From: Patescibacteria group bacterium | Lineage (GTDB): Bacteria > Patescibacteriota > Patescibacteriia > CAIXNZ01 | NCBI GenBank assembly: GCA_041651155.1 | Contig: JBAZJU010000001.1 | Span: 167,619 to 231,618, forward strand | Reading direction: 5' to 3' | Length of the DNA stretch: 64,000 nucleotides | Shown here: piece after piece, positions 1 to 64,000 of the stretch | Position numbering within the stretch: the first letter of the stretch is position 1 | Layout: each line of letters begins with the position of its first letter | Program-made: the position numbers and the translations under genes | The notes under the pieces: model-generated | Database searches by the model: none | The model's input: the letters and a program-made list of their open reading frames with translations, nothing else | Told to the model about the DNA's origin: nothing

Positions 1-564
1 GCAATATATTACATTGTAATCAAGACAAAAAATAATTACCCATATTTTAAAGAGAATATTTTTTGCGATTCGTTTATTGAGGATTTGAAAATTTGTAAAT
101 CATTGAAAGGTTTTAAGTTATACGCCTTTTCTATTATTTACGATCATGTGAATTTGATAATTAAACCGAATAATCAATTTAATATTTCCAAGATCATTAA
201 ATCATTGAAAGAAAACGTGTCAAGGAATATAAATATTATAATGGGTTATACGTTTAATCAAAATTCCCCGCTCTTCGTAGGCGAAACGACGTCGTTTCGC
301 CTACGAAGGAAGAGGATGAGACTATTTAATCTATTTAAGGGGAATTTTGATGATTCAAATGAAGGGAAAATAGATATTGCTCATTATAAAAAAGGATTTA
401 TAACGAAATTTGGTGATAAAAATAATTACCCAAAATTCAAATGGCAATTATCATTTTACGACCATTATATCCGTTTTCACGATAATCATTTGAAAAAGCA
501 AGGGGATTGGCCTTCGCCAACCGAAGTTGGCTTCGGCCAACGAAGGTTGGGATTATCATTTTGA
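1..564 (+). CDS. IS200/IS605-family Y1 (HUH) transposase / RAYT-like; 5' end lies off-window; probably degenerate
   Basis: Frame is open from base 1 (AIYYIVIKTKNNYPYF resembles the N-terminal beta-strand YHxVxxxKYR). YDHVNLII is a HuH-like motif with the second His replaced by Asn. WQLSFYDHYIRFHDNH matches the catalytic-Tyr region of IS200 TnpA. The ORF is interrupted in-frame by a 36-bp palindrome and ends in a REP-like palindrome. Confidence 0.5.
   Translation, partial: AIYYIVIKTKNNYPYFKENIFCDSFIEDLKICKSLKGFKLYAFSIIYDHVNLIIKPNNQFNISKIIKSLKENVSRNINIIMGYTFNQNSPLFVGETTSFRLRRKRMRLFNLFKGNFDDSNEGKIDIAHYKKGFITKFGDKNNYPKFKWQLSFYDHYIRFHDNHLKKQGDWPSPTEVGFGQRRLGLSF
273..308. repeat. 36-bp perfect palindrome inside the RAYT-like ORF
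   Basis: cttcgtaggcgaaacgacgtcgtttcgcctacgaag is self-complementary, read directly. Confidence 0.85.
507..550. repeat. REP-like compound palindrome (family B); inverted copy at 26943-26986
   Basis: ttggccttcgccaaccgaagttggcttcggccaacgaaggttgg equals the reverse complement of 26943-26986 with 2-3 mismatches. Confidence 0.75.
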
Positions 565-672
565 ATACACGGTTTATAACCATTTAAAGCACGGTTTGCC
601 GGGAAATTGGCAATATACAAGTTTAAATTATCCGGAGTTAATTGATAATATTGAAATTTAATTTTAAAAATT

Positions 673-945
673 ATGTCTGAAAAAAAATTTGGGGAAACTC
701 CGATAGATGCAAAAAATATCATTGAAGCAATCTTTGCAGAGAAGAAAAAGGAAGGTTTTATTTATGCAACAGACGAAAGTTTGACTGGATTTGTGAAGCA
801 AGATGACGGAACTTTTAAAGAAATGCAAACGCAATCCTTGGAAGACATTAAGGCAAGATATAGAAAAATAGATGGTGTCAAAGATGTGAGCCTGGTGAGA
901 ATTTCTGGAGATAACAATTTAATCTGGGTATTTCTTAAATATTAA
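673..945 (+). CDS. hypothetical protein
   Basis: ORF only; no recognised motif. Confidence 0.3.
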   Translation: MSEKKFGETPIDAKNIIEAIFAEKKKEGFIYATDESLTGFVKQDDGTFKEMQTQSLEDIKARYRKIDGVKDVSLVRISGDNNLIWVFLKY

Positions 946-972
946 TACATTTAACAATTTATCATTAACATT

Positions 973-1389
973 ATGCCCAACGAAGACTGCTTGTTTTGCC
1001 AGATCGTGGCAGGCGAAGTGCCCTCAATCAATGTCGCTGAAAGCGAAAGCTGCATCGCTATCTTGGATACAAATCCAGTCAATCCCGGCCATACGCTGAT
1101 TATTCCCAAAAAACATTCAATAAATATGCTTGATGCAGATGAAGAAACGCTTAAGGACATGATTGTTTTTACCAAGAGAGTTGCGCAGGCTATTTTGAAC
1201 GGACTTGGCTATGATGCTTTTAATTTAGAATTAAATAATGGCCGTATTGCCGGCCAGATTATTCCGCATTTGCACTGGCATATTGTGCCCCGGATTGCAG
1301 AAGACGGGTTAACCCATTGGCCAGGGAAAAAATATAAAGCTGGAGAAGCGGAAGAAATTGCGGAAAAAATTAGGGCGGATCTAAAATAA
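973..1389 (+). CDS. HIT-family (histidine triad) hydrolase
   Basis: HLHWHIVPR histidine-triad motif and a CxxC N-terminus. Confidence 0.85.
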   Translation: MPNEDCLFCQIVAGEVPSINVAESESCIAILDTNPVNPGHTLIIPKKHSINMLDADEETLKDMIVFTKRVAQAILNGLGYDAFNLELNNGRIAGQIIPHLHWHIVPRIAEDGLTHWPGKKYKAGEAEEIAEKIRADLK

Positions 1390-1396
1390 TTTTTTT

Positions 1397-1458
1397 GTAA
1401 GATGATTGTAATACAATTGTAAAACAATTGTATTGCTACTGTCTTACTATTGTTTTAC
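1397..1458. repeat. ~60-bp imperfect dyad element, copy A (copy B at 22403-22463)
   Basis: gtaagat..caattgtattgctactgtcttactattgttttac is shared with 22403-22463. Arms are near-complementary. Confidence 0.7.
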
Positions 1459-1464
1459 ATTTTT

Positions 1465-1869
1465 ATGATAAGAATACCGGAAAAAGAGTTAGAAATAACC
1501 TTTTCCCGTGCAGGGGGAAAAGGGGGACAGAATGTCAACAAAGTTGAGACCAAAGCAACTTTGCGCTGGGATGTTTATAATTCTTTGGTTTTGTCGCCTG
1601 CCCAAAAATACTTGATTTTACACAAATTAGCGAATAAGATAACTGAAAAAGGCGATTTGATTTTATGGTCGCAGGCTGAACGCTCCCAGGCGCAAAATAA
1701 AGAGCAGGTAATTGCCAGATTGAATCACTTGATAAATCAGGCCTTGGTCCCTGAGAAGATGAGGTTTAAAACCAAACCAACGAGAGCGTCAAAAGAAAAA
1801 AGAATTCAAACCAAAAAAAGAGTTTCTGAAAAAAAGAAATTAAGGAAAATAAGAATTAATAGCTATTAG
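1465..1869 (+). CDS. arfB: peptidyl-tRNA hydrolase ArfB (alternative ribosome-rescue factor, RF-1 domain)
   Basis: GGKGGQNVNKVETK GGQ motif; basic C-terminal tail; ATG at 1465. Confidence 0.8.
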   Translation: MIRIPEKELEITFSRAGGKGGQNVNKVETKATLRWDVYNSLVLSPAQKYLILHKLANKITEKGDLILWSQAERSQAQNKEQVIARLNHLINQALVPEKMRFKTKPTRASKEKRIQTKKRVSEKKKLRKIRINSY

Positions 1870-1913
1870 CCAATAAGCCATTGGCCATTAGCTATTGGAT
1901 AATTTATATAATT

Positions 1914-2432
1914 ATGGAAACTTTAGAATGCATAAAAACCAGGAGGTCAAGGCGTAAATTTTTAAAGCAGGAAGTCATAGAGGATTTGATTAATAAAATT
2001 ATTGAGGCTGGCAAGTGTGCGCCGTCTTCTGAAAATTCGCAACCCTGGCAATTTTTCATTGTTAAAAATAAAAGTTTAAAAGATAAATTTGCAGGGACAA
2101 ATTATAAAGAGAATGAAGAGTCAATTTTATCTTGTAATTTTATATTAGTTATCTGCGTTGATAAAGAAAAAACTCCAACGAGATTCGTTGAAGACGGTGT
2201 TTTAGCTGCTGCTAATATGATGATGGCTATCCATGATTTAGGCTTGGGTGCTGTTTATTTATCAGCTTATAAAGCAGATGATCAGACTAAAGAGGAAAAT
2301 GTTAAACGCATATTTAACATCCCAGCGAACCTGATGCCGATTTGTTTGCTTTTAGTAGGTTATTCTGATCCAGATGAAAAATTGGAAACAAAAAAATTGA
2401 GAGATAATAAAGATTTGATTGAATACAGATAA
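1914..2432 (+). CDS. nitroreductase-family protein
   Basis: ECIKTRRSRRKF..SSENSQPWQFFIV are nitroreductase N-terminal motifs. Confidence 0.75.
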   Translation: METLECIKTRRSRRKFLKQEVIEDLINKIIEAGKCAPSSENSQPWQFFIVKNKSLKDKFAGTNYKENEESILSCNFILVICVDKEKTPTRFVEDGVLAAANMMMAIHDLGLGAVYLSAYKADDQTKEENVKRIFNIPANLMPICLLLVGYSDPDEKLETKKLRDNKDLIEYR

Positions 2433-2446
2433 ATTTAAAAATTTTT

Positions 2447-2884
2447 ATGACAGAGAAAAAATATCCTAAAGTGGGCATTGGCGTGATGATCCAAAATGAA
2501 AATGGCCAGGTTCTGCTTGGTTTAAGAAAGGGTTCTCATGGAGAAGGTGAATGGAATTTTCCAGGCGGACATTTGGAATTTGGGGAAACTGTTTTTGAAA
2601 CAGCTGCCAGGGAAACAAAAGAGGAAACCGGTTTAGATGTTGATCCTTTTGCTTTAATTTCTGTGGCTGATGAAATGCGCTATATTGAATCTGATGACAA
2701 ACATTTTTTAAATATAGGTGTCAAGGCAAATTATAAAGGCGGCGATCCAGTTGTAATGGAGCCGAATAAATGCGAAAAATGGCAATGGTTTGATTTAGAC
2801 AATTTGCCTGACAAAATATTAGATGGTACGTCCCAGATTATTCAAAATTTTAAAGCCAAAAGAATTTATAAACCGGCAAGATAA
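2447..2884 (+). CDS. NUDIX hydrolase
   Basis: Nudix box GGHLEFGETVFETAARETKEETGL. Confidence 0.85.
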   Translation: MTEKKYPKVGIGVMIQNENGQVLLGLRKGSHGEGEWNFPGGHLEFGETVFETAARETKEETGLDVDPFALISVADEMRYIESDDKHFLNIGVKANYKGGDPVVMEPNKCEKWQWFDLDNLPDKILDGTSQIIQNFKAKRIYKPAR

Positions 2885-2887
2885 TTT

Positions 2888-3346
2888 ATGATAATTACTA
2901 TCTGTTCCACAATTAAATTCTGGCCCCAGATTTTGGAAGTTAAAAAACAGCTGGAAGATATGGGTCATGAAGTTTTAATCCCGCCTCATGAGGTGAAAAA
3001 TGAAACGGGTGATTTTATTCCCGTTGAAGAATATTATAAAATCCGCAGAGAAATGATGGCTAAAGATGGCCAAGAACACGATTGGATTTGGCAGCGTAAA
3101 AAAGAGGCCATCAATTGTCATTTTGCCAAAGTAGACAAGGCTGACGCTGTTTTAATTTTGAATTATGAGAAAAATGGGATTGACAATTACATCGGCGGCA
3201 ATACTTTTTTAGAAATGGGTTTGGCCTTTTGGCTTAATAAACCAATTTATTTAATCAATCCAATCCCCACGGAATTAAGCTACACCGAAGAAATAAAAGG
3301 CATGCAGCCGATTGTGATTAATGGGGATTTAAATTTGATAAAATAA
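2888..3346 (+). CDS. hypothetical protein (possibly nucleoside 2-deoxyribosyltransferase-like fold)
   Basis: Only a weak resemblance; assignment tentative. Confidence 0.3.
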   Translation: MIITICSTIKFWPQILEVKKQLEDMGHEVLIPPHEVKNETGDFIPVEEYYKIRREMMAKDGQEHDWIWQRKKEAINCHFAKVDKADAVLILNYEKNGIDNYIGGNTFLEMGLAFWLNKPIYLINPIPTELSYTEEIKGMQPIVINGDLNLIK

Positions 3347-3351
3347 TTTAT

Positions 3352-3439
3352 GCCCTGCTTTCCTGTCCGCTCGCCTCGGCGAAGCGGGCCAAAGCTTTTG
3401 CGACGGCGGAAGCAGGCTACTTGCCCACTGAAGTGGGGT
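3352..3439 (+). repeat. partial copy (GC-rich core plus cccact..gtggg hairpin) of the structured repeat family seen at 35401-35665 and 36755-37017
   Basis: Shares ctttcctgtccgctcgcctcggcgaagcgggccaaagc..gcgacggcggaag. Closing helix is cctgctttcc/ggaagcagg, which covaries against the other copies. Confidence 0.7.
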
Positions 3440-3452
3440 GTAAAGATATATT

Positions 3453-4115
3453 ATGATAATTTTAAGGCCATTAATTAATAAGATTGAACTTGAAGCGAAA
3501 AAGTACTTTAATAAAGCCAGCGGCTGTCATGATTGGACTCATGTTGAGCGGGTGAGAAATTTAGCTTTACATATCGGTCAAAAAGAAAAAGCTAATTTGG
3601 GCATAATTGAACTCGCAGCCTTACTCCATGATATTGCCAGGAAAGCTGAAATGGATTCTAAGGGTAAATTATGCCATGCCAAACAGGGCGCAAAATTGGC
3701 CAAAAAGATTTTACAGAAATATAAAATTAATCCAAAAATTATTGAGGCGGTTGTGCATTGTATTGCAACTCATCGTTTTCGCAACAATAACCGACCCAAA
3801 ACAATTGAAGCTAAATGTCTATTTGACGCAGACAAATTAGATTCCATAGGCGCTATAGGAATAGGGAGGACTTTTCTTTTTGCCGGCTATCATAAGGTGG
3901 CGCTTTATACTGGCAAAGAAAAATATTATGCCAAAAAAGGGATTGACCGTTCGTACACTGAAGATGATTCCGGCATTATGGAATATGAATTTAAGCTGAA
4001 AAAAATTAAAAATAAGATATTAACTAAAGCAGGTAAAAAATTTGCCCAAGAACGGCACCAATACATGGTTGAATTTTTTAACCGTTTTTGGCAGGAAGTT
4101 AAAGGTTTGAAGTAA
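3453..4115 (+). CDS. HD-domain phosphohydrolase
   Basis: HDWTHVERV .. LLHDIAR HD motifs. Confidence 0.75.
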   Translation: MIILRPLINKIELEAKKYFNKASGCHDWTHVERVRNLALHIGQKEKANLGIIELAALLHDIARKAEMDSKGKLCHAKQGAKLAKKILQKYKINPKIIEAVVHCIATHRFRNNNRPKTIEAKCLFDADKLDSIGAIGIGRTFLFAGYHKVALYTGKEKYYAKKGIDRSYTEDDSGIMEYEFKLKKIKNKILTKAGKKFAQERHQYMVEFFNRFWQEVKGLK

Positions 4116-4119
4116 AAAT

Positions 4120-5133
4120 ATGAGATTATTAGTCACCGGCGGAGCCGGGTTTATTGGCTCCAATTTTATTCGCTACTGGTTAAATAAATATCCAGAGGAT
4201 TTTATAGTTAATCTGGATAAGCTGACTTATGCCGGCAATTTGGAAAATTTGAAAGATATTGAAAGTAATCCCAATTATAAATTTGTTAAAGGCGATATTG
4301 GGGATTTAGAAAAAAATAAGAAATTACTTAAGGAGGAGAAAATTAATGTGATTGTTAATTTTGCTGCTGAATCGCATAATGGCAGAGCAATGGTTGAACC
4401 AGATATCTTCGTGAAAACCAATGTCTTGGGCACGCAAATGCTATTGGAAGCTGCTAAAGATGCGGGTATTGATCGTTTTCATCATATTTCAACTTGTGAG
4501 GTGTTTGGCGATTTAGCATTAGATGAAAAACGGGCGTTTAAAGAAACTGATCCATATTTGCCCAAAACTCCTTACAATGCTTCTAAAGCCGCAGCTAATC
4601 ACGAAGTTATGGCGTATTATCATACTTTTAAATTGCCCGTGACAATCAGCCATTGTTCAAATAATTATGGTCCATACCAATTCCCGGAAAAAGTTATTCC
4701 ACGATTTATTACCAATGCGTTGCAGGATCAAGAATTGCCTTTATTTAAAAGTAGTTTGAATAAAAGGGAATGGTTGCATGTCTTGGATCACTGTCAGGCT
4801 ATTGATTTAATTATAAAAAAAGGCAAAGTGGGGGAGGCCTATAATATAGGTAGCGGGATTGAAAAAAACATAGAAGAAATAGCAGATGCTGTTTTAAGGC
4901 GTTTAAATAAACCCGAAACTTTGAAAGTTTATGTTGAAGACAGGCCAGGACATGATCGACGTTATTTGCTAGATACCGCGAAAATTCAAGCCGAATTAGG
5001 TTGGCGGTCGGAAATTGAATTTGAAGCAGGTATTGACGAAGTTGTTGATTGGTATGTAAAAAATGAAAAGTGGTGGAGGCCATTACTGGGGAAGGGATTT
5101 GTTGAAAATTATAAAAAACAATACCTTAATTGA
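4120..5133 (+). CDS. rfbB: dTDP-glucose 4,6-dehydratase
   Basis: LVTGGAGFIGSNF Rossmann motif; YxxxK; full-length similarity pattern of RfbB. Confidence 0.9.
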   Translation: MRLLVTGGAGFIGSNFIRYWLNKYPEDFIVNLDKLTYAGNLENLKDIESNPNYKFVKGDIGDLEKNKKLLKEEKINVIVNFAAESHNGRAMVEPDIFVKTNVLGTQMLLEAAKDAGIDRFHHISTCEVFGDLALDEKRAFKETDPYLPKTPYNASKAAANHEVMAYYHTFKLPVTISHCSNNYGPYQFPEKVIPRFITNALQDQELPLFKSSLNKREWLHVLDHCQAIDLIIKKGKVGEAYNIGSGIEKNIEEIADAVLRRLNKPETLKVYVEDRPGHDRRYLLDTAKIQAELGWRSEIEFEAGIDEVVDWYVKNEKWWRPLLGKGFVENYKKQYLN

Positions 5134-5215
5134 TAAATTCCAATAACCAAACACCAAATTCCAAATAAATTTCAAATCACAAATTCTAAATTCTAAACAG
5201 TTTGAAATTTGTAAT

Positions 5216-5707
5216 TTGAATATTGTGGTTTATTTGAGAATTGGGATTTGCGATTTGGTGCTTATAAATATGGTTTTCAAAAAAATAGAACACAAAATAA
5301 GAAGGATAATTAGCCATCGCCATTTTCAGAAATATGAAAAATACATCAGTTTGATTTTTTGGCTGGCGGCTATTTATTATCTCTCAAATAATTCTTTGCA
5401 AGAATTTGTGATTGTGGCTGACTGGTGGGAATTTATCATCCGCAAGCTGGCGCATATGTTTGAGTATGGCGTTTTAACCTATTTAATTTTCAGAATTTTA
5501 AGCCAGACTGAAAAAAGGCATGTGAACTGGAATTTATTCTGGTCTTTTATTTTTACAGTTTTGTATGCGATTTCTGATGAATATCACCAGACCTTTACTC
5601 TTGGCAGAACTGGCGTTTATACTGATGTGCTGATTGATGCTGCTGGCAGTTTAATTGCGATCTGGCTGATTTATTTAAATTACCGAGATAGAAAGAAATT
5701 AAAATAA
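5216..5707 (+). CDS. VanZ-like membrane protein
   Basis: Multi-TM protein with FEYGVLTYL VanZ-like motif. Confidence 0.45.
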   Translation: MNIVVYLRIGICDLVLINMVFKKIEHKIRRIISHRHFQKYEKYISLIFWLAAIYYLSNNSLQEFVIVADWWEFIIRKLAHMFEYGVLTYLIFRILSQTEKRHVNWNLFWSFIFTVLYAISDEYHQTFTLGRTGVYTDVLIDAAGSLIAIWLIYLNYRDRKKLK

Positions 5708-5718
5708 TTTTTCAAAAC

Positions 5719-5751
5719 AAAAAAGGAACCCCGCGTGCGGGATCCTTTTTT
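5719..5751. terminator. bidirectional intrinsic terminator between convergent genes
   Basis: aaaaaaggaaccccgcgtgcgggatcctttttt hairpin, with an A-run before and a T-run after. Confidence 0.6.
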
Positions 5752-5763
5752 GTTTTTATTAAT

Positions 5764-6348
5764 TTAATGTCTTAAAGTTCTTATTGCCTTTTCTAAATTA
5801 TCAGCTTGTTCAATTAAATCTGTAAATTTTTTGATTTCGGCTTGCTTCCTTTGCATTTCCAAACTGTTGCCTTCTTTTTCAGATTCATCTCTGGCCGCAA
5901 TTAATTCGTCTAACCTTGCTCCAAAAAGATTCCTTAATGTTTCAACATCAATTAGTCCTTTGTCGCCCGCTAAATTATGTGAAATATTTTCTATTTTAAG
6001 TTTAGCAAGCATTAGTTCTCCGGCTTCTCTTTGCATGTCTCTATATTCAGCTATATAATTCTTGTCTTTTATCATGCCTTCTTCGCAAAAGCTCATGAAA
6101 CTTTTTAATTTCTCAAGTGAAGAATCTTTCATTTTGTCCCGATACTCTTGAAATTTCATTTTTTTAGAGACATCTTCAGTCGTTTCTGTTTCGCCCATAA
6201 ATCCCTTTGGCTTTTGGCCAGTATATATCTCTTTTTCCGGCTTTGGTTCTTTGCCTTCCATTTCAAAAATAGCCCTCCGGCCTTCCTCTTCAGTTATTAA
6301 GCCTGGTACTTTTTCATGGCCATTTTGTGACATTTCTGGTGAATTCAT
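5764..6348 (-). CDS. hypothetical charged/coiled-coil protein
   Basis: ORF only. Confidence 0.4.
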   Translation of the reverse strand: MNSPEMSQNGHEKVPGLITEEEGRRAIFEMEGKEPKPEKEIYTGQKPKGFMGETETTEDVSKKMKFQEYRDKMKDSSLEKLKSFMSFCEEGMIKDKNYIAEYRDMQREAGELMLAKLKIENISHNLAGDKGLIDVETLRNLFGARLDELIAARDESEKEGNSLEMQRKQAEIKKFTDLIEQADNLEKAIRTLRH

Positions 6349-6468
6349 AAAATTAAATTTTAACTTGTTATGTTTGAATTATAGCATATTTGATCAATTA
6401 AGTCAACTCTTGACATTTTTTATTTTTATTGCTATGATTTAATGTAAATTCAAAAAAGGAGGTGTAAC

Positions 6469-6816
6469 TTGCTTATCTTATCTAATGAGCTAAAAGCAAA
6501 ATTGGGATTTGAAATTTCCGAATTAAACGTTAATTTTGAGCCACAAAAATTTTTAGAACTCTTTCAGACAGTCAAAGAATTATGTGAGAAAGGTCACGTT
6601 GAAGAAGTTGAACAAATGTTACTCCAGGCTTTGGCTGAAGGAGTGGACATAGCCAACGGTTATCTTTATCTCTTGTACTTTAATTTCGGACCGCGTGAAA
6701 AATCAAGGCAATATTTTGACCAAGTAAAGAAAATGTTTCCAGCTGAAGAGTTTTGGTCGGGTTTGGCCAAAGCATCTATCTGGGATGAATTTTCCCAAGC
6801 GGAAAAATGCAATTAG
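6469..6816 (+). CDS. hypothetical protein (TTG start)
   Basis: Shine-Dalgarno aaggagg lies 6 nt upstream of the TTG start. Confidence 0.4.
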   Translation: MLILSNELKAKLGFEISELNVNFEPQKFLELFQTVKELCEKGHVEEVEQMLLQALAEGVDIANGYLYLLYFNFGPREKSRQYFDQVKKMFPAEEFWSGLAKASIWDEFSQAEKCN

Positions 6817-6887
6817 CCAGCCCTTTGTTTGTAAAAATAAAGGGCTTTTTAGTTGATTAAAATTGTAATTTAAGCTAAATTTAAGAT

Positions 6888-7736
6888 ATGAATAAAGACA
6901 CTAAAATTTTAATCTTAGGCGCTCAGGGAATGTTGGGACAAGACTTGTCCAAGGTTTTTTTTGATTTTGATTTAACTTTGTGGGATAGGTCTGAAATTGA
7001 CATAAGCGATGAATATCAAGTCATAAAGAAAATTTCAGACTTAAAGCCTCGGATAATAATTAACTGTGCGGCTTATACTGCTGTTGATGATTGTGAAACT
7101 CATAAAGATCAGGCTTTGCGCATTAATAATCAAGCTGTGAGTTATTTGGCTTTGGCCGCCAAAAACATTGGCGCGATTTTAGTCCAGATTTCCACTGATT
7201 ATGTTTTTGACGGGAAGAATAAAAAAGGGTATTCAGAAGATTCTCAAGAATTTGGGCCGGTAAATTTTTATGGCGAATCAAAATTATTAGGGGAAAAATC
7301 CTTGCAAAATATTGCTGATAAATATTATTTAATCCGGACTTCCTGGCTTTACGGTAAAAACGGCAAGAACTTTGTGGAGACAATGTTACGATTTGGCAAA
7401 GAGAAAAAAGAAATTAAAGTAGTCAATGACCAGTTTGGCAAGCCGACTTATACAGTTGACTTGGCCAGGCAAATTTTATATATTTTAAATAATGCTTTGC
7501 CGTTTGGAATTTATCATGCGACTAATGAGACAAAAGAAGGCGGCATTAGCTGGAATGAATTTGCTCAAAAAATTTTTGAACTCGCAAAATTAGATGTTAA
7601 GATTATCCCTTGTACTAGCCAAGAATTTATCCGGCCAGCCAAACGGCCTCAATATTCAGCCTTGATTAATACTAAACTGCCATTAATGCGCAATTGGGAT
7701 GAGGCGCTTAAGGAATATCTTGATAATAAGTCTTAA
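6888..7736 (+). CDS. rfbD: dTDP-4-dehydrorhamnose reductase
   Basis: ILILGAQGMLGQDL N-terminal Rossmann motif; RmlD-length protein. Confidence 0.85.
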   Translation: MNKDTKILILGAQGMLGQDLSKVFFDFDLTLWDRSEIDISDEYQVIKKISDLKPRIIINCAAYTAVDDCETHKDQALRINNQAVSYLALAAKNIGAILVQISTDYVFDGKNKKGYSEDSQEFGPVNFYGESKLLGEKSLQNIADKYYLIRTSWLYGKNGKNFVETMLRFGKEKKEIKVVNDQFGKPTYTVDLARQILYILNNALPFGIYHATNETKEGGISWNEFAQKIFELAKLDVKIIPCTSQEFIRPAKRPQYSALINTKLPLMRNWDEALKEYLDNKS

Positions 7737-7828
7737 GTTATTAGTCATAAGTGCTGAGTTGAATTACCAATGACCATAGACCAAAGACAAAACTGGCAGC
7801 TCTGATCTAAAACATAAAATTTTATATT

Positions 7829-8602
7829 ATGAAAGGCATTATTTTAGCAGGCGGGACAGGCTCACGCCTTTATCCCTGCACTGCGGTTACTAATAAACAG
7901 CTGCTACCGGTTTTTAATAAACCAGTCATTTATTATCCGTTAAATACTTTAATTAAGGCCGGCATAAAGGATATTATGATAGTTTCCGGTCAAGAACACG
8001 CAGATCAGATTAAAAGATTATTTGAAAATAATGAGCATTTCCCAGGGATAAGTTTTAATTACGCGGTCCAAAAAGAAGCGGGGGGCATTGCCCAGGCATT
8101 GGGATTATGTCGAGATTTTGCCGGTCAGGAAAAAATAGTGGTTATCCTGGGTGATAATATATTTGAGGATGATATTTCAGGCTCAGTGATTGATTTTCAG
8201 AAACAGGCCAAAGGCGCTAAAATTTTTCTAAAAAAAGTTAAAGACCCGGAAAGATTTGGCGTGGCTGCCATTGAAGGGGAGCGCATTATAGAGATTGATG
8301 AAAAACCGGTTTCTCCCAAATCCGATCTGGCAGTGACTGGCTTGTATATGTACGATCCTCAGGTTTGGGAGATGATCTCCAGTTTACAGCCATCTGGCAG
8401 GGGCGAACTGGAAATAACCGATGTAAATAATTATTATGTCAGGCAAGGAACAATGACTTATGAAATTATTAATAATATTTGGACTGATGCCGGAACCTTC
8501 CCTTCTCTTTTAAGAGCAAATTTACGCGCGGCCATGATAGAAGGTTTTGATTTGAAAAGTTTAATTAAAGAAATCTTCGGCGATGAAATTGAATTTAAAT
8601 AG
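7829..8602 (+). CDS. rfbA: glucose-1-phosphate thymidylyltransferase
   Basis: MKGIILAGGTGSRLYP nucleotidyltransferase motif. Confidence 0.8.
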   Translation: MKGIILAGGTGSRLYPCTAVTNKQLLPVFNKPVIYYPLNTLIKAGIKDIMIVSGQEHADQIKRLFENNEHFPGISFNYAVQKEAGGIAQALGLCRDFAGQEKIVVILGDNIFEDDISGSVIDFQKQAKGAKIFLKKVKDPERFGVAAIEGERIIEIDEKPVSPKSDLAVTGLYMYDPQVWEMISSLQPSGRGELEITDVNNYYVRQGTMTYEIINNIWTDAGTFPSLLRANLRAAMIEGFDLKSLIKEIFGDEIEFK

Positions 8603-8622
8603 TTTGCAAATTAACGCATAAA

Positions 8623-8656
8623 AAAAATCCCCCGTTGTTATTGAGGGATTTTTTTG
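8623..8656. terminator. intrinsic terminator
   Basis: aaaaatccc..gggattttttt hairpin followed by a T-run. Confidence 0.55.
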
Positions 8657-8671
8657 TTTTGACATTTTGTG

Positions 8672-8893
8672 TCATTGGCAATTTTTACGCTTTTTGAGAG
8701 ATCTATCAATTACATCTGCCAGGCATGGGATAAGCAAGACGCATATCCAAAAAAGCAGGCCTGGCAAATATTGTATAATAATGCCGTAAATTACAATGCC
8801 AAGAGCTAGAATTATACCGAGTAATGACAAAAAAATAGTTATTTTGACTTGATTTAAGCCAAAAACGATCAAGGACAATTTTTTAATGTTCAT
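8672..8893 (-). CDS. small membrane protein
   Basis: Two hydrophobic helices. Confidence 0.35.
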   Translation of the reverse strand: MNIKKLSLIVFGLNQVKITIFLSLLGIILALGIVIYGIIIQYLPGLLFWICVLLIPCLADVIDRSLKKRKNCQ

Positions 8894-8917
8894 TTTTCCC
8901 TCCTTAGAATGTTTTTT

Positions 8918-10297
8918 TTACCTTATTATTAATTGATAAAGACCTTGCTGTTTGCCGATTTGGCCGTTGAAGAAAATGTTTTCACCTTTAGAATCTAAAT
9001 AAAAATTCCCCAGGTTATCAAATTTTGCAATTTCAATAGAATTATGGCTGCTGTTGTTTTCGGTCAGGTCAATTATTTGCAGGCTGTTTTTAAATAAAAT
9101 TACCACATGATGCAGATCAGTATACCAGTCAGCTTTTAATATAGGCTGGCCAAAACGGTTGATAAATGTTTTTTCTCTGGAGTCAGAATTATAGGAATTT
9201 AAGGCAAAATCATCATAAACCAAAAGTTGTTTTTCCTTGCTGTCCCAGACCGCTGCTTTGGCATCAAATTCAATTATTGGCTCTTCAGGCATTATGCTGA
9301 TTTCGGCTTCAGCATTTATTTTTTTTATAAGCTTTAATTTGCTTTGGTCTAAATCTATCAGCCCGATATAATTATTGGTGCTTTTAATAAAATGATAATT
9401 ATTAGATTTAGATAATTCCAGAACTTTTTTGGCAGTTTTGAAATTCAAATTATATTTGGCTAAAACGTTCTGAGTCTCTGCCTGTTGAATGTAGAAAATA
9501 TCATTGCCTTCAATAAAAAATTCTTTATTGATTTTTTCGCTTGTTTTAAAAATATTCTGGCTGGCTTTAACCAATAAGTCTATTTCATAAAAAGAATTTT
9601 GCTTTAAGGCGTAAAGCAGATTGTCGCTTTGCAAGTCCCAGATGACATTGTCAGGCACAAATTCCAATAGTTCCGAAATATCTTGCACATCTTTGAGGTT
9701 TTGCAGATTACTTACTATATAGCTATTATCATCTTTGATTAGCGCTTTTTTACTGCTGGCTGCCCATGTAAGCGTGAGTTTTTTTTGCGCGGAGACCCGG
9801 TATATAAGGCTTTTCTCCCGGGTAATAAAATCATAAAGATATAATTCCAAAAAAGGCCCATTGACCTGCTGGTATATTAGTTTTTGGCCGTCAGGAGATA
9901 AAGAGAAATCATTAATCTGGCCTTCTATGATTTGCAAGGGAACTTCTTTTTTAAATAGAATAATATCAGCCGCGAATGTTGTGATGCTGCTTGCTACGGT
10001 TAATTTTTTTTCCCAAGAATAATAGCCTTCTTTGCTAATTTTGATCGCATACTCTTGCGGCAATAAATTATAGATAAAAATCTTTTCATCAAAAGGCTTG
10101 TCATAGAGCTTATCATTGAGATAGACGCTGGCTTTCTTTAAATTTTTTGCTTCCAGCATTAAGGTTCCGGTTTTTAAGATTTTATTGCGTTTAAGGTCAT
10201 AGCGATAGCCTGAAGCGTAGAAAATTAAAAGCGGACCTAAAATAAAAAAGGCTGAAATAAAGCTAAACATGATGATTCTTCTGATTCTGAGGCTCAT
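8918..10297 (-). CDS. hypothetical protein with N-terminal TM helix; possible PD40/TolB-like beta-propeller repeats
   Basis: SPDGQKLIY PD40-like motif; N-terminal hydrophobic helix. Confidence 0.4.
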   Translation of the reverse strand: MSLRIRRIIMFSFISAFFILGPLLIFYASGYRYDLKRNKILKTGTLMLEAKNLKKASVYLNDKLYDKPFDEKIFIYNLLPQEYAIKISKEGYYSWEKKLTVASSITTFAADIILFKKEVPLQIIEGQINDFSLSPDGQKLIYQQVNGPFLELYLYDFITREKSLIYRVSAQKKLTLTWAASSKKALIKDDNSYIVSNLQNLKDVQDISELLEFVPDNVIWDLQSDNLLYALKQNSFYEIDLLVKASQNIFKTSEKINKEFFIEGNDIFYIQQAETQNVLAKYNLNFKTAKKVLELSKSNNYHFIKSTNNYIGLIDLDQSKLKLIKKINAEAEISIMPEEPIIEFDAKAAVWDSKEKQLLVYDDFALNSYNSDSREKTFINRFGQPILKADWYTDLHHVVILFKNSLQIIDLTENNSSHNSIEIAKFDNLGNFYLDSKGENIFFNGQIGKQQGLYQLIIR

Positions 10298-10423
10298 AAA
10301 TAATTATTAAAAATAAAAGTTGAACTGATCTTATCATACTCCAATCTTTAGGCCGAATCAAGCTTTGACTTTTGAATTTTTTTGGATTATCTGTTATGAT
10401 GATAACAAAGTTTTTAGCTATTA

Positions 10424-11701
10424 ATGACTTGTCATATGAATCAACCGAGATTATTTGCCATAAAAGAACTGCAAAATAAATTTTTTAGAAAATTTCTAAA
10501 ATATTATGTGGTTTTGTTTTTGATTTTTGTCGCCTTTATTTTGGGCATGCTTTTTGGCCGGCAAGAAAATAAAGTAATTGTCGCTGAGAGTGAAAAGAGC
10601 GGCGCGGTTTTTAATAAAAAAGCTAAGCCTGAATTTTTATCCAAAGATATAAATTTTAACCTTTTTTGGGATGTCTGGGATACAATTGAAAAAAATTACG
10701 TTCATCAGCCTGTGGCTGAAAATGAACTATTTTACGGGGCGATGGCTGGCAGCGTGGCAGCTTTGGGCGACCCTCATTCTGTATTTTTTGATCCAAAAAC
10801 AACAAGTGATTTTACAGCTGAATTAAAAGGAAGTTTTGAAGGGATTGGCGCGGAAATTGCCATAAAAAATAATGCTATCACCATTGTGGCGCCGTTGCCA
10901 GATTCACCGGCTGAAAAAGCAGGTTTGAAAACAAATGATAAGATTTTAGCTATCAATGGCGAAGATACGGCTGGTATGAGCCTGGATTACGCGGTCAGCA
11001 AGATCAGAGGGCCAAAAGGCACTGATGTTGATTTGACTATCGGACGCGAGGGGACTGAAAAACCTTTAGAAATTAAAATTGTCAGGCAGACGATTAAAAT
11101 TCAGAGTGTTAAATGGCAAATGCTGGATAATAATATCGCCCTGATAAATTTAAGATATTTCAATGAAGATACAAGCGATGCTTTTAAAAAAGCTGTTTTA
11201 GATATTGTGGCCAAAAATCCAAAAGGCGTAATTTTGGATATGCGCAATAATCCTGGCGGTTTTCTGGACACTGCTATTGATGTAGCCAGTGAATGGGTAG
11301 ATAACAATGTAGTGGTTTATGAAAAATCAAGTACTGGGCAATTAAAGGAAAATAAATCCACTGGCTTGCCTAGATTAAAAGATTTCCCGACAGTTGTTTT
11401 AATTAATGGGGGCAGCGCGTCAGGTTCTGAAATAGTGGCCGGGGCATTAAAAGATTATAAATTAGCAACCTTAGTTGGTGAAAAATCTTTTGGCAAAGGT
11501 TCTGTCCAGAGTTTATTCCCTTTATCAGACGGTTCATCAATTAAGCTGACTGTTGCTTTATGGCTGACTCCCAATGAAAATACAATTGACGGCGAGGGGA
11601 TTGAGCCAGACGTGAAAGTTGATCTGACCGATGCTGATTTTAGCGCCAATAAAGATCCGCAGTTGGATAAGGCGATTGAGATTTTAAGTGCTAAAAAATA
11701 A
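10424..11701 (+). CDS. ctpA: carboxy-terminal processing protease (S41 peptidase with PDZ domain)
   Basis: PDZ region GLKTNDKILAING and S41 motifs MRNNPGGFLD, GSASGSEIVAGALKD, FGKGSVQ. Confidence 0.85.
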   Translation: MTCHMNQPRLFAIKELQNKFFRKFLKYYVVLFLIFVAFILGMLFGRQENKVIVAESEKSGAVFNKKAKPEFLSKDINFNLFWDVWDTIEKNYVHQPVAENELFYGAMAGSVAALGDPHSVFFDPKTTSDFTAELKGSFEGIGAEIAIKNNAITIVAPLPDSPAEKAGLKTNDKILAINGEDTAGMSLDYAVSKIRGPKGTDVDLTIGREGTEKPLEIKIVRQTIKIQSVKWQMLDNNIALINLRYFNEDTSDAFKKAVLDIVAKNPKGVILDMRNNPGGFLDTAIDVASEWVDNNVVVYEKSSTGQLKENKSTGLPRLKDFPTVVLINGGSASGSEIVAGALKDYKLATLVGEKSFGKGSVQSLFPLSDGSSIKLTVALWLTPNENTIDGEGIEPDVKVDLTDADFSANKDPQLDKAIEILSAKK

Positions 11702-11718
11702 TAAAATTTTTTTTAAAA

Positions 11719-11749
11719 AAGAAGGCGAACCATAAGGTTCGCCTTTTTA
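11719..11749. terminator. intrinsic terminator
   Basis: aaggcgaacc ataa ggttcgcctt followed by ttt. Confidence 0.7.
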
Positions 11750-11769
11750 GCAAAAGAATTTTTAGGGAG

Positions 11770-12906
11770 TTAGAGGGTAATGGGTGTACCGCGAGTGTCT
11801 CCTCCCTGGTTGACACAGTTCGAGGTAGTGTTGATACCCTGGATTTCCATTCCTATCCAGTAATCAGCACCAATCGTGAAGTCAATGTAGTGTACGAGCT
11901 GGGTCGTGCAGAGAGTTGATCCTCCGGTTGAGGCTATCACATCTGCATAGACGCCGTAGCCATGTTCATAAGTTCCTGGAGGAGCAGTTACATCGCGGGC
12001 CGGATGGTGGATAGTCAGCCATGCGCTTTGTCCGCTCAGCACAGAAAAGAAGGTTTCGGAATAGGAGAGAGTCGGTACATCCCATAAGAGCCTTTGCCAT
12101 ATGCCGCCGGGCGTGGGTGTCCTCCAGTACGAAGTCTGAATTCGGATGTCTTCACCAGCTTGCAACCCTGTATACGGTATGATGGGATCATCGAAAGTGA
12201 GAGGGTCATAGACATTATTGCCATTGGTATCGCCAGTCACTCGGACTCGCAAACGATAAAGCGTTTCAGTGCAGGTCGGATTGCTGCCCACGGTAACCGC
12301 ATTGTTTTCGTCTACGTTTATGATAAAACACGCTACGGGATATTGGTCTAGCGCAGTCCCTAAGGTTTTATACCCTGTAAGCAAAACCGAGTTAAGCCTG
12401 ATATTGTCAACCCGATTCTGGTTGGCGAGACTGTATCCGATTGACAGGTAGGTGTTTTTCGGCACGGTAATGGAGACACTGAGTACTCCACCTACGACTT
12501 GTGCGGAATAATTGATGCCGTGCATCGGGTCCGTATTCTGTCTGTTTACAATGCTTGAGTAAATGTAGATCTCTGCGGGAGGCGAGCCTGGCGTTACCAA
12601 ATTGGCACTGTATTTCTGGATTGTTTCCTTGTAAGTCTTTCCGTTGATAACCACATTTTTTACCGCAACAGTGCCATCGTCGACCAACTTGGAGGTTAAG
12701 GTAGATCCCTCAGGAATCGGGATTTCGAATTTGACAGCGCATCCGCCGTTTGCGTCACAGGTAATCGGGGTCGGAGGGACTACGGGTGTGTCAAACGCAC
12801 CGACGCTGGGACTCGCCTGGTGGGTGCCGCAACCGAGCAAGCTTAGAAAGCCGAGGCTGAGCACTATCAAAATGATAGCCATCCAGTTAAAGGTTTTCCC
12901 TTTCAT
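11770..12906 (-). CDS. secreted lipoprotein, function unknown
   Basis: Shine-Dalgarno aaggaga precedes the ATG at 12906; signal peptide with LLGC lipobox. Confidence 0.45.
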   Translation of the reverse strand: MKGKTFNWMAIILIVLSLGFLSLLGCGTHQASPSVGAFDTPVVPPTPITCDANGGCAVKFEIPIPEGSTLTSKLVDDGTVAVKNVVINGKTYKETIQKYSANLVTPGSPPAEIYIYSSIVNRQNTDPMHGINYSAQVVGGVLSVSITVPKNTYLSIGYSLANQNRVDNIRLNSVLLTGYKTLGTALDQYPVACFIINVDENNAVTVGSNPTCTETLYRLRVRVTGDTNGNNVYDPLTFDDPIIPYTGLQAGEDIRIQTSYWRTPTPGGIWQRLLWDVPTLSYSETFFSVLSGQSAWLTIHHPARDVTAPPGTYEHGYGVYADVIASTGGSTLCTTQLVHYIDFTIGADYWIGMEIQGINTTSNCVNQGGDTRGTPITL

Positions 12907-13246
12907 TTCTTCTCTCCTTTTGGGTATTTTTAGCCTGACCAAGCTTGCTACTGCGAAGCTTTAGCCATGACTTTTATCTCGTTGGTTTTTCGGTTGACCT
13001 TTTCCCTTGATTTTTTGCTATTTTAAATCAATTTATAAAAAGAACATCAAAGCAACTGCCAATTATTTGGTCAGGTGCTCTTAAAGATTATCTCACATTA
13101 ACATAACTGTAAAATTTTGTCAAGGTCTCTTGTCAAGACTTGAAATTTAGGCGAATTTTAGAGGAAAAATTACAGGTTGACAAAATAATAAAATAATAGC
13201 CTTATTTTTTTTGTTTTTATTGTATTATCATGGTAAAATATAACGT

Positions 13247-13621
13247 ATGAAGATAAATTTTTCTCAAAAATTTAACCAAAATCCTGACCATTTAATTCGC
13301 CGTTGCGGTTATGGTTTGGTGCGCGATCCGCGTGCAGAGGAAGTTAGTTATTCTCGCAGGTTAGGAGGCGGTTTATATCCACGCTTTCATTTGTATATTA
13401 ACTCAGTTGACCCATTGGTTTTAAACTTGCATTTGGACCAAAAGCAGGCGTCTTATGAAGGCTATACTAAACATAGCGGTGATTATGATTCGGAATTGGT
13501 AAAACAAGAAGCGGATAAGCTATATGATTTAATAATGCAACAGGTTAATGAAGTTGACGAAGTTAGCAAAGTTGATGAGGACGGGCATAAAGGATTTTTT
13601 AGGCGGCTATTTGGAAAATAA
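13247..13621 (+). CDS. hypothetical protein
   Basis: ORF only; extended -10 TGgTAAAAT lies immediately upstream, so the transcript may be leaderless. Confidence 0.3.
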   Translation: MKINFSQKFNQNPDHLIRRCGYGLVRDPRAEEVSYSRRLGGGLYPRFHLYINSVDPLVLNLHLDQKQASYEGYTKHSGDYDSELVKQEADKLYDLIMQQVNEVDEVSKVDEDGHKGFFRRLFGK

Positions 13622-13751
13622 AATTTTTTGTAGTAAAATAGTCAATAAGGGGATTAAGATTTGAAGCTTAATTTTTTTATTAAGAAAATAGAATAAAGAA
13701 TGCAGAATATAGGATTAAGTCAGTATTCTTTCTTCTTAATTCGTACAAAAT

Positions 13752-14198
13752 ATGAAAGTGATTTTAATAAAATTTGTGCCCAATTTAGGGCAAACAGGCG
13801 ATATTAAAGATGTCTCAGAAGGCTATGCCCGCAATTATTTAATGCCGCGAGGCCTGGTTAAAATCGCTAATGATAAAACGATAATGGAACTGCAAAATTT
13901 TAAAGCTAGAAAGATAAAAGCAGCAGCCAATAAGGGCAAAAAGTTTAAAGAATTGGCTAAGAAGTTAAATAATATTAAAATTATCATTAAGGTTAAGGCA
14001 GACGAGAAAAAAACTTTATTTGGTTCGGTTAATATACAAAAAATAGTTGAAGAATTGAAAAATAGAAATTATATTGTTGAATCAAAATATATTAAATTAG
14101 ATCAGCCGATCAAAGCTTTGGGTTATTATGATGTAAATCTGGATTTTGGCGCTGGGGTAACTGCAAAAATTGGACTAACAATTGTCAGAGAGGAGTAG
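13752..14198 (+). CDS. rplI: ribosomal protein L9
   Basis: MKVILIKFVPNLGQTGDIKDVSEGYARNYLMPRGL is the L9 N-terminal domain. Confidence 0.9.
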   Translation: MKVILIKFVPNLGQTGDIKDVSEGYARNYLMPRGLVKIANDKTIMELQNFKARKIKAAANKGKKFKELAKKLNNIKIIIKVKADEKKTLFGSVNIQKIVEELKNRNYIVESKYIKLDQPIKALGYYDVNLDFGAGVTAKIGLTIVREE

Positions 14199-14294
14199 TG
14201 TCCTCTTTTTTTGAAATAGGAAATAGGTAATAGGTAATAAGGATTTGAATATTTTTCCATATTACTTGTTACTTATTACTTATTTCATACAAAT

Positions 14295-15914
14295 ATGTCT
14301 CCAAAATTCATCTTCGTTGCCGGTGGCGTGATGTCAGGCGTGGGCAAAGGCGTATCCTGCGCGTCCATTGGCAAGATTTTACAAAGCAAGGGCTATAAAG
14401 TCACGGCCATTAAAATTGACCCTTACATTAATGTTGATGCCGGCACTATGAATCCGACTGAGCATGGCGAGGTTTTTGTGACTGATGATGGCGATGAGAC
14501 AGATCAGGATATTGGCAATTATGAAAGATTTTTAGACCAGGATATTTTGTCTACTAATTACATGACCACTGGCCGCGTTTATTTAAGCGTGATTCAGCGC
14601 GAAAGGAATCTGGAATATGGCGGCAAGTGCGTGGAAGTTGTGCCGCATGTGCCAGAGGAAGTGATTAATCGCATTAAAAAAGCAGCTGAATTAGCCAAGG
14701 CAGATTTTACTATTGTGGAAATTGGCGGCACAGTTGGTGAATATCAAAATATATTATTTTTGGAAGCAGTCCGTTTAATGCGCACAAAGACTCCAGAGGA
14801 TGTGATTGTAATTTTGGTCAGCTATTTTCCCATTCCTTCAAAAATTGGTGAAATGAAAACAAAGCCCACTCAGTATGCGGTCAGAACTTTAAACTCAGCT
14901 GGCATATTCCCTGATTTTATTTTATGCCGCGCTGATGTGCCCTTGGATGAGGTAAGAAAAGAAAAATTGGCCACGTTTTGTAATATTCCGAAAGAGAATG
15001 CAATTTCTGCGCCAGATATTGATACGATTTATGAGGTTCCGCTTAATTTTGAAAAAGAAAAATTAGGCGATAAGATTTTGGAAAAATTTTGTTTGAAAGC
15101 TAAAGGCAAGGATTTGAAAGAATGGAGCGAGTTGGTGGATAAAATTAAAAAGACTAAAGAAAAAGTGAATATTGGCATTGTGGGCAAATATTTTGCCACT
15201 GGTGATTTTACTTTGGCTGATTCATATATTTCAGTGATTGAGGCAATCAAGCATGCAGCCTGGGCTAATGACCGTCAACCGATTTTATGCTGGATAAATT
15301 CTGAGGAATTTGAAAAAGATCCCGGCAAATTGTCTGAATTAAAAAAATATGACGGCATTATTGTGCCTGGTGGTTTTGGCAGCAGGGGAGTTGAAGGCAA
15401 AATTTCAGCCATTAAATATTGCCGAGAAAATAATATTCCTTATTTTGGCTTATGCTATGGCATGCAATTAGCCACTATTGAATTTGCTCGCAATGTAGCA
15501 GGTTTAATAGGCGCAAATACGCCAGAGGTTGATGAAAAAACACCTTATCCGGTTGTTCACACTATGGCAGATCAGGTCAGCAAGATTAAGGAAAAGAAAA
15601 TGGGCGGCACAATGCGCTTGGGCGCTTATCCTTGCGTTTTGGCCAAGGATTCCGTCAGTTATAAAGCTTATGGCCAAAAAGAAATTTCCGAACGCCATCG
15701 CCATCGTTATGAGTTTAATAATGAATATAGAGAACTTTTGGAACAAAAAGGACTAAGAATTGCCGGCACTTCGCCAGATAATAATTTGGTGGAAATAATT
15801 GAAGTGCCTAACCATAAATTTTTCGTGGGCACGCAGTTTCATCCTGAATTTAAATCCAGGCCATTAAAGCCACATCCTTTATTTAAAGAATTTATTAAAG
15901 CGGCGATAAGTTAA
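14295..15914 (+). CDS. pyrG: CTP synthase
   Basis: FVAGGVMSGVGKG N-terminus; glutamine amidotransferase GLCYGMQ; HPEF. Confidence 0.95.
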   Translation: MSPKFIFVAGGVMSGVGKGVSCASIGKILQSKGYKVTAIKIDPYINVDAGTMNPTEHGEVFVTDDGDETDQDIGNYERFLDQDILSTNYMTTGRVYLSVIQRERNLEYGGKCVEVVPHVPEEVINRIKKAAELAKADFTIVEIGGTVGEYQNILFLEAVRLMRTKTPEDVIVILVSYFPIPSKIGEMKTKPTQYAVRTLNSAGIFPDFILCRADVPLDEVRKEKLATFCNIPKENAISAPDIDTIYEVPLNFEKEKLGDKILEKFCLKAKGKDLKEWSELVDKIKKTKEKVNIGIVGKYFATGDFTLADSYISVIEAIKHAAWANDRQPILCWINSEEFEKDPGKLSELKKYDGIIVPGGFGSRGVEGKISAIKYCRENNIPYFGLCYGMQLATIEFARNVAGLIGANTPEVDEKTPYPVVHTMADQVSKIKEKKMGGTMRLGAYPCVLAKDSVSYKAYGQKEISERHRHRYEFNNEYRELLEQKGLRIAGTSPDNNLVEIIEVPNHKFFVGTQFHPEFKSRPLKPHPLFKEFIKAAIS

Positions 15915-15968
15915 AATTTTATACCTGACTTTAGTCAGCCCACTAAAGTGGGGTATAAATTAAATTTT

Positions 15969-16358
15969 ATGCCTGAAAAATTTGGAGAAAAAATTGAAAC
16001 TAAAAAATTTAATGACTTGACAGAATATTTAAAAAATAATTCTCAGCTTTTAGCTGAGGAAAAAGATATTGATAAGAGTTACAAGAGAATTTTAGGTGAG
16101 ATGAAAGCCTGTACAACTTATTATGATACTGAAAATATTAAAGTTAATCTCGATGGCTATAATTTGGTTTTTACAAATAAAAAAGGAGATTTGCTGCACT
16201 CTTTCCTTGTGCCGAAATTGATTCCTTCCTTGATCAAGGCCGGTAATTTGGGTGAAAGAAAAGAATTAGAAGGAAAATTAGAAGCAATTGGTTATAAAAT
16301 TGATGACTCGGACGAATTCAGAAATGTAATAGAAAAAGTATTGAGAAAAAGCAAATAG
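15969..16358 (+). CDS. hypothetical protein
   Basis: ORF only; ATG taken at 15969 (the ORF-track start at 15948 is a GTG inside a hairpin). Confidence 0.35.
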   Translation: MPEKFGEKIETKKFNDLTEYLKNNSQLLAEEKDIDKSYKRILGEMKACTTYYDTENIKVNLDGYNLVFTNKKGDLLHSFLVPKLIPSLIKAGNLGERKELEGKLEAIGYKIDDSDEFRNVIEKVLRKSK

Positions 16359-16362
16359 GAAT

Positions 16363-17043
16363 ATGAAATTAAATAATTTTCAATTTAACAATAAAGATTT
16401 TGCAATTTATACTCGCAGCCAGGCGGATAAAAGCATAATGAAAGAAATTTTTGAATTGCGGGAATATAAAGAAGTTGAAGCAATTATTAAGTCAGCCAAA
16501 CATCCAATCATAGACGCAGGAGCGCAGGCTGGCTTTTTTGTTTTGTACTGCAGGGCTTTAAATCAAGAAGTTAAAATTCTGGCCATTGAACCTGATGAGA
16601 ATAATTTGGAATTACTTAATCAGCATTTGGAAATTAATCAAATTAAAAATGTTGAGGTGATACCAGCTGCGCTGGCTGGCAAAAATGGTTTGCGGGATTT
16701 TTTTATTTCAAATGATACTCATAACCATGGGCTATTTAAAATTTTGGTACCAAAGATAAATAGGGTCAGTAAAGTTAAAACTTTTAGTTTGGATGATTTA
16801 TTGGAGGAGCAGGGAATTGAGAAGGTTGGTTTATTAAAATTAGATATTGAAGGCGCGGAATTTGAAGTATTAGAAAATTTTATTCATTGGGAGAAAATAA
16901 AAAACATTGCTTTGGAATACCACGATTTTAATGGTTTTAAGCATCAAGAAATAGAAAAGATTTTGGCAGAAAATGGTTTTAAAGTGAAAATAAGAAGTTC
17001 AAAGTTTGAGCAGAATTTAGGGTTTATTTTCGGTTTGAAATAA
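16363..17043 (+). CDS. FkbM-family methyltransferase
   Basis: SAM-methyltransferase fold motifs (IIDAGAQAGFF, LAIEPD), FkbM-like length. Confidence 0.65.
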   Translation: MKLNNFQFNNKDFAIYTRSQADKSIMKEIFELREYKEVEAIIKSAKHPIIDAGAQAGFFVLYCRALNQEVKILAIEPDENNLELLNQHLEINQIKNVEVIPAALAGKNGLRDFFISNDTHNHGLFKILVPKINRVSKVKTFSLDDLLEEQGIEKVGLLKLDIEGAEFEVLENFIHWEKIKNIALEYHDFNGFKHQEIEKILAENGFKVKIRSSKFEQNLGFIFGLK

Positions 17044-17141
17044 AAAATTCCCTCTTTGTCATTCCGAGAGTAACGAGGAGTCTATTACATCGGTGTAACA
17101 GATCCTTCACTTCGTTCAGGATGACAAAGAGGGAATTTTTT
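17043..17141. repeat. ~100-bp long hairpin (~20-27 bp stem) between convergent genes; terminator or structured element
   Basis: aaaaattccctctttgtcattcc pairs with ggatgacaaagagggaatttttt; an inner ttacatcggtgtaa hairpin sits in the loop. Confidence 0.6.
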
Positions 17142-17152
17142 ATTTGAGAAGA

Positions 17153-17437
17153 TTATTTGATTGCTGGAAGGACGTGGACAAATTTGGTCTTAATCAGATC
17201 ACCATTGAATTTCTTTACTTTTTTTTCTGTAAATTTAATAATGCCATTGGCCACGGCAAATAAAGTATAATCTCTGCCAACCATGACATTTTGGCCTGGT
17301 CTGATCTTGGTTCCTCTTTGGCGCACAATAATATTGCCAGCTTTAACTTTCTGGCCAGCATATAATTTAACGCCTAATCTTTTGCCTTGTGAATCGCGGC
17401 CTAAGGCTGTGGAGCCGCCTGCTTTTTTATGTGACAT
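17153..17437 (-). CDS. rpmA: ribosomal protein L27
   Basis: [24 protein letters not shown]. Confidence 0.9.
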
Positions 17438-17658
17438 ATTGTTCTAGTTATGAATTATGAAATATGAATTATGAAATTAGTTTAGCAAAGGAGTTAGGGT
17501 TTGTCAACAGATTACTTGACTTGGGGAAAAAACATGGTATAATGTAAATACCGACTAAATTGGTTGGTCTTTACTACAGATTACAGATAGTTACAGATAT
17601 ACGGATTTGATCGGAGAAGCTATTTGTAAATCTGTATTGATCCGTAATCTGTAAAATT

Positions 17659-18057
17659 ATGAAGTTTAGCACTAAATCTGAATATGGGTTAAGGGCATTG
17701 ATTTCCTTAGCCCAGCATCATAAAGAACAGCCTTATTCATTGGCTAAAATTGCCCAAGGACAAAAGATTTCTCTGGCATATTTGGAGCGCTTGTTTGCTA
17801 AGTTAAAAAAGGCTAACATTATTAAAAGCGCAAAGGGAATAAAAGGCGGTTATAGTTTAGCTAAGCCGGCGAACAAGATTTCAGTTAAAGAAATCCTGAC
17901 TGCGCTTGAAGGCAGTCTGGCGCCTTACCTTTGTGCGGGGTTTGGCAATTTGTGCAAATTAAATTGTGATTGTTCGGTCAAAATTGTCTGGCAGAAATTG
18001 GAAAGTGCGATGAATAAGACGCTCGAAGAAATTAAATTATCGCAATTAATTAAATAA
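17659..18057 (+). CDS. Rrf2-family transcriptional regulator (IscR-like)
   Basis: MKFSTKSEYGLRALISLA winged-helix N-terminus; Cys cluster. Confidence 0.8.
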   Translation: MKFSTKSEYGLRALISLAQHHKEQPYSLAKIAQGQKISLAYLERLFAKLKKANIIKSAKGIKGGYSLAKPANKISVKEILTALEGSLAPYLCAGFGNLCKLNCDCSVKIVWQKLESAMNKTLEEIKLSQLIK

Positions 18058-18130
18058 GATGATAGATTTTAGATTATAGGTTATAGTATATTCAATCTAA
18101 AATTTAACATCTATAATCTAATCAAAAATT

Positions 18131-18562
18131 ATGCAATACACAGAAATTTTAATGGATCATTTTAAAAATCCACGTAATCAGGGCGAAATTGAAAAACCCG
18201 ATGGCGTGGGTGATGTTGGTAATCCAGTTTGCGGAGACATGATGAAGATTTATATTAGGGTTGGAAAAAATACCCAAGGCGAAGAAGTATTGGAAGATAT
18301 AAAATTTCAGACACTGGGCTGTGGCGCTGCCATTGCCTCATCTTCAATGTTAACTGAATTAGCCAAGGGCCAGAAATTAGAAGATGCTTTAAATATTACT
18401 CGCGAGCAGATTGCGGAAAAGTTAGGTGGTTTACCTAAGGAAAAAATACATTGCTCTGTTTTGGCTGCTGAAGGCTTGAAAAAGGCTGTGGCTAATTATA
18501 GAGGAGAAAAATTTGAGGAAACTCATGAGGAGGAGCATGTTGATTCTGAAGAAAAGTGTTAA
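18131..18562 (+). CDS. iscU: Fe-S cluster assembly scaffold IscU/NifU
   Basis: NPVCGDMMKI, GCGAAIASSS, HCSVLAAEGL. Confidence 0.9.
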   Translation: MQYTEILMDHFKNPRNQGEIEKPDGVGDVGNPVCGDMMKIYIRVGKNTQGEEVLEDIKFQTLGCGAAIASSSMLTELAKGQKLEDALNITREQIAEKLGGLPKEKIHCSVLAAEGLKKAVANYRGEKFEETHEEEHVDSEEKC

Positions 18563-18626
18563 ACTGAATTATGAATTATGAGATATGAACTCTGAGATTT
18601 TTAAATTAATTAGAATTTAAATACAT

Positions 18627-18851
18627 ATGAAAGAGGAAGTAAGAAAAATACTTGAAAAAATACGGCCTTCATTGCAAATGGATGGGGGTGATGTTGAATT
18701 AGTGGAGGTTGATGAGAAAAAGGGGATTGTTAAAGTGCGATTGCAAGGTTCTTGTTCACATTGCCCAATGTCGCAAATGACTTTGAAAATGGGGATTGAG
18801 GCAGAACTTAAAAAGGAAGTTAAGGGAGTAAAAGAAGTTATGGCAGTTTAA
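18627..18851 (+). CDS. NifU C-terminal (Nfu) domain protein
   Basis: GSCSHCPMS CxxC motif. Confidence 0.7.
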   Translation: MKEEVRKILEKIRPSLQMDGGDVELVEVDEKKGIVKVRLQGSCSHCPMSQMTLKMGIEAELKKEVKGVKEVMAV

Positions 18852-18862
18852 TTTAATAAAAT

Positions 18863-19441
18863 ATGAAAAAAATAATTTTAGCTTCTGGTTCGCCGCGTCG
18901 GCGTGAGCTATTAAAACAAATCGGTGTAAAGTTTAAAGTTGTGCCCAGTAATTATGAGGAAGATATGAGTTTGAAAATGTCACCAAAGAAATTGGCTGAA
19001 TTTCTATCTTTAAATAAGGCTTTGGATGTAGTTAAAAGAATAAAAGGTAATGGAATAGTTATTGCGGCTGATACCTTTATAGTTTATAAAAATCATCGTT
19101 TGGGAAAGCCGCACACTAAAGCTCAAGCTTTTAAAATGTTAAATAAGTTAAATGGCAAAACTCATTCTGTTATCACAGGTTTTACCATTGTAGATTTGAA
19201 AAATAAAAAGAAAGTTACTAAATCAGTTGTCACAAAAATTTATTTTAGAAAATTAAGTTCTCAACAAATTTATAATTATATTAATACAGGCGAACCTCTA
19301 GATAAAGCCGGAGCTTATGCGATTCAGGGCAAGGGCGCCAGTTTAATTAAAAAAATTGAAGGAGATTATTTTAATGTTGTGGGGCTTCCTTTGGGAGCAG
19401 TTTTAGATGAATTTAAAAAATTTAATATTAATGTTTTATAA
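18863..19441 (+). CDS. maf: Maf-like nucleoside triphosphate pyrophosphatase
   Basis: IILASGSPRRRELL. Confidence 0.85.
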   Translation: MKKIILASGSPRRRELLKQIGVKFKVVPSNYEEDMSLKMSPKKLAEFLSLNKALDVVKRIKGNGIVIAADTFIVYKNHRLGKPHTKAQAFKMLNKLNGKTHSVITGFTIVDLKNKKKVTKSVVTKIYFRKLSSQQIYNYINTGEPLDKAGAYAIQGKGASLIKKIEGDYFNVVGLPLGAVLDEFKKFNINVL

Positions 19442-19443
19442 TT

Positions 19444-20691
19444 ATGCAAAAAATATATTTAGATCATTCTGCGACTACGCCGCTTGATCCCGCGGTCTTG
19501 AAAAAAATGCAGCCGTATTTGACTGATGTTTTTGGCAATGCGTCTTCAGTGCATTCTTTTGGTCAGGAAGCCATGAAAGGCGTTGATTGGGCGAGAGAAC
19601 AGCTAAGTAAATTATTTGGCTGTAAAATTAAAGAAGTGATTTTTACATCTGGCGCGACTGAAAGCAATAATTTAGCTTTGCGTGGGTTAGTTATGGCCTT
19701 CCGAAAAAAAGATGATAAAAAATATCACATTATAACTTCAAAAATTGAGCATCCTGCTATTTTAGAAACATGCCAGGCTTTGGCCAAAGAAGGTTTGGTT
19801 GAGCTGACTTATATTGGAGTAAATAAATTAGGTTTGGTTGAAGTTGAGGAAATTAAAAAGGTGATTAAAGATAATACAATATTAGTTTCTATCATGTACG
19901 TTAATAATGAAACAGGCGTGATTCAGCCGATTCGGGAAGTTGGGAAAATGTTGGAAAAGGTTAATAAAAGCCAAAAAGCCAAGAAGCCAGAAAGCCAGAA
20001 GCCTGGCCTCGGCCAAGGCGGGCTAAATGACGTTTATAATAAAATTTATTTTCACACTGATGCGGTTCAGGCAGTTAATTATTGCAAAATGCAGGCCGAC
20101 TATTTAGGCGCTGATCTAATTACTATTTCCGGCCATAAAATTTACGGGCCAAAAGGCATTGGCGCTTTATATATAAAAGAGGGTACGCCAATTAAATCAA
20201 TTACTTTTGGCGGTCATCAGGAATATAATATCAGGCCAGGGACTTATAATGTGCCTGGAATTGTTGGCTTGGGAGCGGCTGTTGAGCTCGTCAATAATCA
20301 ATCGCCAATAATAAATGACAAAATTAGGGAGTTAAGGGATAAATTGATCGCAGGTATTAAAAAGGAAATTCCTGATATTCAGATTAATGGTGATTTGGAA
20401 AATCGTTTGCCGAGCAACGCTAATGTAAGTTTTTTAAATGCTGAAGGCGAAAGCATGCTCTTAATGTTAGACATGGAGGGCATTGCTATTTCAACTGGTT
20501 CAGCCTGTGCTTCTGGATCTTTGGAGCCCTCGCATGTTTTACGAGCAATGAACATTCCAGCAGAAACCTGCCATGCCTCCTTGCGTTTTACTTTGGGTAA
20601 GGGGACAACTGAAAAGGAAATTGATAAGGTGCTTGAAGTATTGCCAAAGATTGTGGAGCGGCTGCGTAAAATGTCTCCTATAAAAAAATAA
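19444..20691 (+). CDS. iscS: cysteine desulfurase (IscS/NifS class)
   Basis: PLP-lysine motif SGHKIYGPKGIGALY; class-V aminotransferase pattern; low-complexity insert KSQKAKKPESQKPG. Confidence 0.9.
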   Translation: MQKIYLDHSATTPLDPAVLKKMQPYLTDVFGNASSVHSFGQEAMKGVDWAREQLSKLFGCKIKEVIFTSGATESNNLALRGLVMAFRKKDDKKYHIITSKIEHPAILETCQALAKEGLVELTYIGVNKLGLVEVEEIKKVIKDNTILVSIMYVNNETGVIQPIREVGKMLEKVNKSQKAKKPESQKPGLGQGGLNDVYNKIYFHTDAVQAVNYCKMQADYLGADLITISGHKIYGPKGIGALYIKEGTPIKSITFGGHQEYNIRPGTYNVPGIVGLGAAVELVNNQSPIINDKIRELRDKLIAGIKKEIPDIQINGDLENRLPSNANVSFLNAEGESMLLMLDMEGIAISTGSACASGSLEPSHVLRAMNIPAETCHASLRFTLGKGTTEKEIDKVLEVLPKIVERLRKMSPIKK

Positions 20692-20709
20692 TGCGAATCT
20701 TCGAATAAT

Positions 20710-20731
20710 GCCTGCCTGCCGGCAGGCAGGC
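20710..20731. repeat. GC-rich perfect palindrome gcctgcctgccggcaggcaggc (second copy at 33566-33585)
   Basis: Read directly; flanked by cgaat..ttcgaataa direct words. Confidence 0.8.
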
Positions 20732-20851
20732 GAATGTTTCGAATAAAATTCCTTAGAAATAGGGGCTTTTATTTTTATATAAAATGTGATAAAATATAAT
20801 CAAAATATACCTAAGTTATAAATTTTAAATTAAAAATTAAAAATTAATTCC

Positions 20852-21238
20852 GTGATATTCTATAATATTTCTAAATTTTTAGAGCATCCTTTTCGCGAGG
20901 ATTTAATGGTAAAAATTAATTTTTTTGCCAGTATTTTTTTAAACATTATAACTTGGTTTATACTTTGGTATAAATTGCATGGCTTTGCTTATTCCACGGA
21001 ATTAGGGCAGATTTATCTGCATTACAATATTTATTTTGGCATTGATAATGTCGGCGACTGGACCCAGGCTTTTGTTCTTCCAATTCTTGGATTATTTGTC
21101 ATAATTTTTAATAATTTTTTGGCTTACATTTTTTATATCAGAGAAAAATTAATAAGTTATTTTTTAATTTTTACCCAGACGCTTCTGCAGGTCATTTTAT
21201 TTGCGGCAGCGATTTTTTTAATTTTACTTAATATATAA
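20852..21238 (+). CDS. hypothetical membrane protein
   Basis: Hydrophobic ORF. Confidence 0.3.
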   Translation: MIFYNISKFLEHPFREDLMVKINFFASIFLNIITWFILWYKLHGFAYSTELGQIYLHYNIYFGIDNVGDWTQAFVLPILGLFVIIFNNFLAYIFYIREKLISYFLIFTQTLLQVILFAAAIFLILLNI

Positions 21239-21314
21239 TTAGTAGAAAGTTTATAAAGTTAGTAAAGTTAAAAGATAGTACTTTATAACTTTATACTTTT
21301 AACTTTAAACTTAT

Positions 21315-22361
21315 ATGGACACATTTATTATTATCAAAATTTTCTTTTTAACTGCTTTGGCTTTTATAATTACAATTTTGTGGACACCGGCTCTGACTTA
21401 TTTTTTATACAAATTTAAATTAGGCAAAAAAATTCGCACGGCTGATAATGCCCCGATTATGGCCGGATTGCATGAACACAAAGCAGGTACGCCGACAATG
21501 GGCGGAGTTCTAATCTGGGGCACTACTTTAGTTTTGGCATTATTTTTTTATTTTCTGTCTCAATGGAGCGGCTTGGAAATTTTTTCCCAGCTGAATTTTT
21601 TAACTCGTTCCCAAACTCTTCTGCCTTTGGGCGCTTTGGTAGCTTCGGCTCTCGTTGGTTTGCTTGATGATGTATTAAATATTCGGGGCATAGGCCCAAA
21701 TGGCGGGGGATTAAAAATTCGTTATAAGCTGCTGATATATTCTGCGATTGCACTAATCGGCGCTTTGTGGTTTTATTTTAAATTAGACTGGGATTTAATG
21801 CGCATACCATTTGTCGGCGATTTTCAGATCGGCTGGTGGTATATCCCAATTTTTGTATTTATAATTGTTGGCGCGGCTAATGCGGTAAATATTACCGACG
21901 GCTTAGACGGCTTGGCCGGCGGACTTTTGGCTTCAGCTTTCGGCGCATTTGCAATTATTGCATTTACTCAAGGCAGATATGATCTGGCAACTTTTTGCGG
22001 AGTGATTGTTGGCGCACTTTTGGCCTTTCTGTGGTTTAATATCAATCCGGCGCGATTTTTTATGGGGGATACTGGCTCAATGAGTTTGGGCGTGACTTTG
22101 GGTATTGTCGCCATGCTGACTAATTCTGCCTTAATTTTGCCAATCATTGGCTTTTTATTTGTCCTGGAAGCTTTGTCTGTGTTAATTCAGATAACTTCCA
22201 AAAAGTTATTTAAAAGAAAAGTTTTTTTATCAGCGCCTTTGCATCATCATCTTGAAGCGCAAGGCTGGCCAGAGTGTAAAATTGTAATGAGGTTTTGGCT
22301 GATTGCGACAGTGATGGCGGTAATTGGGGTGATAATGGTTTTGATGGATAAGATATATTAA
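21315..22361 (+). CDS. mraY: phospho-N-acetylmuramoyl-pentapeptide transferase
   Basis: LLDDVLNIRG, NAVNITDGLDGLA; multi-TM protein. Confidence 0.9.
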   Translation: MDTFIIIKIFFLTALAFIITILWTPALTYFLYKFKLGKKIRTADNAPIMAGLHEHKAGTPTMGGVLIWGTTLVLALFFYFLSQWSGLEIFSQLNFLTRSQTLLPLGALVASALVGLLDDVLNIRGIGPNGGGLKIRYKLLIYSAIALIGALWFYFKLDWDLMRIPFVGDFQIGWWYIPIFVFIIVGAANAVNITDGLDGLAGGLLASAFGAFAIIAFTQGRYDLATFCGVIVGALLAFLWFNINPARFFMGDTGSMSLGVTLGIVAMLTNSALILPIIGFLFVLEALSVLIQITSKKLFKRKVFLSAPLHHHLEAQGWPECKIVMRFWLIATVMAVIGVIMVLMDKIY

Positions 22362-22402
22362 TTCTGAATTCTGAAAGCTGAATTATGAAATCTGGTAGTT
22401 AA

Positions 22403-22463
22403 GTAAGACCATAGTAATATAGTTGTAAGACAATTGTATTACTATGTCTTACTATTGTTTTAC
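22403..22463. repeat. ~60-bp imperfect dyad element, copy B (copy A at 1397-1458)
   Basis: gtaagaccatagtaatatagttgtaagacaattgtattactatgtcttactattgttttac; arms are near-complementary. Confidence 0.7.
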
Positions 22464-22473
22464 CTTCGTTTCC

Positions 22474-22505
22474 TTGACAGGCGCTTTTATTTTTGTTAAG
22501 TTGAA
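22474..22505 (+). promoter_or_regulatory. promoter-like motif TTGACA-N11-TTTTTGTTAAGTTG, shared with 52955-52986
   Basis: Same word string upstream of two unrelated genes, both followed by Shine-Dalgarno GGAGGTTTA; a leader hairpin ttccttgg..ccaaggaa plus T-run lies at 22527-22556. Confidence 0.4.
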
Positions 22506-22574
22506 GTATCTAGCTGTATAGTTAGATTCCTTGGTGTATGCCAAGGAAAAGTTTTTTCACAGGAGGTTTACTGT

Positions 22575-23024
22575 ATGGTAAACGAAGGCAAGGTAAAGTC
22601 TGATGAGGTGAGAATCGTTGGCGGGCCAAATAAGTGGGATTTGGTGATAAAGGCGCTGGCTGATTCACAAACAGTGTTTTTTGATGCTGAAAGAAAAAAT
22701 TGTGCTTTGGGTACAGATTTCGGGAAAAATCGTCTTAAAATTGAAATCAGGGTGCGGGTTGAAGGACTTATTAGGATTGTGATTGATGGTGACTCTTGGC
22801 GAGTATTAGGTCGCGTACTTGGTGATTTTCGAGATTTGTACGAAATTTTTCCTCATGAACAGAGGTATTTTTTAAGAGGAAAATCAGCACCAGCTGAAAA
22901 ATCTGTTGATCCCGTTTACTTTTGGGCAACTTATGATTGCCAATCAAGAACTGGTGAAATGCGGATTGCCATAATTGACCAAAATGAGGATTATCCTTTT
23001 GACCCGAAATATTTTCCTTTCTAA
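22575..23024 (+). CDS. hypothetical protein
   Basis: ORF with strong Shine-Dalgarno caggaggttta; no recognised motif. Confidence 0.4.
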   Translation: MVNEGKVKSDEVRIVGGPNKWDLVIKALADSQTVFFDAERKNCALGTDFGKNRLKIEIRVRVEGLIRIVIDGDSWRVLGRVLGDFRDLYEIFPHEQRYFLRGKSAPAEKSVDPVYFWATYDCQSRTGEMRIAIIDQNEDYPFDPKYFPF

Positions 23025-23157
23025 AAATGGGAAATAACTCCTAGGAAACTGCGAGCAATGCCCTGAACACAATGTTGTTCGGGGCTTTTTAATTTTATTG
23101 AGCTCTTGTGTATTTTTTGGCATATTATGCTATAATATATATACTTAATTTAAACAT

Positions 23158-24006
23158 ATGCGCAGATCAAATTTGTATAAATTTTCCATATTATTAAACA
23201 TTATTCTGATCCTATTTTTGATCGGGTATTTTTTGGTGCCATTTGCCAATGTCGGGATTTTGGCTAAAACTTTTTCTCCACTTTGCTATTTAATTGATAC
23301 TATTCAAGGCGATAATTATCTGCCTCCCTGGTGTGAGGATGTTTTAATTCCTCCAGTACCAGCGCAAAATACAAATAATAATGCGAATGCAAACGTAAAT
23401 GCAAATACCAATGTTGCGAATACTAATACTGCCATAGCTAATCCAGCAGCAGTAAAGTGCGTTACAGATGGCGGTACGACTGAAGCCTATGCAACTGCAG
23501 GTGGGGAAGCAGCAATCTGTATTTTTAAAGACAATAGCATCTGTGAGGAATGGGCTTATTTTCGCGGAGAGTGCAAGGTCGGCCAATGCCAAAAGGTCTG
23601 CCAGAAGGCAGGCACAGCTGATGAAGGCTGGTATAATTCCTGTTCTAATGAACTTCTGAAATTAGAAAAATGTTCTTCAGTTCAGCCCGCGCCGGCAGTC
23701 ACTGCTCAAAATATTGAAGTCACAAATCCCCTTGTTAATCAACAGCTTGTTTCGCCATTTAAGGTTGAAGGCCGTGCCAGAGTTTTTGAAAACCAGGTTA
23801 ATGTCAGAGTCAAAGGCAAGGACGGCAAGGTCTTAATCCAAGAGGCAACAATTGTAAAATCACCAGAAGTCGGCCAGTGGGGAGATTTTAGCCTGGATAT
23901 AAGTTATGACTTTACTTTAACCAAAGAAGGTTTTGTAGAAGTATATTCAACCAGCGCAAAAGATGGCAGTGAAGAAAATTTAGTCAGCATTCCTGTTAAA
24001 TTTTAA
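23158..24006 (+). CDS. secreted protein: DUF333 (Cys-rich) domain plus C-terminal Gmad2 immunoglobulin-like domain
   Basis: N-terminal TM helix, Asn/Ala-rich linker, VKCVTDGG..CIFKDNSICEEWAYFRGEC (DUF333 pattern), VSPFKVEGRARVFENQVNVRVKGKDGKVL (Gmad2 pattern). Confidence 0.5.
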   Translation: MRRSNLYKFSILLNIILILFLIGYFLVPFANVGILAKTFSPLCYLIDTIQGDNYLPPWCEDVLIPPVPAQNTNNNANANVNANTNVANTNTAIANPAAVKCVTDGGTTEAYATAGGEAAICIFKDNSICEEWAYFRGECKVGQCQKVCQKAGTADEGWYNSCSNELLKLEKCSSVQPAPAVTAQNIEVTNPLVNQQLVSPFKVEGRARVFENQVNVRVKGKDGKVLIQEATIVKSPEVGQWGDFSLDISYDFTLTKEGFVEVYSTSAKDGSEENLVSIPVKF

Positions 24007-24105
24007 AAGTTAGTATATTATATTATATTAATATAAGTGACCTCTCCCAAGGGGAGGCCATTGGCCTTAGGGGGCAAAAATCAAAACTAATAATTAAAAA
24101 AAATT

Positions 24106-24327
24106 ATGCATCTAGTTTTATTTGACTATGTCTTAATTTTAGGCTGGGTTTTAGCTTTGGCAGTCGTGCTAGCCGGCGGAACTGCGATTTTAGCCTGGCT
24201 ATTAAATTTTTTCAGCGGAGAAATAAATGTGTGGAAGGAAATTAGAAGAAAAAATCTGGCCATGGCCATTGTTTTTGGCTCAATTGTTTTAACTCTTGGC
24301 CTGATTGTCGCCTTGATAAATAAATAA
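24106..24327 (+). CDS. small membrane protein (DUF350-like)
   Basis: Two TM helices. Confidence 0.35.
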   Translation: MHLVLFDYVLILGWVLALAVVLAGGTAILAWLLNFFSGEINVWKEIRRKNLAMAIVFGSIVLTLGLIVALINK

Positions 24328-24406
24328 AATTTTTTTTGAAAATCCCTTCTTGTTTCACAGGAGGGGATTTTTGATTTAAACAAGCCCAAATGTTATAATT
24401 ATTTAT

Positions 24407-25792
24407 ATGTTTGATTTTAAAAATAAGAAGATCACGGTAATGGGTTTGGGTCTGCATGGCGGCGGTTTGGCCATTACAAAATTTTTAGCCAAACAGGGCG
24501 CTGTCCTGACTGTGACTGATTTAAAAAATCAAAAGCAGCTTAAACCTTCAATTGAAAAATTGAAGGCTTTTAGAATTAAATATGTCTTGGGCAAACATCA
24601 TCTGGAAGATTTTAGAAATGCGGATATGATTATCCAGAATCCAGGCGTGCGCCGTGATTCAAGATTTTTAGCAGTCGCTAGAAAACAGGGAATACCAATA
24701 GAGACAGACTTGAGTCTTTTTTTGAAACTTTGCCCCTCGGCTGAAATCATTGGAATTACAGGCACAAAAGGCAAAAGTACCACAAGCAGTTTGGCCTATC
24801 AGATTATTAAAGCCTGGAAAAAAGACACAATTTTGGGAGGGAATATCAGGATTTCACCCTTGGACTATTTGCCAAAAATAAAAAAAGATACGCCTGTTGT
24901 TTTGGAATTATCTTCCTGGCAACTGGAAGGTTTAGAAGCCAGTAAATTTAGCCCGCGTTTTTCATTAATTACAAACGTTTTAATAGATCATTTGAATACT
25001 TATAAAAATATAAATGATTATGCCCAGGCCAAATCTTTGATTTTTAAATTTCAAAAACCAGATGATGTTTTAGTATTAAATAAAGATAATAATCGGACGC
25101 GCCAAATGGCAAAAACTGCTGAAGAAAAAGTTTATTTTTATAGCCTGCAAAAATTGAATAAAAATGAAAACGGTTCTTTTTTGGAAAAAAATTGGCTAAT
25201 TTTTCAGGATAAAGGTAATAGGCAAAGGATTATCCGTCAGAATGAAATTCAGGTGCCAGGCAGCCATAATTTATCTAATATATTAGGAGCCATAACTTTG
25301 GTTAAAAATTTTGGCGTGCCAAACCCCATAATTAAAAAAGTTATCCGGCAATTTAAAGGAATTGAAGGCCGGTTGCAATTAGCCAGAGAATTTAAAGGAA
25401 TAAAATATTATAATGATACAACCGCCACTACTCCAGATGCGGTTATCGCTGCCTTGAATTCATTTGAACAAAAGGTTGTCCTCTTGGCTGGCGGAACTGA
25501 TAAGAAATTAATTTTTAAGGATCTGGCCAGAGTCGTAAAAGAAAAAGTAAGAGCCTTGATTTTGTTTGAAGGCACAGCTACTGACAAATTAGTTGCAGAA
25601 TTGAAAAAGATAAATTTTAATCAGGAATTAGTTTTTGTGGATTCAATGCCTGAAGCATTTAAGCAAGCCAAATATATTTTAAGAGAAGGCGATATCTTTC
25701 TATTATCGCCGGGGGCAGCCAGTTTTGGCTTATTTATCAATGAATTTGACCGCGGCGACCAATTTAATAAAGCAGTGGAAAAAATCAAATGA
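24407..25792 (+). CDS. murD: UDP-N-acetylmuramoylalanine--D-glutamate ligase
   Basis: MGLGLHGGG and GITGTKGKSTT; Mur ligase layout. Confidence 0.9.
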   Translation: MFDFKNKKITVMGLGLHGGGLAITKFLAKQGAVLTVTDLKNQKQLKPSIEKLKAFRIKYVLGKHHLEDFRNADMIIQNPGVRRDSRFLAVARKQGIPIETDLSLFLKLCPSAEIIGITGTKGKSTTSSLAYQIIKAWKKDTILGGNIRISPLDYLPKIKKDTPVVLELSSWQLEGLEASKFSPRFSLITNVLIDHLNTYKNINDYAQAKSLIFKFQKPDDVLVLNKDNNRTRQMAKTAEEKVYFYSLQKLNKNENGSFLEKNWLIFQDKGNRQRIIRQNEIQVPGSHNLSNILGAITLVKNFGVPNPIIKKVIRQFKGIEGRLQLAREFKGIKYYNDTTATTPDAVIAALNSFEQKVVLLAGGTDKKLIFKDLARVVKEKVRALILFEGTATDKLVAELKKINFNQELVFVDSMPEAFKQAKYILREGDIFLLSPGAASFGLFINEFDRGDQFNKAVEKIK

Positions 25793-26904
25793 GATTTATA
25801 GCAAAAACCTGGCATCGGGCAGATTATCGTTTTATTATCACTCTGGCAGTGATTATAATTTTTGGTTTAATCATGCTGTCATCGGCCAGCGTTTCTTTGG
25901 CCTATGAAAAATTTAATAATAGCTATCATTATCTGCAGCATCAGATTATTTTTGGCTTAATTCCCGGCGTAATTTTGTTTTTTATATTTTCACTGATTGA
26001 TTATCGGACGTGGAAAAAAATGGCTTTTTGGTTTTTAGTCAGCTCTGTAGTTCTCTTAGTTGCGGTGTTTGTCCCGGGTATTGGCGCTGACTATGGCAAT
26101 GCGAAAAGTTGGCTGGACATCTTGGGTTTTTCTTTTCAGCCTTCAGAATTAGTAAAATTAACTTTTTTAATTTATCTCTCAGCCTGGCTGGAAAACAGGG
26201 GTCAAAAAAAAGCTAGTGATTTTACCGAGGGGTTAAAGCCCTTTTTATCGGTATTAAGTTTAATTACGCTATTATTGCTTCTCCAGCCGGATTTGGGGAC
26301 AATGACAATAATCCTTTTAGTGTCCCTGGTTGTTTATTATATTGGCGGCGCGAAAATTTCGCATCTTTTAGGAATTGGCCTGGCCTCTTTGCTCGGCCTT
26401 TTTGTTTTAATAAAAATCGCGCCTTATCGCACTGCGCGTTTAATGACCTTTTTACACCCGGAACTTGATCCGCAAGGCATTGGCTATCATATTAATCAAG
26501 CTTTTTTAGCCATTGGTTCTGGCGGTTTTTGGGGCAGGGGCTTTGGCATGTCGCGCCAGAAATTCCAATATCTGCCTGAGGTAGCAGGTGATTCTATCTT
26601 TGCGATCATTGCCGAAGAATTAGGCTTTATTGTGTCCGCTTTATTAATTTTAGGCCTTCTCTATCTGGTTTATCGCGGCTTTAAAATCGCCCAAAATGCG
26701 CCTGATAATTTCGCTAAGCTTCTGGTCGTTGGCGTCATGGCCTGGATTATTGTGCAAACTTTTGTTAATATTGGAGCCATGGTCGGCTTATTGCCGTTAA
26801 CTGGCGTGCCCTTGCCATTTGTAAGTTATGGCGGCACTTCTATGACAGTATTATTGGCAGCTTGCGGTATAGTGGTAAATATTTCCAGGCAGACAAGGGA
26901 ATAA
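25789..26904 (+). CDS. ftsW: cell-division/elongation lipid II flippase-polymerase FtsW/RodA (SEDS)
   Basis: SEDS-family multi-TM protein; start overlaps the murD stop. Confidence 0.8.
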   Translation: MRFIAKTWHRADYRFIITLAVIIIFGLIMLSSASVSLAYEKFNNSYHYLQHQIIFGLIPGVILFFIFSLIDYRTWKKMAFWFLVSSVVLLVAVFVPGIGADYGNAKSWLDILGFSFQPSELVKLTFLIYLSAWLENRGQKKASDFTEGLKPFLSVLSLITLLLLLQPDLGTMTIILLVSLVVYYIGGAKISHLLGIGLASLLGLFVLIKIAPYRTARLMTFLHPELDPQGIGYHINQAFLAIGSGGFWGRGFGMSRQKFQYLPEVAGDSIFAIIAEELGFIVSALLILGLLYLVYRGFKIAQNAPDNFAKLLVVGVMAWIIVQTFVNIGAMVGLLPLTGVPLPFVSYGGTSMTVLLAACGIVVNISRQTRE

Positions 26905-26942
26905 ATATGAAATTGTAAATTACAAATTACAAGCATCAAGTT

Positions 26943-26986
26943 CCAACCTACGTTGGGCGAAGCCAACTTCGGTTGGCGAAGGCCAA
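26943..26986. repeat. REP-like compound palindrome (family B), inverted copy of 507-550
   Basis: ccaacctacgttgggcgaagccaacttcggttggcgaaggccaa. Confidence 0.75.
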
Positions 26987-27126
26987 ATAAATTACAATGT
27001 TCAAGTCCTAATTTCCAAACGTTTGTTATTTAGAATTTGGTATTTGAATTTTGTTTGATATTTGTTATTTGGTATTTGTGATTTGAAAAAATAAGAGAAA
27101 ATTATAATTATTTTAACTTAGAATAT

Positions 27127-28227
27127 ATGAGAATTATTTTTTCAGGTGGGGGAACAATGGGTTCTGTGGCTCCTTTAGTCGGTATTTACGAAGAATTAAA
27201 ACAAAAAGATCCAAGTCTTGAGGTCTTATGGCTGGGAACCAAAACAGGACCTGAAAAAAATTTTTTAGTCAATTATCAAATTCCTTTTAAACCGATAATC
27301 AGCGGCAAACTAAGGCAATATTTTAGTTTAGCCAATATCTTTACTCCACTTTTGGTTTTTTTAGGTACTGTCCAGGCCATATTTATTTTGCGGAAATTTA
27401 AACCTGAAGTAGTGGTGACAGCTGGCAGTTTTATTTCTGTGCCAGTTTTCTACGCTGCCAGGATTTTGAGAATTCCGCGTTTTGTCCATCAGCAAGATTT
27501 AGAGATTGGTTTGGCGAATAAAATAATGGCCAAGAAAGCCACGGCGATTACAGTTGCTTTTGGCGATTCCTTGCAATATTTTGATGTTAAAAAAACTTTT
27601 CATATCGGCAATCCTGTGCGCTCTGAAATTTTTGGCGGCAGCAGGCAAAAAGCCATGGAATTTTTTAAGCTCAATCCTAATTTAAAAACTATTTTGATTT
27701 TAGGCGGGGGTACTGGATCTCAAACTATTAATCAAATGGTTTTAGAAACAATCGGAAATTTATCTGAGAATTTTCAGGTTCTCCATATTACCGGCCAAGG
27801 CAAAGGGATAAGTCAGTTTTTTGGAGATTATTATAACCACCAGACAAACAATCGGCTTGAAGAACGTTATAGGGCTTATGAATTTTTAAATCAAGAAATT
27901 TTTGATGCATATGCTGCAGCTGATTTGGTGGTCAGCCGCGCTGGATTTTCAACTCTGACTGAATTATCTGTTTTGGGCAAACCGGCGTTAGTAATACCTT
28001 TGCCAGGCCACCAGGAATTAAACGCCCAATATTTTGCCAAATATAACGCGGTCAAAGTTTTAAATCAAAATAATTTAACTCCCCAAACTTTTTCCGAAGC
28101 TATTTTATATTTAATAAACAACCCTGGAGAATTAATTACCTTATCGCGCAATATCTCAACTTTAATTGATAAAGACGCGGGAAAAAGGTATGTGGATTTA
28201 ATCTATAAGGTGCTAGGTAAATCTTAA
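27127..28227 (+). CDS. murG: undecaprenyldiphospho-muramoylpentapeptide beta-N-acetylglucosaminyltransferase
   Basis: MRIIFSGGGTMGSVAPL glycosyltransferase-28 N-terminus and C-terminal domain. Confidence 0.85.
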   Translation: MRIIFSGGGTMGSVAPLVGIYEELKQKDPSLEVLWLGTKTGPEKNFLVNYQIPFKPIISGKLRQYFSLANIFTPLLVFLGTVQAIFILRKFKPEVVVTAGSFISVPVFYAARILRIPRFVHQQDLEIGLANKIMAKKATAITVAFGDSLQYFDVKKTFHIGNPVRSEIFGGSRQKAMEFFKLNPNLKTILILGGGTGSQTINQMVLETIGNLSENFQVLHITGQGKGISQFFGDYYNHQTNNRLEERYRAYEFLNQEIFDAYAAADLVVSRAGFSTLTELSVLGKPALVIPLPGHQELNAQYFAKYNAVKVLNQNNLTPQTFSEAILYLINNPGELITLSRNISTLIDKDAGKRYVDLIYKVLGKS

Positions 28228-28237
28228 ATTAAAAAAT

Positions 28238-28888
28238 ATGGATGCCATAATTTTAGCCGGAGGCAAAGGCAATCGCATGGAGGATGTTTTGCCAAAGGCA
28301 CTTGTTAAGGTAAAAGATAAAGCAATCTTAGCTTATCAGCTGGATTATCTTTTGAATTCAAAAAAGATTGAAAAAATTGTCTTATCATTAGGGTATAAGG
28401 CTGAGGAAATTATTGATTATGTAAAAAAAAATTATCCCACACAGCCAATTGATTTTGCAGTTGAAAATGAGCCGTTGGGCACAGCTGGAGCATTTAAACT
28501 CGCATTACAAAAAACTAACGCTGATTATGTCCTTGGTTTAAATGGCGATGATATTACTGATATTGATTTGGGAAAATTGGGAGAAAATTATTATAATACA
28601 ATTTGCGTGGCACATCTGCGCTTGCTTTTTGGCTTGATAAAAGAAAGAGATGGTTATGCGATTTTTGAGGAAAAGCCAATGCTAAGTGATTGGGTTAGTT
28701 GCGGCTGGTATCTATTTAAAAGAGAAGATTTAATGCCAGTTTTGCCAGATAAGGGCAGTTTGGAATATGAAGTATTCCCCAAATTAAAATTAAAACTTTT
28801 TAAACACGAAGGCTTTTGGCGGGCATTGAACACTAAGAAGGATTTAATTGAATTTGAAACCGAAGAATTGCCAGAAGTTTTGCAATAA
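28238..28888 (+). CDS. sugar-phosphate nucleotidyltransferase
   Basis: MDAIILAGGKGNRM. Confidence 0.7.
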   Translation: MDAIILAGGKGNRMEDVLPKALVKVKDKAILAYQLDYLLNSKKIEKIVLSLGYKAEEIIDYVKKNYPTQPIDFAVENEPLGTAGAFKLALQKTNADYVLGLNGDDITDIDLGKLGENYYNTICVAHLRLLFGLIKERDGYAIFEEKPMLSDWVSCGWYLFKREDLMPVLPDKGSLEYEVFPKLKLKLFKHEGFWRALNTKKDLIEFETEELPEVLQ

Positions 28889-28902
28889 TATTCTCAATTA
28901 TA

Positions 28903-28946
28903 AAGCCCCAGAGCGATTTTTTCACTCTGGGGTTTTTGTTTTTTAC
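28903..28946. terminator. bidirectional intrinsic terminator
   Basis: gccccagagcgattttttcactctggggttttt. Confidence 0.65.
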
Positions 28947-29788
28947 TCGGGTTTTTTGGCAAGATGTCTGCTGCCGCAGTGTTCGCAGACAACCATTATT
29001 TCTTCCTGGCGGTTAAATTCCCGATTCAGTTCTTTGGAAATTTTCATGCTTTTTTGGCAGTTGCCGCACCGGAAATAACCTTTGCCCAAAAACTGAAATT
29101 CAGGTCCGTCTTTGATGCCGACTGAAAATAAATACTCCAGCCAGGCGGCAATTGCAAGAACGTAAGATTGCCAGTTGCCCTCGAAATTTCTCCACAGCCT
29201 GTCAATCAGCTTTTCCTGTTTTTCGTTTCTGGCTTTTTTGGATGCATCCCAGTAGGTTTTTACACTGGGGACAGCGACAGACTCCATCAAGGTAATAGTT
29301 TCCTTGAGGCCAAGCTCATCACTGAGTATTTGTTGCGCTAATTTTTCAATTTCATGCGCAGTCTCAAGATTGTCAATGTGGCGCAGGATGGGCGCATAAA
29401 AGTCGCGTTCTTTTTCTTCGGCTGTTTTTTGCTTGGCTGTCAGGTTTTCTATAAGCCTGACTTTAAGCACTCCCCGGTGAGGATTTTCAGGCAGAGTATC
29501 TTGAATCACACGACAGCGCCATTCTTCCTCATCTCGCGGTAAATAACCTTCCCAGTTTACGGCTTTTTCCGGCCCGTAGCCATAGATAAAAACTATTTTT
29601 GTTCTGGCCGGATCATGTTTGGCAGAATCCTGCTTTACAATACCTTTAATTTGGGTTTCCTCTGCGCGATAAAAAACAACTGTAACGATTTCATCTTCCT
29701 GAGGTTGGGGTCTCATTTTTTCTTTTCCTCGGTATTCAGAAAAGGGTTCTACGACTCCATTTTCCCCAATTCCATACACTTCCATCAC
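28943..29788 (-). CDS. hypothetical protein with C-terminal CxxC..CxxC zinc ribbon; visibly GC-richer than neighbours
   Basis: CGNCQKS..CEHCGS; no family recognised. Confidence 0.4.
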   Translation of the reverse strand: MMEVYGIGENGVVEPFSEYRGKEKMRPQPQEDEIVTVVFYRAEETQIKGIVKQDSAKHDPARTKIVFIYGYGPEKAVNWEGYLPRDEEEWRCRVIQDTLPENPHRGVLKVRLIENLTAKQKTAEEKERDFYAPILRHIDNLETAHEIEKLAQQILSDELGLKETITLMESVAVPSVKTYWDASKKARNEKQEKLIDRLWRNFEGNWQSYVLAIAAWLEYLFSVGIKDGPEFQFLGKGYFRCGNCQKSMKISKELNREFNRQEEIMVVCEHCGSRHLAKKPE

Positions 29789-29849
29789 TTCCTCCTTAAA
29801 TTAATTTTAAATTTACGATTTTTTAGTATAGCAAGATTTTTTTAAACTG

Positions 29850-29888
29850 TCAATGATTATTAATAATTTGATCATTAATAATTATTGC
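29850..29888. promoter_or_regulatory. direct repeat of TGATYATTAATAAT in the upstream region of the 28943-29788 gene (operator-like)
   Basis: atgattattaataat / tgatcattaataattatt read directly. Confidence 0.3.
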
Positions 29889-29896
29889 TTAAATAA

Positions 29897-29930
29897 AAAG
29901 AACATGCCACTCTTGGCATGTTCTTTCTCT
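29897..29930. terminator. hairpin gaacatgccactcttggcatgttc (shares the tgccactcttggca core with the hairpin at 30229-30262)
   Basis: A-run upstream and T-rich downstream, so bidirectional terminator-like. Confidence 0.5.
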
Positions 29931-29932
29931 TG

Positions 29933-30164
29933 TGACCCGGCCCCAAAGGGGAGCCTTCGGCTTTGGGGTAGGATGTTTCGTTTTTGATTTATTTATGACC
30001 CGGCCCCAAAGGGGAGCCTTCGGCTCTGGGGTAGGATATTTCGTTTTTGATTTATTTGTGACCCGGCCCCAAAGGGGAGCCTTCGGCTCTGGGGTAGGAT
30101 ATTTCGTTTTTGATTTATTTGTGACCCGGCCCCAAAGGGGAGCCTTCGGCTCTGGGGTTCGAAC
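29933..30164 (-). repeat. tandem array of 4 x 63 bp: decayed tRNA 3'-end remnants each carrying GC hairpins (gagccttcggctc, ccccaaagggg)
   Basis: Units start at 29933, 29996, 30059 and 30122. On the minus strand each ends CCGGGTCA, identical to the tRNA-Lys acceptor 3' end; unit 4 additionally retains a GTTCGAA T-loop. Confidence 0.8.
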
Positions 30165-30198
30165 TCCCACCTTCGCTTTGCTACTGCGGGCAGGCAGG
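30165..30198. repeat. inverted repeat, left arm (partner at 30416-30452), flanking tRNA-Lys
   Basis: tcccaccttcgctttgctactgcgggcaggcagg versus the reverse complement of 30416-30452, gctcccgccttcgcaccttgtgctatggcgggcaggcag. Confidence 0.65.
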
Positions 30199-30228
30199 AC
30201 TAATACATTTTCATTAAAACAGAGGGTC

Positions 30229-30262
30229 TAAAAAAGCTTGCCACTCTTGGCAAGCTTTTTAA
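30229..30262. terminator. bidirectional intrinsic terminator downstream of tRNA-Lys
   Basis: aaaaaagcttgccactcttggcaagcttttt. Confidence 0.7.
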
Positions 30263-30265
30263 ATA

Positions 30266-30338
30266 TGACCCGGCTGGGGTTCGAACCCAGGACCCTCTGC
30301 TTAAAAGGCAGATGCTCTACCAGCTGAGCTACCGAGTC
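30266..30338 (-). tRNA. tRNA-Lys (anticodon UUU)
   Basis: Minus-strand sequence GACTCGGTAGCTCAGCTGGTAGAGCATCTGCCTTTTAAGCAGAGGGTCCTGGGTTCGAACCCCAGCCGGGTCA folds as a canonical cloverleaf; no CCA encoded. Confidence 0.9.
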
Positions 30339-30415
30339 GTATATGTAATTTTATAACTTCTCATTATTAAAAGTAAAGGTAGCGAAGCTGGCTGTCAATC
30401 ATAAATAATTTAAAG

Positions 30416-30452
30416 CTGCCTGCCCGCCATAGCACAAGGTGCGAAGGCGGGA
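30416..30452. repeat. inverted repeat, right arm (partner at 30165-30198)
   Basis: See left arm. Confidence 0.65.
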
Positions 30453-30466
30453 GCTACCAAGTCGTA
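30453..30466 (-). pseudogene. tRNA 5' fragment (acceptor plus D-stem 5' strand, GACTTGGTAGCTC), similar to the tRNA-Lys 5' end
   Basis: The reverse complement of 30453-30466 resembles GACTCGGTAGCTC of tRNA-Lys; the rest of that tRNA is absent. Confidence 0.35.
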
Positions 30467-30575
30467 AAAATTTAAAATGCAAAATGCAAAGTTTAAAGTT
30501 ACAGTTTTAAATTAAAAATTTTTAATTTTTGTTTGTAATTTTTAATTTCGCATTTTGAATTTTTAATTTTTTTGT

Positions 30576-30647
30576 TGCGGGGGCCGGACTTGAACCGGCG
30601 ACCTCCAGGTTATGGGCCTGGCGAGCTGCCAACTGCTCTACCCCGCG
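30576..30647 (-). tRNA. tRNA-Met (anticodon CAU); C1·A72 mismatch suggests initiator tRNA-fMet
   Basis: CGCGGGGTAGAGCAGTTGGCAGCTCGCCAGGCCCATAACCTGGAGGTCGCCGGTTCAAGTCCGGCCCCCGCAA; the anticodon loop is CCCAUAA with C at position 33, which is unusual. A tRNA-Ile2 (lysidine) role cannot be excluded. Confidence 0.75.
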
Positions 30648-30769
30648 ACGCTGAAATAAAAAATAACCATTTTGTGGTTAATAGAAGCATATCAAAAACA
30701 ACAAAACTTGTTAAGTATAGATTAATACTTTTTTTGAAAATTGTCAAGATTTTTGCTATAATTTAAAAT

Positions 30770-33193
30770 ATGCATCAAGGATTAAGCAGCAAAAAAGTTA
30801 AAATATTACAAAGGAAATACGGCTTAAATTTAATTTTAGCCAAGGAGAAACCGTCTTGGCTGATTATTTTATGGTCGCAAGTAAAAAGTCCTTTAACTTA
30901 TATTTTAGTCCTGGTTGGCTTAATTTCCATAATTTTGGGTGAATATATCAATGCTATCCTTGTTTTGGTTGTTACTGCGTTAAATGTATTGATTGGTTTT
31001 TTTCAGGAATATAATGCCCAAAAAACTTTGGTGGCTTTGAAAACATATTTAAAACCTTTAGCCATAGTAATGCGCGACAATAAGCGCCAAGAAATAGAGG
31101 CTAAATATTTAGTGCCTGGCGATATTGTGATTTTAAATACTGGTGATAAAGTGCCAGCTGATGGCAAATTGCTGGAATGCCAAAATCTTTTGGTTAGCGA
31201 AGCGATTTTGACCGGCGAGGCAGAAGCAGTTGAAAAAAAATTAAGTCCTGACAGCAGCCGGCTTTTTATGGGCACCAGCGTTTTGCTTGGCCATGGCATA
31301 ATGCGAGTGGAGAAAATAGGGACTGAAACTGAAATTGGAAAAATTGGGCAGTCGCTTGCTGAGATCAAAGAAGCTAAAACTCCGATTCAAATTAAATTGG
31401 AGAATTTTTCTAAATCATTGGCAAAATTAATTTTAGTTATTTGTTTTTTTATTTTAGTTTTAGGTTTGTCTTACGGAGAGAATTTTTTAAAAATGTTAGA
31501 GGTGGCAATTGTTTTGTCAGTATCTGCCATCCCTGAAGCCTTGCCAATTGCTATTACAGTAATCATGGCTTTGGGTATGAGAAGAGTTTTGCAACGTCAT
31601 GGTTTAGTTAAAAAATTAATTTCCATTGAAACTTTGGGCTCAACTTCTATTATTTGTACTGATAAAACAGGCACTTTGACAGAGGGGAACATGAGAATAA
31701 TTAAAGCCGATTTAGCAGATAAAAAATTGGCGACTTTAGGTTTGATTTTAACAAATAACCAAAAAAGCAATGTGGAAGTAGGATTGTGGGAATATGCAAA
31801 ACAAAATAGCAAGCAAGATCCGGTTCAAATTTTGGAAAAATATCCGCGCCTGGAAGAAGAAATTTTTGATCCGGCTAAGAAATATTCCCTGACTATAAAT
31901 AATATTGAGGATAAGCGCTATGCATTTATTTTGGGCGCGCCAGACATTATTATTAATTTTTGCGCTTTAGGCGAACAAGAACGGAAAGAGCATTTGAAGC
32001 AAATTGAAACCTGGGCAGATGAAGGCTTGAAAATTATTGCCTTGATTTACAAAGAAGAAAATGATTTGCAAGACAAAAAAGATTTTATCTGGCTTGGTTT
32101 GTTTGGGATCGCAGATCCAATCCGCAAAGAAGCCAGGGAAATGATAAGCATTGCCCATAAGGCCGGAATTGAAGTTAAAATTGTGACCGGGGATTACCGC
32201 CTGACAGCTGAAAGAGTGGCTAAAAATTTAGGCTTTAAAATAACCGGTAATAGTGTGCTTGAAGGCCGAGAATTGGAAGTTTTAACTGGCCATAATTTAA
32301 TTAAGGCAGTTAAAAATGCAGTTGTTTTTACCAGGGTTACGCCTTTGCAAAAATTAAAAATTGTTTCAATCTTACAGCAGGAAGGGGAGATTGTAGCCAT
32401 GACTGGAGATGGCGTTAATGATGCGCCAGCTTTAAAAAAAGCCAATATTGGCGTGGTAGTTGGCAGCGCCACAGAAGTCGCCAAAGAAACAGCGGATCTA
32501 ATTTTGCTGGATAATAATTTTAAAACTATTGTCGCTGCAATTGAAGAAGGCCGTTTGATTATCGCTAATATAAAAAAGGTCGTCGGTTATGTCCTATCCA
32601 ATTCTTTTGCCGCTATAACTCTTATTTTTTCAGCCATGCTTTTAAATTTACCGGCGCCTTTAACTGTTGTCCAGATTTTATGGATAAATTTAATCTGTGA
32701 TGGCCCGCCTGATTTAGTTCTGGGATTTGAACCAAAAGAAAGGGGCTTAATGCTGGAAAAACCTAAAGATTTGAACAAGGAAAATATTTTGAGTAAATAT
32801 ATGAAGTTTTTAATTTTTGCAGTCAGCTTGACAATTGGTTTAATGGCGTTAGGTGTTTTTATCTATTATTATAAAACAGCCAATAATTTACTTTTGGCGC
32901 GAACAATAACTTTTGCCGCTTTTTCTTTGGTTAGCTTGGTTTACTTGTTTTCCTTTAAAAATTTAAAGAAATTTGTTTTGGCCAGTGAAAATTTATTTAC
33001 CAACCCTTATCTTTACCTCTCGGTATTATATGGCTTAATTTTAATTTTTGCCTCAGTTTATCTGCCCAGTTTAAACAAAGCTTTGGGCACGGTTCCTTTA
33101 GCAGTCCAACATTGGTTTTGGGTAATTTTAATCGCTTTGGCTGCCACAGCCTGGGTGGAAATAGTTAAATATTTTAGCAAAAAGAAAATATAA
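30770..33193 (+). CDS. cation-transporting P-type ATPase (P2-type)
   Basis: DKTGTLT phosphorylation site, TGDGVNDAPAL, PEALP; 807 aa with 8-10 TM helices. Confidence 0.9.
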   Translation: MHQGLSSKKVKILQRKYGLNLILAKEKPSWLIILWSQVKSPLTYILVLVGLISIILGEYINAILVLVVTALNVLIGFFQEYNAQKTLVALKTYLKPLAIVMRDNKRQEIEAKYLVPGDIVILNTGDKVPADGKLLECQNLLVSEAILTGEAEAVEKKLSPDSSRLFMGTSVLLGHGIMRVEKIGTETEIGKIGQSLAEIKEAKTPIQIKLENFSKSLAKLILVICFFILVLGLSYGENFLKMLEVAIVLSVSAIPEALPIAITVIMALGMRRVLQRHGLVKKLISIETLGSTSIICTDKTGTLTEGNMRIIKADLADKKLATLGLILTNNQKSNVEVGLWEYAKQNSKQDPVQILEKYPRLEEEIFDPAKKYSLTINNIEDKRYAFILGAPDIIINFCALGEQERKEHLKQIETWADEGLKIIALIYKEENDLQDKKDFIWLGLFGIADPIRKEAREMISIAHKAGIEVKIVTGDYRLTAERVAKNLGFKITGNSVLEGRELEVLTGHNLIKAVKNAVVFTRVTPLQKLKIVSILQQEGEIVAMTGDGVNDAPALKKANIGVVVGSATEVAKETADLILLDNNFKTIVAAIEEGRLIIANIKKVVGYVLSNSFAAITLIFSAMLLNLPAPLTVVQILWINLICDGPPDLVLGFEPKERGLMLEKPKDLNKENILSKYMKFLIFAVSLTIGLMALGVFIYYYKTANNLLLARTITFAAFSLVSLVYLFSFKNLKKFVLASENLFTNPYLYLSVLYGLILIFASVYLPSLNKALGTVPLAVQHWFWVILIALAATAWVEIVKYFSKKKI

Positions 33194-33202
33194 ATTTAAA
33201 AA

Positions 33203-33236
33203 AGGCCGATTCCGTGTTGCGGAACCGGCTTTTTTA
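33203..33236. terminator. bidirectional intrinsic terminator
   Basis: aaggccgattccgtgttgcggaaccggctttttt. Confidence 0.6.
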
Positions 33237-33246
33237 TTGGGACAAA

Positions 33247-33369
33247 TTATCTGCAGCCATGGCAGCCGGAACATTGACGACAAACAACTTCCCATTTGTC
33301 ACGTAATGGCCGCCAGATAAAGTCCAGTCCTTTTACATGTTTGTAATAGGGCTTTTGATATTTTCTCAT
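33247..33369 (-). CDS. small Cys-rich protein (40 aa) with strong Shine-Dalgarno
   Basis: aaggagg lies 7 nt upstream of the ATG; MRKYQKPYYKHVKGLDFIWRPLRDKWEVVCRQCSGCHGCR. Below the ORF-track length cutoff. Confidence 0.35.
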   Translation of the reverse strand: MRKYQKPYYKHVKGLDFIWRPLRDKWEVVCRQCSGCHGCR

Positions 33370-33565
33370 TTTCTGTCCTCCTTAATTTAATAATAAATAC
33401 ATAATTGCTTTTAGTCAACCTCGCTTTTTGCGAAGTGAAGTGCAGGATCAAGGTTGATTTGGCTAAATAATTATGTTAGAATGCTTATATCTTTAATTGA
33501 AACGAATATACTAATCTCATACTAATGATACTAATATTTATTACTTTTTTGATTAGTATTATTAG

Positions 33566-33585
33566 CCTGCCTGCCGGCAGGCAGG
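33566..33585. repeat. GC-rich perfect palindrome cctgcctgccggcaggcagg (copy of 20711-20730)
   Basis: Read directly; flanked by an AT-rich dyad of tactaat / attagta words. Confidence 0.8.
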
Positions 33586-33611
33586 CAAAATATTAGTAAA
33601 TTAGTATCCTT

Positions 33612-34931
33612 ATGAAAGCATTACTCAAAAAATTAATACCAAGAAATTTAATTCTGAAATTCCATAAAGCGGAAGCTGTTATGGCTAATTATCGTTATGG
33701 CTTTCCATCCAACGAATTGATTGTGATTGGCGTAACCGGCACCAATGGCAAATCAACAACTTGCAATTTAATTGCCAAGATCTTGGAAGAAAGCGGGGCC
33801 AAAGTCGGCTTAATGACCACGGTTAATTTTAAAATTGCCGGCCAGGAATGGTTAAATGATACGCACATGACCATGCAGGGCAGAGTTACTTTGCAAAAAA
33901 TGCTGTGGCAAATGGTTAAAGCCGGCTGTCAGTATGCAATCATAGAAACTTCGTCTGAGGGAATTATGCAGCACAGAAATTGGGGGATTAATTATGATGT
34001 GGCCGTCTTTACCAATTTAACTCCGGAGCATATAGAAGCCCATGGCTCGTTTGAAAATTATAAAAAAGCTAAAGGAACATTATTCGCCAATTTATTTAAA
34101 TTTCGCCGTAAGAAAATTAATGGCCAGCTAATCCCCAAAACTTCAGTGGTTAATTTAGATGACGAACATTGGCAGTATTATTTTGATTTCTCAGCTGATA
34201 AAAAATACCTTTATGCCATTAACCACCAGGGTAAATTACCAGAGGCAGAAGTGCTGAGGGCAGGGGATATTTCCTTAAAAATGGATGGCACATTTTTCAG
34301 AATCGGGCTTGATGATATACAGACCAATTTAATCGGTAATTTTAATGTTTATAATTGTTTAGCTGCGATTTGCGTAGCGCGTAATTTTGGCATCTCAATG
34401 GAGCAATGTAAACAAGCCTTGGTTAAAGTGACCGGCGTGCCTGGCAGAATGGAAGCCATTAATGAAGGCCAGAATTTCAATGTTTTAATTGATTACGCGC
34501 ATGATCCGGCATCTTTTGCCATTATTTTTGAAACAATAAAATTTTTTCCTAAAAAAAGAATTATTCATGTCTTTGGTTCAGCCGGCGGCGTGCGCGATCA
34601 TGTTAAACGTCCGGTTTTGGGCAAACTTTCTGGACAGCATGCTGACGTGACAATTATTACTGATGAGGATTCTTATGATGAACCGACAGAGAAGATTTTA
34701 AATGAAATTGCAGCTGGTGCGATTGAGGCAGGGAAAATTGCCAATGAAAATTTATTTAAAATTCCTGATCGCCGCGAGGCCATAAAATTTGCCTGCCAGA
34801 TGGCACAAGCAGGGGATTTGGTTTTGATTACTGGCAAGGGCACTGAACAAAGCATTAAATCAAATGGGCAGGAAATGCCATGGGATGATCGGTATGTAAC
34901 GAGGGAGGTTTTGAAAGAAATTCTTGGTTAA
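33612..34931 (+). CDS. murE: UDP-N-acetylmuramoyl-tripeptide ligase
   Basis: GVTGTNGKSTT; Mur ligase central and C-terminal domains. Confidence 0.85.
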   Translation: MKALLKKLIPRNLILKFHKAEAVMANYRYGFPSNELIVIGVTGTNGKSTTCNLIAKILEESGAKVGLMTTVNFKIAGQEWLNDTHMTMQGRVTLQKMLWQMVKAGCQYAIIETSSEGIMQHRNWGINYDVAVFTNLTPEHIEAHGSFENYKKAKGTLFANLFKFRRKKINGQLIPKTSVVNLDDEHWQYYFDFSADKKYLYAINHQGKLPEAEVLRAGDISLKMDGTFFRIGLDDIQTNLIGNFNVYNCLAAICVARNFGISMEQCKQALVKVTGVPGRMEAINEGQNFNVLIDYAHDPASFAIIFETIKFFPKKRIIHVFGSAGGVRDHVKRPVLGKLSGQHADVTIITDEDSYDEPTEKILNEIAAGAIEAGKIANENLFKIPDRREAIKFACQMAQAGDLVLITGKGTEQSIKSNGQEMPWDDRYVTREVLKEILG

Positions 34932-35026
34932 TTCCGGATGACGAAAGCCGAAATCTGAATTATTAATAATTTGCTTGATATTTAATTTTAAGTTATAATA
35001 AAGATGATTTAAATTAAATTTATTTT

Positions 35027-35371
35027 ATGGAAGAAAAAGATTTAAAACAAATTAAAGAAGTTGTAGACCAATCTTTTGAAGATAAATTTGGTCAAATTTG
35101 GGATAAGAATCTCTCTCCTGCTTTAGACGTTGTTTGTGAGAGATTAGATAAGGTTGATCAAAGGTTAAATAGCGTAGAATCGCAAATGGTAACAAAGTCT
35201 TATCTGGATGACAAATTAGCAGATTTGGAAGGCGGGGTAATTTCTAAACTTAGGAAAGAAGATGAAAAGGTGAATAGAATAATTTCTTTATTGAAAAAGC
35301 ATAAAGTTGTGCCATCAGCAGATTTGGAAGATTTGGATAATTTGCAGATTTTTCCCAGAATTCAGGTTTAG
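35027..35371 (+). CDS. hypothetical coiled-coil protein
   Basis: ORF only. Confidence 0.3.
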   Translation: MEEKDLKQIKEVVDQSFEDKFGQIWDKNLSPALDVVCERLDKVDQRLNSVESQMVTKSYLDDKLADLEGGVISKLRKEDEKVNRIISLLKKHKVVPSADLEDLDNLQIFPRIQV

Positions 35372-35400
35372 AGTCTTTTGATTTAGGTTAAATTATAGTC

Positions 35401-35665
35401 GCCAGGCAATGGGCGATTTTTTGATTGGTAATGTGATTCTCCGACGAAGAAGCGATTGGCCAATCGCTCCTTCAATGCGGGGGAATTAATCAAAAAATCG
35501 CCTGTTAAAATTTATACCCCACTTTCTTGTCCGCTCGCCTCGGCGAAGCGGGCCAAAGCATAACGACAGCGGAAGTGGGTTTTTTATTTGGCCTGCTAAA
35601 GCAGTGTATAATTTTGTAAATAAAAAATCCTGAACCATATTGGGTCCAGGATATAAGAGCCGCGA
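35401..35665 (+). repeat. ~265-bp structured multi-hairpin element, copy 1 (candidate structured ncRNA / terminator-associated repeat)
   Basis: Nested long hairpin (caggcgattttttgattgg .. ccaatcaaaaaatcgcctg around the palindrome gaagaagcgattgg/ccaatcgcttcttc). GC-rich core gtccgctcgcctcggcgaagcgggccaaagc closed by cccacttt/aagtggg plus T-run; two further small hairpins follow. 90% identical to 36755-37017. Confidence 0.8.
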
Positions 35666-35693
35666 CAGGTACTTTGGCTCTATCTTAATTTTT

Positions 35694-35975
35694 TTACTTG
35701 TCGTAATAGCAGATATATGTGGCTGGTTCTGTTGCTTCGAAGATGATGGGATCGCCGACTTTGATATCACAGTCCTGGGATGAAATGGCGCGATATTCAG
35801 TGCCATTGATTGTGATTTTGTTGTGAATAACGGTAATACTTTCAGGGGCTTTGGCGATACCAAAATCGTATTTACCGGGAAGAACAACACCAATTGTTGC
35901 TTTTTTACCCAAGAAAGTGGTAAAGCCCAGCGATTGGACTTGTCCATCAAAGTAAGTATTGTGTTTGATTTCCAT
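35694..35975 (-). CDS. ppnP: pyrimidine/purine nucleoside phosphorylase PpnP (DUF1255 cupin)
   Basis: MEIKHNTYFDGQVQSLGF..GVVLPGKYDFG..YICYY aligns along its length with E. coli YaiE/PpnP. Confidence 0.8.
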   Translation of the reverse strand: MEIKHNTYFDGQVQSLGFTTFLGKKATIGVVLPGKYDFGIAKAPESITVIHNKITINGTEYRAISSQDCDIKVGDPIIFEATEPATYICYYDK

Positions 35976-35986
35976 TCAATCCTCCT

Positions 35987-36343
35987 TTACTTATTATCAA
36001 GATATTTCTTGGCCAGCATTGCCCAGGTCGGATCGCCATAACGAATGATTTTCTCAACTTGCGGCGCCCAGTATTCTAGGCGCATGCGGTAAGGTTCATG
36101 GGTTAAATTATATCCGATTTGGAGCTGTAGCTCGCATTTTTTGGGATTATTGGTCTCACACCAGATATTATAGACGACCATTAATCGGCCGTCTTTTAGC
36201 TGGATAAAATCGCTTTTTTGGACTGAAGCGAGCTCCTTAATAAGGCTCGGATCATATGTGGCTTGACCCTGGCTGTTGCAGCCAACAAGCATACACAGAA
36301 ACAGGGAAAAGATTATTACTGACAAGAGACATCTTTTTTCCAT
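35987..36343 (-). CDS. lipoprotein, unknown function
   Basis: Signal peptide with LVGC lipobox. Confidence 0.45.
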   Translation of the reverse strand: MEKRCLLSVIIFSLFLCMLVGCNSQGQATYDPSLIKELASVQKSDFIQLKDGRLMVVYNIWCETNNPKKCELQLQIGYNLTHEPYRMRLEYWAPQVEKIIRYGDPTWAMLAKKYLDNK

Positions 36344-36367
36344 CTTTTTCTCCTTTCAAAGTTCTTG

Positions 36368-36604
36368 TTATGGTTTTTTGTAAAACCATTGGTAAATACC
36401 GTAAATCCAGCTGCCAGTGTAAACCACATTCATTAACATTATGCCCCATTGATGATTATGATACGTGGTTATGTACCAGAAGGGTTGCGAGGCTAAACCG
36501 CAAACAAAACCCCACTTGTTTTTTCGGGAAATGAGAATTATTGCCAAGATGCCAAAGATACAGATGGCTATTTGGCTTATATTTTCCCAATTAAGATATT
36601 GCAT
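36368..36604 (-). pseudogene. truncated PnuC-like nicotinamide riboside transporter fragment (78 aa; full PnuC is ~190-230 aa)
   Basis: ISRKNKWGFVCGL..WYITTY resembles the PnuC N-terminal helices; the ORF ends after ~2 TM helices. Confidence 0.4.
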
Positions 36605-36754
36605 TTTTAAAGAACCTCCTTGTAGTTTGCCTTAATTTAAGCGCAGATTAGAGATTTTGTCAACCCAGTCTTAATAGTTCAATAGCTTGGAAACGTTTAT
36701 GATAAGATAAAATGGCTACAATTAAAAGTTTTATGAAAGATTAAGTGAAATTTC

Positions 36755-37017
36755 GCCTAGACAGGCGATTTTTTGATTGGCATTTTTTTGACCCGACGAA
36801 GAAGCGATTGCCAATCGCTTCTTCAATGTGGGGGAATTAATCAAAAAATCGCCTGCCAAATTTATGTCCCACTTTCTTGTCCGCTCGCCTCGGCGAAGCG
36901 GGCCAAAGCATAGCGACGGCGGAAGTGAGCTTTTTTATTTGGCCTGCTAAAGCAGGGTATAAATTTTTAAATAAAAAATCCCGAACCACATTGGGTCCAG
37001 GATATAGAGTTGCGGAA
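36755..37017 (+). repeat. ~265-bp structured multi-hairpin element, copy 2
   Basis: Same architecture as 35401-35665; the inner palindrome is perfect here. Confidence 0.8.
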
Positions 37018-37042
37018 AGTCAGCGGTTTTTAGACGGCTGAT

Positions 37043-37324
37043 TCAGTCATGGATTTTATATCTCATGGCATTTCTCTGATCAACAATTTCTCTGATGATA
37101 AGGTAGATCCAAATCATGACTGTGTTGAGGCAAAAGCAAATCAAGATTTGGACATTCGTCCAATTGCCACTTTTTGATAAGTGGTCCATAAGTACTTGAA
37201 TGGTAGTGAATATTAGACCACCCGAAATGGCAACCACGAAGGTTAGAAGAACGATTTTAATGTAGTTAATTTTGTCTTTCATGTCTTTCCTCCTTTGTTT
37301 GGGGCTATATGATATATTTATCAT
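37043..37324 (-). CDS. small membrane protein
   Basis: ORF with TM helices. Confidence 0.3.
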   Translation of the reverse strand: MINISYSPKQRRKDMKDKINYIKIVLLTFVVAISGGLIFTTIQVLMDHLSKSGNWTNVQILICFCLNTVMIWIYLIIREIVDQRNAMRYKIHD

Positions 37325-37414
37325 ATTTTATTCAATCTGTCAATGGTTGGCGAAAATGGAAATTTTTGTTAAAATAATAGTAAGATTAAGAATAAAGAAA
37401 ATACAATTAAGAAT

Positions 37415-38569
37415 ATGGACGGGTATATTATTATTCACTATGGGGAAATTGCGTTAAAGGGCGGGAACCGCAGTTTTTTTGAAAATAAACTAATTGCCAA
37501 TATCAAACTGGCTTTAGCTGATTTGGGCGAACTTTGGCTAAAACAAGTTGCTGGCAGGATTATTGTTAAAATTGAGGAAGATTATGATTTAAACTTGATC
37601 AAAGCCCAGTTGCAAAAGGTTTTTGGTATTGAGTATTTTGCCTTTGCCTGGAATTCATCCCAGGATTTGAAAGAGCTGGAAAAAGATTTGCTTTCTTTGA
37701 TAAAAACAAAAAAATTTAAAACTTTTAGAATTACTTCGCGAAGAACTAATAAAGAGTTTCCTTTGGATTCTCAAAAGTTAAGCGGGGAATTGGGCGCTAT
37801 GGTAGTTAAGAAATTAAAGAAAAAAGTTGATTTGGAAAATTTTGATTTGAATTGTTATGTTGATATAGTGGAAAATTTTGCATTTTTATATTTTGAAAGA
37901 TTTGAATGCCGGGGCGGGTTGCCTGTTGGCGTGTCTGATAAATTGCTGTGTTTAATTTCTGGCGGCATTGATTCGCCAGTGGCTGCTAATTTAATGCAAA
38001 AAAGGGGAGCGCCCATTGTTTATATCCATTTTGATTCCTATCCTTCCACGCCCAAAGAAAATCAGGAAAAGGTTAAGGACTTGGTTAAGGTCTTAAACGA
38101 TTATCAGTTTGAATCTAAATTATATATAGTACCATTTTTGGAAATTCAAAAAGAAATTTTACAAAAAGCGCCAGAAGATTATCGCGTAATTTTTTATCGC
38201 CGGATGATGTTAAGAATTGCTAAAAAAATTGCGTTCAAAGAAAATGTTTTGGCTTTAGTTACGGGTGAAAGCTTGGGTCAGGTGGCTTCGCAAACTGTTG
38301 AGAATATTCGCGCGATTTCTGAAGCAATTGATTTGCCGATTTTAAGGCCCTTGATCGGTTTTAATAAGGAAGAAATAATTGAAATCGCGGCCAAGATAGG
38401 GACTTATGAACTTTCAATCCAACCTTTTGGAGATTGCTGTTCACTTTATGTCCCTAAACATCCGGTTACCCGCGCGGATTTAAATTTAATTTTGGATACT
38501 GAAAAGGACTGGGGATTTGGGAAATTACTAGAGGAGGTAGTTAGTAAAGCGGAGATTATTAAATTTTAA
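37415..38569 (+). CDS. thiI: tRNA 4-thiouridine synthase ThiI
   Basis: THUMP N-terminus; PP-loop SGGIDSPVAA. Confidence 0.85.
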   Translation: MDGYIIIHYGEIALKGGNRSFFENKLIANIKLALADLGELWLKQVAGRIIVKIEEDYDLNLIKAQLQKVFGIEYFAFAWNSSQDLKELEKDLLSLIKTKKFKTFRITSRRTNKEFPLDSQKLSGELGAMVVKKLKKKVDLENFDLNCYVDIVENFAFLYFERFECRGGLPVGVSDKLLCLISGGIDSPVAANLMQKRGAPIVYIHFDSYPSTPKENQEKVKDLVKVLNDYQFESKLYIVPFLEIQKEILQKAPEDYRVIFYRRMMLRIAKKIAFKENVLALVTGESLGQVASQTVENIRAISEAIDLPILRPLIGFNKEEIIEIAAKIGTYELSIQPFGDCCSLYVPKHPVTRADLNLILDTEKDWGFGKLLEEVVSKAEIIKF

Positions 38570-38640
38570 CTCTGAGATATGAATTATGAGATATGAGATG
38601 ATTTCATAATTCATAGTTCATAATTCGTAATTCAAATATT

Positions 38641-39435
38641 ATGTCTGACAAATATTTTGCCAAAAAAATAAGTTTGCGGCCAGATGAAGAACTGGTGGTT
38701 GTTTTACATCATCATCTGGTGACCTATGCCAAACAAGTTTTGATCACCGCAATTTTAATTTTAGGCGCATTTTTTTTAATGTTTGAGCTTTTTAGCTGGG
38801 GTTCAGCGGGAGTAGCCTTATTTTTGGCCATATTGGGTACGGGCATATTTTACGGAGGTAGAGAATTTTTTATCTGGTATAATAATGTTTTTATTGTAAC
38901 TACCGGCCGGCTGATTGATATTGACCAAAAGGGTTTTTGGCATAAGACAGTTTCAGAAATTGGCTATGACAAAATTTTGGATATTTCTTATTCGGTCAAA
39001 GGATTTATCCAGACTATTTTCCAATTAGGCATTATTAAAATTCAGGCGACAGGCGCGGCTTTGGTTTTACAAAACCTCAAAGAACCGGCCAAAATCAACC
39101 AGCTTTTGGCTGATCTGATAAAAGAGCAGACTGGCAAAAAAATTGAGATTAAAGAAGTAACGGGTATTAATAATAAGCATAAAGAGCAATTAACAGACAA
39201 CTGGCTTAATCAGGAAGAATTGGAAGAATATGAGGATTACAATTTGCCAGAATTGCTTGAAGAATATAAAGAAACATTGGGTGAATTAAGCCTGAAAAAA
39301 TTATTGGTTGATGAGCTCTCAAAGTATGATGAAGATGAGGAGTTTGAAGAGGAAATTGAGCCCGCAGATGCTAAAAAACAAGTAAATAAAGATGAAGACG
39401 AAATTATTGGAAATTTTACGAAAAAAAGGCTATAA
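38641..39435 (+). CDS. membrane protein with bacterial PH (bPH_2/DUF304-like) domain and acidic C-terminal tail
   Basis: Two TM helices followed by a YdbT-like beta region. Confidence 0.45.
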   Translation: MSDKYFAKKISLRPDEELVVVLHHHLVTYAKQVLITAILILGAFFLMFELFSWGSAGVALFLAILGTGIFYGGREFFIWYNNVFIVTTGRLIDIDQKGFWHKTVSEIGYDKILDISYSVKGFIQTIFQLGIIKIQATGAALVLQNLKEPAKINQLLADLIKEQTGKKIEIKEVTGINNKHKEQLTDNWLNQEELEEYEDYNLPELLEEYKETLGELSLKKLLVDELSKYDEDEEFEEEIEPADAKKQVNKDEDEIIGNFTKKRL

Positions 39436-39438
39436 TAT

Positions 39439-39834
39439 ATGCATATGAGAGAAAGAAGAAAAAACAAATTCCTTCCGGATTTATTTTTCTCCAAATTTTT
39501 TCTAATTGCCTGCGTGGCTTTATTTCTGGCAATTTTATTTGGTTTGGCGCAGGGCACAATTAAAAATTATCGCGTGGATTCGGAAATCACCGATTTACAA
39601 AAAGAAATTGCCAATTTAGGCAGGCAGAATCAGGAATTTAGCCAGCTCATTGATTATTTTAAATCAGATAGTTTTATAGAACAGGAGGCAAAATTAAAAA
39701 TGGGTCTTAAAAAACCAGGTGAAAATTTGGTGGTCATCCCGCAAGCCGGGGATGTTTCCAAATCAAGAGAAAATGCAGAGACTGAAAATTTGTCAAACCC
39801 AATGAAATGGTGGCTTTATTTTTTTAAATCATAA
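39439..39834 (+). CDS. septum formation initiator (FtsB/DivIC-like)
   Basis: N-terminal TM helix, coiled coil, and PGENLVVIP motif. Confidence 0.5.
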   Translation: MHMRERRKNKFLPDLFFSKFFLIACVALFLAILFGLAQGTIKNYRVDSEITDLQKEIANLGRQNQEFSQLIDYFKSDSFIEQEAKLKMGLKKPGENLVVIPQAGDVSKSRENAETENLSNPMKWWLYFFKS

Positions 39835-39843
39835 TCATTATCT

Positions 39844-40782
39844 ATGAAGTTTAAATTTTTAGACAAAGCTCGAAAAATAAAATGGAATTCAAAATTTAGA
39901 AATATTTTTATTGCCGGAATATTGATTCTGGCAGTGCTTTTAATCGCAGCCGCTGGAGTTTTAAGCTGGGGGATTTATAAGCTGGCTTGGCAGGGCCCAT
40001 TTATTGAACAGATTTTATCTATTATTCCTTTGCCGGCAGCCAAGGTGAATGGCGCTTATATAACTTATCCGGAATTTTTGCAGAATTTAAAACCTGCGAT
40101 TAAATTTTACACCAAGCAAAAAGAAGCAGGCTTTGGCAATATTCCTACGCCTGAGCAACTTAAAAAAATCGTATTGGAAGATCGTTTGGTCGTTAATATC
40201 TTAGTTAAACAAATTGCTAAGCGCTACAATATCACTGTTAGCCCTGCAGAGATTGAGGCTAAAACTCAGGAAATAATCCAAAATAAAGGCAGCCAGGCTG
40301 AAGTGGAGAAGTTTTTGCAAGATTATTATGGATTGAGCTTGGAAGAATATAAGAAAATTTTTATCGTGCCTAATTTATATTATGATCAGACAAGCGGGGC
40401 TGTAATTGATGATGAAAATATCAATGGAGCGGCCAAAAATAAAATTCAGGAAGCTTTGAGCAAATTAAGGGATGGGGAAGCTTTTGAAGAAGCCGCCAAG
40501 ACTTATAGCGAAGATCCGCTGGCAACCAATAATGCTTCCCAGGAGAATTTTTTAAGAGGAGAACTGCCAAAAGATATAGAGGATCAGCTTTTTGCCATGT
40601 CAGCGGGCGAGTTCACGGATGTATTAACTTTGCCAAACAGCTATGCGATTTTAAAATTAGAGCAAAAAGATGAGGATAAAGGAGTTTTAACAGTGAGAAA
40701 AATTATTGTGAAAATAAAAATCCTGGATGATTTAATCCAGGCAGAAAAGCAAAAATCAAAGATTGAGATTTATGCTTATTGA
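39844..40782 (+). CDS. SurA/PrsA-like peptidyl-prolyl isomerase (parvulin domain, degenerate)
   Basis: N-terminal TM helix, SurA_N-like helical region, and PpiC-like segment FEEAAKTYSEDP..GELP. Confidence 0.45.
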   Translation: MKFKFLDKARKIKWNSKFRNIFIAGILILAVLLIAAAGVLSWGIYKLAWQGPFIEQILSIIPLPAAKVNGAYITYPEFLQNLKPAIKFYTKQKEAGFGNIPTPEQLKKIVLEDRLVVNILVKQIAKRYNITVSPAEIEAKTQEIIQNKGSQAEVEKFLQDYYGLSLEEYKKIFIVPNLYYDQTSGAVIDDENINGAAKNKIQEALSKLRDGEAFEEAAKTYSEDPLATNNASQENFLRGELPKDIEDQLFAMSAGEFTDVLTLPNSYAILKLEQKDEDKGVLTVRKIIVKIKILDDLIQAEKQKSKIEIYAY

Positions 40783-40901
40783 TTTGCTATTGCCATAAAG
40801 CTCGGCCTAGGCCGAAGCCTGGCCATTAGGCCATAAAGCCATAAAGCCATTCTGCCATTAGGCCATAAAGCCTTAGGCATTAGCTAAATGAAGATAAATT
40901 G

Positions 40902-40974
40902 AGCCAACGGTGGGGATCGAACCCACGACCCGCAGTTTACGATACTGCTGCTCTGCCAGCTGAGCTACGTTGGC
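40902..40974 (-). tRNA. tRNA-Thr (anticodon CGU)
   Basis: GCCAACGTAGCTCAGCTGGCAGAGCAGCAGTATCGTAAACTGCGGGTCGTGGGTTCGATCCCCACCGTTGGCT forms a cloverleaf. Confidence 0.85.
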
Positions 40975-41053
40975 GAATTTGAGCGGGATAGGAGAATCGG
41001 ACATGAATTAGGTATATTCTCAATTGCCTGCCCGCCGTAGCAATTAAGTTGTA

Positions 41054-41124
41054 AGCGATGGACGGGAATCGGACCCGCATTATCTGCTTGGGAAGCAGAT
41101 GTACTACCACTGTACTACCATCGC
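41054..41124 (-). tRNA. tRNA-Gly (anticodon CCC)
   Basis: GCGATGGTAGTACAGTGGTAGTACATCTGCTTCCCAAGCAGATAATGCGGGTCCGATTCCCGTCCATCGCT; T-loop is TCCGATT, slightly atypical. Confidence 0.75.
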
Positions 41125-41187
41125 ATAAAATATTGCGAAGGCGGGGGAAGGTCATGTACTGCCACTATACTAATCCCGCAGGGCGAA

Positions 41188-42165
41188 ATGACAAATAACA
41201 AATATCAAATGACAAATAAAATCCAAAATTCAAAACTCAAATTACAAACTTTCAGATTTTGTTTTATTTTGTTATTTATTTTAGCAGTAATTGGCTTGCC
41301 GGTCAATTCTGTTTTTGCTGTTGAAAATCCTTTCGGTAACGAAGCAGACAATCAGCCTGATTTAAGACAAATTCAGTTTATTGATTCTAATGTCCAGCCA
41401 GTTGTTCAACCTGCTAGTGATTTAGCGCCAGAACAAAACGAAGTTCAGGTTGATGGCTCAAATAGCGCAAACGTGATTGTTCTAAATCCTGATGCTTATA
41501 AAATTACCGCTGCTGAGGCAAAAGCCGGCAAAAAATTCAAAGTTTTTGATAATAAATTCATTTTTCAAATTGATAAAAATACTTTTTCTGACAAAGCGAC
41601 TTTGGATTTGACTGAAATGATTTTAACTCCAGGCAGTAAAATGAGTCCGCCTTTGGGTTTTCAAATGGCCAGTAAAATTTACGAGTATAATTTAAAAACC
41701 GAACCTGGAGTAAAATTTAACGAGCCGTTTTGGTTTTCTATTAAATATGACAGCAGCGATTATTTTCGTAAAAATCTTTATTATTATGATGAATTGAAAG
41801 CAGAATGGGTTGGCTTGCCTTCTCTTATTAAAAATGGGGAGAGCAAAATAGTTTCTAATTTTTCTTTGCCTTATGCTAAAGTTGCAATTTTAGAAGATAT
41901 CAGCATTATGACCGAAGGCACTGCTTCCTGGTACAAATATAAAGGCTGTAATTGCGCAGCTTCTCCCGATTATCCCAAAGGCACAAAATTAAAAGTTACT
42001 AATATAGATAATGGCAAATCAGTCATTGTTAAAGTAAATGACTGGGGACCGGATCGTTCTGTCCATCCTACCCGGGTCATTGATTTAGATGTCGTGGCTT
42101 TTAAACAAATTGCCAAAAAATCAGCTGGACTGTGCAAAGTTAAAGTTGAACCTGCAGTCAAATAA
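41188..42165 (+). CDS. secreted protein with C-terminal RlpA-like double-psi beta-barrel domain
   Basis: Signal/TM helix; SWYKYKGCNCAASPDYPKGTKLKVTNIDNGKSVIVKVNDWGPD is an RlpA/DPBB motif. The first ~20 codons are translated from the AT-rich CAAAT-word spacer, so the true start may be downstream. Confidence 0.65.
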   Translation: MTNNKYQMTNKIQNSKLKLQTFRFCFILLFILAVIGLPVNSVFAVENPFGNEADNQPDLRQIQFIDSNVQPVVQPASDLAPEQNEVQVDGSNSANVIVLNPDAYKITAAEAKAGKKFKVFDNKFIFQIDKNTFSDKATLDLTEMILTPGSKMSPPLGFQMASKIYEYNLKTEPGVKFNEPFWFSIKYDSSDYFRKNLYYYDELKAEWVGLPSLIKNGESKIVSNFSLPYAKVAILEDISIMTEGTASWYKYKGCNCAASPDYPKGTKLKVTNIDNGKSVIVKVNDWGPDRSVHPTRVIDLDVVAFKQIAKKSAGLCKVKVEPAVK

Positions 42166-42288
42166 TTATCTCTGCAAATAATTAAATTTTAGATTTAAAT
42201 TAGTGCCTGCCCGCCGACCTGTCCACCGAAGCAATAGCGCAGGTGGAAGTTTAAACGAAGGCAGGATAAATAATCCGTGTTTTAACAC

Positions 42289-42969
42289 ATGATAAATTTT
42301 AAAAAAGTCAGTAAAATATATTATCCCAAGTCAGTGGCTTTAAAGGATATATGCCTGCAGATTATGCCCAAAGAATTTATTTCCATTGTTGGCCAGAGCG
42401 GGGCAGGCAAAAGCACGCTGATTAAAATTTTGACTGCCCAGGAAAAGCCCGAGCAAGGCAGAGTGATTGTCGGCGGCTGGGATATTACGGACATTGGGCA
42501 GAAAGATATTCCTATCTTAAGGCGGCAAATCGGCGTAGTTTATCAGGATTTTAAATTATTGCCGAAAAAAACTGTGTTTGAAAATGTGGCTTTTGCCTTG
42601 GAGGTATGCGGCATTAGCTCTAATAAAATCTGCAATATTATACCTCAGGTTTTAAAAATCGTGGGTTTAAAAGATAAGACTGACCGTTATCCTCACCAGC
42701 TATCCGGGGGAGAGATACAGCGTGCGGCTATTGCCCGCGCCTTGGTGCATCGCCCCAAGATTTTGCTGGCAGATGAGCCCACGGGCAATTTGGACAGCTT
42801 GAACACCAAAGATATTATTGATTTGCTTTTAAAAATAAATGAATTCGGCACCACTGTAATGCTGGTGACCCACAATAAGGACGTGGTAAATCGCATTAAA
42901 AAAAGAGTGGTGCTTCTGGACGCAGGGCAGGTGATTAGTGATCAGGAAGAAGGGAAGTACGTGTTGTAA
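42289..42969 (+). CDS. ftsE: cell-division ABC ATPase FtsE
   Basis: Walker A GQSGAGKST, signature LSGGE, Walker B ILLADEPTG. Confidence 0.9.
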   Translation: MINFKKVSKIYYPKSVALKDICLQIMPKEFISIVGQSGAGKSTLIKILTAQEKPEQGRVIVGGWDITDIGQKDIPILRRQIGVVYQDFKLLPKKTVFENVAFALEVCGISSNKICNIIPQVLKIVGLKDKTDRYPHQLSGGEIQRAAIARALVHRPKILLADEPTGNLDSLNTKDIIDLLLKINEFGTTVMLVTHNKDVVNRIKKRVVLLDAGQVISDQEEGKYVL

Positions 42970-43045
42970 ATGACAAATAACAAATGCCAAATTTCAAATA
43001 AAATTCAAATATAAAATAACAAATTCCAAACATAATTATTTTACG

Positions 43046-43957
43046 ATGCTGACTTCTACATTTAGAGTAATCAAGTTTTCTTTCCAGGATTTTTTTAGGA
43101 ATTTCTGGCTGTCTTTTGTGACTCTGACAATTTTAATCTTGGCTTTGTTTTCCATAAACATGCTGATTATTTTCAATATCACAGCTAAAACTGCCATCGC
43201 CTCAATTGAAAATAAAATTGATATCAGCCTTTACTTTAAGCCTACGGTTTCTGAGGATCAGGTGATGAACGTGCAAAAATATTTGCAGGGCTTAAGCCAG
43301 GTCAAGGAAGTCATTTATATTTCTCAGGTTCAAGCTTTGGAGAACTTTAAGATAAAACATGAGGATAATCCTAAGATTATAGAATCTTTAGCTGAAATTG
43401 AAAAAAATCCTCTGGGTGCCAGCCTGGTGATTAAAGCCAATTCTACGGCTGATTATCCCGTGATTTTAGACAGTTTAAAAGATCCGCAATATAACAATAT
43501 GATTGAGAGCAAGGATTTTGATGACCATAAGCTGGTGATAGACAGAATTTCTGGCATTACCCGCAAGGTTAATTATGGCGTTTTTATCATTGCCGCCATC
43601 TTTACTTTGATTTCTATTTTGATAATTTTTAATGCCATCAGAATGGCGATTTATACTCACCGTGAGGAAATAGCGGCCATGAAGCTGGTGGGCGCAACCA
43701 ACTGGTTTGTGCGCGCGCCTTATTTATTGCAGGGAGTAATTTTTTCCGTCTTAGCTGTTTTAATTACAATCATTATAATTTATCCGCTTTTGGGTTTTAT
43801 CCAGCCATATTTAGCCACGGTTTTGGAGAGCGATTTTAATCTGGTCAGTTATTTTAACCAAAATTTTGCTTTTATTTTTGGCTTAGAACTTTTGGGTGCC
43901 ATTGTTTTAAATCTGATCAGCAGCTATTGGGCGGTTAATAGGTATGTGAAAGTTTAA
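43046..43957 (+). CDS. ftsX: cell-division permease FtsX
   Basis: 4-TM FtsX topology directly downstream of ftsE. Confidence 0.85.
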   Translation: MLTSTFRVIKFSFQDFFRNFWLSFVTLTILILALFSINMLIIFNITAKTAIASIENKIDISLYFKPTVSEDQVMNVQKYLQGLSQVKEVIYISQVQALENFKIKHEDNPKIIESLAEIEKNPLGASLVIKANSTADYPVILDSLKDPQYNNMIESKDFDDHKLVIDRISGITRKVNYGVFIIAAIFTLISILIIFNAIRMAIYTHREEIAAMKLVGATNWFVRAPYLLQGVIFSVLAVLITIIIIYPLLGFIQPYLATVLESDFNLVSYFNQNFAFIFGLELLGAIVLNLISSYWAVNRYVKV

Positions 43958-44190
43958 GGTGAAATTCAAAAATCAAAATCAAAAAACTCGTCTCGGCTTC
44001 GCAGGAAAATTGTTTACATAGTTTTGTGAATTAGCCGAGCCGAAGTCGGAGAAAATAAATTTAAAATCTAAATTTTAAAATAATAAAAATACTTGCGCAA
44101 GCAGGTTTTTTGTTTTTGGACTATTGACTTTTTGGTGATAATACTCTATCTTAAAATCAAGTAGCTAGTAAATTCTAAAAGGAGGAAAGA

Positions 44191-44337
44191 ATGGCCCCTG
44201 AGAAAGAAAAAAAATGCATTATCTGCGGTGAAACCGAGGGCGAATTGCGCAAGATTTTTGAAGAAAAAGACACGTATATTTGCCCTGGCTGCCTGCAGAA
44301 ACTTAGCGACTTTTTAAAAACATATACAGATAAATAG
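44191..44337 (+). CDS. 48-aa zinc-ribbon microprotein resembling the ClpX N-terminal zinc-binding domain
   Basis: Shine-Dalgarno aaaggagg; CIICGETEGELRKIFEEKDTYICPGCL matches the ClpX zinc-binding-domain pattern C-x2-C..RKLI..YIC-x2-C; terminator hairpin at 44346-44376. Below the ORF-track length cutoff. Confidence 0.4.
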   Translation: MAPEKEKKCIICGETEGELRKIFEEKDTYICPGCLQKLSDFLKTYTDK

Positions 44338-44384
44338 CAGATAAAAAAGGCGTTCTATGAATAGGACGCCTTGTTTTTTTTAAA

Positions 44385-44528
44385 TGCTCCTGAAGGGAAT
44401 TGAACCCCCATCTCCAATTGTTTGAATTCCTTTTGTTTAGCCTATGTACACTTAGCTAAGCCGGGATCAAACAATCTCCCAGTTGGGAGGCGTGCCTAGC
44501 CGTTGTTTTGCCATTAAACTACAAGAGC
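44385..44528 (-). ncRNA. 144-nt tRNA-like gene: intact acceptor stem, D-arm and T-arm, anticodon arm replaced by ~85 nt folding into two hairpins
   Basis: 5' GCTCTTG-TA-GTTT-AATGGCA-AAAC .. 3' GGGGG-TTCAATT-CCCTT-CAGGAGC-A. Insert hairpins: ctccc-aact-gggag, and ttgtttga..tcaaacaa enclosing ttagc..gctaa. No canonical anticodon stem-loop found. Confidence 0.4.
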
Positions 44529-44555
44529 ATTAATATTAATTAAATTAACACAGCG

Positions 44556-44795
44556 CTAATTTAGTGTCAAGACCCTACTCTTTTTTAGCATAATGGCGCT
44601 TAGGACAAAAGCCAGGGTGAAGAAAATCGCGCCGTAAAAGCAGGGAGTGTAAACGGGATTAACCACGCCAATAGCGCAGCCAGTTGAGCAGGCGCGCTGG
44701 TTTAAATAGTCAATTAATTCAATAGTGAAGTTTGTCCAGGCAAAAATCGTGCCGCCTAAAAGAATGATAAATTGAGCGATGATGAATTTTTTCAT
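44556..44795 (-). CDS. small membrane protein
   Basis: ORF with two TM helices. Confidence 0.3.
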   Translation of the reverse strand: MKKFIIAQFIILLGGTIFAWTNFTIELIDYLNQRACSTGCAIGVVNPVYTPCFYGAIFFTLAFVLSAIMLKKSRVLTLN

Positions 44796-44810
44796 AAATT
44801 TAGATTTATA

Positions 44811-45683
44811 TTATTTAGAAGTTAAAGCTGATAAGATTAAGACGCCTAAGATTGCCACAATGATGCCGATAATTTGATGCGGTTTCAATTTTTCACGATT
44901 AATAAAAATACCAAGCAGTGTTGCCAAAATGATATAGCTTTCCGAGATCGTAGCGGCAATGGAAATTTTAACATAAATAGTGGCATAGGCATAAGCTAGC
45001 CAGGCGATATTATTAATAAGGCCAAGGCTGCAAATAAGCCAGAGATTTTTTTTAAAATTAACGGCCACGGTACGGAAATTTCCCTGAAAGATGATAACTA
45101 GGGCTGAAGCTGCTGCTATCACGACATGCATGAACCAGACTGTAGTTATGGGCGAGATCTGCTGGCTGGAGAGGCCTATTAATACATTATTTAAGGCCAA
45201 ACCAGCAACATTAAGCCCGGCCAATAAGACTCCTGCTTCAAAAAATATTTTAGTGCGCCATCCTTTCAGATTAGCAGTAACAACAAGCAGAATTCCTAAA
45301 AAAATTAAGATAATTAAAACTGCCTCATAGTTCATTAATCTTTCTCTGGCGAGAATGATGCTGAAAATTACAGTCAGCGGCAGTTCCAGGCCAAAGACAG
45401 GTTCAACTACGCTGATTTTGCCCCGCCTCAGAGCTTCCAGGCCTAAAGGCGCATTGATTATAACTAGAGCGCCTAAAATAGCCAGTAAGCTCCAATTGTC
45501 TACAGCCAATTTGGCCTGGTCATTGATTACAAAAGGCAGAAACAAAATAGCGCCGGCTGTGCCGATAAAAAAGAGTGTTTGCCAGCCGCCGATTTTCCGT
45601 GTTAGTTTTTGCGTGAAAAAGTCGCCAAAGCCCCAGCCAAATAGTGCGATTAGGGCGAAGACGACGCCTAAATATGAGTACAT
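44811..45683 (-). CDS. EamA/DMT-family transporter
   Basis: 10-TM duplicated EamA pattern. Confidence 0.7.
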   Translation of the reverse strand: MYSYLGVVFALIALFGWGFGDFFTQKLTRKIGGWQTLFFIGTAGAILFLPFVINDQAKLAVDNWSLLAILGALVIINAPLGLEALRRGKISVVEPVFGLELPLTVIFSIILARERLMNYEAVLIILIFLGILLVVTANLKGWRTKIFFEAGVLLAGLNVAGLALNNVLIGLSSQQISPITTVWFMHVVIAAASALVIIFQGNFRTVAVNFKKNLWLICSLGLINNIAWLAYAYATIYVKISIAATISESYIILATLLGIFINREKLKPHQIIGIIVAILGVLILSALTSK

Positions 45684-45701
45684 TGTATTTATTTTTTATT
45701 G

Positions 45702-45773
<72 letters not shown>

Positions 45774-45982
45774 ATGGTGATTAATGACAAATGATCAATA
45801 ATCAATAATCAAACAATTTTTAAATTCAAAATTCAAATGTTTAAACTTTGTGTAATTAGTAATATTTATTCAACAAAAATAAAAAAAGAACAAGGTTCTA
45901 TTATTGATATTATAGGGTAAAAATTAGGGAAAGTCAATGGTAGTTGGCGTTTTTTCATATTAAGAATTCATTAAATTTTCAA

Positions 45983-46011
45983 TTGACTTAGCGAGTTTTT
46001 GGGCGTAAAAT
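45983..46011 (+). promoter_or_regulatory. sigma70-like promoter (TTGACT-17-TAAAAT) upstream of the R-M cluster
   Basis: Hexamers and spacing read directly. Confidence 0.45.
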
Positions 46012-46274
46012 GAGATTAAATAAATAAAATTTTAAGTTCTAAAATATGGACAAAAAACGCATTATGCAAAATAAAACTGATGTTGAGCTGGCCAATGATA
46101 AATTGAAGAAAAGCGCTGGCTAAGCTGGCGGCTAATTTTAAAGTTGTTAACGGCTGGCAAAAAAGTGAGCAGGATATTGAAACCAGCTTTACTTTCGAAG
46201 TAAAAAACTATAAAATATAAGTACAATATATACTCCGTTAGGTTCAATTTGGAGCCTATAAAGCTTATCTTATA

Positions 46275-47156
46275 ATGGCTAAAAAAAATAAAAAATTTAC
46301 ATTTATAGACCTATTCGCTGGTATAGGCGGTTTTCATTTTGCTTTCCATAATTCAGGAGCAGAATGTGTTTTTGCAAGTGAGTGGGATAAATATGCAAGG
46401 CAAACTTATGAACGTAATTTCGCTAAAATTCAGCCCGAACTTTTTAAATCAGGAAATTTCGCAGGTGATATTACTAAGGTGAAACCAAAAAATATCCCCG
46501 ACTTTGATATAATTTGCGGCGGATTTCCGTGTCAGCCTTTCAGTCAGGCAGGATTCAAAAGAGGTTTTGAAGATAATAGAGGAAGCCTTTTTTTTCATAT
46601 AGCGGAATTAATCAGGAATAAGAAACCCAAGGCATTTTTTCTTGAAAATGTAAGGCATCTTTTTAAACATGATGACGGAAAAACATTTTCTGCAATAAAA
46701 AACGTAATTGAAAAAGATTTGGGTTATTCTTTTTATTATAAAATTGTTAAGGGCACAGATTTTAATGTTCCTCAACACAGGCCGCGTTTGTTTATGGTCG
46801 GTTTTAGAAATAAAAAAATCCCCTTTAATTTTCCTGAGCCGAAGAAACTAACAAAAACAATGTCTGATATCTTCGGTGCGCCATGTGAAAAAAATGTCGG
46901 TTATACTTTAAGAGTAGGCGGTCGGGGATCTGCTATAACCGATAGGCGAAATTGGGATTCTTATAAGGTAAACAGTAAAATTGTAAGATTAGGAGTTAAA
47001 GAAGGTAAAAAAATGATGGGGTTGCCTTACAATTTTGTTTTTCCCGTTTCTGATGCACAAGCAATGAAACAACTGGGAAATGCCGTTGTCGTACCTGCAA
47101 TAAGCGCTGTTGCACAAGAGATTATAAAGACATTAAATAAATATTATGCCGATTAA
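46275..47156 (+). CDS. DNA (cytosine-5)-methyltransferase
   Basis: Motif I FAGIGGF, IV GGFPCQPFSQAG, VI ENVRHL, VIII QHRPRLFMVGF, X LGNAVVVP; a short target-recognition domain implies a short recognition site. Confidence 0.9.
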   Translation: MAKKNKKFTFIDLFAGIGGFHFAFHNSGAECVFASEWDKYARQTYERNFAKIQPELFKSGNFAGDITKVKPKNIPDFDIICGGFPCQPFSQAGFKRGFEDNRGSLFFHIAELIRNKKPKAFFLENVRHLFKHDDGKTFSAIKNVIEKDLGYSFYYKIVKGTDFNVPQHRPRLFMVGFRNKKIPFNFPEPKKLTKTMSDIFGAPCEKNVGYTLRVGGRGSAITDRRNWDSYKVNSKIVRLGVKEGKKMMGLPYNFVFPVSDAQAMKQLGNAVVVPAISAVAQEIIKTLNKYYAD

Positions 47157-48234
47157 AGGTAATAAGGGGGAATGGAGCGAATTTTACGCTTTTATTAAAA
47201 TTTTAGCGGATAAATATTTACACGCCGCCGATGAAGACCTGAACGTTCTTGAGCAGGTCTTTTATCCCGTTTATAAAATAATCAGGGAAGAGGCTGCAGC
47301 AGGTAAAATAGAATTTGATATCAAGGCAGATACAGATAATATAAAAATTACGGACTCTTCTAATAATATTATGTTGGTTCATGTTACTGATCTTGATAAA
47401 AAGGCAAAGAAATTGTTTTCAGTCATAAAAAATTCAGATAAAAGGACATTCTCCATCCCTTTGGGAGCAGAGTTGATGGAAAAATTAAAATGTACTCAGA
47501 TAAAGGCCAATAGCGGAAGAAAATCAGATATAAAATTGTTAATACATGATTTTAGGTATGAACAGGATACAGAAGTAGGATTTAGCATTAAATCTCTGGT
47601 AGGCTCTCCCGCAACTCTTTTAAATGCGTCTGGATCTACTAATTTTGTTTATCGGGTTGAAAATATTTCCGATGTTGATGTTAAAGCAATTAATAATATT
47701 AAAACCAGGTCAAAAATAAAAGATCGATTGCAGGCAATTATTACGCGACATGGAAAGTTGTCTTTCACATCTTTAACATCTGATATTTTTGAACATAATT
47801 TAAGAAATATTGATACGATTTTACCTGAAATTTTATCCAATTTATTGTTGGCAAATTTTATGGGTCACGGTTCCTTACTTACTGAGTTAACTGAATATTT
47901 AGGAGCCAACGTTAATGAGTTAAGGGGATTTAGTCTTGATGAGACGGGATATAAAATTAAGTTAAAAAATTTTTTACATAATATAGCCTTGGGAATGATG
48001 CCTAATACTGAATGGGACGGATTATTGCAGGTTCATGGAGGTTATATAATAGTTAAAGAAAACGGTGAAATCGTATGTTATCATATTTTTAACCAGGATG
48101 AATTTCAGAATTATTTATTTAAAAATACGAGGCTGGATACGCCAAGTACTACCAGGCACGGATTTGGTGAAATATACAAAGAAGGAGAAAATTATTTTAT
48201 TAAACTTAATCTGCAGATTAGGTTTAATCACTAG
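47146..48234 (+). CDS. putative type II restriction endonuclease; HpaII-like is my from-memory guess at the family
   Basis: 11-nt overlap with the methyltransferase stop, followed by vsr; the N-terminus NKGEWSEFYAF resembles the HpaII REase family as I recall it. Confidence 0.5.
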   Translation: MPIKGNKGEWSEFYAFIKILADKYLHAADEDLNVLEQVFYPVYKIIREEAAAGKIEFDIKADTDNIKITDSSNNIMLVHVTDLDKKAKKLFSVIKNSDKRTFSIPLGAELMEKLKCTQIKANSGRKSDIKLLIHDFRYEQDTEVGFSIKSLVGSPATLLNASGSTNFVYRVENISDVDVKAINNIKTRSKIKDRLQAIITRHGKLSFTSLTSDIFEHNLRNIDTILPEILSNLLLANFMGHGSLLTELTEYLGANVNELRGFSLDETGYKIKLKNFLHNIALGMMPNTEWDGLLQVHGGYIIVKENGEIVCYHIFNQDEFQNYLFKNTRLDTPSTTRHGFGEIYKEGENYFIKLNLQIRFNH

Positions 48235-48237
48235 TTT

Positions 48238-48651
48238 ATGACTGATCGTATTACAAAAGAACAAAGATCCAGGAATATGTCCGCAGTTAAAGCCAAGGGA
48301 AACAAAACAACTGAAATTAAAGTAGTTAAATATTTTAAAAATAAAGGGATAACGGGCTGGAGAAGACATAATAAGAAAATATTCGGTAATCCGGACTTTG
48401 TCTTTTTAAAGGACAAAGTCGTTATATTTATTGACGGATGTTTTTGGCATGGTTGTCCTTACCATTATCATGTCCCGAAAACAAACAAAAAATTCTGGAA
48501 TGCAAAAATAAAGGCTAATAAAAAAAGGGGTAAAATCGTGAACAGCGTTTTAAGAAAAAACAATTGGACGGTTGTGAGAGTCTGGGAACATCAGCTAAAA
48601 AAAGATCAGCCATTTTATCTTGAGAAAATAAGAAAACTTTTACTAAAATAA
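48238..48651 (+). CDS. vsr: very-short-patch-repair endonuclease Vsr
   Basis: TKEQRSRNMSAVKAKGNKTTE..FVFLKDKVVIFIDGCFWHGCP. Confidence 0.85.
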   Translation: MTDRITKEQRSRNMSAVKAKGNKTTEIKVVKYFKNKGITGWRRHNKKIFGNPDFVFLKDKVVIFIDGCFWHGCPYHYHVPKTNKKFWNAKIKANKKRGKIVNSVLRKNNWTVVRVWEHQLKKDQPFYLEKIRKLLLK

Positions 48652-48711
48652 GTTGTATAAATTGGGATGAGGGATTAAATTAGTTGAGGATAAATAAAAT
48701 AATGGTTATTA

Positions 48712-48742
48712 AGCGCCCCGCTCAGCATTACGGGGCATTTTT
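48712..48742. terminator. intrinsic terminator after vsr
   Basis: gccccg ctcagcatta cggggc followed by attttt. Confidence 0.65.
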
Positions 48743-48756
48743 AGATTAAAAATTGA

Positions 48757-48933
48757 TTAAATTTTTGCTTGACTTGGGAGCATGTAAAGAATAAAATTGA
48801 AGTAATGTTATTAAACAAAACTCCTGAATCCCGCGAGAAAAACAAGACCAGGATTGAGGCAGTGGATTATGAGATTGATAAGATGGTAAGTAAACTATAT
48901 GGTTTGAGTGAGAAAGATATGAAGATTATCTAG
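48757..48933 (+). pseudogene. C-terminal remnant of an N6-adenine methyltransferase with TaqI_C-type tail (type IIG / PglX / Eco57I-like)
   Basis: ..REKNKTRIEAVDYEIDKMVSKLYGLSEKDMKII* matches the conserved C-terminal pattern IDxLVYxLYGLTEEEIxIIE; no upstream catalytic domain is present. Confidence 0.45.
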
Positions 48934-48944
48934 GGAAAATTTTT

Positions 48945-51209
48945 ATGAAAATAAACTTAAATCAGAAGCAAAGAATAATTGTGGCAATTATATATCTAGC
49001 CATACTGTCTTTAATTTTTTATCTACTTGGTGGAAACTTAAAGCAATTAGCTTGGGACAGTAGTTATGACTCTAGTATTTGGTTTTATGCTGGAGCGTTT
49101 ATGATAATACTTGGGACTTATATCGTTGAACCATATTTCACTAAGCCTTCCGACGCAATAGCTAATTCAACGGCTATTCTTATAGCATTGTTTGGGCTAT
49201 CTGCAAAGCAAGATCTATTGGGATATTCTTTTATATTTTACTATGCTGTTAGCATCTTGATTCTGAGCATATTAACCATTTTCCTAAAAGACTCAAAGAA
49301 TATATTCTGGTTAAAATTTTCAAAGGTGACTTATTGGATTGTTGAAACATTCGGAACCTCAAAAGTAATTTTTTCTATTATATATTTATCTGCAAGTTAT
49401 TCATATTTCGCACAACAAAATAAAATAATCCCATTCATTAGTATCGTAGCTTTTTGGATTTGCTTAACTTTTTTTGATGTTATCAGTTTAATTGTTGAAA
49501 ACTTTTCAAGATTTATCAATTTAATTAAAAACAAACCTGGGGAGGAATTAGGCCAGGCTATTGGCTGTGAAAATCCGCTTCTTTATAAGGTGGAAATAGA
49601 TTATTTAAAGCATAAACCATGTGCGATAAAATATGGCGATTTAGTTGCCTTGGAAACATCTATCAATGTTGGCTCAATAGGTATGGTTGTAGATATACAG
49701 TATCTCTTAAACAAAAGATGGTTAAGTATATATCTTTTGCAAGACGAAAATGGCGACATTCTAGAAATAAATTTAAAAGATAAGAAATTGATAACGGAGC
49801 CAAAATCAATTTTTACAAAAGAAAATCTCGTATATCTTTTAGACATCTCTACAATTACAGATGAATCTCTGAAAACAAAAATTGGAAGTAACCCTCTATA
49901 CAAAAATAAAGAGCAATTTATTGGGTATGTTTCCAGCGGTTCAAACATAAATACACTAAATTTTTCAATTATCAGAGAAACAAACAAGCTCGAGCAGAAA
50001 ATTAGTGAAGGGGTGATTCTAAAAACTTTAATTTACGGACAAGAAACGCTTTATCAAGTTATAAATGGCAATGCAAAGGAAGAACAGCTTGAGAATTTTG
50101 ATCGACATGGTTTCATAATCGGCATCGCTAGAAAATTAGGCAAATACAAAAAAGACACTAAGGATTTAGATGTAAGTAAATGGATGCCTTCGAATTTCTC
50201 CCCACTTTTCTATGCATTTTCTGGTAGTGTTTCGGAAACGAGAGTAAAAGAAATTGCACAGAATTCTATTGGTCGTCTTCCTGATACGGATTTAGAAATT
50301 CCACTTAAAGATCCAAATGCTATTGTTACTCACAATACTGCGATTTTAGGAATTTTAGGAATAGGTAAGTCCTGCCTCACCTTTGAGATTATTAAGAAAA
50401 TAATTGCAAATACAGAAAGTAAGGTTATTTGTCTTGATATAACAAACGAATATTTTGATGAGCTTGTTGCTTATGGATGTGAACCCCAGATACTACCTGA
50501 CGTAGAGATCCAACTGGTATTAAATCCTAATTATGAAGCAATAAATAAAGACATTTACAAAGGCGGTAATCATGCCCAGTTTAGACAAAAAATAACTGAG
50601 TTGATTAAAACATTTTTTGACGGAGCAAATAAGCTATTGATTATAAATCCTGAGGTCTACGATGTTAGTAAGCAAACAAATGATGTAAAAGCAAAAAAAA
50701 TTGGTCCTGGCCCAAATGACTGGCAGGATCAAGCACCAATGGTAGATCTTACTTTGGTTGAGAAAACCAGAATTATAGCAGAAGTAATTTTAGAATATTC
50801 AAAAGGGAGGGGAAAATCCCAAAGTGCTAGATGTCTTTTAGTTTTTGAGGAAGCTCATTCCCTTGTTCCTGAATGGAACTCAGTCGCAAGCGAAGGTGAT
50901 AAAAGTGCTACAAATGGAACAGCTAAAGTTATATTGCAAGGTAGAAAATATGGCTTGGGAAGCATGGTTGTCACTCAAAGAACTGCGAATGTAAGTAAAA
51001 GCATCCTCAACCAATGCAACACAATTTTTGCTTTACGAGTTTTCGATGACACAGGAAAGGGATTTTTGGAAAATTATATTGGCAAGGATTATGCCGATAC
51101 TCTGGCAACTCTTGAGGAGAGACACGCTATTGCTATTGGCAAAGGGTTAAAATTAAAACAACCCGTTATAATCCAATTAAATAATAGAGAGGATATTATA
51201 GAGAATTAG
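48945..51209 (+). CDS. multi-TM membrane-anchored HerA/FtsK-like P-loop ATPase (DUF87-type)
   Basis: ~190-aa N-terminal region with 5-6 hydrophobic helices; Walker A AILGILGIGKS; Walker B / HerA-type LLVFEEAHSLVP; VVTQRTANVS. Confidence 0.6.
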   Translation: MKINLNQKQRIIVAIIYLAILSLIFYLLGGNLKQLAWDSSYDSSIWFYAGAFMIILGTYIVEPYFTKPSDAIANSTAILIALFGLSAKQDLLGYSFIFYYAVSILILSILTIFLKDSKNIFWLKFSKVTYWIVETFGTSKVIFSIIYLSASYSYFAQQNKIIPFISIVAFWICLTFFDVISLIVENFSRFINLIKNKPGEELGQAIGCENPLLYKVEIDYLKHKPCAIKYGDLVALETSINVGSIGMVVDIQYLLNKRWLSIYLLQDENGDILEINLKDKKLITEPKSIFTKENLVYLLDISTITDESLKTKIGSNPLYKNKEQFIGYVSSGSNINTLNFSIIRETNKLEQKISEGVILKTLIYGQETLYQVINGNAKEEQLENFDRHGFIIGIARKLGKYKKDTKDLDVSKWMPSNFSPLFYAFSGSVSETRVKEIAQNSIGRLPDTDLEIPLKDPNAIVTHNTAILGILGIGKSCLTFEIIKKIIANTESKVICLDITNEYFDELVAYGCEPQILPDVEIQLVLNPNYEAINKDIYKGGNHAQFRQKITELIKTFFDGANKLLIINPEVYDVSKQTNDVKAKKIGPGPNDWQDQAPMVDLTLVEKTRIIAEVILEYSKGRGKSQSARCLLVFEEAHSLVPEWNSVASEGDKSATNGTAKVILQGRKYGLGSMVVTQRTANVSKSILNQCNTIFALRVFDDTGKGFLENYIGKDYADTLATLEERHAIAIGKGLKLKQPVIIQLNNREDIIEN

Positions 51210-51253
51210 TATCTTTTGAAAGCAAGGTTAGATACATAAGAAATTCTTTTATT

Positions 51254-52642
51254 ATGAAACAAAAAGATGCTCTAGAAATTTTAAAGATGGGGTATAATGT
51301 TTACTTAACCGGAGCGGCCGGCAGCGGCAAAACTTATTTATTAAATAAGTACATTGAATATTTAAGGGGAAATAATATTCCCGTGGCCGTTACGGCTTCT
51401 ACTGGTATTGCAGCTACTCATATGAATGGACGTACTGTTCATTCGTGGTGTGGTATGGGTATAAACATGAAAATGAATAAGAGCCAGATTAGCGAATTAG
51501 CTGATAAAGACTATATCTATAGTAATATTACCAATACCAAGGTATTGATTATTGATGAAATTTCAATGCTTCATGCATCACAACTGGACTTGGTTAACAA
51601 TATCTGTAAAAATTTAAGAGATAATGATATTCCATTCGGCGGTATGCAGGTTATACTATGCGGTGATTTTTTTCAGTTACCTCCAGTTAGCAAGGGGAAT
51701 GATCTTGGAAAATTTATTACAGAATCAGATATCTGGAGTGAAATGGACTTAAAAGTTTGTTATTTATCTGAACAATACCGGCAAGATGACCATCAATTTA
51801 TTAAAATTTTAAAAAATGTAAGAGCCAATCAGGTCGATCAAGAAGCCTTAAAATTACTTAAAAGTAGAATAAACGCTGAAATCAAAACTGATTTACAAAT
51901 AACAAAATTATATTCGCACAATATCGATGTAGATCGAATTAATGATATGGAGCTGAATAAGATTTCCCAGGAACCGAAAGAATTTGAGATGCATAGTGAA
52001 GGCAAGAATCAGAAAATAATTGAAACCCTGAAGGGCTCCTGCCTGGCTCCAGAAAAATTAATATTGAAAAAAGGGGCTATGGTCATGTTTGTAAGGAATA
52101 ATTTTTCCAATGGTTATGTAAATGGAACCTTAGGTAAAGTAATTAACTTTGACGATGATACCGGCTGTCCTATCATTAAAACTTTTAAGGGCGATAGGAT
52201 TATTGCTTATCCCGAAACATGGAAAATTGAAGAAAATTATAATGTACTCGCCCAAATAAGCCAAATACCTCTTCGATTGGCATGGGCAATAACAATTCAC
52301 AAAAGTCAAGGTATGAGTTTGGATGTAGCTGAAATTGATTTAAGCAAATCTTTCGCTTACGGCATGGGATATGTTGCATTATCTAGAGTAAAATCTTTAT
52401 CAGGAATAATCCTTAAAGGTTTGAATGATATGGCTTTGAAAATTGATGAAAATATTTTAAGAATTGATAAAGATTTGATGGAAATGTCCCAAAATTTTTT
52501 AAAAGAATATCTATGTATGTCAAAGAAAGGTATTAAACAGATTCAGGATAATTTTATTAAAGAAAATGCCGAGATACCAGGGGATTGTGAAAATGAATAT
52601 TGTGATTGTGACGAAGTAAAGTTAGAAGATATCCCTTTTTAA
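51254..52642 (+). CDS. Pif1/RecD-family SF1B helicase
   Basis: Walker A LTGAAGSGKT; VTASTGIAATHMNGRTVHSW; LIIDEISML; ILCGDFFQLPPV; C-terminal ITIHKSQGMSLD. Confidence 0.75.
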   Translation: MKQKDALEILKMGYNVYLTGAAGSGKTYLLNKYIEYLRGNNIPVAVTASTGIAATHMNGRTVHSWCGMGINMKMNKSQISELADKDYIYSNITNTKVLIIDEISMLHASQLDLVNNICKNLRDNDIPFGGMQVILCGDFFQLPPVSKGNDLGKFITESDIWSEMDLKVCYLSEQYRQDDHQFIKILKNVRANQVDQEALKLLKSRINAEIKTDLQITKLYSHNIDVDRINDMELNKISQEPKEFEMHSEGKNQKIIETLKGSCLAPEKLILKKGAMVMFVRNNFSNGYVNGTLGKVINFDDDTGCPIIKTFKGDRIIAYPETWKIEENYNVLAQISQIPLRLAWAITIHKSQGMSLDVAEIDLSKSFAYGMGYVALSRVKSLSGIILKGLNDMALKIDENILRIDKDLMEMSQNFLKEYLCMSKKGIKQIQDNFIKENAEIPGDCENEYCDCDEVKLEDIPF

Positions 52643-52954
52643 AATATTTATCCTTACCAAATCCGATTTTTTAAAATACGCCTGATGTTACTGCTATTTG
52701 CACCCTATCAGTATTTAGACTTAAAATCTGACCGAATTTACACACAAATATTTAGTTTAGAAAAAATCGTCCCGTGCGCGGGGCGTTTTTTATTCTTGAC
52801 AAAATTAAATATCTATGAGAAGATTTCAATCAACAGCGTCTTAGCTTAAGTTGGCGGACAGCATCACCATTTTATGGCATTAAAAATTATAGAATGCCTT
52901 AATTACAATGGAGATGCATCCCCAACACAAAGCGTTTCTAGGCCGCTTTTTTAT

Positions 52955-52986
52955 TTGACAAATTTAACATTTTTGTTAAGCTGTGA
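52955..52986 (+). promoter_or_regulatory. promoter-like motif TTGACA-N10-TTTTTGTTAAGCTG (same string as 22474-22505)
   Basis: Read directly; followed by Shine-Dalgarno aaggaggttta and an ATG at 53011. Confidence 0.4.
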
Positions 52987-53010
52987 GTAATTTAAAGAAG
53001 GAGGTTTAAA

Positions 53011-53490
53011 ATGGACGTTAAGGAAATACCATGGAAGATCTTTGAAAAAATTTCCAGTAATTGCGGCATGGCAGCCCCAGCCTGGTCTTACAAAGGCAAG
53101 GACTACCAAGTGAGCCAGCTTCTTGATCCTGAAAAAAAGAAAGTGATTGGCTTTATGTGCTATCGCCAGGATAAAGAAGAGTGCTTTACCATCCTCTATT
53201 TCTGGTGGAAACTACCGGGAAAGGATGATACTAGCACAGAGCCAGCCCTGTTCATTAAAGCCGGGCCAGTTGATATCGGTGTTTGGGCCTTTGGGAAGGG
53301 CCGTCAAATGCAAGAAAGATTGGTTTTACACTTTCCTCATCGCGAAATTCCCGGAAGTTTGGCTTTAAACAGGCCCCTGGGCTTTGCCATAAGTTATGGC
53401 GCGGAATTGATCCAAGTGCACGACTGCAGAGGCGTGGAATTTTGGGAAAAAGACAGGTTTCCCGAAGGCATCTTCGTGACCCCGCCATAA
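53011..53490 (+). CDS. hypothetical protein
   Basis: Strong Shine-Dalgarno; no motif recognised. Confidence 0.4.
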   Translation: MDVKEIPWKIFEKISSNCGMAAPAWSYKGKDYQVSQLLDPEKKKVIGFMCYRQDKEECFTILYFWWKLPGKDDTSTEPALFIKAGPVDIGVWAFGKGRQMQERLVLHFPHREIPGSLALNRPLGFAISYGAELIQVHDCRGVEFWEKDRFPEGIFVTPP

Positions 53491-53507
53491 GCAGGTTATT
53501 TTGATTT

Positions 53508-53534
53508 AAGGCCCACTCAAAGGGCCTTTTTTAT
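53508..53534. terminator. intrinsic terminator
   Basis: ggccc actcaaa gggcc followed by ttttttatttg. Confidence 0.6.
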
Positions 53535-53585
53535 TTGTAAAACCACCAGCTAAATGTTAAAATAATAACAAATAAATATAACAAT

Positions 53586-54062
53586 ATGAAGGAAAAACAA
53601 TTAGAAAAAGCAGATTTTGCCGCAGGTTGCTTTTGGGGAGTACAGGCTGATTTTGATAAACTAAAGGGCGTAAAAGAAACAACCGTTGGTTATGAAGGCG
53701 GAGATTTTAAAAACCCGACCTATGAAGATGTTTCTTCAGGCAAAACAGGCCAGGCTGAAACAATTCAGATTAAATATGATCCCACAGAAATATCATATCA
53801 GGATCTGCTTAATGCTTTTTGGAAAATGCATAATCCCACGACTTTAAACCGCCAGGGCCTAAATGTGGGCACAAATTACAGGTCAGTGATTTTTTATCAT
53901 AATGAAGAACAAAAAATATTGGCAACTAAAGCTATTGCAGATTTGGAACACGCTGGCACATATAAAAAAATTGTAACTGAAGTTGTCCCAGCCAAAGAAT
54001 TTTGGCCAGCTGAAGAATATCACCAGAAATATTATTTAAAACATAAACATCTGGTTTGTTAA
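53586..54062 (+). CDS. msrA: peptide methionine sulfoxide reductase A
   Basis: GCFWGVQADFDKLKGV active-site motif. Confidence 0.9.
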   Translation: MKEKQLEKADFAAGCFWGVQADFDKLKGVKETTVGYEGGDFKNPTYEDVSSGKTGQAETIQIKYDPTEISYQDLLNAFWKMHNPTTLNRQGLNVGTNYRSVIFYHNEEQKILATKAIADLEHAGTYKKIVTEVVPAKEFWPAEEYHQKYYLKHKHLVC

Positions 54063-54066
54063 AAAT

Positions 54067-54585
54067 ATGGTAATTAAAACAAAACAATTTACAATTAGGC
54101 CGTTTAAAATGTCTGATGCTAAAGATATTGTCAAAAATATTAATAATAAAAAAGTGTCGCAATATCTTTCAACAGTGCCATATCCTTATGGGATTAAAGA
54201 TGCAAAAACATATTTAAATAAAGTAATTACTCAATATAAAGTAAAGGAGCCTGCTACTTATGCTTGCGGGATTGAAATAAATGGTGAGATTTGCGGAAGC
54301 ATAGGCTTGCATCGCATTAAAATCGGTCATAAAGCAGAGCTGGGTTATTGGCTGGCAGAAAAACACTGGGGCAAAGGCATTATGAGCAAAGCCGTGAGCT
54401 TATTTGTTGCCCAGGGTTTTAAAAAGTTTAAGCTGATCAGGATTTATGCCTATGTCTTTGCCCAAAATAAAGGTTCAAAAATCGTCCTGGAAAATAATGG
54501 ATTTAAGTTAGAAGGCTATTTAAAGAAACACGTTAAAAGCAATAATAAAATTTACGATGCTTATCTATTTGCTAAAGTAAAATAA
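54067..54585 (+). CDS. GNAT N-acetyltransferase (RimJ/RimL-like)
   Basis: FTIRPFKMSDAKD.. acetyl-CoA-binding fold pattern. Confidence 0.75.
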   Translation: MVIKTKQFTIRPFKMSDAKDIVKNINNKKVSQYLSTVPYPYGIKDAKTYLNKVITQYKVKEPATYACGIEINGEICGSIGLHRIKIGHKAELGYWLAEKHWGKGIMSKAVSLFVAQGFKKFKLIRIYAYVFAQNKGSKIVLENNGFKLEGYLKKHVKSNNKIYDAYLFAKVK

Positions 54586-54586
54586 T

Positions 54587-54880
54587 ATGCCGTATAAATT
54601 TGAATTAAAGCCAGTTGGAAAAATTGAGAAAGCAAGCGTGGCAGATGAAGACGTGCTTGCTTGGATTAAGACACTACAAAAGGAAGGTTTTTCTAATGAA
54701 GAAATTGACGCCCTGATGTCTAAGATGAATAAACTCTACCGCCAAAAACGTCGGCCAAATTTTATTGCTGAAGAATTGGAAAAGTTTAAGGCTGAGTATA
54801 GAAAAAAGAATGGGTTTGAAATGCCCCAAGAAATGGAAGATTATTTTATAAAAGGTTTGCAGCAAAGATTTGAAAAATAA
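54587..54880 (+). CDS. hypothetical protein
   Basis: ORF only. Confidence 0.3.
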   Translation: MPYKFELKPVGKIEKASVADEDVLAWIKTLQKEGFSNEEIDALMSKMNKLYRQKRRPNFIAEELEKFKAEYRKKNGFEMPQEMEDYFIKGLQQRFEK

Positions 54881-54912
54881 AAATTAATTAATCTTAATTT
54901 AAGTAAAATAAT

Positions 54913-55395
54913 ATGGCCAAAATTAATTGGTTTAGATTAATTTTTTCATTTCTAATCTGCCAGGCGGCTGGGGGGATTGGCGCGATTTTTACCATGCCGG
55001 GCATCAGTACCTGGTATGCGACTTTGCAAAAGCCGGCCTTTAATCCGCCTAATTGGATTTTCGGGCCTGTCTGGACAATGCTTTTTGTTTTAATGGGCAT
55101 TGCCTTATATTTAGTTTGGAATAAGAGCAAGGAAAAAGAGGGGAAAAATAAGGCGATCATATTTTTTTGTATTCAGCTGGTTTTGAATATTGGCTGGTCT
55201 TTTTGTTTTTTCTATTTGCAAAGTCCCTTAGCAGGCTTAATTGAAATTTTTGTACTGTGGATTTTTATTTTACTGACCATTGTTTATTTTTATAAAATTT
55301 CCAAAATTGCATCATATTTATTAATCCCATATATTCTGTGGGTTTCTTTTGCAGTAGTTTTGAATTATTTTCTTTTTATTTTAAACAAGATTTAA
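54913..55395 (+). CDS. tspO: TspO/MBR tryptophan-rich sensory protein
   Basis: PPNWIFGPVWTMLFVLMG; 5 TM helices. Confidence 0.8.
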   Translation: MAKINWFRLIFSFLICQAAGGIGAIFTMPGISTWYATLQKPAFNPPNWIFGPVWTMLFVLMGIALYLVWNKSKEKEGKNKAIIFFCIQLVLNIGWSFCFFYLQSPLAGLIEIFVLWIFILLTIVYFYKISKIASYLLIPYILWVSFAVVLNYFLFILNKI

Positions 55396-55452
55396 AATAT
55401 CTTGCCAAATGATTTTTGTTATGATATAAAACAGTACAAGGAGGTGCTGCCA

Positions 55453-55665
55453 ATGAGGTATCTGCTTCAGATTTTTGTGATGTTAGCAGAGGTCGGAATT
55501 ATAGTAGTAGCTGGCTTTATGATATATGAAAATCCCAGAGAACCCCTAACCTGGGCATTGGTAATTTTGGGTTATATGGCCTGGGAAGATGTGGGCGGTT
55601 TTATGGCCTGGAATCCCCAAACCATTAAGGAATTCCTAGCCAATGCTAAAAAAGCCGGCTTATAA
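55453..55665 (+). CDS. small membrane protein
   Basis: Shine-Dalgarno aaggagg precedes the ATG at 55453. Confidence 0.35.
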   Translation: MRYLLQIFVMLAEVGIIVVAGFMIYENPREPLTWALVILGYMAWEDVGGFMAWNPQTIKEFLANAKKAGL

Positions 55666-55686
55666 CCACAGCAAAATTTCCCGCAA

Positions 55687-55718
55687 AACTGCGTCATTCG
55701 TGACGCAGCTTTTTTTAT
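55687..55718. terminator. intrinsic terminator
   Basis: ctgcgtca ttcg tgacgcag followed by ctttttttattt. Confidence 0.7.
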
Positions 55719-55774
55719 TTGCCATTTGGCTAAAGTTTGCAAAAATGATAAAATATAAGCAATAAACCAAATTT

Positions 55775-56365
55775 ATGCTAAAACAAAAATTGCCTGATTT
55801 AATTGCTTATTCGGTAATTCAACTGCCCAAGAAATTACCGCGAGAAATTACGAATAAGCCAGAAATATTATTTAAATTAGCCCAAGATTTATTGGCAAAG
55901 TGTGCCAATGACGCCATTATTTTACAGGGAAACGGGTCTTTGGAATTAGCCATGGCTATTTATTGGATGGCCAGAGTCGTTTTTTGGGAGATTGTCTGGC
56001 AGCCGGCTGAAAAAAAACCAGGTTTGATTGTTTATTCTGATTTTGAACCAGAGGAAATTATTCATCCGCACTTTATTTTAAAACCATTAATCTGGACAGA
56101 CAAAGAAATTAAAACTTTAAAAAAACAAAGAGCTAAAGATAAACAAACAGAAATCAGCCTTGATCTGGCCAAAACATGGGAGCAGGCCAAGATCAAGCAA
56201 AATCCTCTTAAGGCATTTTTGCGCCAACTTTATGCGATTGAGCCGGCCAAAAAGTCAGTGATCTTAAAAAACACTTGTCCGCTTGGGCCTGCGCTTTTTG
56301 CTTTTAAATGGTTTATAAATAGAGCCGAGAATGTTTATTACGAAAATATAAAATTTCAAATATGA
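55775..56365 (+). CDS. hypothetical protein, translationally coupled to the downstream helicase
   Basis: Its stop overlaps the start at 56362. Confidence 0.3.
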   Translation: MLKQKLPDLIAYSVIQLPKKLPREITNKPEILFKLAQDLLAKCANDAIILQGNGSLELAMAIYWMARVVFWEIVWQPAEKKPGLIVYSDFEPEEIIHPHFILKPLIWTDKEIKTLKKQRAKDKQTEISLDLAKTWEQAKIKQNPLKAFLRQLYAIEPAKKSVILKNTCPLGPALFAFKWFINRAENVYYENIKFQI

Positions 56366-59300
56366 TAAAAATTTCTTCGGAACTTTTAATTGAAGAAGAA
56401 GCTGAAAATCTGGCTGAAAAAATAGCTACTATTAATGGCGGAGTTGATTTGACTAAAGATGAAGATTTGGAAGCATATGCCAATAAATATCAGGAGAGAC
56501 TAAAGCAAATTATTGAATCTCAGCCTTTGCCAATCAAGGAGAAATTTGGGGAATTGGTTAACCGCTTGAGTAATGCCTTTAAATTGGACAAGGCTTTTTT
56601 GCTGCAAGGTGAAACAGGCTCGGGCAAATCCGTTTATTCACCCTTGGCAATTCTGGAAGCTTTAAAAATTTTGAATCTGCCAGAGAAAGTTGTGGTCATG
56701 CAGCCAAGGCGCGATGCCTGCCGCAATGTGGCCAGAGCCATAGCCGCCTTGACTGATTCAAACTTGGGCGGGGAAGTCGGTTTTTCTACTTCTGAAGAAA
56801 AAAAGTTTAATGACCAGACAAAAATCAGGGTGGTGACGCCCGGTATTTTTAACCAATATCTGGCCAACGGAGAATTGACCAAAGATAAAGTGGGCGCTGT
56901 TTTAATTGATGAAATGCACGAAGCCAGCAGCGAGTATCATTTGGCTATTGGCTTGCTGAAATTATTACAACAGGCGCATCATGCGCCACAAATCATGCTG
57001 ACTAGTGCAACTATCAATAAGGAGCAGATACTGAATTTTTTTCAGATTGATAGCCATGAATATTTAAATGTCAGTGGCCGTTCTTTCCCGGTCAACCGTC
57101 ATTATTCTGAGCAGGTTAATTATGAAAAAGATACTGATTATTTTTTTGAGATAAATAACATAGCAAAAAAGATATGTTCATCGGGTGAAAGCGGGGATAT
57201 CCTGGTTTTTTTGCCGGGTCTTTATGAAATTAATGAAATGGCCGATGACTTGAGCAAATTGCCAGAGGTTGAAGTGTTAAAATTGCACAGCACGCTTAGT
57301 CCGGCTGAAAGAGATAATGTGATTATGGGTAAAAATGGCAAAAAAGGCCCTCGCCGCATAATTTTAAGCACTAATATAGCCGAAACATCTGTGACTGTGC
57401 CCGGCATAAAATTTGTCATTGATTCTGGCCGGCAAAGGTCTGTAAGTTATAATCCAAATTTGGGCATAAACGATTTTGTGACTGAATATATTTCCAAGGA
57501 CCAAGTCGCCCAAAGAGCCGGCAGAGCCGGACGGCTTGAGCCAGGTGAATATTTTTCGGTTTTAAGTGAAGATGACTATGATCAATTGGCAGAGCATCCA
57601 AAAGCCGCGATTCATAAAGAAAACCTGGCGCATTTTGTGCTGGTGCTTAAATCAATGGGTATTAGTCCTGAAGAATTTCCTTTTATAGATCCACCAGCCA
57701 AAGATAAGCTTAAAGCGGCTGAAGATGAGCTGCAGATTTTGGGAGTTTTTGACGAGCAGGGGAAAATAAGCGCTATTGGCAAAGAAATGATGGAATTATC
57801 TCTGTCTTTTGAACCCAGAATGGCCAGGATGATAATTGAAGCCAGGAAATTAGGTTGTTTGAACGAGACTTTAATCATGGCGGCTTTTGACAGAGAGCGT
57901 TCATTATTCACTTTGCCCAGCCAGGAGGATGAGAAAAAATATGGCAGCCGTAAAATGGCCAATGTGCATTATCAGGAAATGCGTGCAAAATTTAACAGTG
58001 GCGGTTCTGATTATTTCCGTTCGTTAAATGTTTTTAAAGAGGCTTTGGAAAAAGGCTTGCTTGAAGCACACCACTGGGATAAATCTCAAGAAGGCCAGGC
58101 AATTTATGAAGATTTTATAAGTTGGTGCGATGATTACAGAATTTCAGCCAAAGCTTTAAAACGCATTGCCTTTGATGTAAAAAAATATCTTAAATATTTG
58201 GGACAAAACGAACCAAACCTAGAGAATATTTTAAAAACCAAGCCAAGACTTTTTGACGAGTCAGTAAAAACATTGGATCTTGATGAAAATAGCCTTTCCA
58301 AAGTTTTATTGTCAGGGTTTCCAGACAGGCTAATGCATCAAGTCAGTTTCAGGCCGCCGACTTTTGCCAGCCTGGGGAATAAAGAATTGGACAGGATTTT
58401 TATTTCGCCCGGGTCTGCAGCCTTTTCAAGTTCTGGTTTGGATTTTAGCTTGGGCTCTATTACGTACAATGAACGCTCTGAAAAAAATTATGCTGCCAAT
58501 ATCCATCCCTTGAATATTAAAGCGCTTTATGAAGCCAGGCCGGAATTATTTGCGGACAGGAAGCCGCCTAGGTTACTTTTTGACCCCAGAACAGGAGGCG
58601 TGTCGCAAATTAAATTTTTAAGCCTTAAAGATAAGCCGGAAATTATTGCGGGTGAAATTGAATTGCCCACAAACGGTCCTGAGGCAGAAGAAATTATTAA
58701 ACATTTTCCCAGGCAGATAAAATTGGATTCGGTTGAATGCCAGGTGCATTATTTTTTTGAAATATTCGGATCAGAAGAATTAACTGCCAAAGTTATCGTG
58801 CCGCCTGGTAATATTTTTGGGATAAAAGAATTTTCTTTGCCCGAGCTGGGTACAAAAGACCAGAAAGTTTCCGTCAGATTTGCTTCAAGTGAAGATAGCC
58901 CGGCAATATTTTTTAGTCTGGACTCTCTGAAATATAAAGTTGAAGAAGATTTGCTCCATGAAAAATGGAAAAAATGGGACAATGAAAATAATAAGGGAAA
59001 AAATATTTTTATAAATAATGAGGACAGCCTGCCTGAAGTTGAGCAATTAGGCTTCAAACCAAAAGTCTATGCCATGGATCAGCAGGGAAATGAGCATTAT
59101 GCCTATCCTGCAGTAGTTTTGGCAGGCTTGGATTTATTACAGCCCAAGCAAAATTTGAAAGTAACATATTTTCAGACTGAAGAACAAGCACAAAGCGCGC
59201 AAAGCCGGGCTTTGGCTCAATGGCAGGAATTTGGCTTTAACCTGGGGAGGATCAAAAAGAGCAAAGAACTGGCCACCAAATACAAATCAAGTTTTGATTT

Positions 59301-60297
59301 GGTTAGGGATATTAATGAAAAATTAGAAAAAATGGAAATGAAAGAGACTTCTGATTTAGGACAAGAGGCAAAGTACTTGGAGCAAGAGCTGCTTAATGAT
59401 ACTATGAGAAATTCAGAAAAAAGCATTGAAAGTACGACTGTTTTATTAAAGAGATTAAAACATGCAATTGAGGTCAAAGAAAATGACAATAAATTGAAGG
59501 GAAAATACGCCGCTGAGTGGCAGGATATTCTCGGCCAATATCAAAAAATGCAAGCTGAACATTCCTCTGTTCCATTTTATAATTCCCAATGGCGCAAGCT
59601 CATAGAAAAAATTGATCTTGTAGTGAGTGGCGATTATGATTTTGAACAGAGCCTAAAAAAAGCCATTGAGCTGGAAGCTGAATCAGCCAAGCCGGAATTG
59701 ATCCAATTTTTACCTGCGGAATTTATAAGCGGCTTTAAAGGCAGAAAAGAGGCTTTGGAAAAGATGCTGGCCGAAGTTAAGGCTTTTAGAACAGGCCCGA
59801 AAAAAGAAAAACCAAAAGCTAAAGAGTTGACACCCGAACAAATGGAGCAGGAATTGAAGGAGGAAATGGAATTTTATGACATTATTTTACAGGAGCAGCT
59901 GCGCGATAAAAATTACTTGACAGCCGGAATTAATCTGGAAAAGCGCCAGAAAAATTTAGGCATTCTAAAGGATCAACGCAAAGAATTAAATTCCATCAGA
60001 AATGATTTAGGCAAAATTACGCTCAACAGCTCAAAGAGCAAATTTGGCGCAATCAGGCGTTCTATTGATAAAGCTGTTTCCGAATTAGCCAAGCAAACGA
60101 ATTATAATCCAAAATGGCCGGCAGTTTATACCGCTATTACCGATGAATACGTCCCTCAGCTGGAAGAATTTTTAGGCCAGAAATTTGAAGCCTCGGACTT
60201 AAAACGTAATTTTGAGAAGCTGGTTGCTGTAGCTAAAAATCCATATTTATCTGCAAATGATATTAAAAAACAAGTTGAAGATATTTTAACTTCTTAA
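56362..60297 (+). CDS. DEAH-box (HrpA/HrpB-like) helicase with ~600-aa coiled-coil/low-complexity C-terminal extension
   Basis: Motif I GETGSGKS, II DEMHE, III TSAT, V TNIAETSVT, VI QRAGRAGR. Confidence 0.8.
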   Translation: MIKISSELLIEEEAENLAEKIATINGGVDLTKDEDLEAYANKYQERLKQIIESQPLPIKEKFGELVNRLSNAFKLDKAFLLQGETGSGKSVYSPLAILEALKILNLPEKVVVMQPRRDACRNVARAIAALTDSNLGGEVGFSTSEEKKFNDQTKIRVVTPGIFNQYLANGELTKDKVGAVLIDEMHEASSEYHLAIGLLKLLQQAHHAPQIMLTSATINKEQILNFFQIDSHEYLNVSGRSFPVNRHYSEQVNYEKDTDYFFEINNIAKKICSSGESGDILVFLPGLYEINEMADDLSKLPEVEVLKLHSTLSPAERDNVIMGKNGKKGPRRIILSTNIAETSVTVPGIKFVIDSGRQRSVSYNPNLGINDFVTEYISKDQVAQRAGRAGRLEPGEYFSVLSEDDYDQLAEHPKAAIHKENLAHFVLVLKSMGISPEEFPFIDPPAKDKLKAAEDELQILGVFDEQGKISAIGKEMMELSLSFEPRMARMIIEARKLGCLNETLIMAAFDRERSLFTLPSQEDEKKYGSRKMANVHYQEMRAKFNSGGSDYFRSLNVFKEALEKGLLEAHHWDKSQEGQAIYEDFISWCDDYRISAKALKRIAFDVKKYLKYLGQNEPNLENILKTKPRLFDESVKTLDLDENSLSKVLLSGFPDRLMHQVSFRPPTFASLGNKELDRIFISPGSAAFSSSGLDFSLGSITYNERSEKNYAANIHPLNIKALYEARPELFADRKPPRLLFDPRTGGVSQIKFLSLKDKPEIIAGEIELPTNGPEAEEIIKHFPRQIKLDSVECQVHYFFEIFGSEELTAKVIVPPGNIFGIKEFSLPELGTKDQKVSVRFASSEDSPAIFFSLDSLKYKVEEDLLHEKWKKWDNENNKGKNIFINNEDSLPEVEQLGFKPKVYAMDQQGNEHYAYPAVVLAGLDLLQPKQNLKVTYFQTEEQAQSAQSRALAQWQEFGFNLGRIKKSKELATKYKSSFDLVRDINEKLEKMEMKETSDLGQEAKYLEQELLNDTMRNSEKSIESTTVLLKRLKHAIEVKENDNKLKGKYAAEWQDILGQYQKMQAEHSSVPFYNSQWRKLIEKIDLVVSGDYDFEQSLKKAIELEAESAKPELIQFLPAEFISGFKGRKEALEKMLAEVKAFRTGPKKEKPKAKELTPEQMEQELKEEMEFYDIILQEQLRDKNYLTAGINLEKRQKNLGILKDQRKELNSIRNDLGKITLNSSKSKFGAIRRSIDKAVSELAKQTNYNPKWPAVYTAITDEYVPQLEEFLGQKFEASDLKRNFEKLVAVAKNPYLSANDIKKQVEDILTS

Positions 60298-60298
60298 T

Positions 60299-61165
60299 AT
60301 GAACGGCAAAAGTCGTAAGATTATTTTGGATATTGCAATCGTTATTTTGATAATTGCGCTGGTTGTGATTGCTGATATTGTTATTAGCAAATTTCGTTCA
60401 AATCCGGCTGAAGAAAAGATTGCTAAAAATGGCCAGTCAGCGGCAACTGATAGTTTGGCCTTGCTGCCCATTGCTGCCAATGAAAAAGTTTTTCTTCCGA
60501 TTCTAAATTTTCACCACATTGACAAAGCACCTGCTAATTTAAGCGCGGTTGATAAAAGTTTTTACATTGAACCAGCAAAATTTGAAGACATTTTAAATAA
60601 GCTGATTGCCGCTGATTACAGGCCGGTATTTACCAGTGAAATTGTTAATGGCCTAAAAGATCTGAAAATTCCCGATGAAAAAATCATAGCCATTACCTTT
60701 GATGACGGCAATGAGGATTTTTACACTCAGGCCTGGCCGATTTTGCAAAAATTAAAAATTATATCCAATATCTATATTATGACCGGGGTTAAAGGCAAAA
60801 GCTGGCTTACGCCAGAGCAGATTATTGAACTGGATAAAAGCGGCCTGGTGGAAATTGGTTCGCACACAGTTTATCATCAGAAATTAACAAAAATTACCTC
60901 AACCGAAGCTCTTAAAGAATTAATAAACAGTAAAAAATCTCTGGAAGATTTGTTGGGCAAGGAAATAAATATTATTTGTTATCCTTTTGGTTTGTATAAT
61001 CAACAGATTGAAGATCTGGCTCAAAAAGCCGGCTATGAAGCTGGTCTGACCTTTGATCAAGACGCCTGGCAAAATCCCGACAATTTATTTGAGCTCAAAA
61101 GAATCAGCGTTTATCCGGGTTTGGATGTGATGAAATTTTTGGAAAAATTAAGGGATAACAAATAA
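60299..61165 (+). CDS. polysaccharide deacetylase (NodB homology domain), membrane-anchored
   Basis: TFDDGNEDFYTQAWP, GSHTVYH. Confidence 0.8.
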   Translation: MNGKSRKIILDIAIVILIIALVVIADIVISKFRSNPAEEKIAKNGQSAATDSLALLPIAANEKVFLPILNFHHIDKAPANLSAVDKSFYIEPAKFEDILNKLIAADYRPVFTSEIVNGLKDLKIPDEKIIAITFDDGNEDFYTQAWPILQKLKIISNIYIMTGVKGKSWLTPEQIIELDKSGLVEIGSHTVYHQKLTKITSTEALKELINSKKSLEDLLGKEINIICYPFGLYNQQIEDLAQKAGYEAGLTFDQDAWQNPDNLFELKRISVYPGLDVMKFLEKLRDNK

Positions 61166-61214
61166 AGAATTTCATCTCGTCTAAAGCCGAAGCCGGACTA
61201 AAATATTTTTAAAT

Positions 61215-61844
61215 ATGGCCTATATATTTTTAGACGAAAGCGGTGATTTAGGGTTTAGTAGCCGTTCTAGCCAATGGTTTATTTTAACCATTGTTTTAAC
61301 CAATAAGCATAGAAAAATTGAGAAATGCGTCAAGAAAGTACATAAGGGATTAAAAAAGAAGTATAAGAAAATCAAAGAACTTCATGCTTATCATTCTGAT
61401 GCAACAACTAAAAAGAGGATATTAAAATTGCTTTCAGACGCAGACGATTTAAAAGTATTATGTATTATTTTAAATAAAAAGAAAGTCTACACGGACCTAA
61501 TAAATCAAAAAAGTTTTCTTTACAATTATACTGCCAATATTTTATTGGAGAGACTGCATAACAGGAATTTAATTAAAACAAATGAAAGAATCAATATTTT
61601 TATTGACCAGAGAGAAACAAATAAATTTTTAAAGAAAAATTTCGAGGACTATTTGAGGAGTAATTTAGTTAAAAGAGGGAATAATGATTTTGATATAAAA
61701 ATCAAACCTTCGCACACGGAAAAATGCCTTCAGGCCGTTGATTTTATATCTTGGGCAATATTCAGGAAATATGAGCAGGGTGAATACGAATATTATGAAA
61801 TTATAAAGAATAAAATTATTGAAGAAAACTTGCTTTTTCCATAA
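61215..61844 (+). CDS. DUF3800-family protein
   Basis: N-terminal IFLDESGDLGF is the DUF3800 signature. Confidence 0.55.
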   Translation: MAYIFLDESGDLGFSSRSSQWFILTIVLTNKHRKIEKCVKKVHKGLKKKYKKIKELHAYHSDATTKKRILKLLSDADDLKVLCIILNKKKVYTDLINQKSFLYNYTANILLERLHNRNLIKTNERINIFIDQRETNKFLKKNFEDYLRSNLVKRGNNDFDIKIKPSHTEKCLQAVDFISWAIFRKYEQGEYEYYEIIKNKIIEENLLFP

Positions 61845-61973
61845 ATAAGAAAACCCCCGGCTTTAGCGGGACGCCTTACGGTATCCCAATGCAGGAGGAT
61901 TTACTTCTATGATTAAAGTATATCAAAGGTTATGCACGTTGTCAATATAGCCTAACTCATCTAAAATAACTTT

Positions 61974-62342
61974 ATGACCAAACAATTTTTAAGAGACTCT
62001 TTAATTTGGGGCGTGGCTTTATGGTTAATTGGCTATATTTTAGGCTTTATTTTTTTTGCCATGGCTCCGGCTAATTTAATCGGCTGGTATATAATGCCGT
62101 TTGGTATTGTTATCACTCTGTTTGTCGCTTACAAATTTATTAAAAGCAATAATTTGCAGGATTATTTGAAAGTCGCTTGCATCTGGACAATTTTGGCGAT
62201 TGTTTTAGATTATATTTTTTTAGTTAAACTGCTTAACCCAACAGATGGTTATTATAAGCTGGATGTTTATGTGTATTATAGCTTAACTTTTATTCTGCCG
62301 ATTTTAGTCGGTTGGTACAAAATTGCCAAATTTGCCAAATAA
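61974..62342 (+). CDS. hypothetical membrane protein
   Basis: Three TM helices. Confidence 0.3.
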   Translation: MTKQFLRDSLIWGVALWLIGYILGFIFFAMAPANLIGWYIMPFGIVITLFVAYKFIKSNNLQDYLKVACIWTILAIVLDYIFLVKLLNPTDGYYKLDVYVYYSLTFILPILVGWYKIAKFAK

Positions 62343-62349
62343 AAAACTT

Positions 62350-63618
62350 ATGAAATATGATGTCTCAATTATTGGCGGGGGTCCAGCCGGATTAATGGCC
62401 GCGGCGCGAGCAGCCGAGCTTGGCGCTAAGGTTATTTTAGTGGAAAAAAATCCTGGGCTCGGAGTTAAGCTTCTTTTAACCGGCGGCGGCCGTTCAAATT
62501 TGACCAATAATATCACAGATCCGCGGGTTTTTGCGGCACGCCTTGGCAAAAATGGTAAATTTCTACTGGCTGCTTTATATAAATTTGGCGTTACAGAAAC
62601 TTTGGATTTTTTTCACAGTCGCGGTTTATTGACAAAAGTGGAGAATAACAACAGGGTTTTTCCGGTTAGTAATAAAGCCGCTGATGTGTTAGCTGTTTTT
62701 TTAAAAGAATTGCAGAAATATCAGGTGGTAATCAGCGCTAAAAGCCAAGTTAAAAAAATTGTCAGCCAAAATAATAAAATTGTTAAAATCGTTTTGGCTA
62801 GTGGCCGGGAAATCCTGGCTAATAATTTTATTCTGGCGACCGGCGGTAAATCATATCCGCAAACCGGTTCCAGCGGCGATGGCTATAAATGGCTTGTGCA
62901 ATTGCACCATACCATAATTTCTCCTCAGCCTTGCCTAGCGCCGCTTTTAGTTGAAGCTGCTTTTATTAAAGACCTGGAAGGCTTAAGTATTATTGGAGCG
63001 AAGCTAAATCTTTATTTTGGGGCAAAAAAGATTGCCAGCACAAGCGGCGATATTATTTTTACCTCAAGTGGTTTAAGCGGTCCGGCGGCTTTAGATTTGA
63101 GCCGTTTGATTGCTCCCGAAGCAATCAAGGATTTATATGTGGAGGTTGATTTTTTACCGCAGCTGGAATCATCTTTTTTGGACAAAAAATTACAGCAAGC
63201 TTTGGCCTGCGGAACTAAGCAGATTAAAAATTGTCTTGATGGCTTGGTCGCGCCAAAATTTAAGCCGGTTTTATTTAAACTGAGCCAAATAGATCCAGCC
63301 AAAAAATCCAGCCTTATCAGCCGTCAGGAAAGATTAGCCCTGGTAAAATTATTGAAAAATTTTAAACTTAAAATAAAAGCTCTGGCTGGTTTTGAGCGCG
63401 CCATGATTACCAGCGGCGGAGCGGTTTTAACTGAAATTGATCCCAGGACAATGCGTTCTGAAATAATAAGTAATTTATTTATTTGTGGTGAGATTCTGGA
63501 TCTGGCTGGCCCGACCGGCGGTTTTAATCTGCAAATTTGCTGGTCAAGCGGCTATTTGGCGGGTGAGTCAGCAGCAACCGGTATAATAATAAAAAGCCAA
63601 AGAACAAAGCTCAAATAA
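62350..63618 (+). CDS. HI0933-family FAD-dependent flavoprotein
   Basis: YDVSIIGGGPAGLMAAARAAELG dinucleotide-binding motif; TGGKSYPQTGSSGDGY is HI0933-like. Confidence 0.8.
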   Translation: MKYDVSIIGGGPAGLMAAARAAELGAKVILVEKNPGLGVKLLLTGGGRSNLTNNITDPRVFAARLGKNGKFLLAALYKFGVTETLDFFHSRGLLTKVENNNRVFPVSNKAADVLAVFLKELQKYQVVISAKSQVKKIVSQNNKIVKIVLASGREILANNFILATGGKSYPQTGSSGDGYKWLVQLHHTIISPQPCLAPLLVEAAFIKDLEGLSIIGAKLNLYFGAKKIASTSGDIIFTSSGLSGPAALDLSRLIAPEAIKDLYVEVDFLPQLESSFLDKKLQQALACGTKQIKNCLDGLVAPKFKPVLFKLSQIDPAKKSSLISRQERLALVKLLKNFKLKIKALAGFERAMITSGGAVLTEIDPRTMRSEIISNLFICGEILDLAGPTGGFNLQICWSSGYLAGESAATGIIIKSQRTKLK

Positions 63619-63795
63619 CAAACCTTTGTCCTGCGTGGCGGGACTATGGCTGGCGAAGGCAAAATAATACCAAAATCTAAAATTAAAAATTTAAATTTCT
63701 GGATTAAATCAGCTTCTTGAGACTAAGTGCGACTTTTTTAAATTAAAAAAGGCAGAGATGACTCTGCCCTTTAATTTTGAAGCTAATGAAGAGTT

Positions 63796-64000
63796 CTATT
63801 CCAGTCCGCCGGGATCTTTCCAGCAGTCTGGCTCCAGATGGAAAACTGCCAGCGGAAGCTTGAGTCCGGTTTGTGTGAAGATACATAGGAACGGCCGATT
63901 GATGATAAGCTTTTTTTTCGGAATTGTTACGCAGGCACGTATCAATGTCATGGCTGCTGCATCCTGAACCCTGGCGCCGTTTTCATTCAGGCGCAGTTTT
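63796..64000 (-). CDS. 3' end of an unidentified gene running off the window; visibly GC-richer than the rest
   Basis: Open frame to the window edge, ..ACVTIPKKKLIINRPFLCIFTQTGLKLPLAVFHLEPDCWKDPGGLE* with stop at 63796-63798. Confidence 0.3.
   Translation of the reverse strand, partial: KLRLNENGARVQDAAAMTLIRACVTIPKKKLIINRPFLCIFTQTGLKLPLAVFHLEPDCWKDPGGLE

What the first reader, a model, noticed from the sequence alone, without database searches (positions are those of the whole stretch)
48945..52642. Membrane-anchored HerA/FtsK-like ATPase plus Pif1-family helicase pair beside an R-M/vsr cluster: candidate uncharacterised defence or DNA-translocation module
The gene pair:
- Two co-directional genes, 45 bp apart, encode a 754-aa protein and a 462-aa protein.
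- The 754-aa protein has an N-terminal ~190 aa with 5-6 hydrophobic helices. Its C-terminus is a P-loop ATPase with Walker A GILGIGKS and the HerA/DUF87-style LLVFEEAHSLVP motif.
- The 462-aa protein is an SF1B Pif1/RecD-type helicase with all core motifs.

Genomic context:
- Immediately upstream are a complete C5-methyltransferase / putative REase / vsr cluster and the C-terminal stump of an older N6-adenine methyltransferase.
- tRNA-Gln lies ~3 kb further upstream.
- That layout is typical of a defence island where systems are gained and eroded.

Interpretation:
- HerA-like ATPases partnered with a second nucleic-acid enzyme are a recurring architecture in anti-phage systems, but I do not recognise this combination (multi-TM HerA-like + Pif1) as a named system.
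- Alternative reading: the remains of a conjugative coupling protein plus helicase, or a membrane-phage packaging ATPase plus replicative helicase.
Basis: partly seen in the sequence, partly recalled or inferred. Interest (0 to 1): 0.78.

Follow-up and report, generated by a model that had tools for sequence, protein, structure and literature searches.

The report
Membrane-anchored HerA ATPase riding restriction-modification operons
The two genes exist as described, but they are not a conserved pair: the membrane-anchored HerA ATPase is a widespread, uncharacterised single-gene cassette found inside restriction-modification operons and other defence hot spots in many phyla, and the Pif1 helicase beside it is an occasional neighbour.

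Summary
Observation confirmed. ORF 48945-51209 encodes a 754-aa protein with a ~6-TM N-domain, a HAS-barrel and a HerA-type ATPase. ORF 51254-52642 encodes a Pif1 helicase. Upstream lie M.HpaII/R.HpaII/Vsr and a methylase stump.

- Among 88 loci with full-length TM-HerA homologues, Pif1 is adjacent in 3 (window, L007, L081).
- The closest TM-HerA relatives (78, 74 and 71% identity) lack it.
- None of 80 loci carrying Pif1 homologues (48-58% identity) has TM-HerA.

TM-HerA instead recurs as a single-gene insertion in or at the end of R-M operons. The contexts are type I, C5/Vsr type II, IIG, III, and between hmaA and hmaB of the Hma system. 28 of 80 loci have a DNA methylase within three genes, against 2 of 72 control loci. 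It was not found in the phage collections and occurs full-length on one plasmid.

Best reading: a stand-alone, defence-associated HerA variant whose fused membrane domain occupies the place of the Sir2, DUF4297 or NurA partner. The function is inferred from context only.

In Patescibacteria there is a looser link to DNA-end-processing genes (Pif1, Cas4-like PDDEXK_1, DUF2779, ExoVII). This leaves a minority reading in which they cooperate.

Verdict: new variant of a known kind; moderate interest.

The parts
48945..51209 (+). TM-HerA gene (754 aa): membrane domain aa 1-195, HAS-barrel/beta-rich region about aa 200-440, HerA RecA-like ATPase about aa 441-754
   Evidence: ORF. Pfam DUF87 and PADLOC HerA. 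AF2 model pLDDT 73. Foldseek top hits are SIR2-HerA, DUF4297-HerA, HerA-NurA and Sulfolobus HerA, E 2e-15 to 1e-12.
48945..49529 (+). N-terminal multi-helix membrane domain (aa 1-195), with conserved loop motif EPYFTKPSDAIANS
50349..50372 (+). Walker A GILGIGKS (aa 469-476)
   Evidence: Read from the translation. G469-S476 are invariant in alignment A1.
50835..50870 (+). Walker B / HerA motif LLVFEEAHSLVP (aa 631-642)
   Evidence: Read from the translation. V633, E635, E636, A637, H638, L640 and P642 are invariant.
51254..52642 (+). Pif1-family SF1B helicase (462 aa) with an SSB-tail-like acidic C-terminus ...EDIPF. Neighbour of TM-HerA, not a conserved partner.
   Evidence: Pfam PIF1 2e-39 and Pif1_2B. 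More than 8000 homologues, mostly Patescibacteria. C-terminal tail. Adjacent to TM-HerA in only 3 of 88 loci.
48769..48797 (+). Promoter-like site TTGACT-17-TAAAAT upstream of the stump and HerA
   Evidence: Consensus scan, 10/12 matches. This is a pattern match only.
52768..52785 (+). Terminator-like GC hairpin plus T-run, 125 nt after the Pif1 stop. None lies between HerA and Pif1.
   Evidence: sequence read.
48817..48933 (+). Remnant of the C-terminus of a type IIG (Eco57I/MmeI-like) R-M enzyme, ...IDKMVSKLYGLSEKDMKII*. Its stop codon lies 11 nt before the HerA start codon.
   Evidence: Sequence. blastx to the C-termini of intact IIG enzymes that lie directly upstream of TM-HerA in L057 (E 4e-4) and L041 (E 6e-3). 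The same C-terminal motif lies just upstream of HerA in L041, L057 and L060.
46275..48651 (+). Type II R-M cassette: C5 methylase (46275-47156), HpaII-family endonuclease (47146-48234), Vsr (48238-48651)
   Evidence: Pfam 4e-80, 4e-110 and 2e-20. PADLOC MTase_II, REase_II and Vsr. The same order, C5 MTase - R.HpaII - Vsr - TM-HerA, occurs in L005.
48715..48742 (+). Terminator-like hairpin GCCCCG-(10 nt)-CGGGGC plus T-run after vsr. It would separate the R-M transcript from HerA-Pif1.
   Evidence: Read directly from the sequence.
45952..45989 (+). First copy of a 38-nt direct repeat. The second copy is at 48738-48775 (82% identity). The two copies bracket the R-M cassette.
   Evidence: the repeat finder family D1.

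Best explanation
**What the genes are.** The 754-aa gene belongs to a coherent, horizontally mobile family of membrane-anchored HerA ATPases (TM-HerA). About six N-terminal membrane helices are fused by a linker of six residues or fewer to the HAS-barrel and HerA RecA-like ATPase. The family behaves as a self-contained single-gene cassette. It lodges inside or at the 3' end of R-M operons and in other known defence hot spots. The Pif1 gene belongs to the very large Patescibacterial Pif1 family. It is probably co-transcribed with TM-HerA here, but it is not a conserved partner.

**History of this locus (inferred).** A type IIG R-M enzyme once lay directly upstream of TM-HerA, as it still does in L041 and L057. 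That gene eroded to a stump. An HpaII-type R-M/Vsr cassette bracketed by 38-nt repeats now lies upstream.

**Proposed mechanism (inferred, not shown).**
- TM-HerA forms a hexameric ring held against the inner face of the membrane.
- DNA (ends or invading DNA) threads into the ring and stimulates the ATPase.
- The fused membrane domain sits on the HAS-barrel face, where NurA, Sir2 or DUF4297 dock in characterised HerA systems. It would act as the effector, for example by permeabilising the membrane (abortive infection), or it would confine the translocase to DNA entering at the membrane.

**Sub-probabilities.**
- TM-HerA is a stand-alone, defence-associated cassette and the pair is not a unit: about 0.7.
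- The membrane domain is the effector: about 0.3.
For: **Family coherence**
- 799 word-index homologues are full-length at 48-80% identity across Patescibacteria, Bacteroidota, Acidobacteriota and other phyla.
- The N-terminal 440 residues alone find 454 50%-identity cluster representatives, nearly all about 700-780 aa with the same layout.
- The fold is HerA.
- ATPase motifs are invariant and the membrane domain is as conserved as the rest of the protein.

**Single-gene embedding with overlapping or <=10-nt gaps (Pfam)**
- Mod-HerA-Res in L048 and L052.
- HsdS-HerA-HsdR in L063.
- hsdM/S ... SLATT-HerA-AlbA_2-HsdR in L032 and on the Arcobacter plasmid.
- HmaA-HerA-HmaB in L080 and L072 (PADLOC 3e-174, 3e-108, 5e-92). 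This is the hot spot reported to hold Septu, PARIS and Ppl (PMC11232893).

**Terminal position in R-M operons**
- Mod-Res-HerA in L001, L002 and L020.
- HsdR-HsdMS-HerA in L015 and L030.
- IIG-HerA in L006, L041, L057 and L060.
- C5 MTase-REase-Vsr-HerA in the window, L005 and L173-175.

**Enrichment and other context**
- 28 of 80 TM-HerA loci have a DNA methylase within three genes. Only 2 of 72 control (Pif1) loci hit the same R-M seeds within five genes.
- Other neighbours include Shedu, McrBC, GmrSD, Cap4-STAND, an RT and RhuM.
- Large serine recombinases lie within six genes in 14 of 80 loci.

**Pair not conserved:**

**Likely co-transcription in this window:** 44-nt gap, no terminator between the genes, and a hairpin terminator after Pif1.
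Against: - A defence role rests only on genomic context. No experiment exists, and no paper describing this family was found in five full-text searches of the held library; the 2004 FtsK-HerA survey is not in that library.
- About 50 of 80 loci show no methylase within three genes by my seed searches. Many of these are short contigs or have unannotated neighbours.
- In Patescibacteria, 15 of 88 loci place TM-HerA next to DNA-end-processing genes (Pif1, Cas4-like PDDEXK_1, DUF2779, RecB-like, ExoVII). Some overlap by a few nucleotides; for example L176 PDDEXK_1 overlaps HerA by 4 nt. This is far above chance and could mean a functional partnership rather than a stand-alone gene.
- The three HerA-Pif1 adjacencies look independent. 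HerA/Pif1 identities to the window are 60/53% in L007 and 28/67% in L081. Independent origin argues for some selective or hot-spot reason.
Confidence: 0.55

Rival explanations
1. TM-HerA and Pif1 form a real functional module in Patescibacteria, together with a Cas4-like PDDEXK_1 or DUF2779 nuclease. It would be a membrane-tethered helicase/translocase-nuclease machine that processes DNA ends, for example shredding restriction fragments as RecBCD does in E. coli. Which partner gene lies adjacent would vary between genomes.
For: - HerA-Pif1 are adjacent, co-directional and 4-44 nt apart in three loci that look independent: the window, L007 and L081.
- Closest Pif1 relatives: P0124 (67% identity, L081) lies beside both DUF2779 and a distant TM-HerA; P0122 (72% identity, L082/L083) lies beside DUF2779 only.
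- PDDEXK_1 overlaps Pif1 in L167. The same nuclease family (51-68% identity) lies directly beside TM-HerA in L002, L030, L061, L065 and L176.
- 15 of 88 TM-HerA loci have one of these genes within three genes. My rough chance expectation is about 2%.
- HerA-NurA is an established translocase-nuclease precedent.
- There is no terminator between HerA and Pif1 in the window.
Against: - Pif1 is absent beside TM-HerA in 85 of 88 loci, including the closest relatives at 71-78% identity.
- 0 of 80 Pif1 loci carry TM-HerA or DUF2779.
- TM-HerA occurs as a single inserted gene between R-M subunits, with no room for a partner.
- The nuclease and helicase neighbours resemble ordinary copies found in housekeeping contexts. 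L167 lies near dnaG and rpoD.
- The window holds no PDDEXK_1, DUF2779 or xseA gene.
- Outside Patescibacteria the link disappears.
Confidence: 0.2
2. TM-HerA is a membrane DNA pump for DNA transfer or uptake, similar to FtsK/SpoIIIE or Streptomyces TraB. Its position next to R-M genes would be incidental to residence on mobile islands.
For: - It combines a membrane anchor with a ring-translocase fold.
- Serine recombinases lie nearby in 14 of 80 loci.
- One locus (L176) has T4SS-like genes within 3 kb on the opposite strand.
- Identity is high across phyla, which implies frequent horizontal transfer.
Against: - There are no Pfam FtsK_SpoIIIE or TraG/VirD4 hits. The best structural matches are all HerA.
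- No relaxase or T4SS families appear among the top neighbour families.
- Only one full-length copy occurs among 72,556 plasmids, and it sits inside a type I R-M operon on a plasmid typed non-mobilizable.
- Insertion between mod and res, hsdS and hsdR, or hmaA and hmaB is the behaviour of defence cargo, not of transfer genes.
Confidence: 0.08
3. The gene is a housekeeping FtsK-type division protein, a type IV coupling protein remnant, or a PRD1-type phage packaging ATPase. Pif1 would then be the associated replicative or transfer helicase.
For: - P-loop ATPases of this superfamily share motifs.
- Some homologues carry a precomputed AAA_10 (PF12846) hit.
- PHROG 2666 'terminase large subunit' gives a weak partial hit, E 5e-9, over 74 residues.
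Against: - The distribution is patchy and horizontally transferred, with variable neighbours.
- No match was found in 50,697 phage records or in 2.9 million viral contigs.
- The fold is HerA.
- There is no gamma domain and no FtsK Pfam match.
Confidence: 0.02

Closest known systems
SIR2-HerA (Nezha / Gao19) and DUF4297-HerA anti-phage systems
   Same: - HerA-type ATPase with a HAS-barrel.
- Best sequence matches in PDB (8wiv, 9c1m, 8xau) and best structural matches (8wj3, 8zir, 8xaw).
- Best NCBIfam and PADLOC models are anti-phage HerA.
- Defence-island setting.
   Different: - No Sir2 or DUF4297 partner gene.
- A ~195-aa multi-helix membrane domain is fused to the N-terminus of HerA itself, making it a single-gene unit.
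- Scores are far below the curated family cut-offs (64 bits against 800).
- Sequence matches to PADLOC, NCBIfam and PDB HerA cover mainly the C-terminal ATPase region.
HerA-NurA DNA end-resection complex (archaea, Deinococcus)
   Same: - HerA fold (4d2i and 9x1m among the Foldseek hits).
- In Patescibacteria the gene often lies next to a nuclease or helicase, which recalls a translocase-nuclease pairing.
   Different: - No NurA, Mre11 or Rad50 operon. SbcCD-like genes lie nearby only in one pair of near-identical loci.
- Membrane anchored.
- Embedded in R-M operons.
- Patchy, horizontally transferred distribution.
Cargo genes of R-M and Hma hot spots (PrrC/RloC in type I hsd loci; Septu, PARIS and Ppl between hmaA and hmaBC, PMC11232893)
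   Same: - Same genomic behaviour: a self-contained gene inserted between subunit genes of a larger restriction-type system.
   Different: - Unrelated protein families.
- PrrC is known to be held in check by its R-M partner. No such link is shown here, and the R-M types flanking TM-HerA are too varied for one specific protein contact.
FtsK/SpoIIIE and Streptomyces TraB membrane DNA translocases
   Same: - N-terminal membrane domain followed by a ring ATPase of the FtsK-HerA superfamily.
   Different: - HerA clade rather than FtsK clade by Pfam and fold.
- Very short linker.
- No gamma domain.
- Not in division or conjugation contexts.
Bacterial and phage Pif1/Dda-like SF1B helicases (for the 462-aa protein)
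   Same: - Pfam PIF1 and Pif1_2B.
- PHROG Dda-like helicase.
- 439 phage records carry homologues, up to 51% identity.
   Different: - Carries an SSB-C-terminus-like acidic ...EDIPF tail, shared by about 17% of sampled family members.

Membership tests
HerA clade of the FtsK-HerA superfamily | P-loop RecA-like ATPase with a DUF87/HerA central domain and Walker A/B motifs | tested here: met
   Pfam PF01935 at 34.9 bits against a cut-off of 23.2. The motifs are invariant in the family alignment.
HerA clade of the FtsK-HerA superfamily | HAS-barrel domain N-terminal to the ATPase; overall HerA fold | tested here: met
   AF2 predicts a beta-rich region at aa 200-430. Foldseek aligns about 500-600 columns to HerA chains, E 2e-15 to 1e-12 and probability 1.00. 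TM-scores are modest (0.3-0.65) because the model also contains the membrane domain.
HerA clade of the FtsK-HerA superfamily | Hexameric ring that translocates DNA | not testable with these tools
   No multimer prediction or biochemistry was available.
SIR2-HerA / DUF4297-HerA defence systems | Adjacent Sir2 or DUF4297 effector gene | tested here: not met
   Neighbours in the window are Vsr and Pif1. Among 101 upstream neighbours of homologues only 2 carry SIR2_2, and DUF4297 is not among the top families.
SIR2-HerA / DUF4297-HerA defence systems | Score above the curated NCBIfam 'anti-phage-associated HerA' cut-off | tested here: not met
   NF042943 scores 64 bits against a cut-off of 800. 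NF042944 scores 59.5 against 850.
HerA-NurA repair system | NurA nuclease (with or without Mre11/Rad50) encoded alongside | tested here: not met
   No NurA appears among the top neighbour families. NCBIfam helicase_HerA scores 44.9 bits against a cut-off of 970.
FtsK/SpoIIIE | FtsK_SpoIIIE ATPase domain and gamma domain; conserved division context | tested here: not met
   No such Pfam hit at E <= 0.01. Neighbourhoods are variable and island-like.
Type IV coupling protein (VirD4/TraG/TraD) | TraG/TrwB-type domain with relaxase and T4SS genes nearby | tested here: not met
   No such Pfam hit in the window protein. T4SS genes were seen near only one locus, L176. There is one full-length plasmid copy, on a plasmid typed non-mobilizable.
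PRD1-type / membrane-phage packaging ATPase | Encoded in phage genomes | tested here: not met
   0 hits in 50,697 phage records by tblastn. No confirmed hit in the pattern-based scan of 2.9 million viral contigs.
Pif1 family SF1B helicase (462-aa protein) | PIF1 helicase domain plus 2B/SH3-like domain, above Pfam cut-offs | tested here: met
   PF05970 at 135.9 bits (cut-off 25.9). PF21530 at 37.3 bits (cut-off 23.9).
   3 of 88 TM-HerA loci. 0 of 80 Pif1 loci. The closest HerA relatives lack Pif1.
Type II R-M with Vsr (context genes) | C5 methylase, cognate endonuclease and Vsr mismatch endonuclease | tested here: met
   Pfam DNA_methylase 4e-80, RE_HpaII 4e-110, Vsr 2e-20.

The most novel reading that the evidence does not exclude
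TM-HerA is a membrane-tethered DNA translocase that cooperates with whichever restriction system it rides with. It would catch DNA ends at the site of DNA entry or after restriction cleavage and reel them in. In Patescibacteria, which I recall (not checked here) generally lack RecBCD/AddAB, it would hand those ends to Pif1 and Cas4-like/DUF2779 nucleases. That would make it a RecBCD-like 'clean-up' arm of restriction, kept away from the chromosome by its location at the membrane.
Probability: 0.15. Interest if true: 0.8.

Novelty: new variant of a known kind. Interest (0 to 1): 0.5.

Why it matters
HerA-based immunity is currently known as two-gene systems, in which HerA activates a soluble Sir2 or DUF4297 effector. 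This family has several hundred 50%-identity clusters spread over many phyla. In it, HerA is fused to a conserved membrane domain and travels alone inside R-M operons.

If it defends, it would be a third, single-protein branch of HerA immunity with a membrane output. It would also be a compact candidate for testing how HerA rings sense infection.

The family is also a clean example of R-M operons and the Hma locus acting as landing pads for defence cargo. The Patescibacterial link to Pif1 and Cas4-like nucleases points to a possible end-processing pathway in organisms whose DNA repair is poorly understood.

For the scan itself, the result corrects the unit of interest. It is one gene, not the pair.

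Tried and rejected
1. **Pair conservation.** tblastn of the window Pif1 against 80 TM-HerA genome loci found it in only L007.
2. **Neighbour clustering by blastp.** No partner family is shared by more than 14 of 80 loci. The largest cluster is a serine recombinase at variable positions.
3. **First metagenome scan with the single Pif1 protein.** Nothing was found. The repeat with an alignment gave 80 loci, none with TM-HerA.
4. **Synteny search for an empty site.** Window flanking genes show no conserved order around Pif1 elsewhere, so insertion boundaries could not be defined.
5. **Composition.** The five island genes, including Pif1, are about 1 SD below the window mean in GC and GC3 but within range. 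This does not decide whether Pif1 is native.
6. **tRNA-Gln as attachment site.** The island lies on the 5' side of the minus-strand tRNA and no tRNA-derived repeat was found. Only a 38-nt repeat brackets the R-M cassette.
8. **Literature.** Five full-text searches found no paper describing this family; a sixth, for the rlo genes of Campylobacter type I loci, led only to PARIS-type proteins. The 2004 FtsK-HerA survey is not in the searchable library.
9. **Phage, plasmid and viral searches for TM-HerA.** These were negative or nearly so.
10. **HmaC identity.** HmaC is a DUF499 ATPase, not TM-HerA. TM-HerA is cargo within Hma, not a component of it.

Full report
**1. Observation**

The window holds two co-directional ORFs, 48945-51209 (754 aa) and 51254-52642 (462 aa), separated by 44 nt.

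The 754-aa protein:
- It matches Pfam DUF87/HerA central domain above threshold.
- It matches nine PADLOC HerA models, with E down to 9e-28.
- By sequence it matches solved HerA chains from SIR2-HerA, DUF4297-HerA and Sulfolobus.
- The Walker A (GILGIGKS) and LLVFEEAHSLVP motifs are present. They are invariant in a 20-member alignment spanning 48-78% identity.

AF2 models, one of the full protein and one of residues 1-205, have pLDDT 73 and 80. They show eight helices in residues 7-195. A beta strand follows after a break of six residues or fewer, then a beta-rich region to about residue 430 and an alpha/beta ATPase. Hydropathy gives four to six clearly membrane-spanning segments. Foldseek against the PDB returns only HerA chains at the top (8wj3, 8wiv, 8xaw, 9x1m, 8zir, 4d2i, TdpAB 8wet), with E 2e-15 to 1e-12.

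The 462-aa protein is a Pif1-family SF1B helicase: PIF1 2e-39, Pif1_2B, and PHROG Dda-like helicase 3e-69.

Upstream context:
- C5 methylase, HpaII-family endonuclease and Vsr.
- tRNA-Gln at 45701-45773.
- A short remnant at 48817-48933. Its translation...IDKMVSKLYGLSEKDMKII*, is the characteristic C-terminal end of type IIG R-M enzymes.

**2. Is the pair a unit?**

I took 80 genome loci encoding full-length relatives of the 754-aa protein. They are 33-71% identical and come from Patescibacteria, Bacteroidota, Clostridia, Chloroflexota, Campylobacterota, Planctomycetota, Actinomycetota and others. Only one, L007 from a Nomurabacteria MAG, has a Pif1 homologue beside it.

The closest relatives in metagenomes carry other neighbours:
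- P0003 (78% identity): DUF4268 downstream, with a divergent EcoRII-C/Vsr/C5-methylase set upstream.
- P0005 (74%): preceded by C5 methylase, a SacI-like endonuclease and Vsr.
- P0007 (71%): preceded by GmrSD_N, a methylase and three unknown genes, and followed by MazE.

From the Pif1 side, the helicase belongs to a very large family. More than 8000 hits saturated the search, and they are mostly Patescibacteria at 50-60% identity. None of 80 metagenome loci carrying members at 48-58% identity has TM-HerA or DUF2779 within 6 kb.

In this window the two genes probably share a transcript:
- No terminator-like site lies in the 44-nt spacer.
- A strong hairpin plus T-run follows Pif1 at 52768-52785.
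- A terminator-like hairpin and a promoter-like site separate vsr from HerA.

**3. What TM-HerA is associated with**

Clustering and Pfam/PADLOC annotation of neighbours show one recurrent theme: R-M genes of every type, usually co-directional and with overlapping or very short gaps.

Embedded as a single gene between subunits:
- Mod-HerA-Res in L048 and L052.
- HsdS-HerA-HsdR in L063.
- hsdM/hsdS ... SLATT-HerA-AlbA_2-HsdR in L032 and on the only full-length plasmid hit, Arcobacter p121.
- HmaA-HerA-HmaB(-HmaC) in L080 and L072. This is the interval reported as a hot spot for Septu, PARIS and Ppl insertions (PMC11232893).

At the 3' end of an R-M operon:
- Mod-Res-HerA in L001, L002 and L020.
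- HsdR-HsdMS-HerA in L015, L030 and L177.
- Type IIG-HerA in L006, L041, L057 and L060.
- C5 methylase-endonuclease-Vsr-HerA in the window, L005 and L173-175.

By seed-based phmmer, 28 of 80 TM-HerA loci have a DNA methylase within three genes. In the 72 usable control loci centred on Pif1, only 2 of 544 neighbouring ORFs (those within five genes), one in each of 2 loci, hit the same R-M seeds.

Further neighbours are Shedu (4 loci), McrBC, GmrSD, a Cap4-STAND protein, a reverse transcriptase, RhuM and toxin-antitoxin genes. Large serine recombinases lie within six genes in 14 loci.

TM-HerA was not found in 50,697 phage records by tblastn, and a pattern-based scan of 2.9 million viral contigs gave no confirmed hit.

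The window itself records turnover. The IIG stump ends 11 nt before the HerA start, exactly where intact IIG genes sit in L041 and L057. The HpaII cassette upstream is bracketed by a 38-nt direct repeat.

**4. The Patescibacterial twist**

The three closest Pif1 relatives tell a more nuanced story.
- P0124 (67% identity, Buchananbacteria, L081) lies in the array GmrSD - 145 aa - DUF2779 - DUF87 - PIF1 - ... - HEPN_AbiU2.
- That DUF87 is a distant member of the TM-HerA family: 28% identity over residues 4-746, with six hydrophobic helices and the same EPYYTSP loop motif.
- P0122 (72%) is followed by DUF2779. P0123 (also 72%) was not looked up.
- P0142 (56%) is overlapped by a 250-aa Cas4-like PDDEXK_1 nuclease in a housekeeping setting near dnaG and rpoD.

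The same PDDEXK_1 family (51-68% identity) sits directly beside TM-HerA in L002, L030, L061, L065 and L176. DUF2779 does so in L001, L006, L020 and L081. A RecB-like nuclease does in L015. xseA/xseB do in L027, L030 and L176.

In all, 15 of 88 TM-HerA loci have one of these DNA-end-processing genes within three genes, and nearly all of those loci are Patescibacteria-like. That is far above the roughly 2% I estimate for single-copy genes in genomes of about 1000 genes.

The three HerA-Pif1 adjacencies do not look co-inherited. HerA/Pif1 identities to the window are 60/53% for L007 and 28/67% for L081. L011 carries the same serine-recombinase island as L007 but lacks Pif1 after HerA.

I cannot decide between two explanations: a hot spot next to these genes, or a loose functional partnership. 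The second is kept as the main rival.

**5. Mechanism**

Shown:
- HerA fold.
- Intact, invariant ATPase motifs.
- A conserved membrane domain: 17 invariant positions in 205, including R10, E62 and N74.
- Direct fusion of that domain to the first strand of the HAS-barrel.

Inferred from established HerA structures (HerA-NurA, SIR2-HerA, DUF4297-HerA): the partner protein docks on the HAS-barrel face of the hexamer. A domain fused to the N-terminus of the HAS-barrel should therefore occupy that face.

So TM-HerA looks like a HerA system whose partner has been replaced by a built-in membrane module. The most economical model has three steps:
- A ring is held at the inner membrane face.
- Its ATPase is stimulated by DNA.
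- Its output is membrane damage, or capture of DNA at the entry site.

**6. Comparison with known systems and novelty**

The family is a member of the HerA clade by domain and fold. It fails the defining features of:
- SIR2-HerA and DUF4297-HerA: no such partner gene, and far below the curated cut-offs.
- HerA-NurA.
- FtsK/SpoIIIE.
- Type IV coupling proteins.
- Phage packaging ATPases.

PADLOC v2 has no specific model for it. Five full-text searches of the held library found no paper describing it. I classify it as a new variant of a known kind, namely HerA-based, defence-associated ATPases. The Pif1 gene is an ordinary member of its family apart from the SSB-like tail.

**7. Verdict**

The finding as framed, a two-gene module, is not supported. 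The underlying gene is a real, widespread, uncharacterised candidate defence gene with a clear and testable genomic signature.
- Interest: 0.5.
- The most novel reading still open is a membrane-tethered translocase that cooperates with restriction and, in Patescibacteria, with Pif1 and Cas4-like nucleases. I give it about 0.15.

Noticed in passing
window 52600-52642 (C-terminus of Pif1): The Pif1 protein ends in an acidic stretch plus ...EDIPF, which resembles the C-terminal tail of bacterial SSB (DDDIPF, from my own knowledge). 33 of 193 sampled family members end in IPF, LPF or MPF. These include all three HerA-adjacent copies, and also copies in housekeeping contexts.
   Followed up: partly
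window 48817-48933: Remnant of a type IIG R-M enzyme C-terminus directly upstream of HerA. Intact IIG genes occupy the same position in L041, L057, L060 and L006. This implies an older IIG-HerA unit whose R-M gene decayed.
   Followed up: yes
window 45952-45989 and 48738-48775: A 38-nt direct repeat (82% identity) brackets the M.HpaII/R.HpaII/Vsr cassette. Each copy follows a terminator-like hairpin and contains a TTGACT promoter-like hexamer. It may be a footprint of cassette insertion or of promoter duplication.
   Followed up: no
L167 6249-8386; also L120, L155, L168: In Patescibacteria a 250-aa Cas4-like PDDEXK_1 nuclease gene overlaps or adjoins the Pif1 gene in otherwise housekeeping neighbourhoods. 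This may be a helicase-nuclease pair.
   Followed up: partly
L072 6559-20789 and L080 6436-19438: Complete Hma systems (HmaA, HmaB, HmaC by PADLOC) carry TM-HerA between hmaA and hmaB. In L072 a TIR-like protein also sits between hmaB and hmaC.
   Followed up: yes
L030, L027, L176, L010, L044: xseA/xseB (exonuclease VII) lie within three genes of TM-HerA in five loci. In L176 TM-HerA sits between PDDEXK_1 and xseA.
   Followed up: partly
L007 9500-9928 and L011 9591-9950: A small multi-helix membrane protein (119-142 aa) lies directly upstream of TM-HerA in two related serine-recombinase islands. Its function is unknown.
   Followed up: no
window 44385-44528 (minus strand): Rfam reports a 144-nt tRNA match (39 bits, above the gathering score) that ARAGORN did not call. 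It may be an intron-containing or otherwise interrupted tRNA.
   Followed up: no
window 53011-53490: A 159-aa ORF has unusually high GC for this window (0.47; GC3 0.52). It has no hit in Pfam, NCBIfam, PHROGs or PADLOC. It follows a 368-nt spacer that contains two terminator-like hairpins.
   Followed up: no
window 56362-60297: A 1311-aa DEAH/HrpA-like helicase (DEAD, Helicase_C, HA2 domains) has a long C-terminal extension without domain hits.
   Followed up: no
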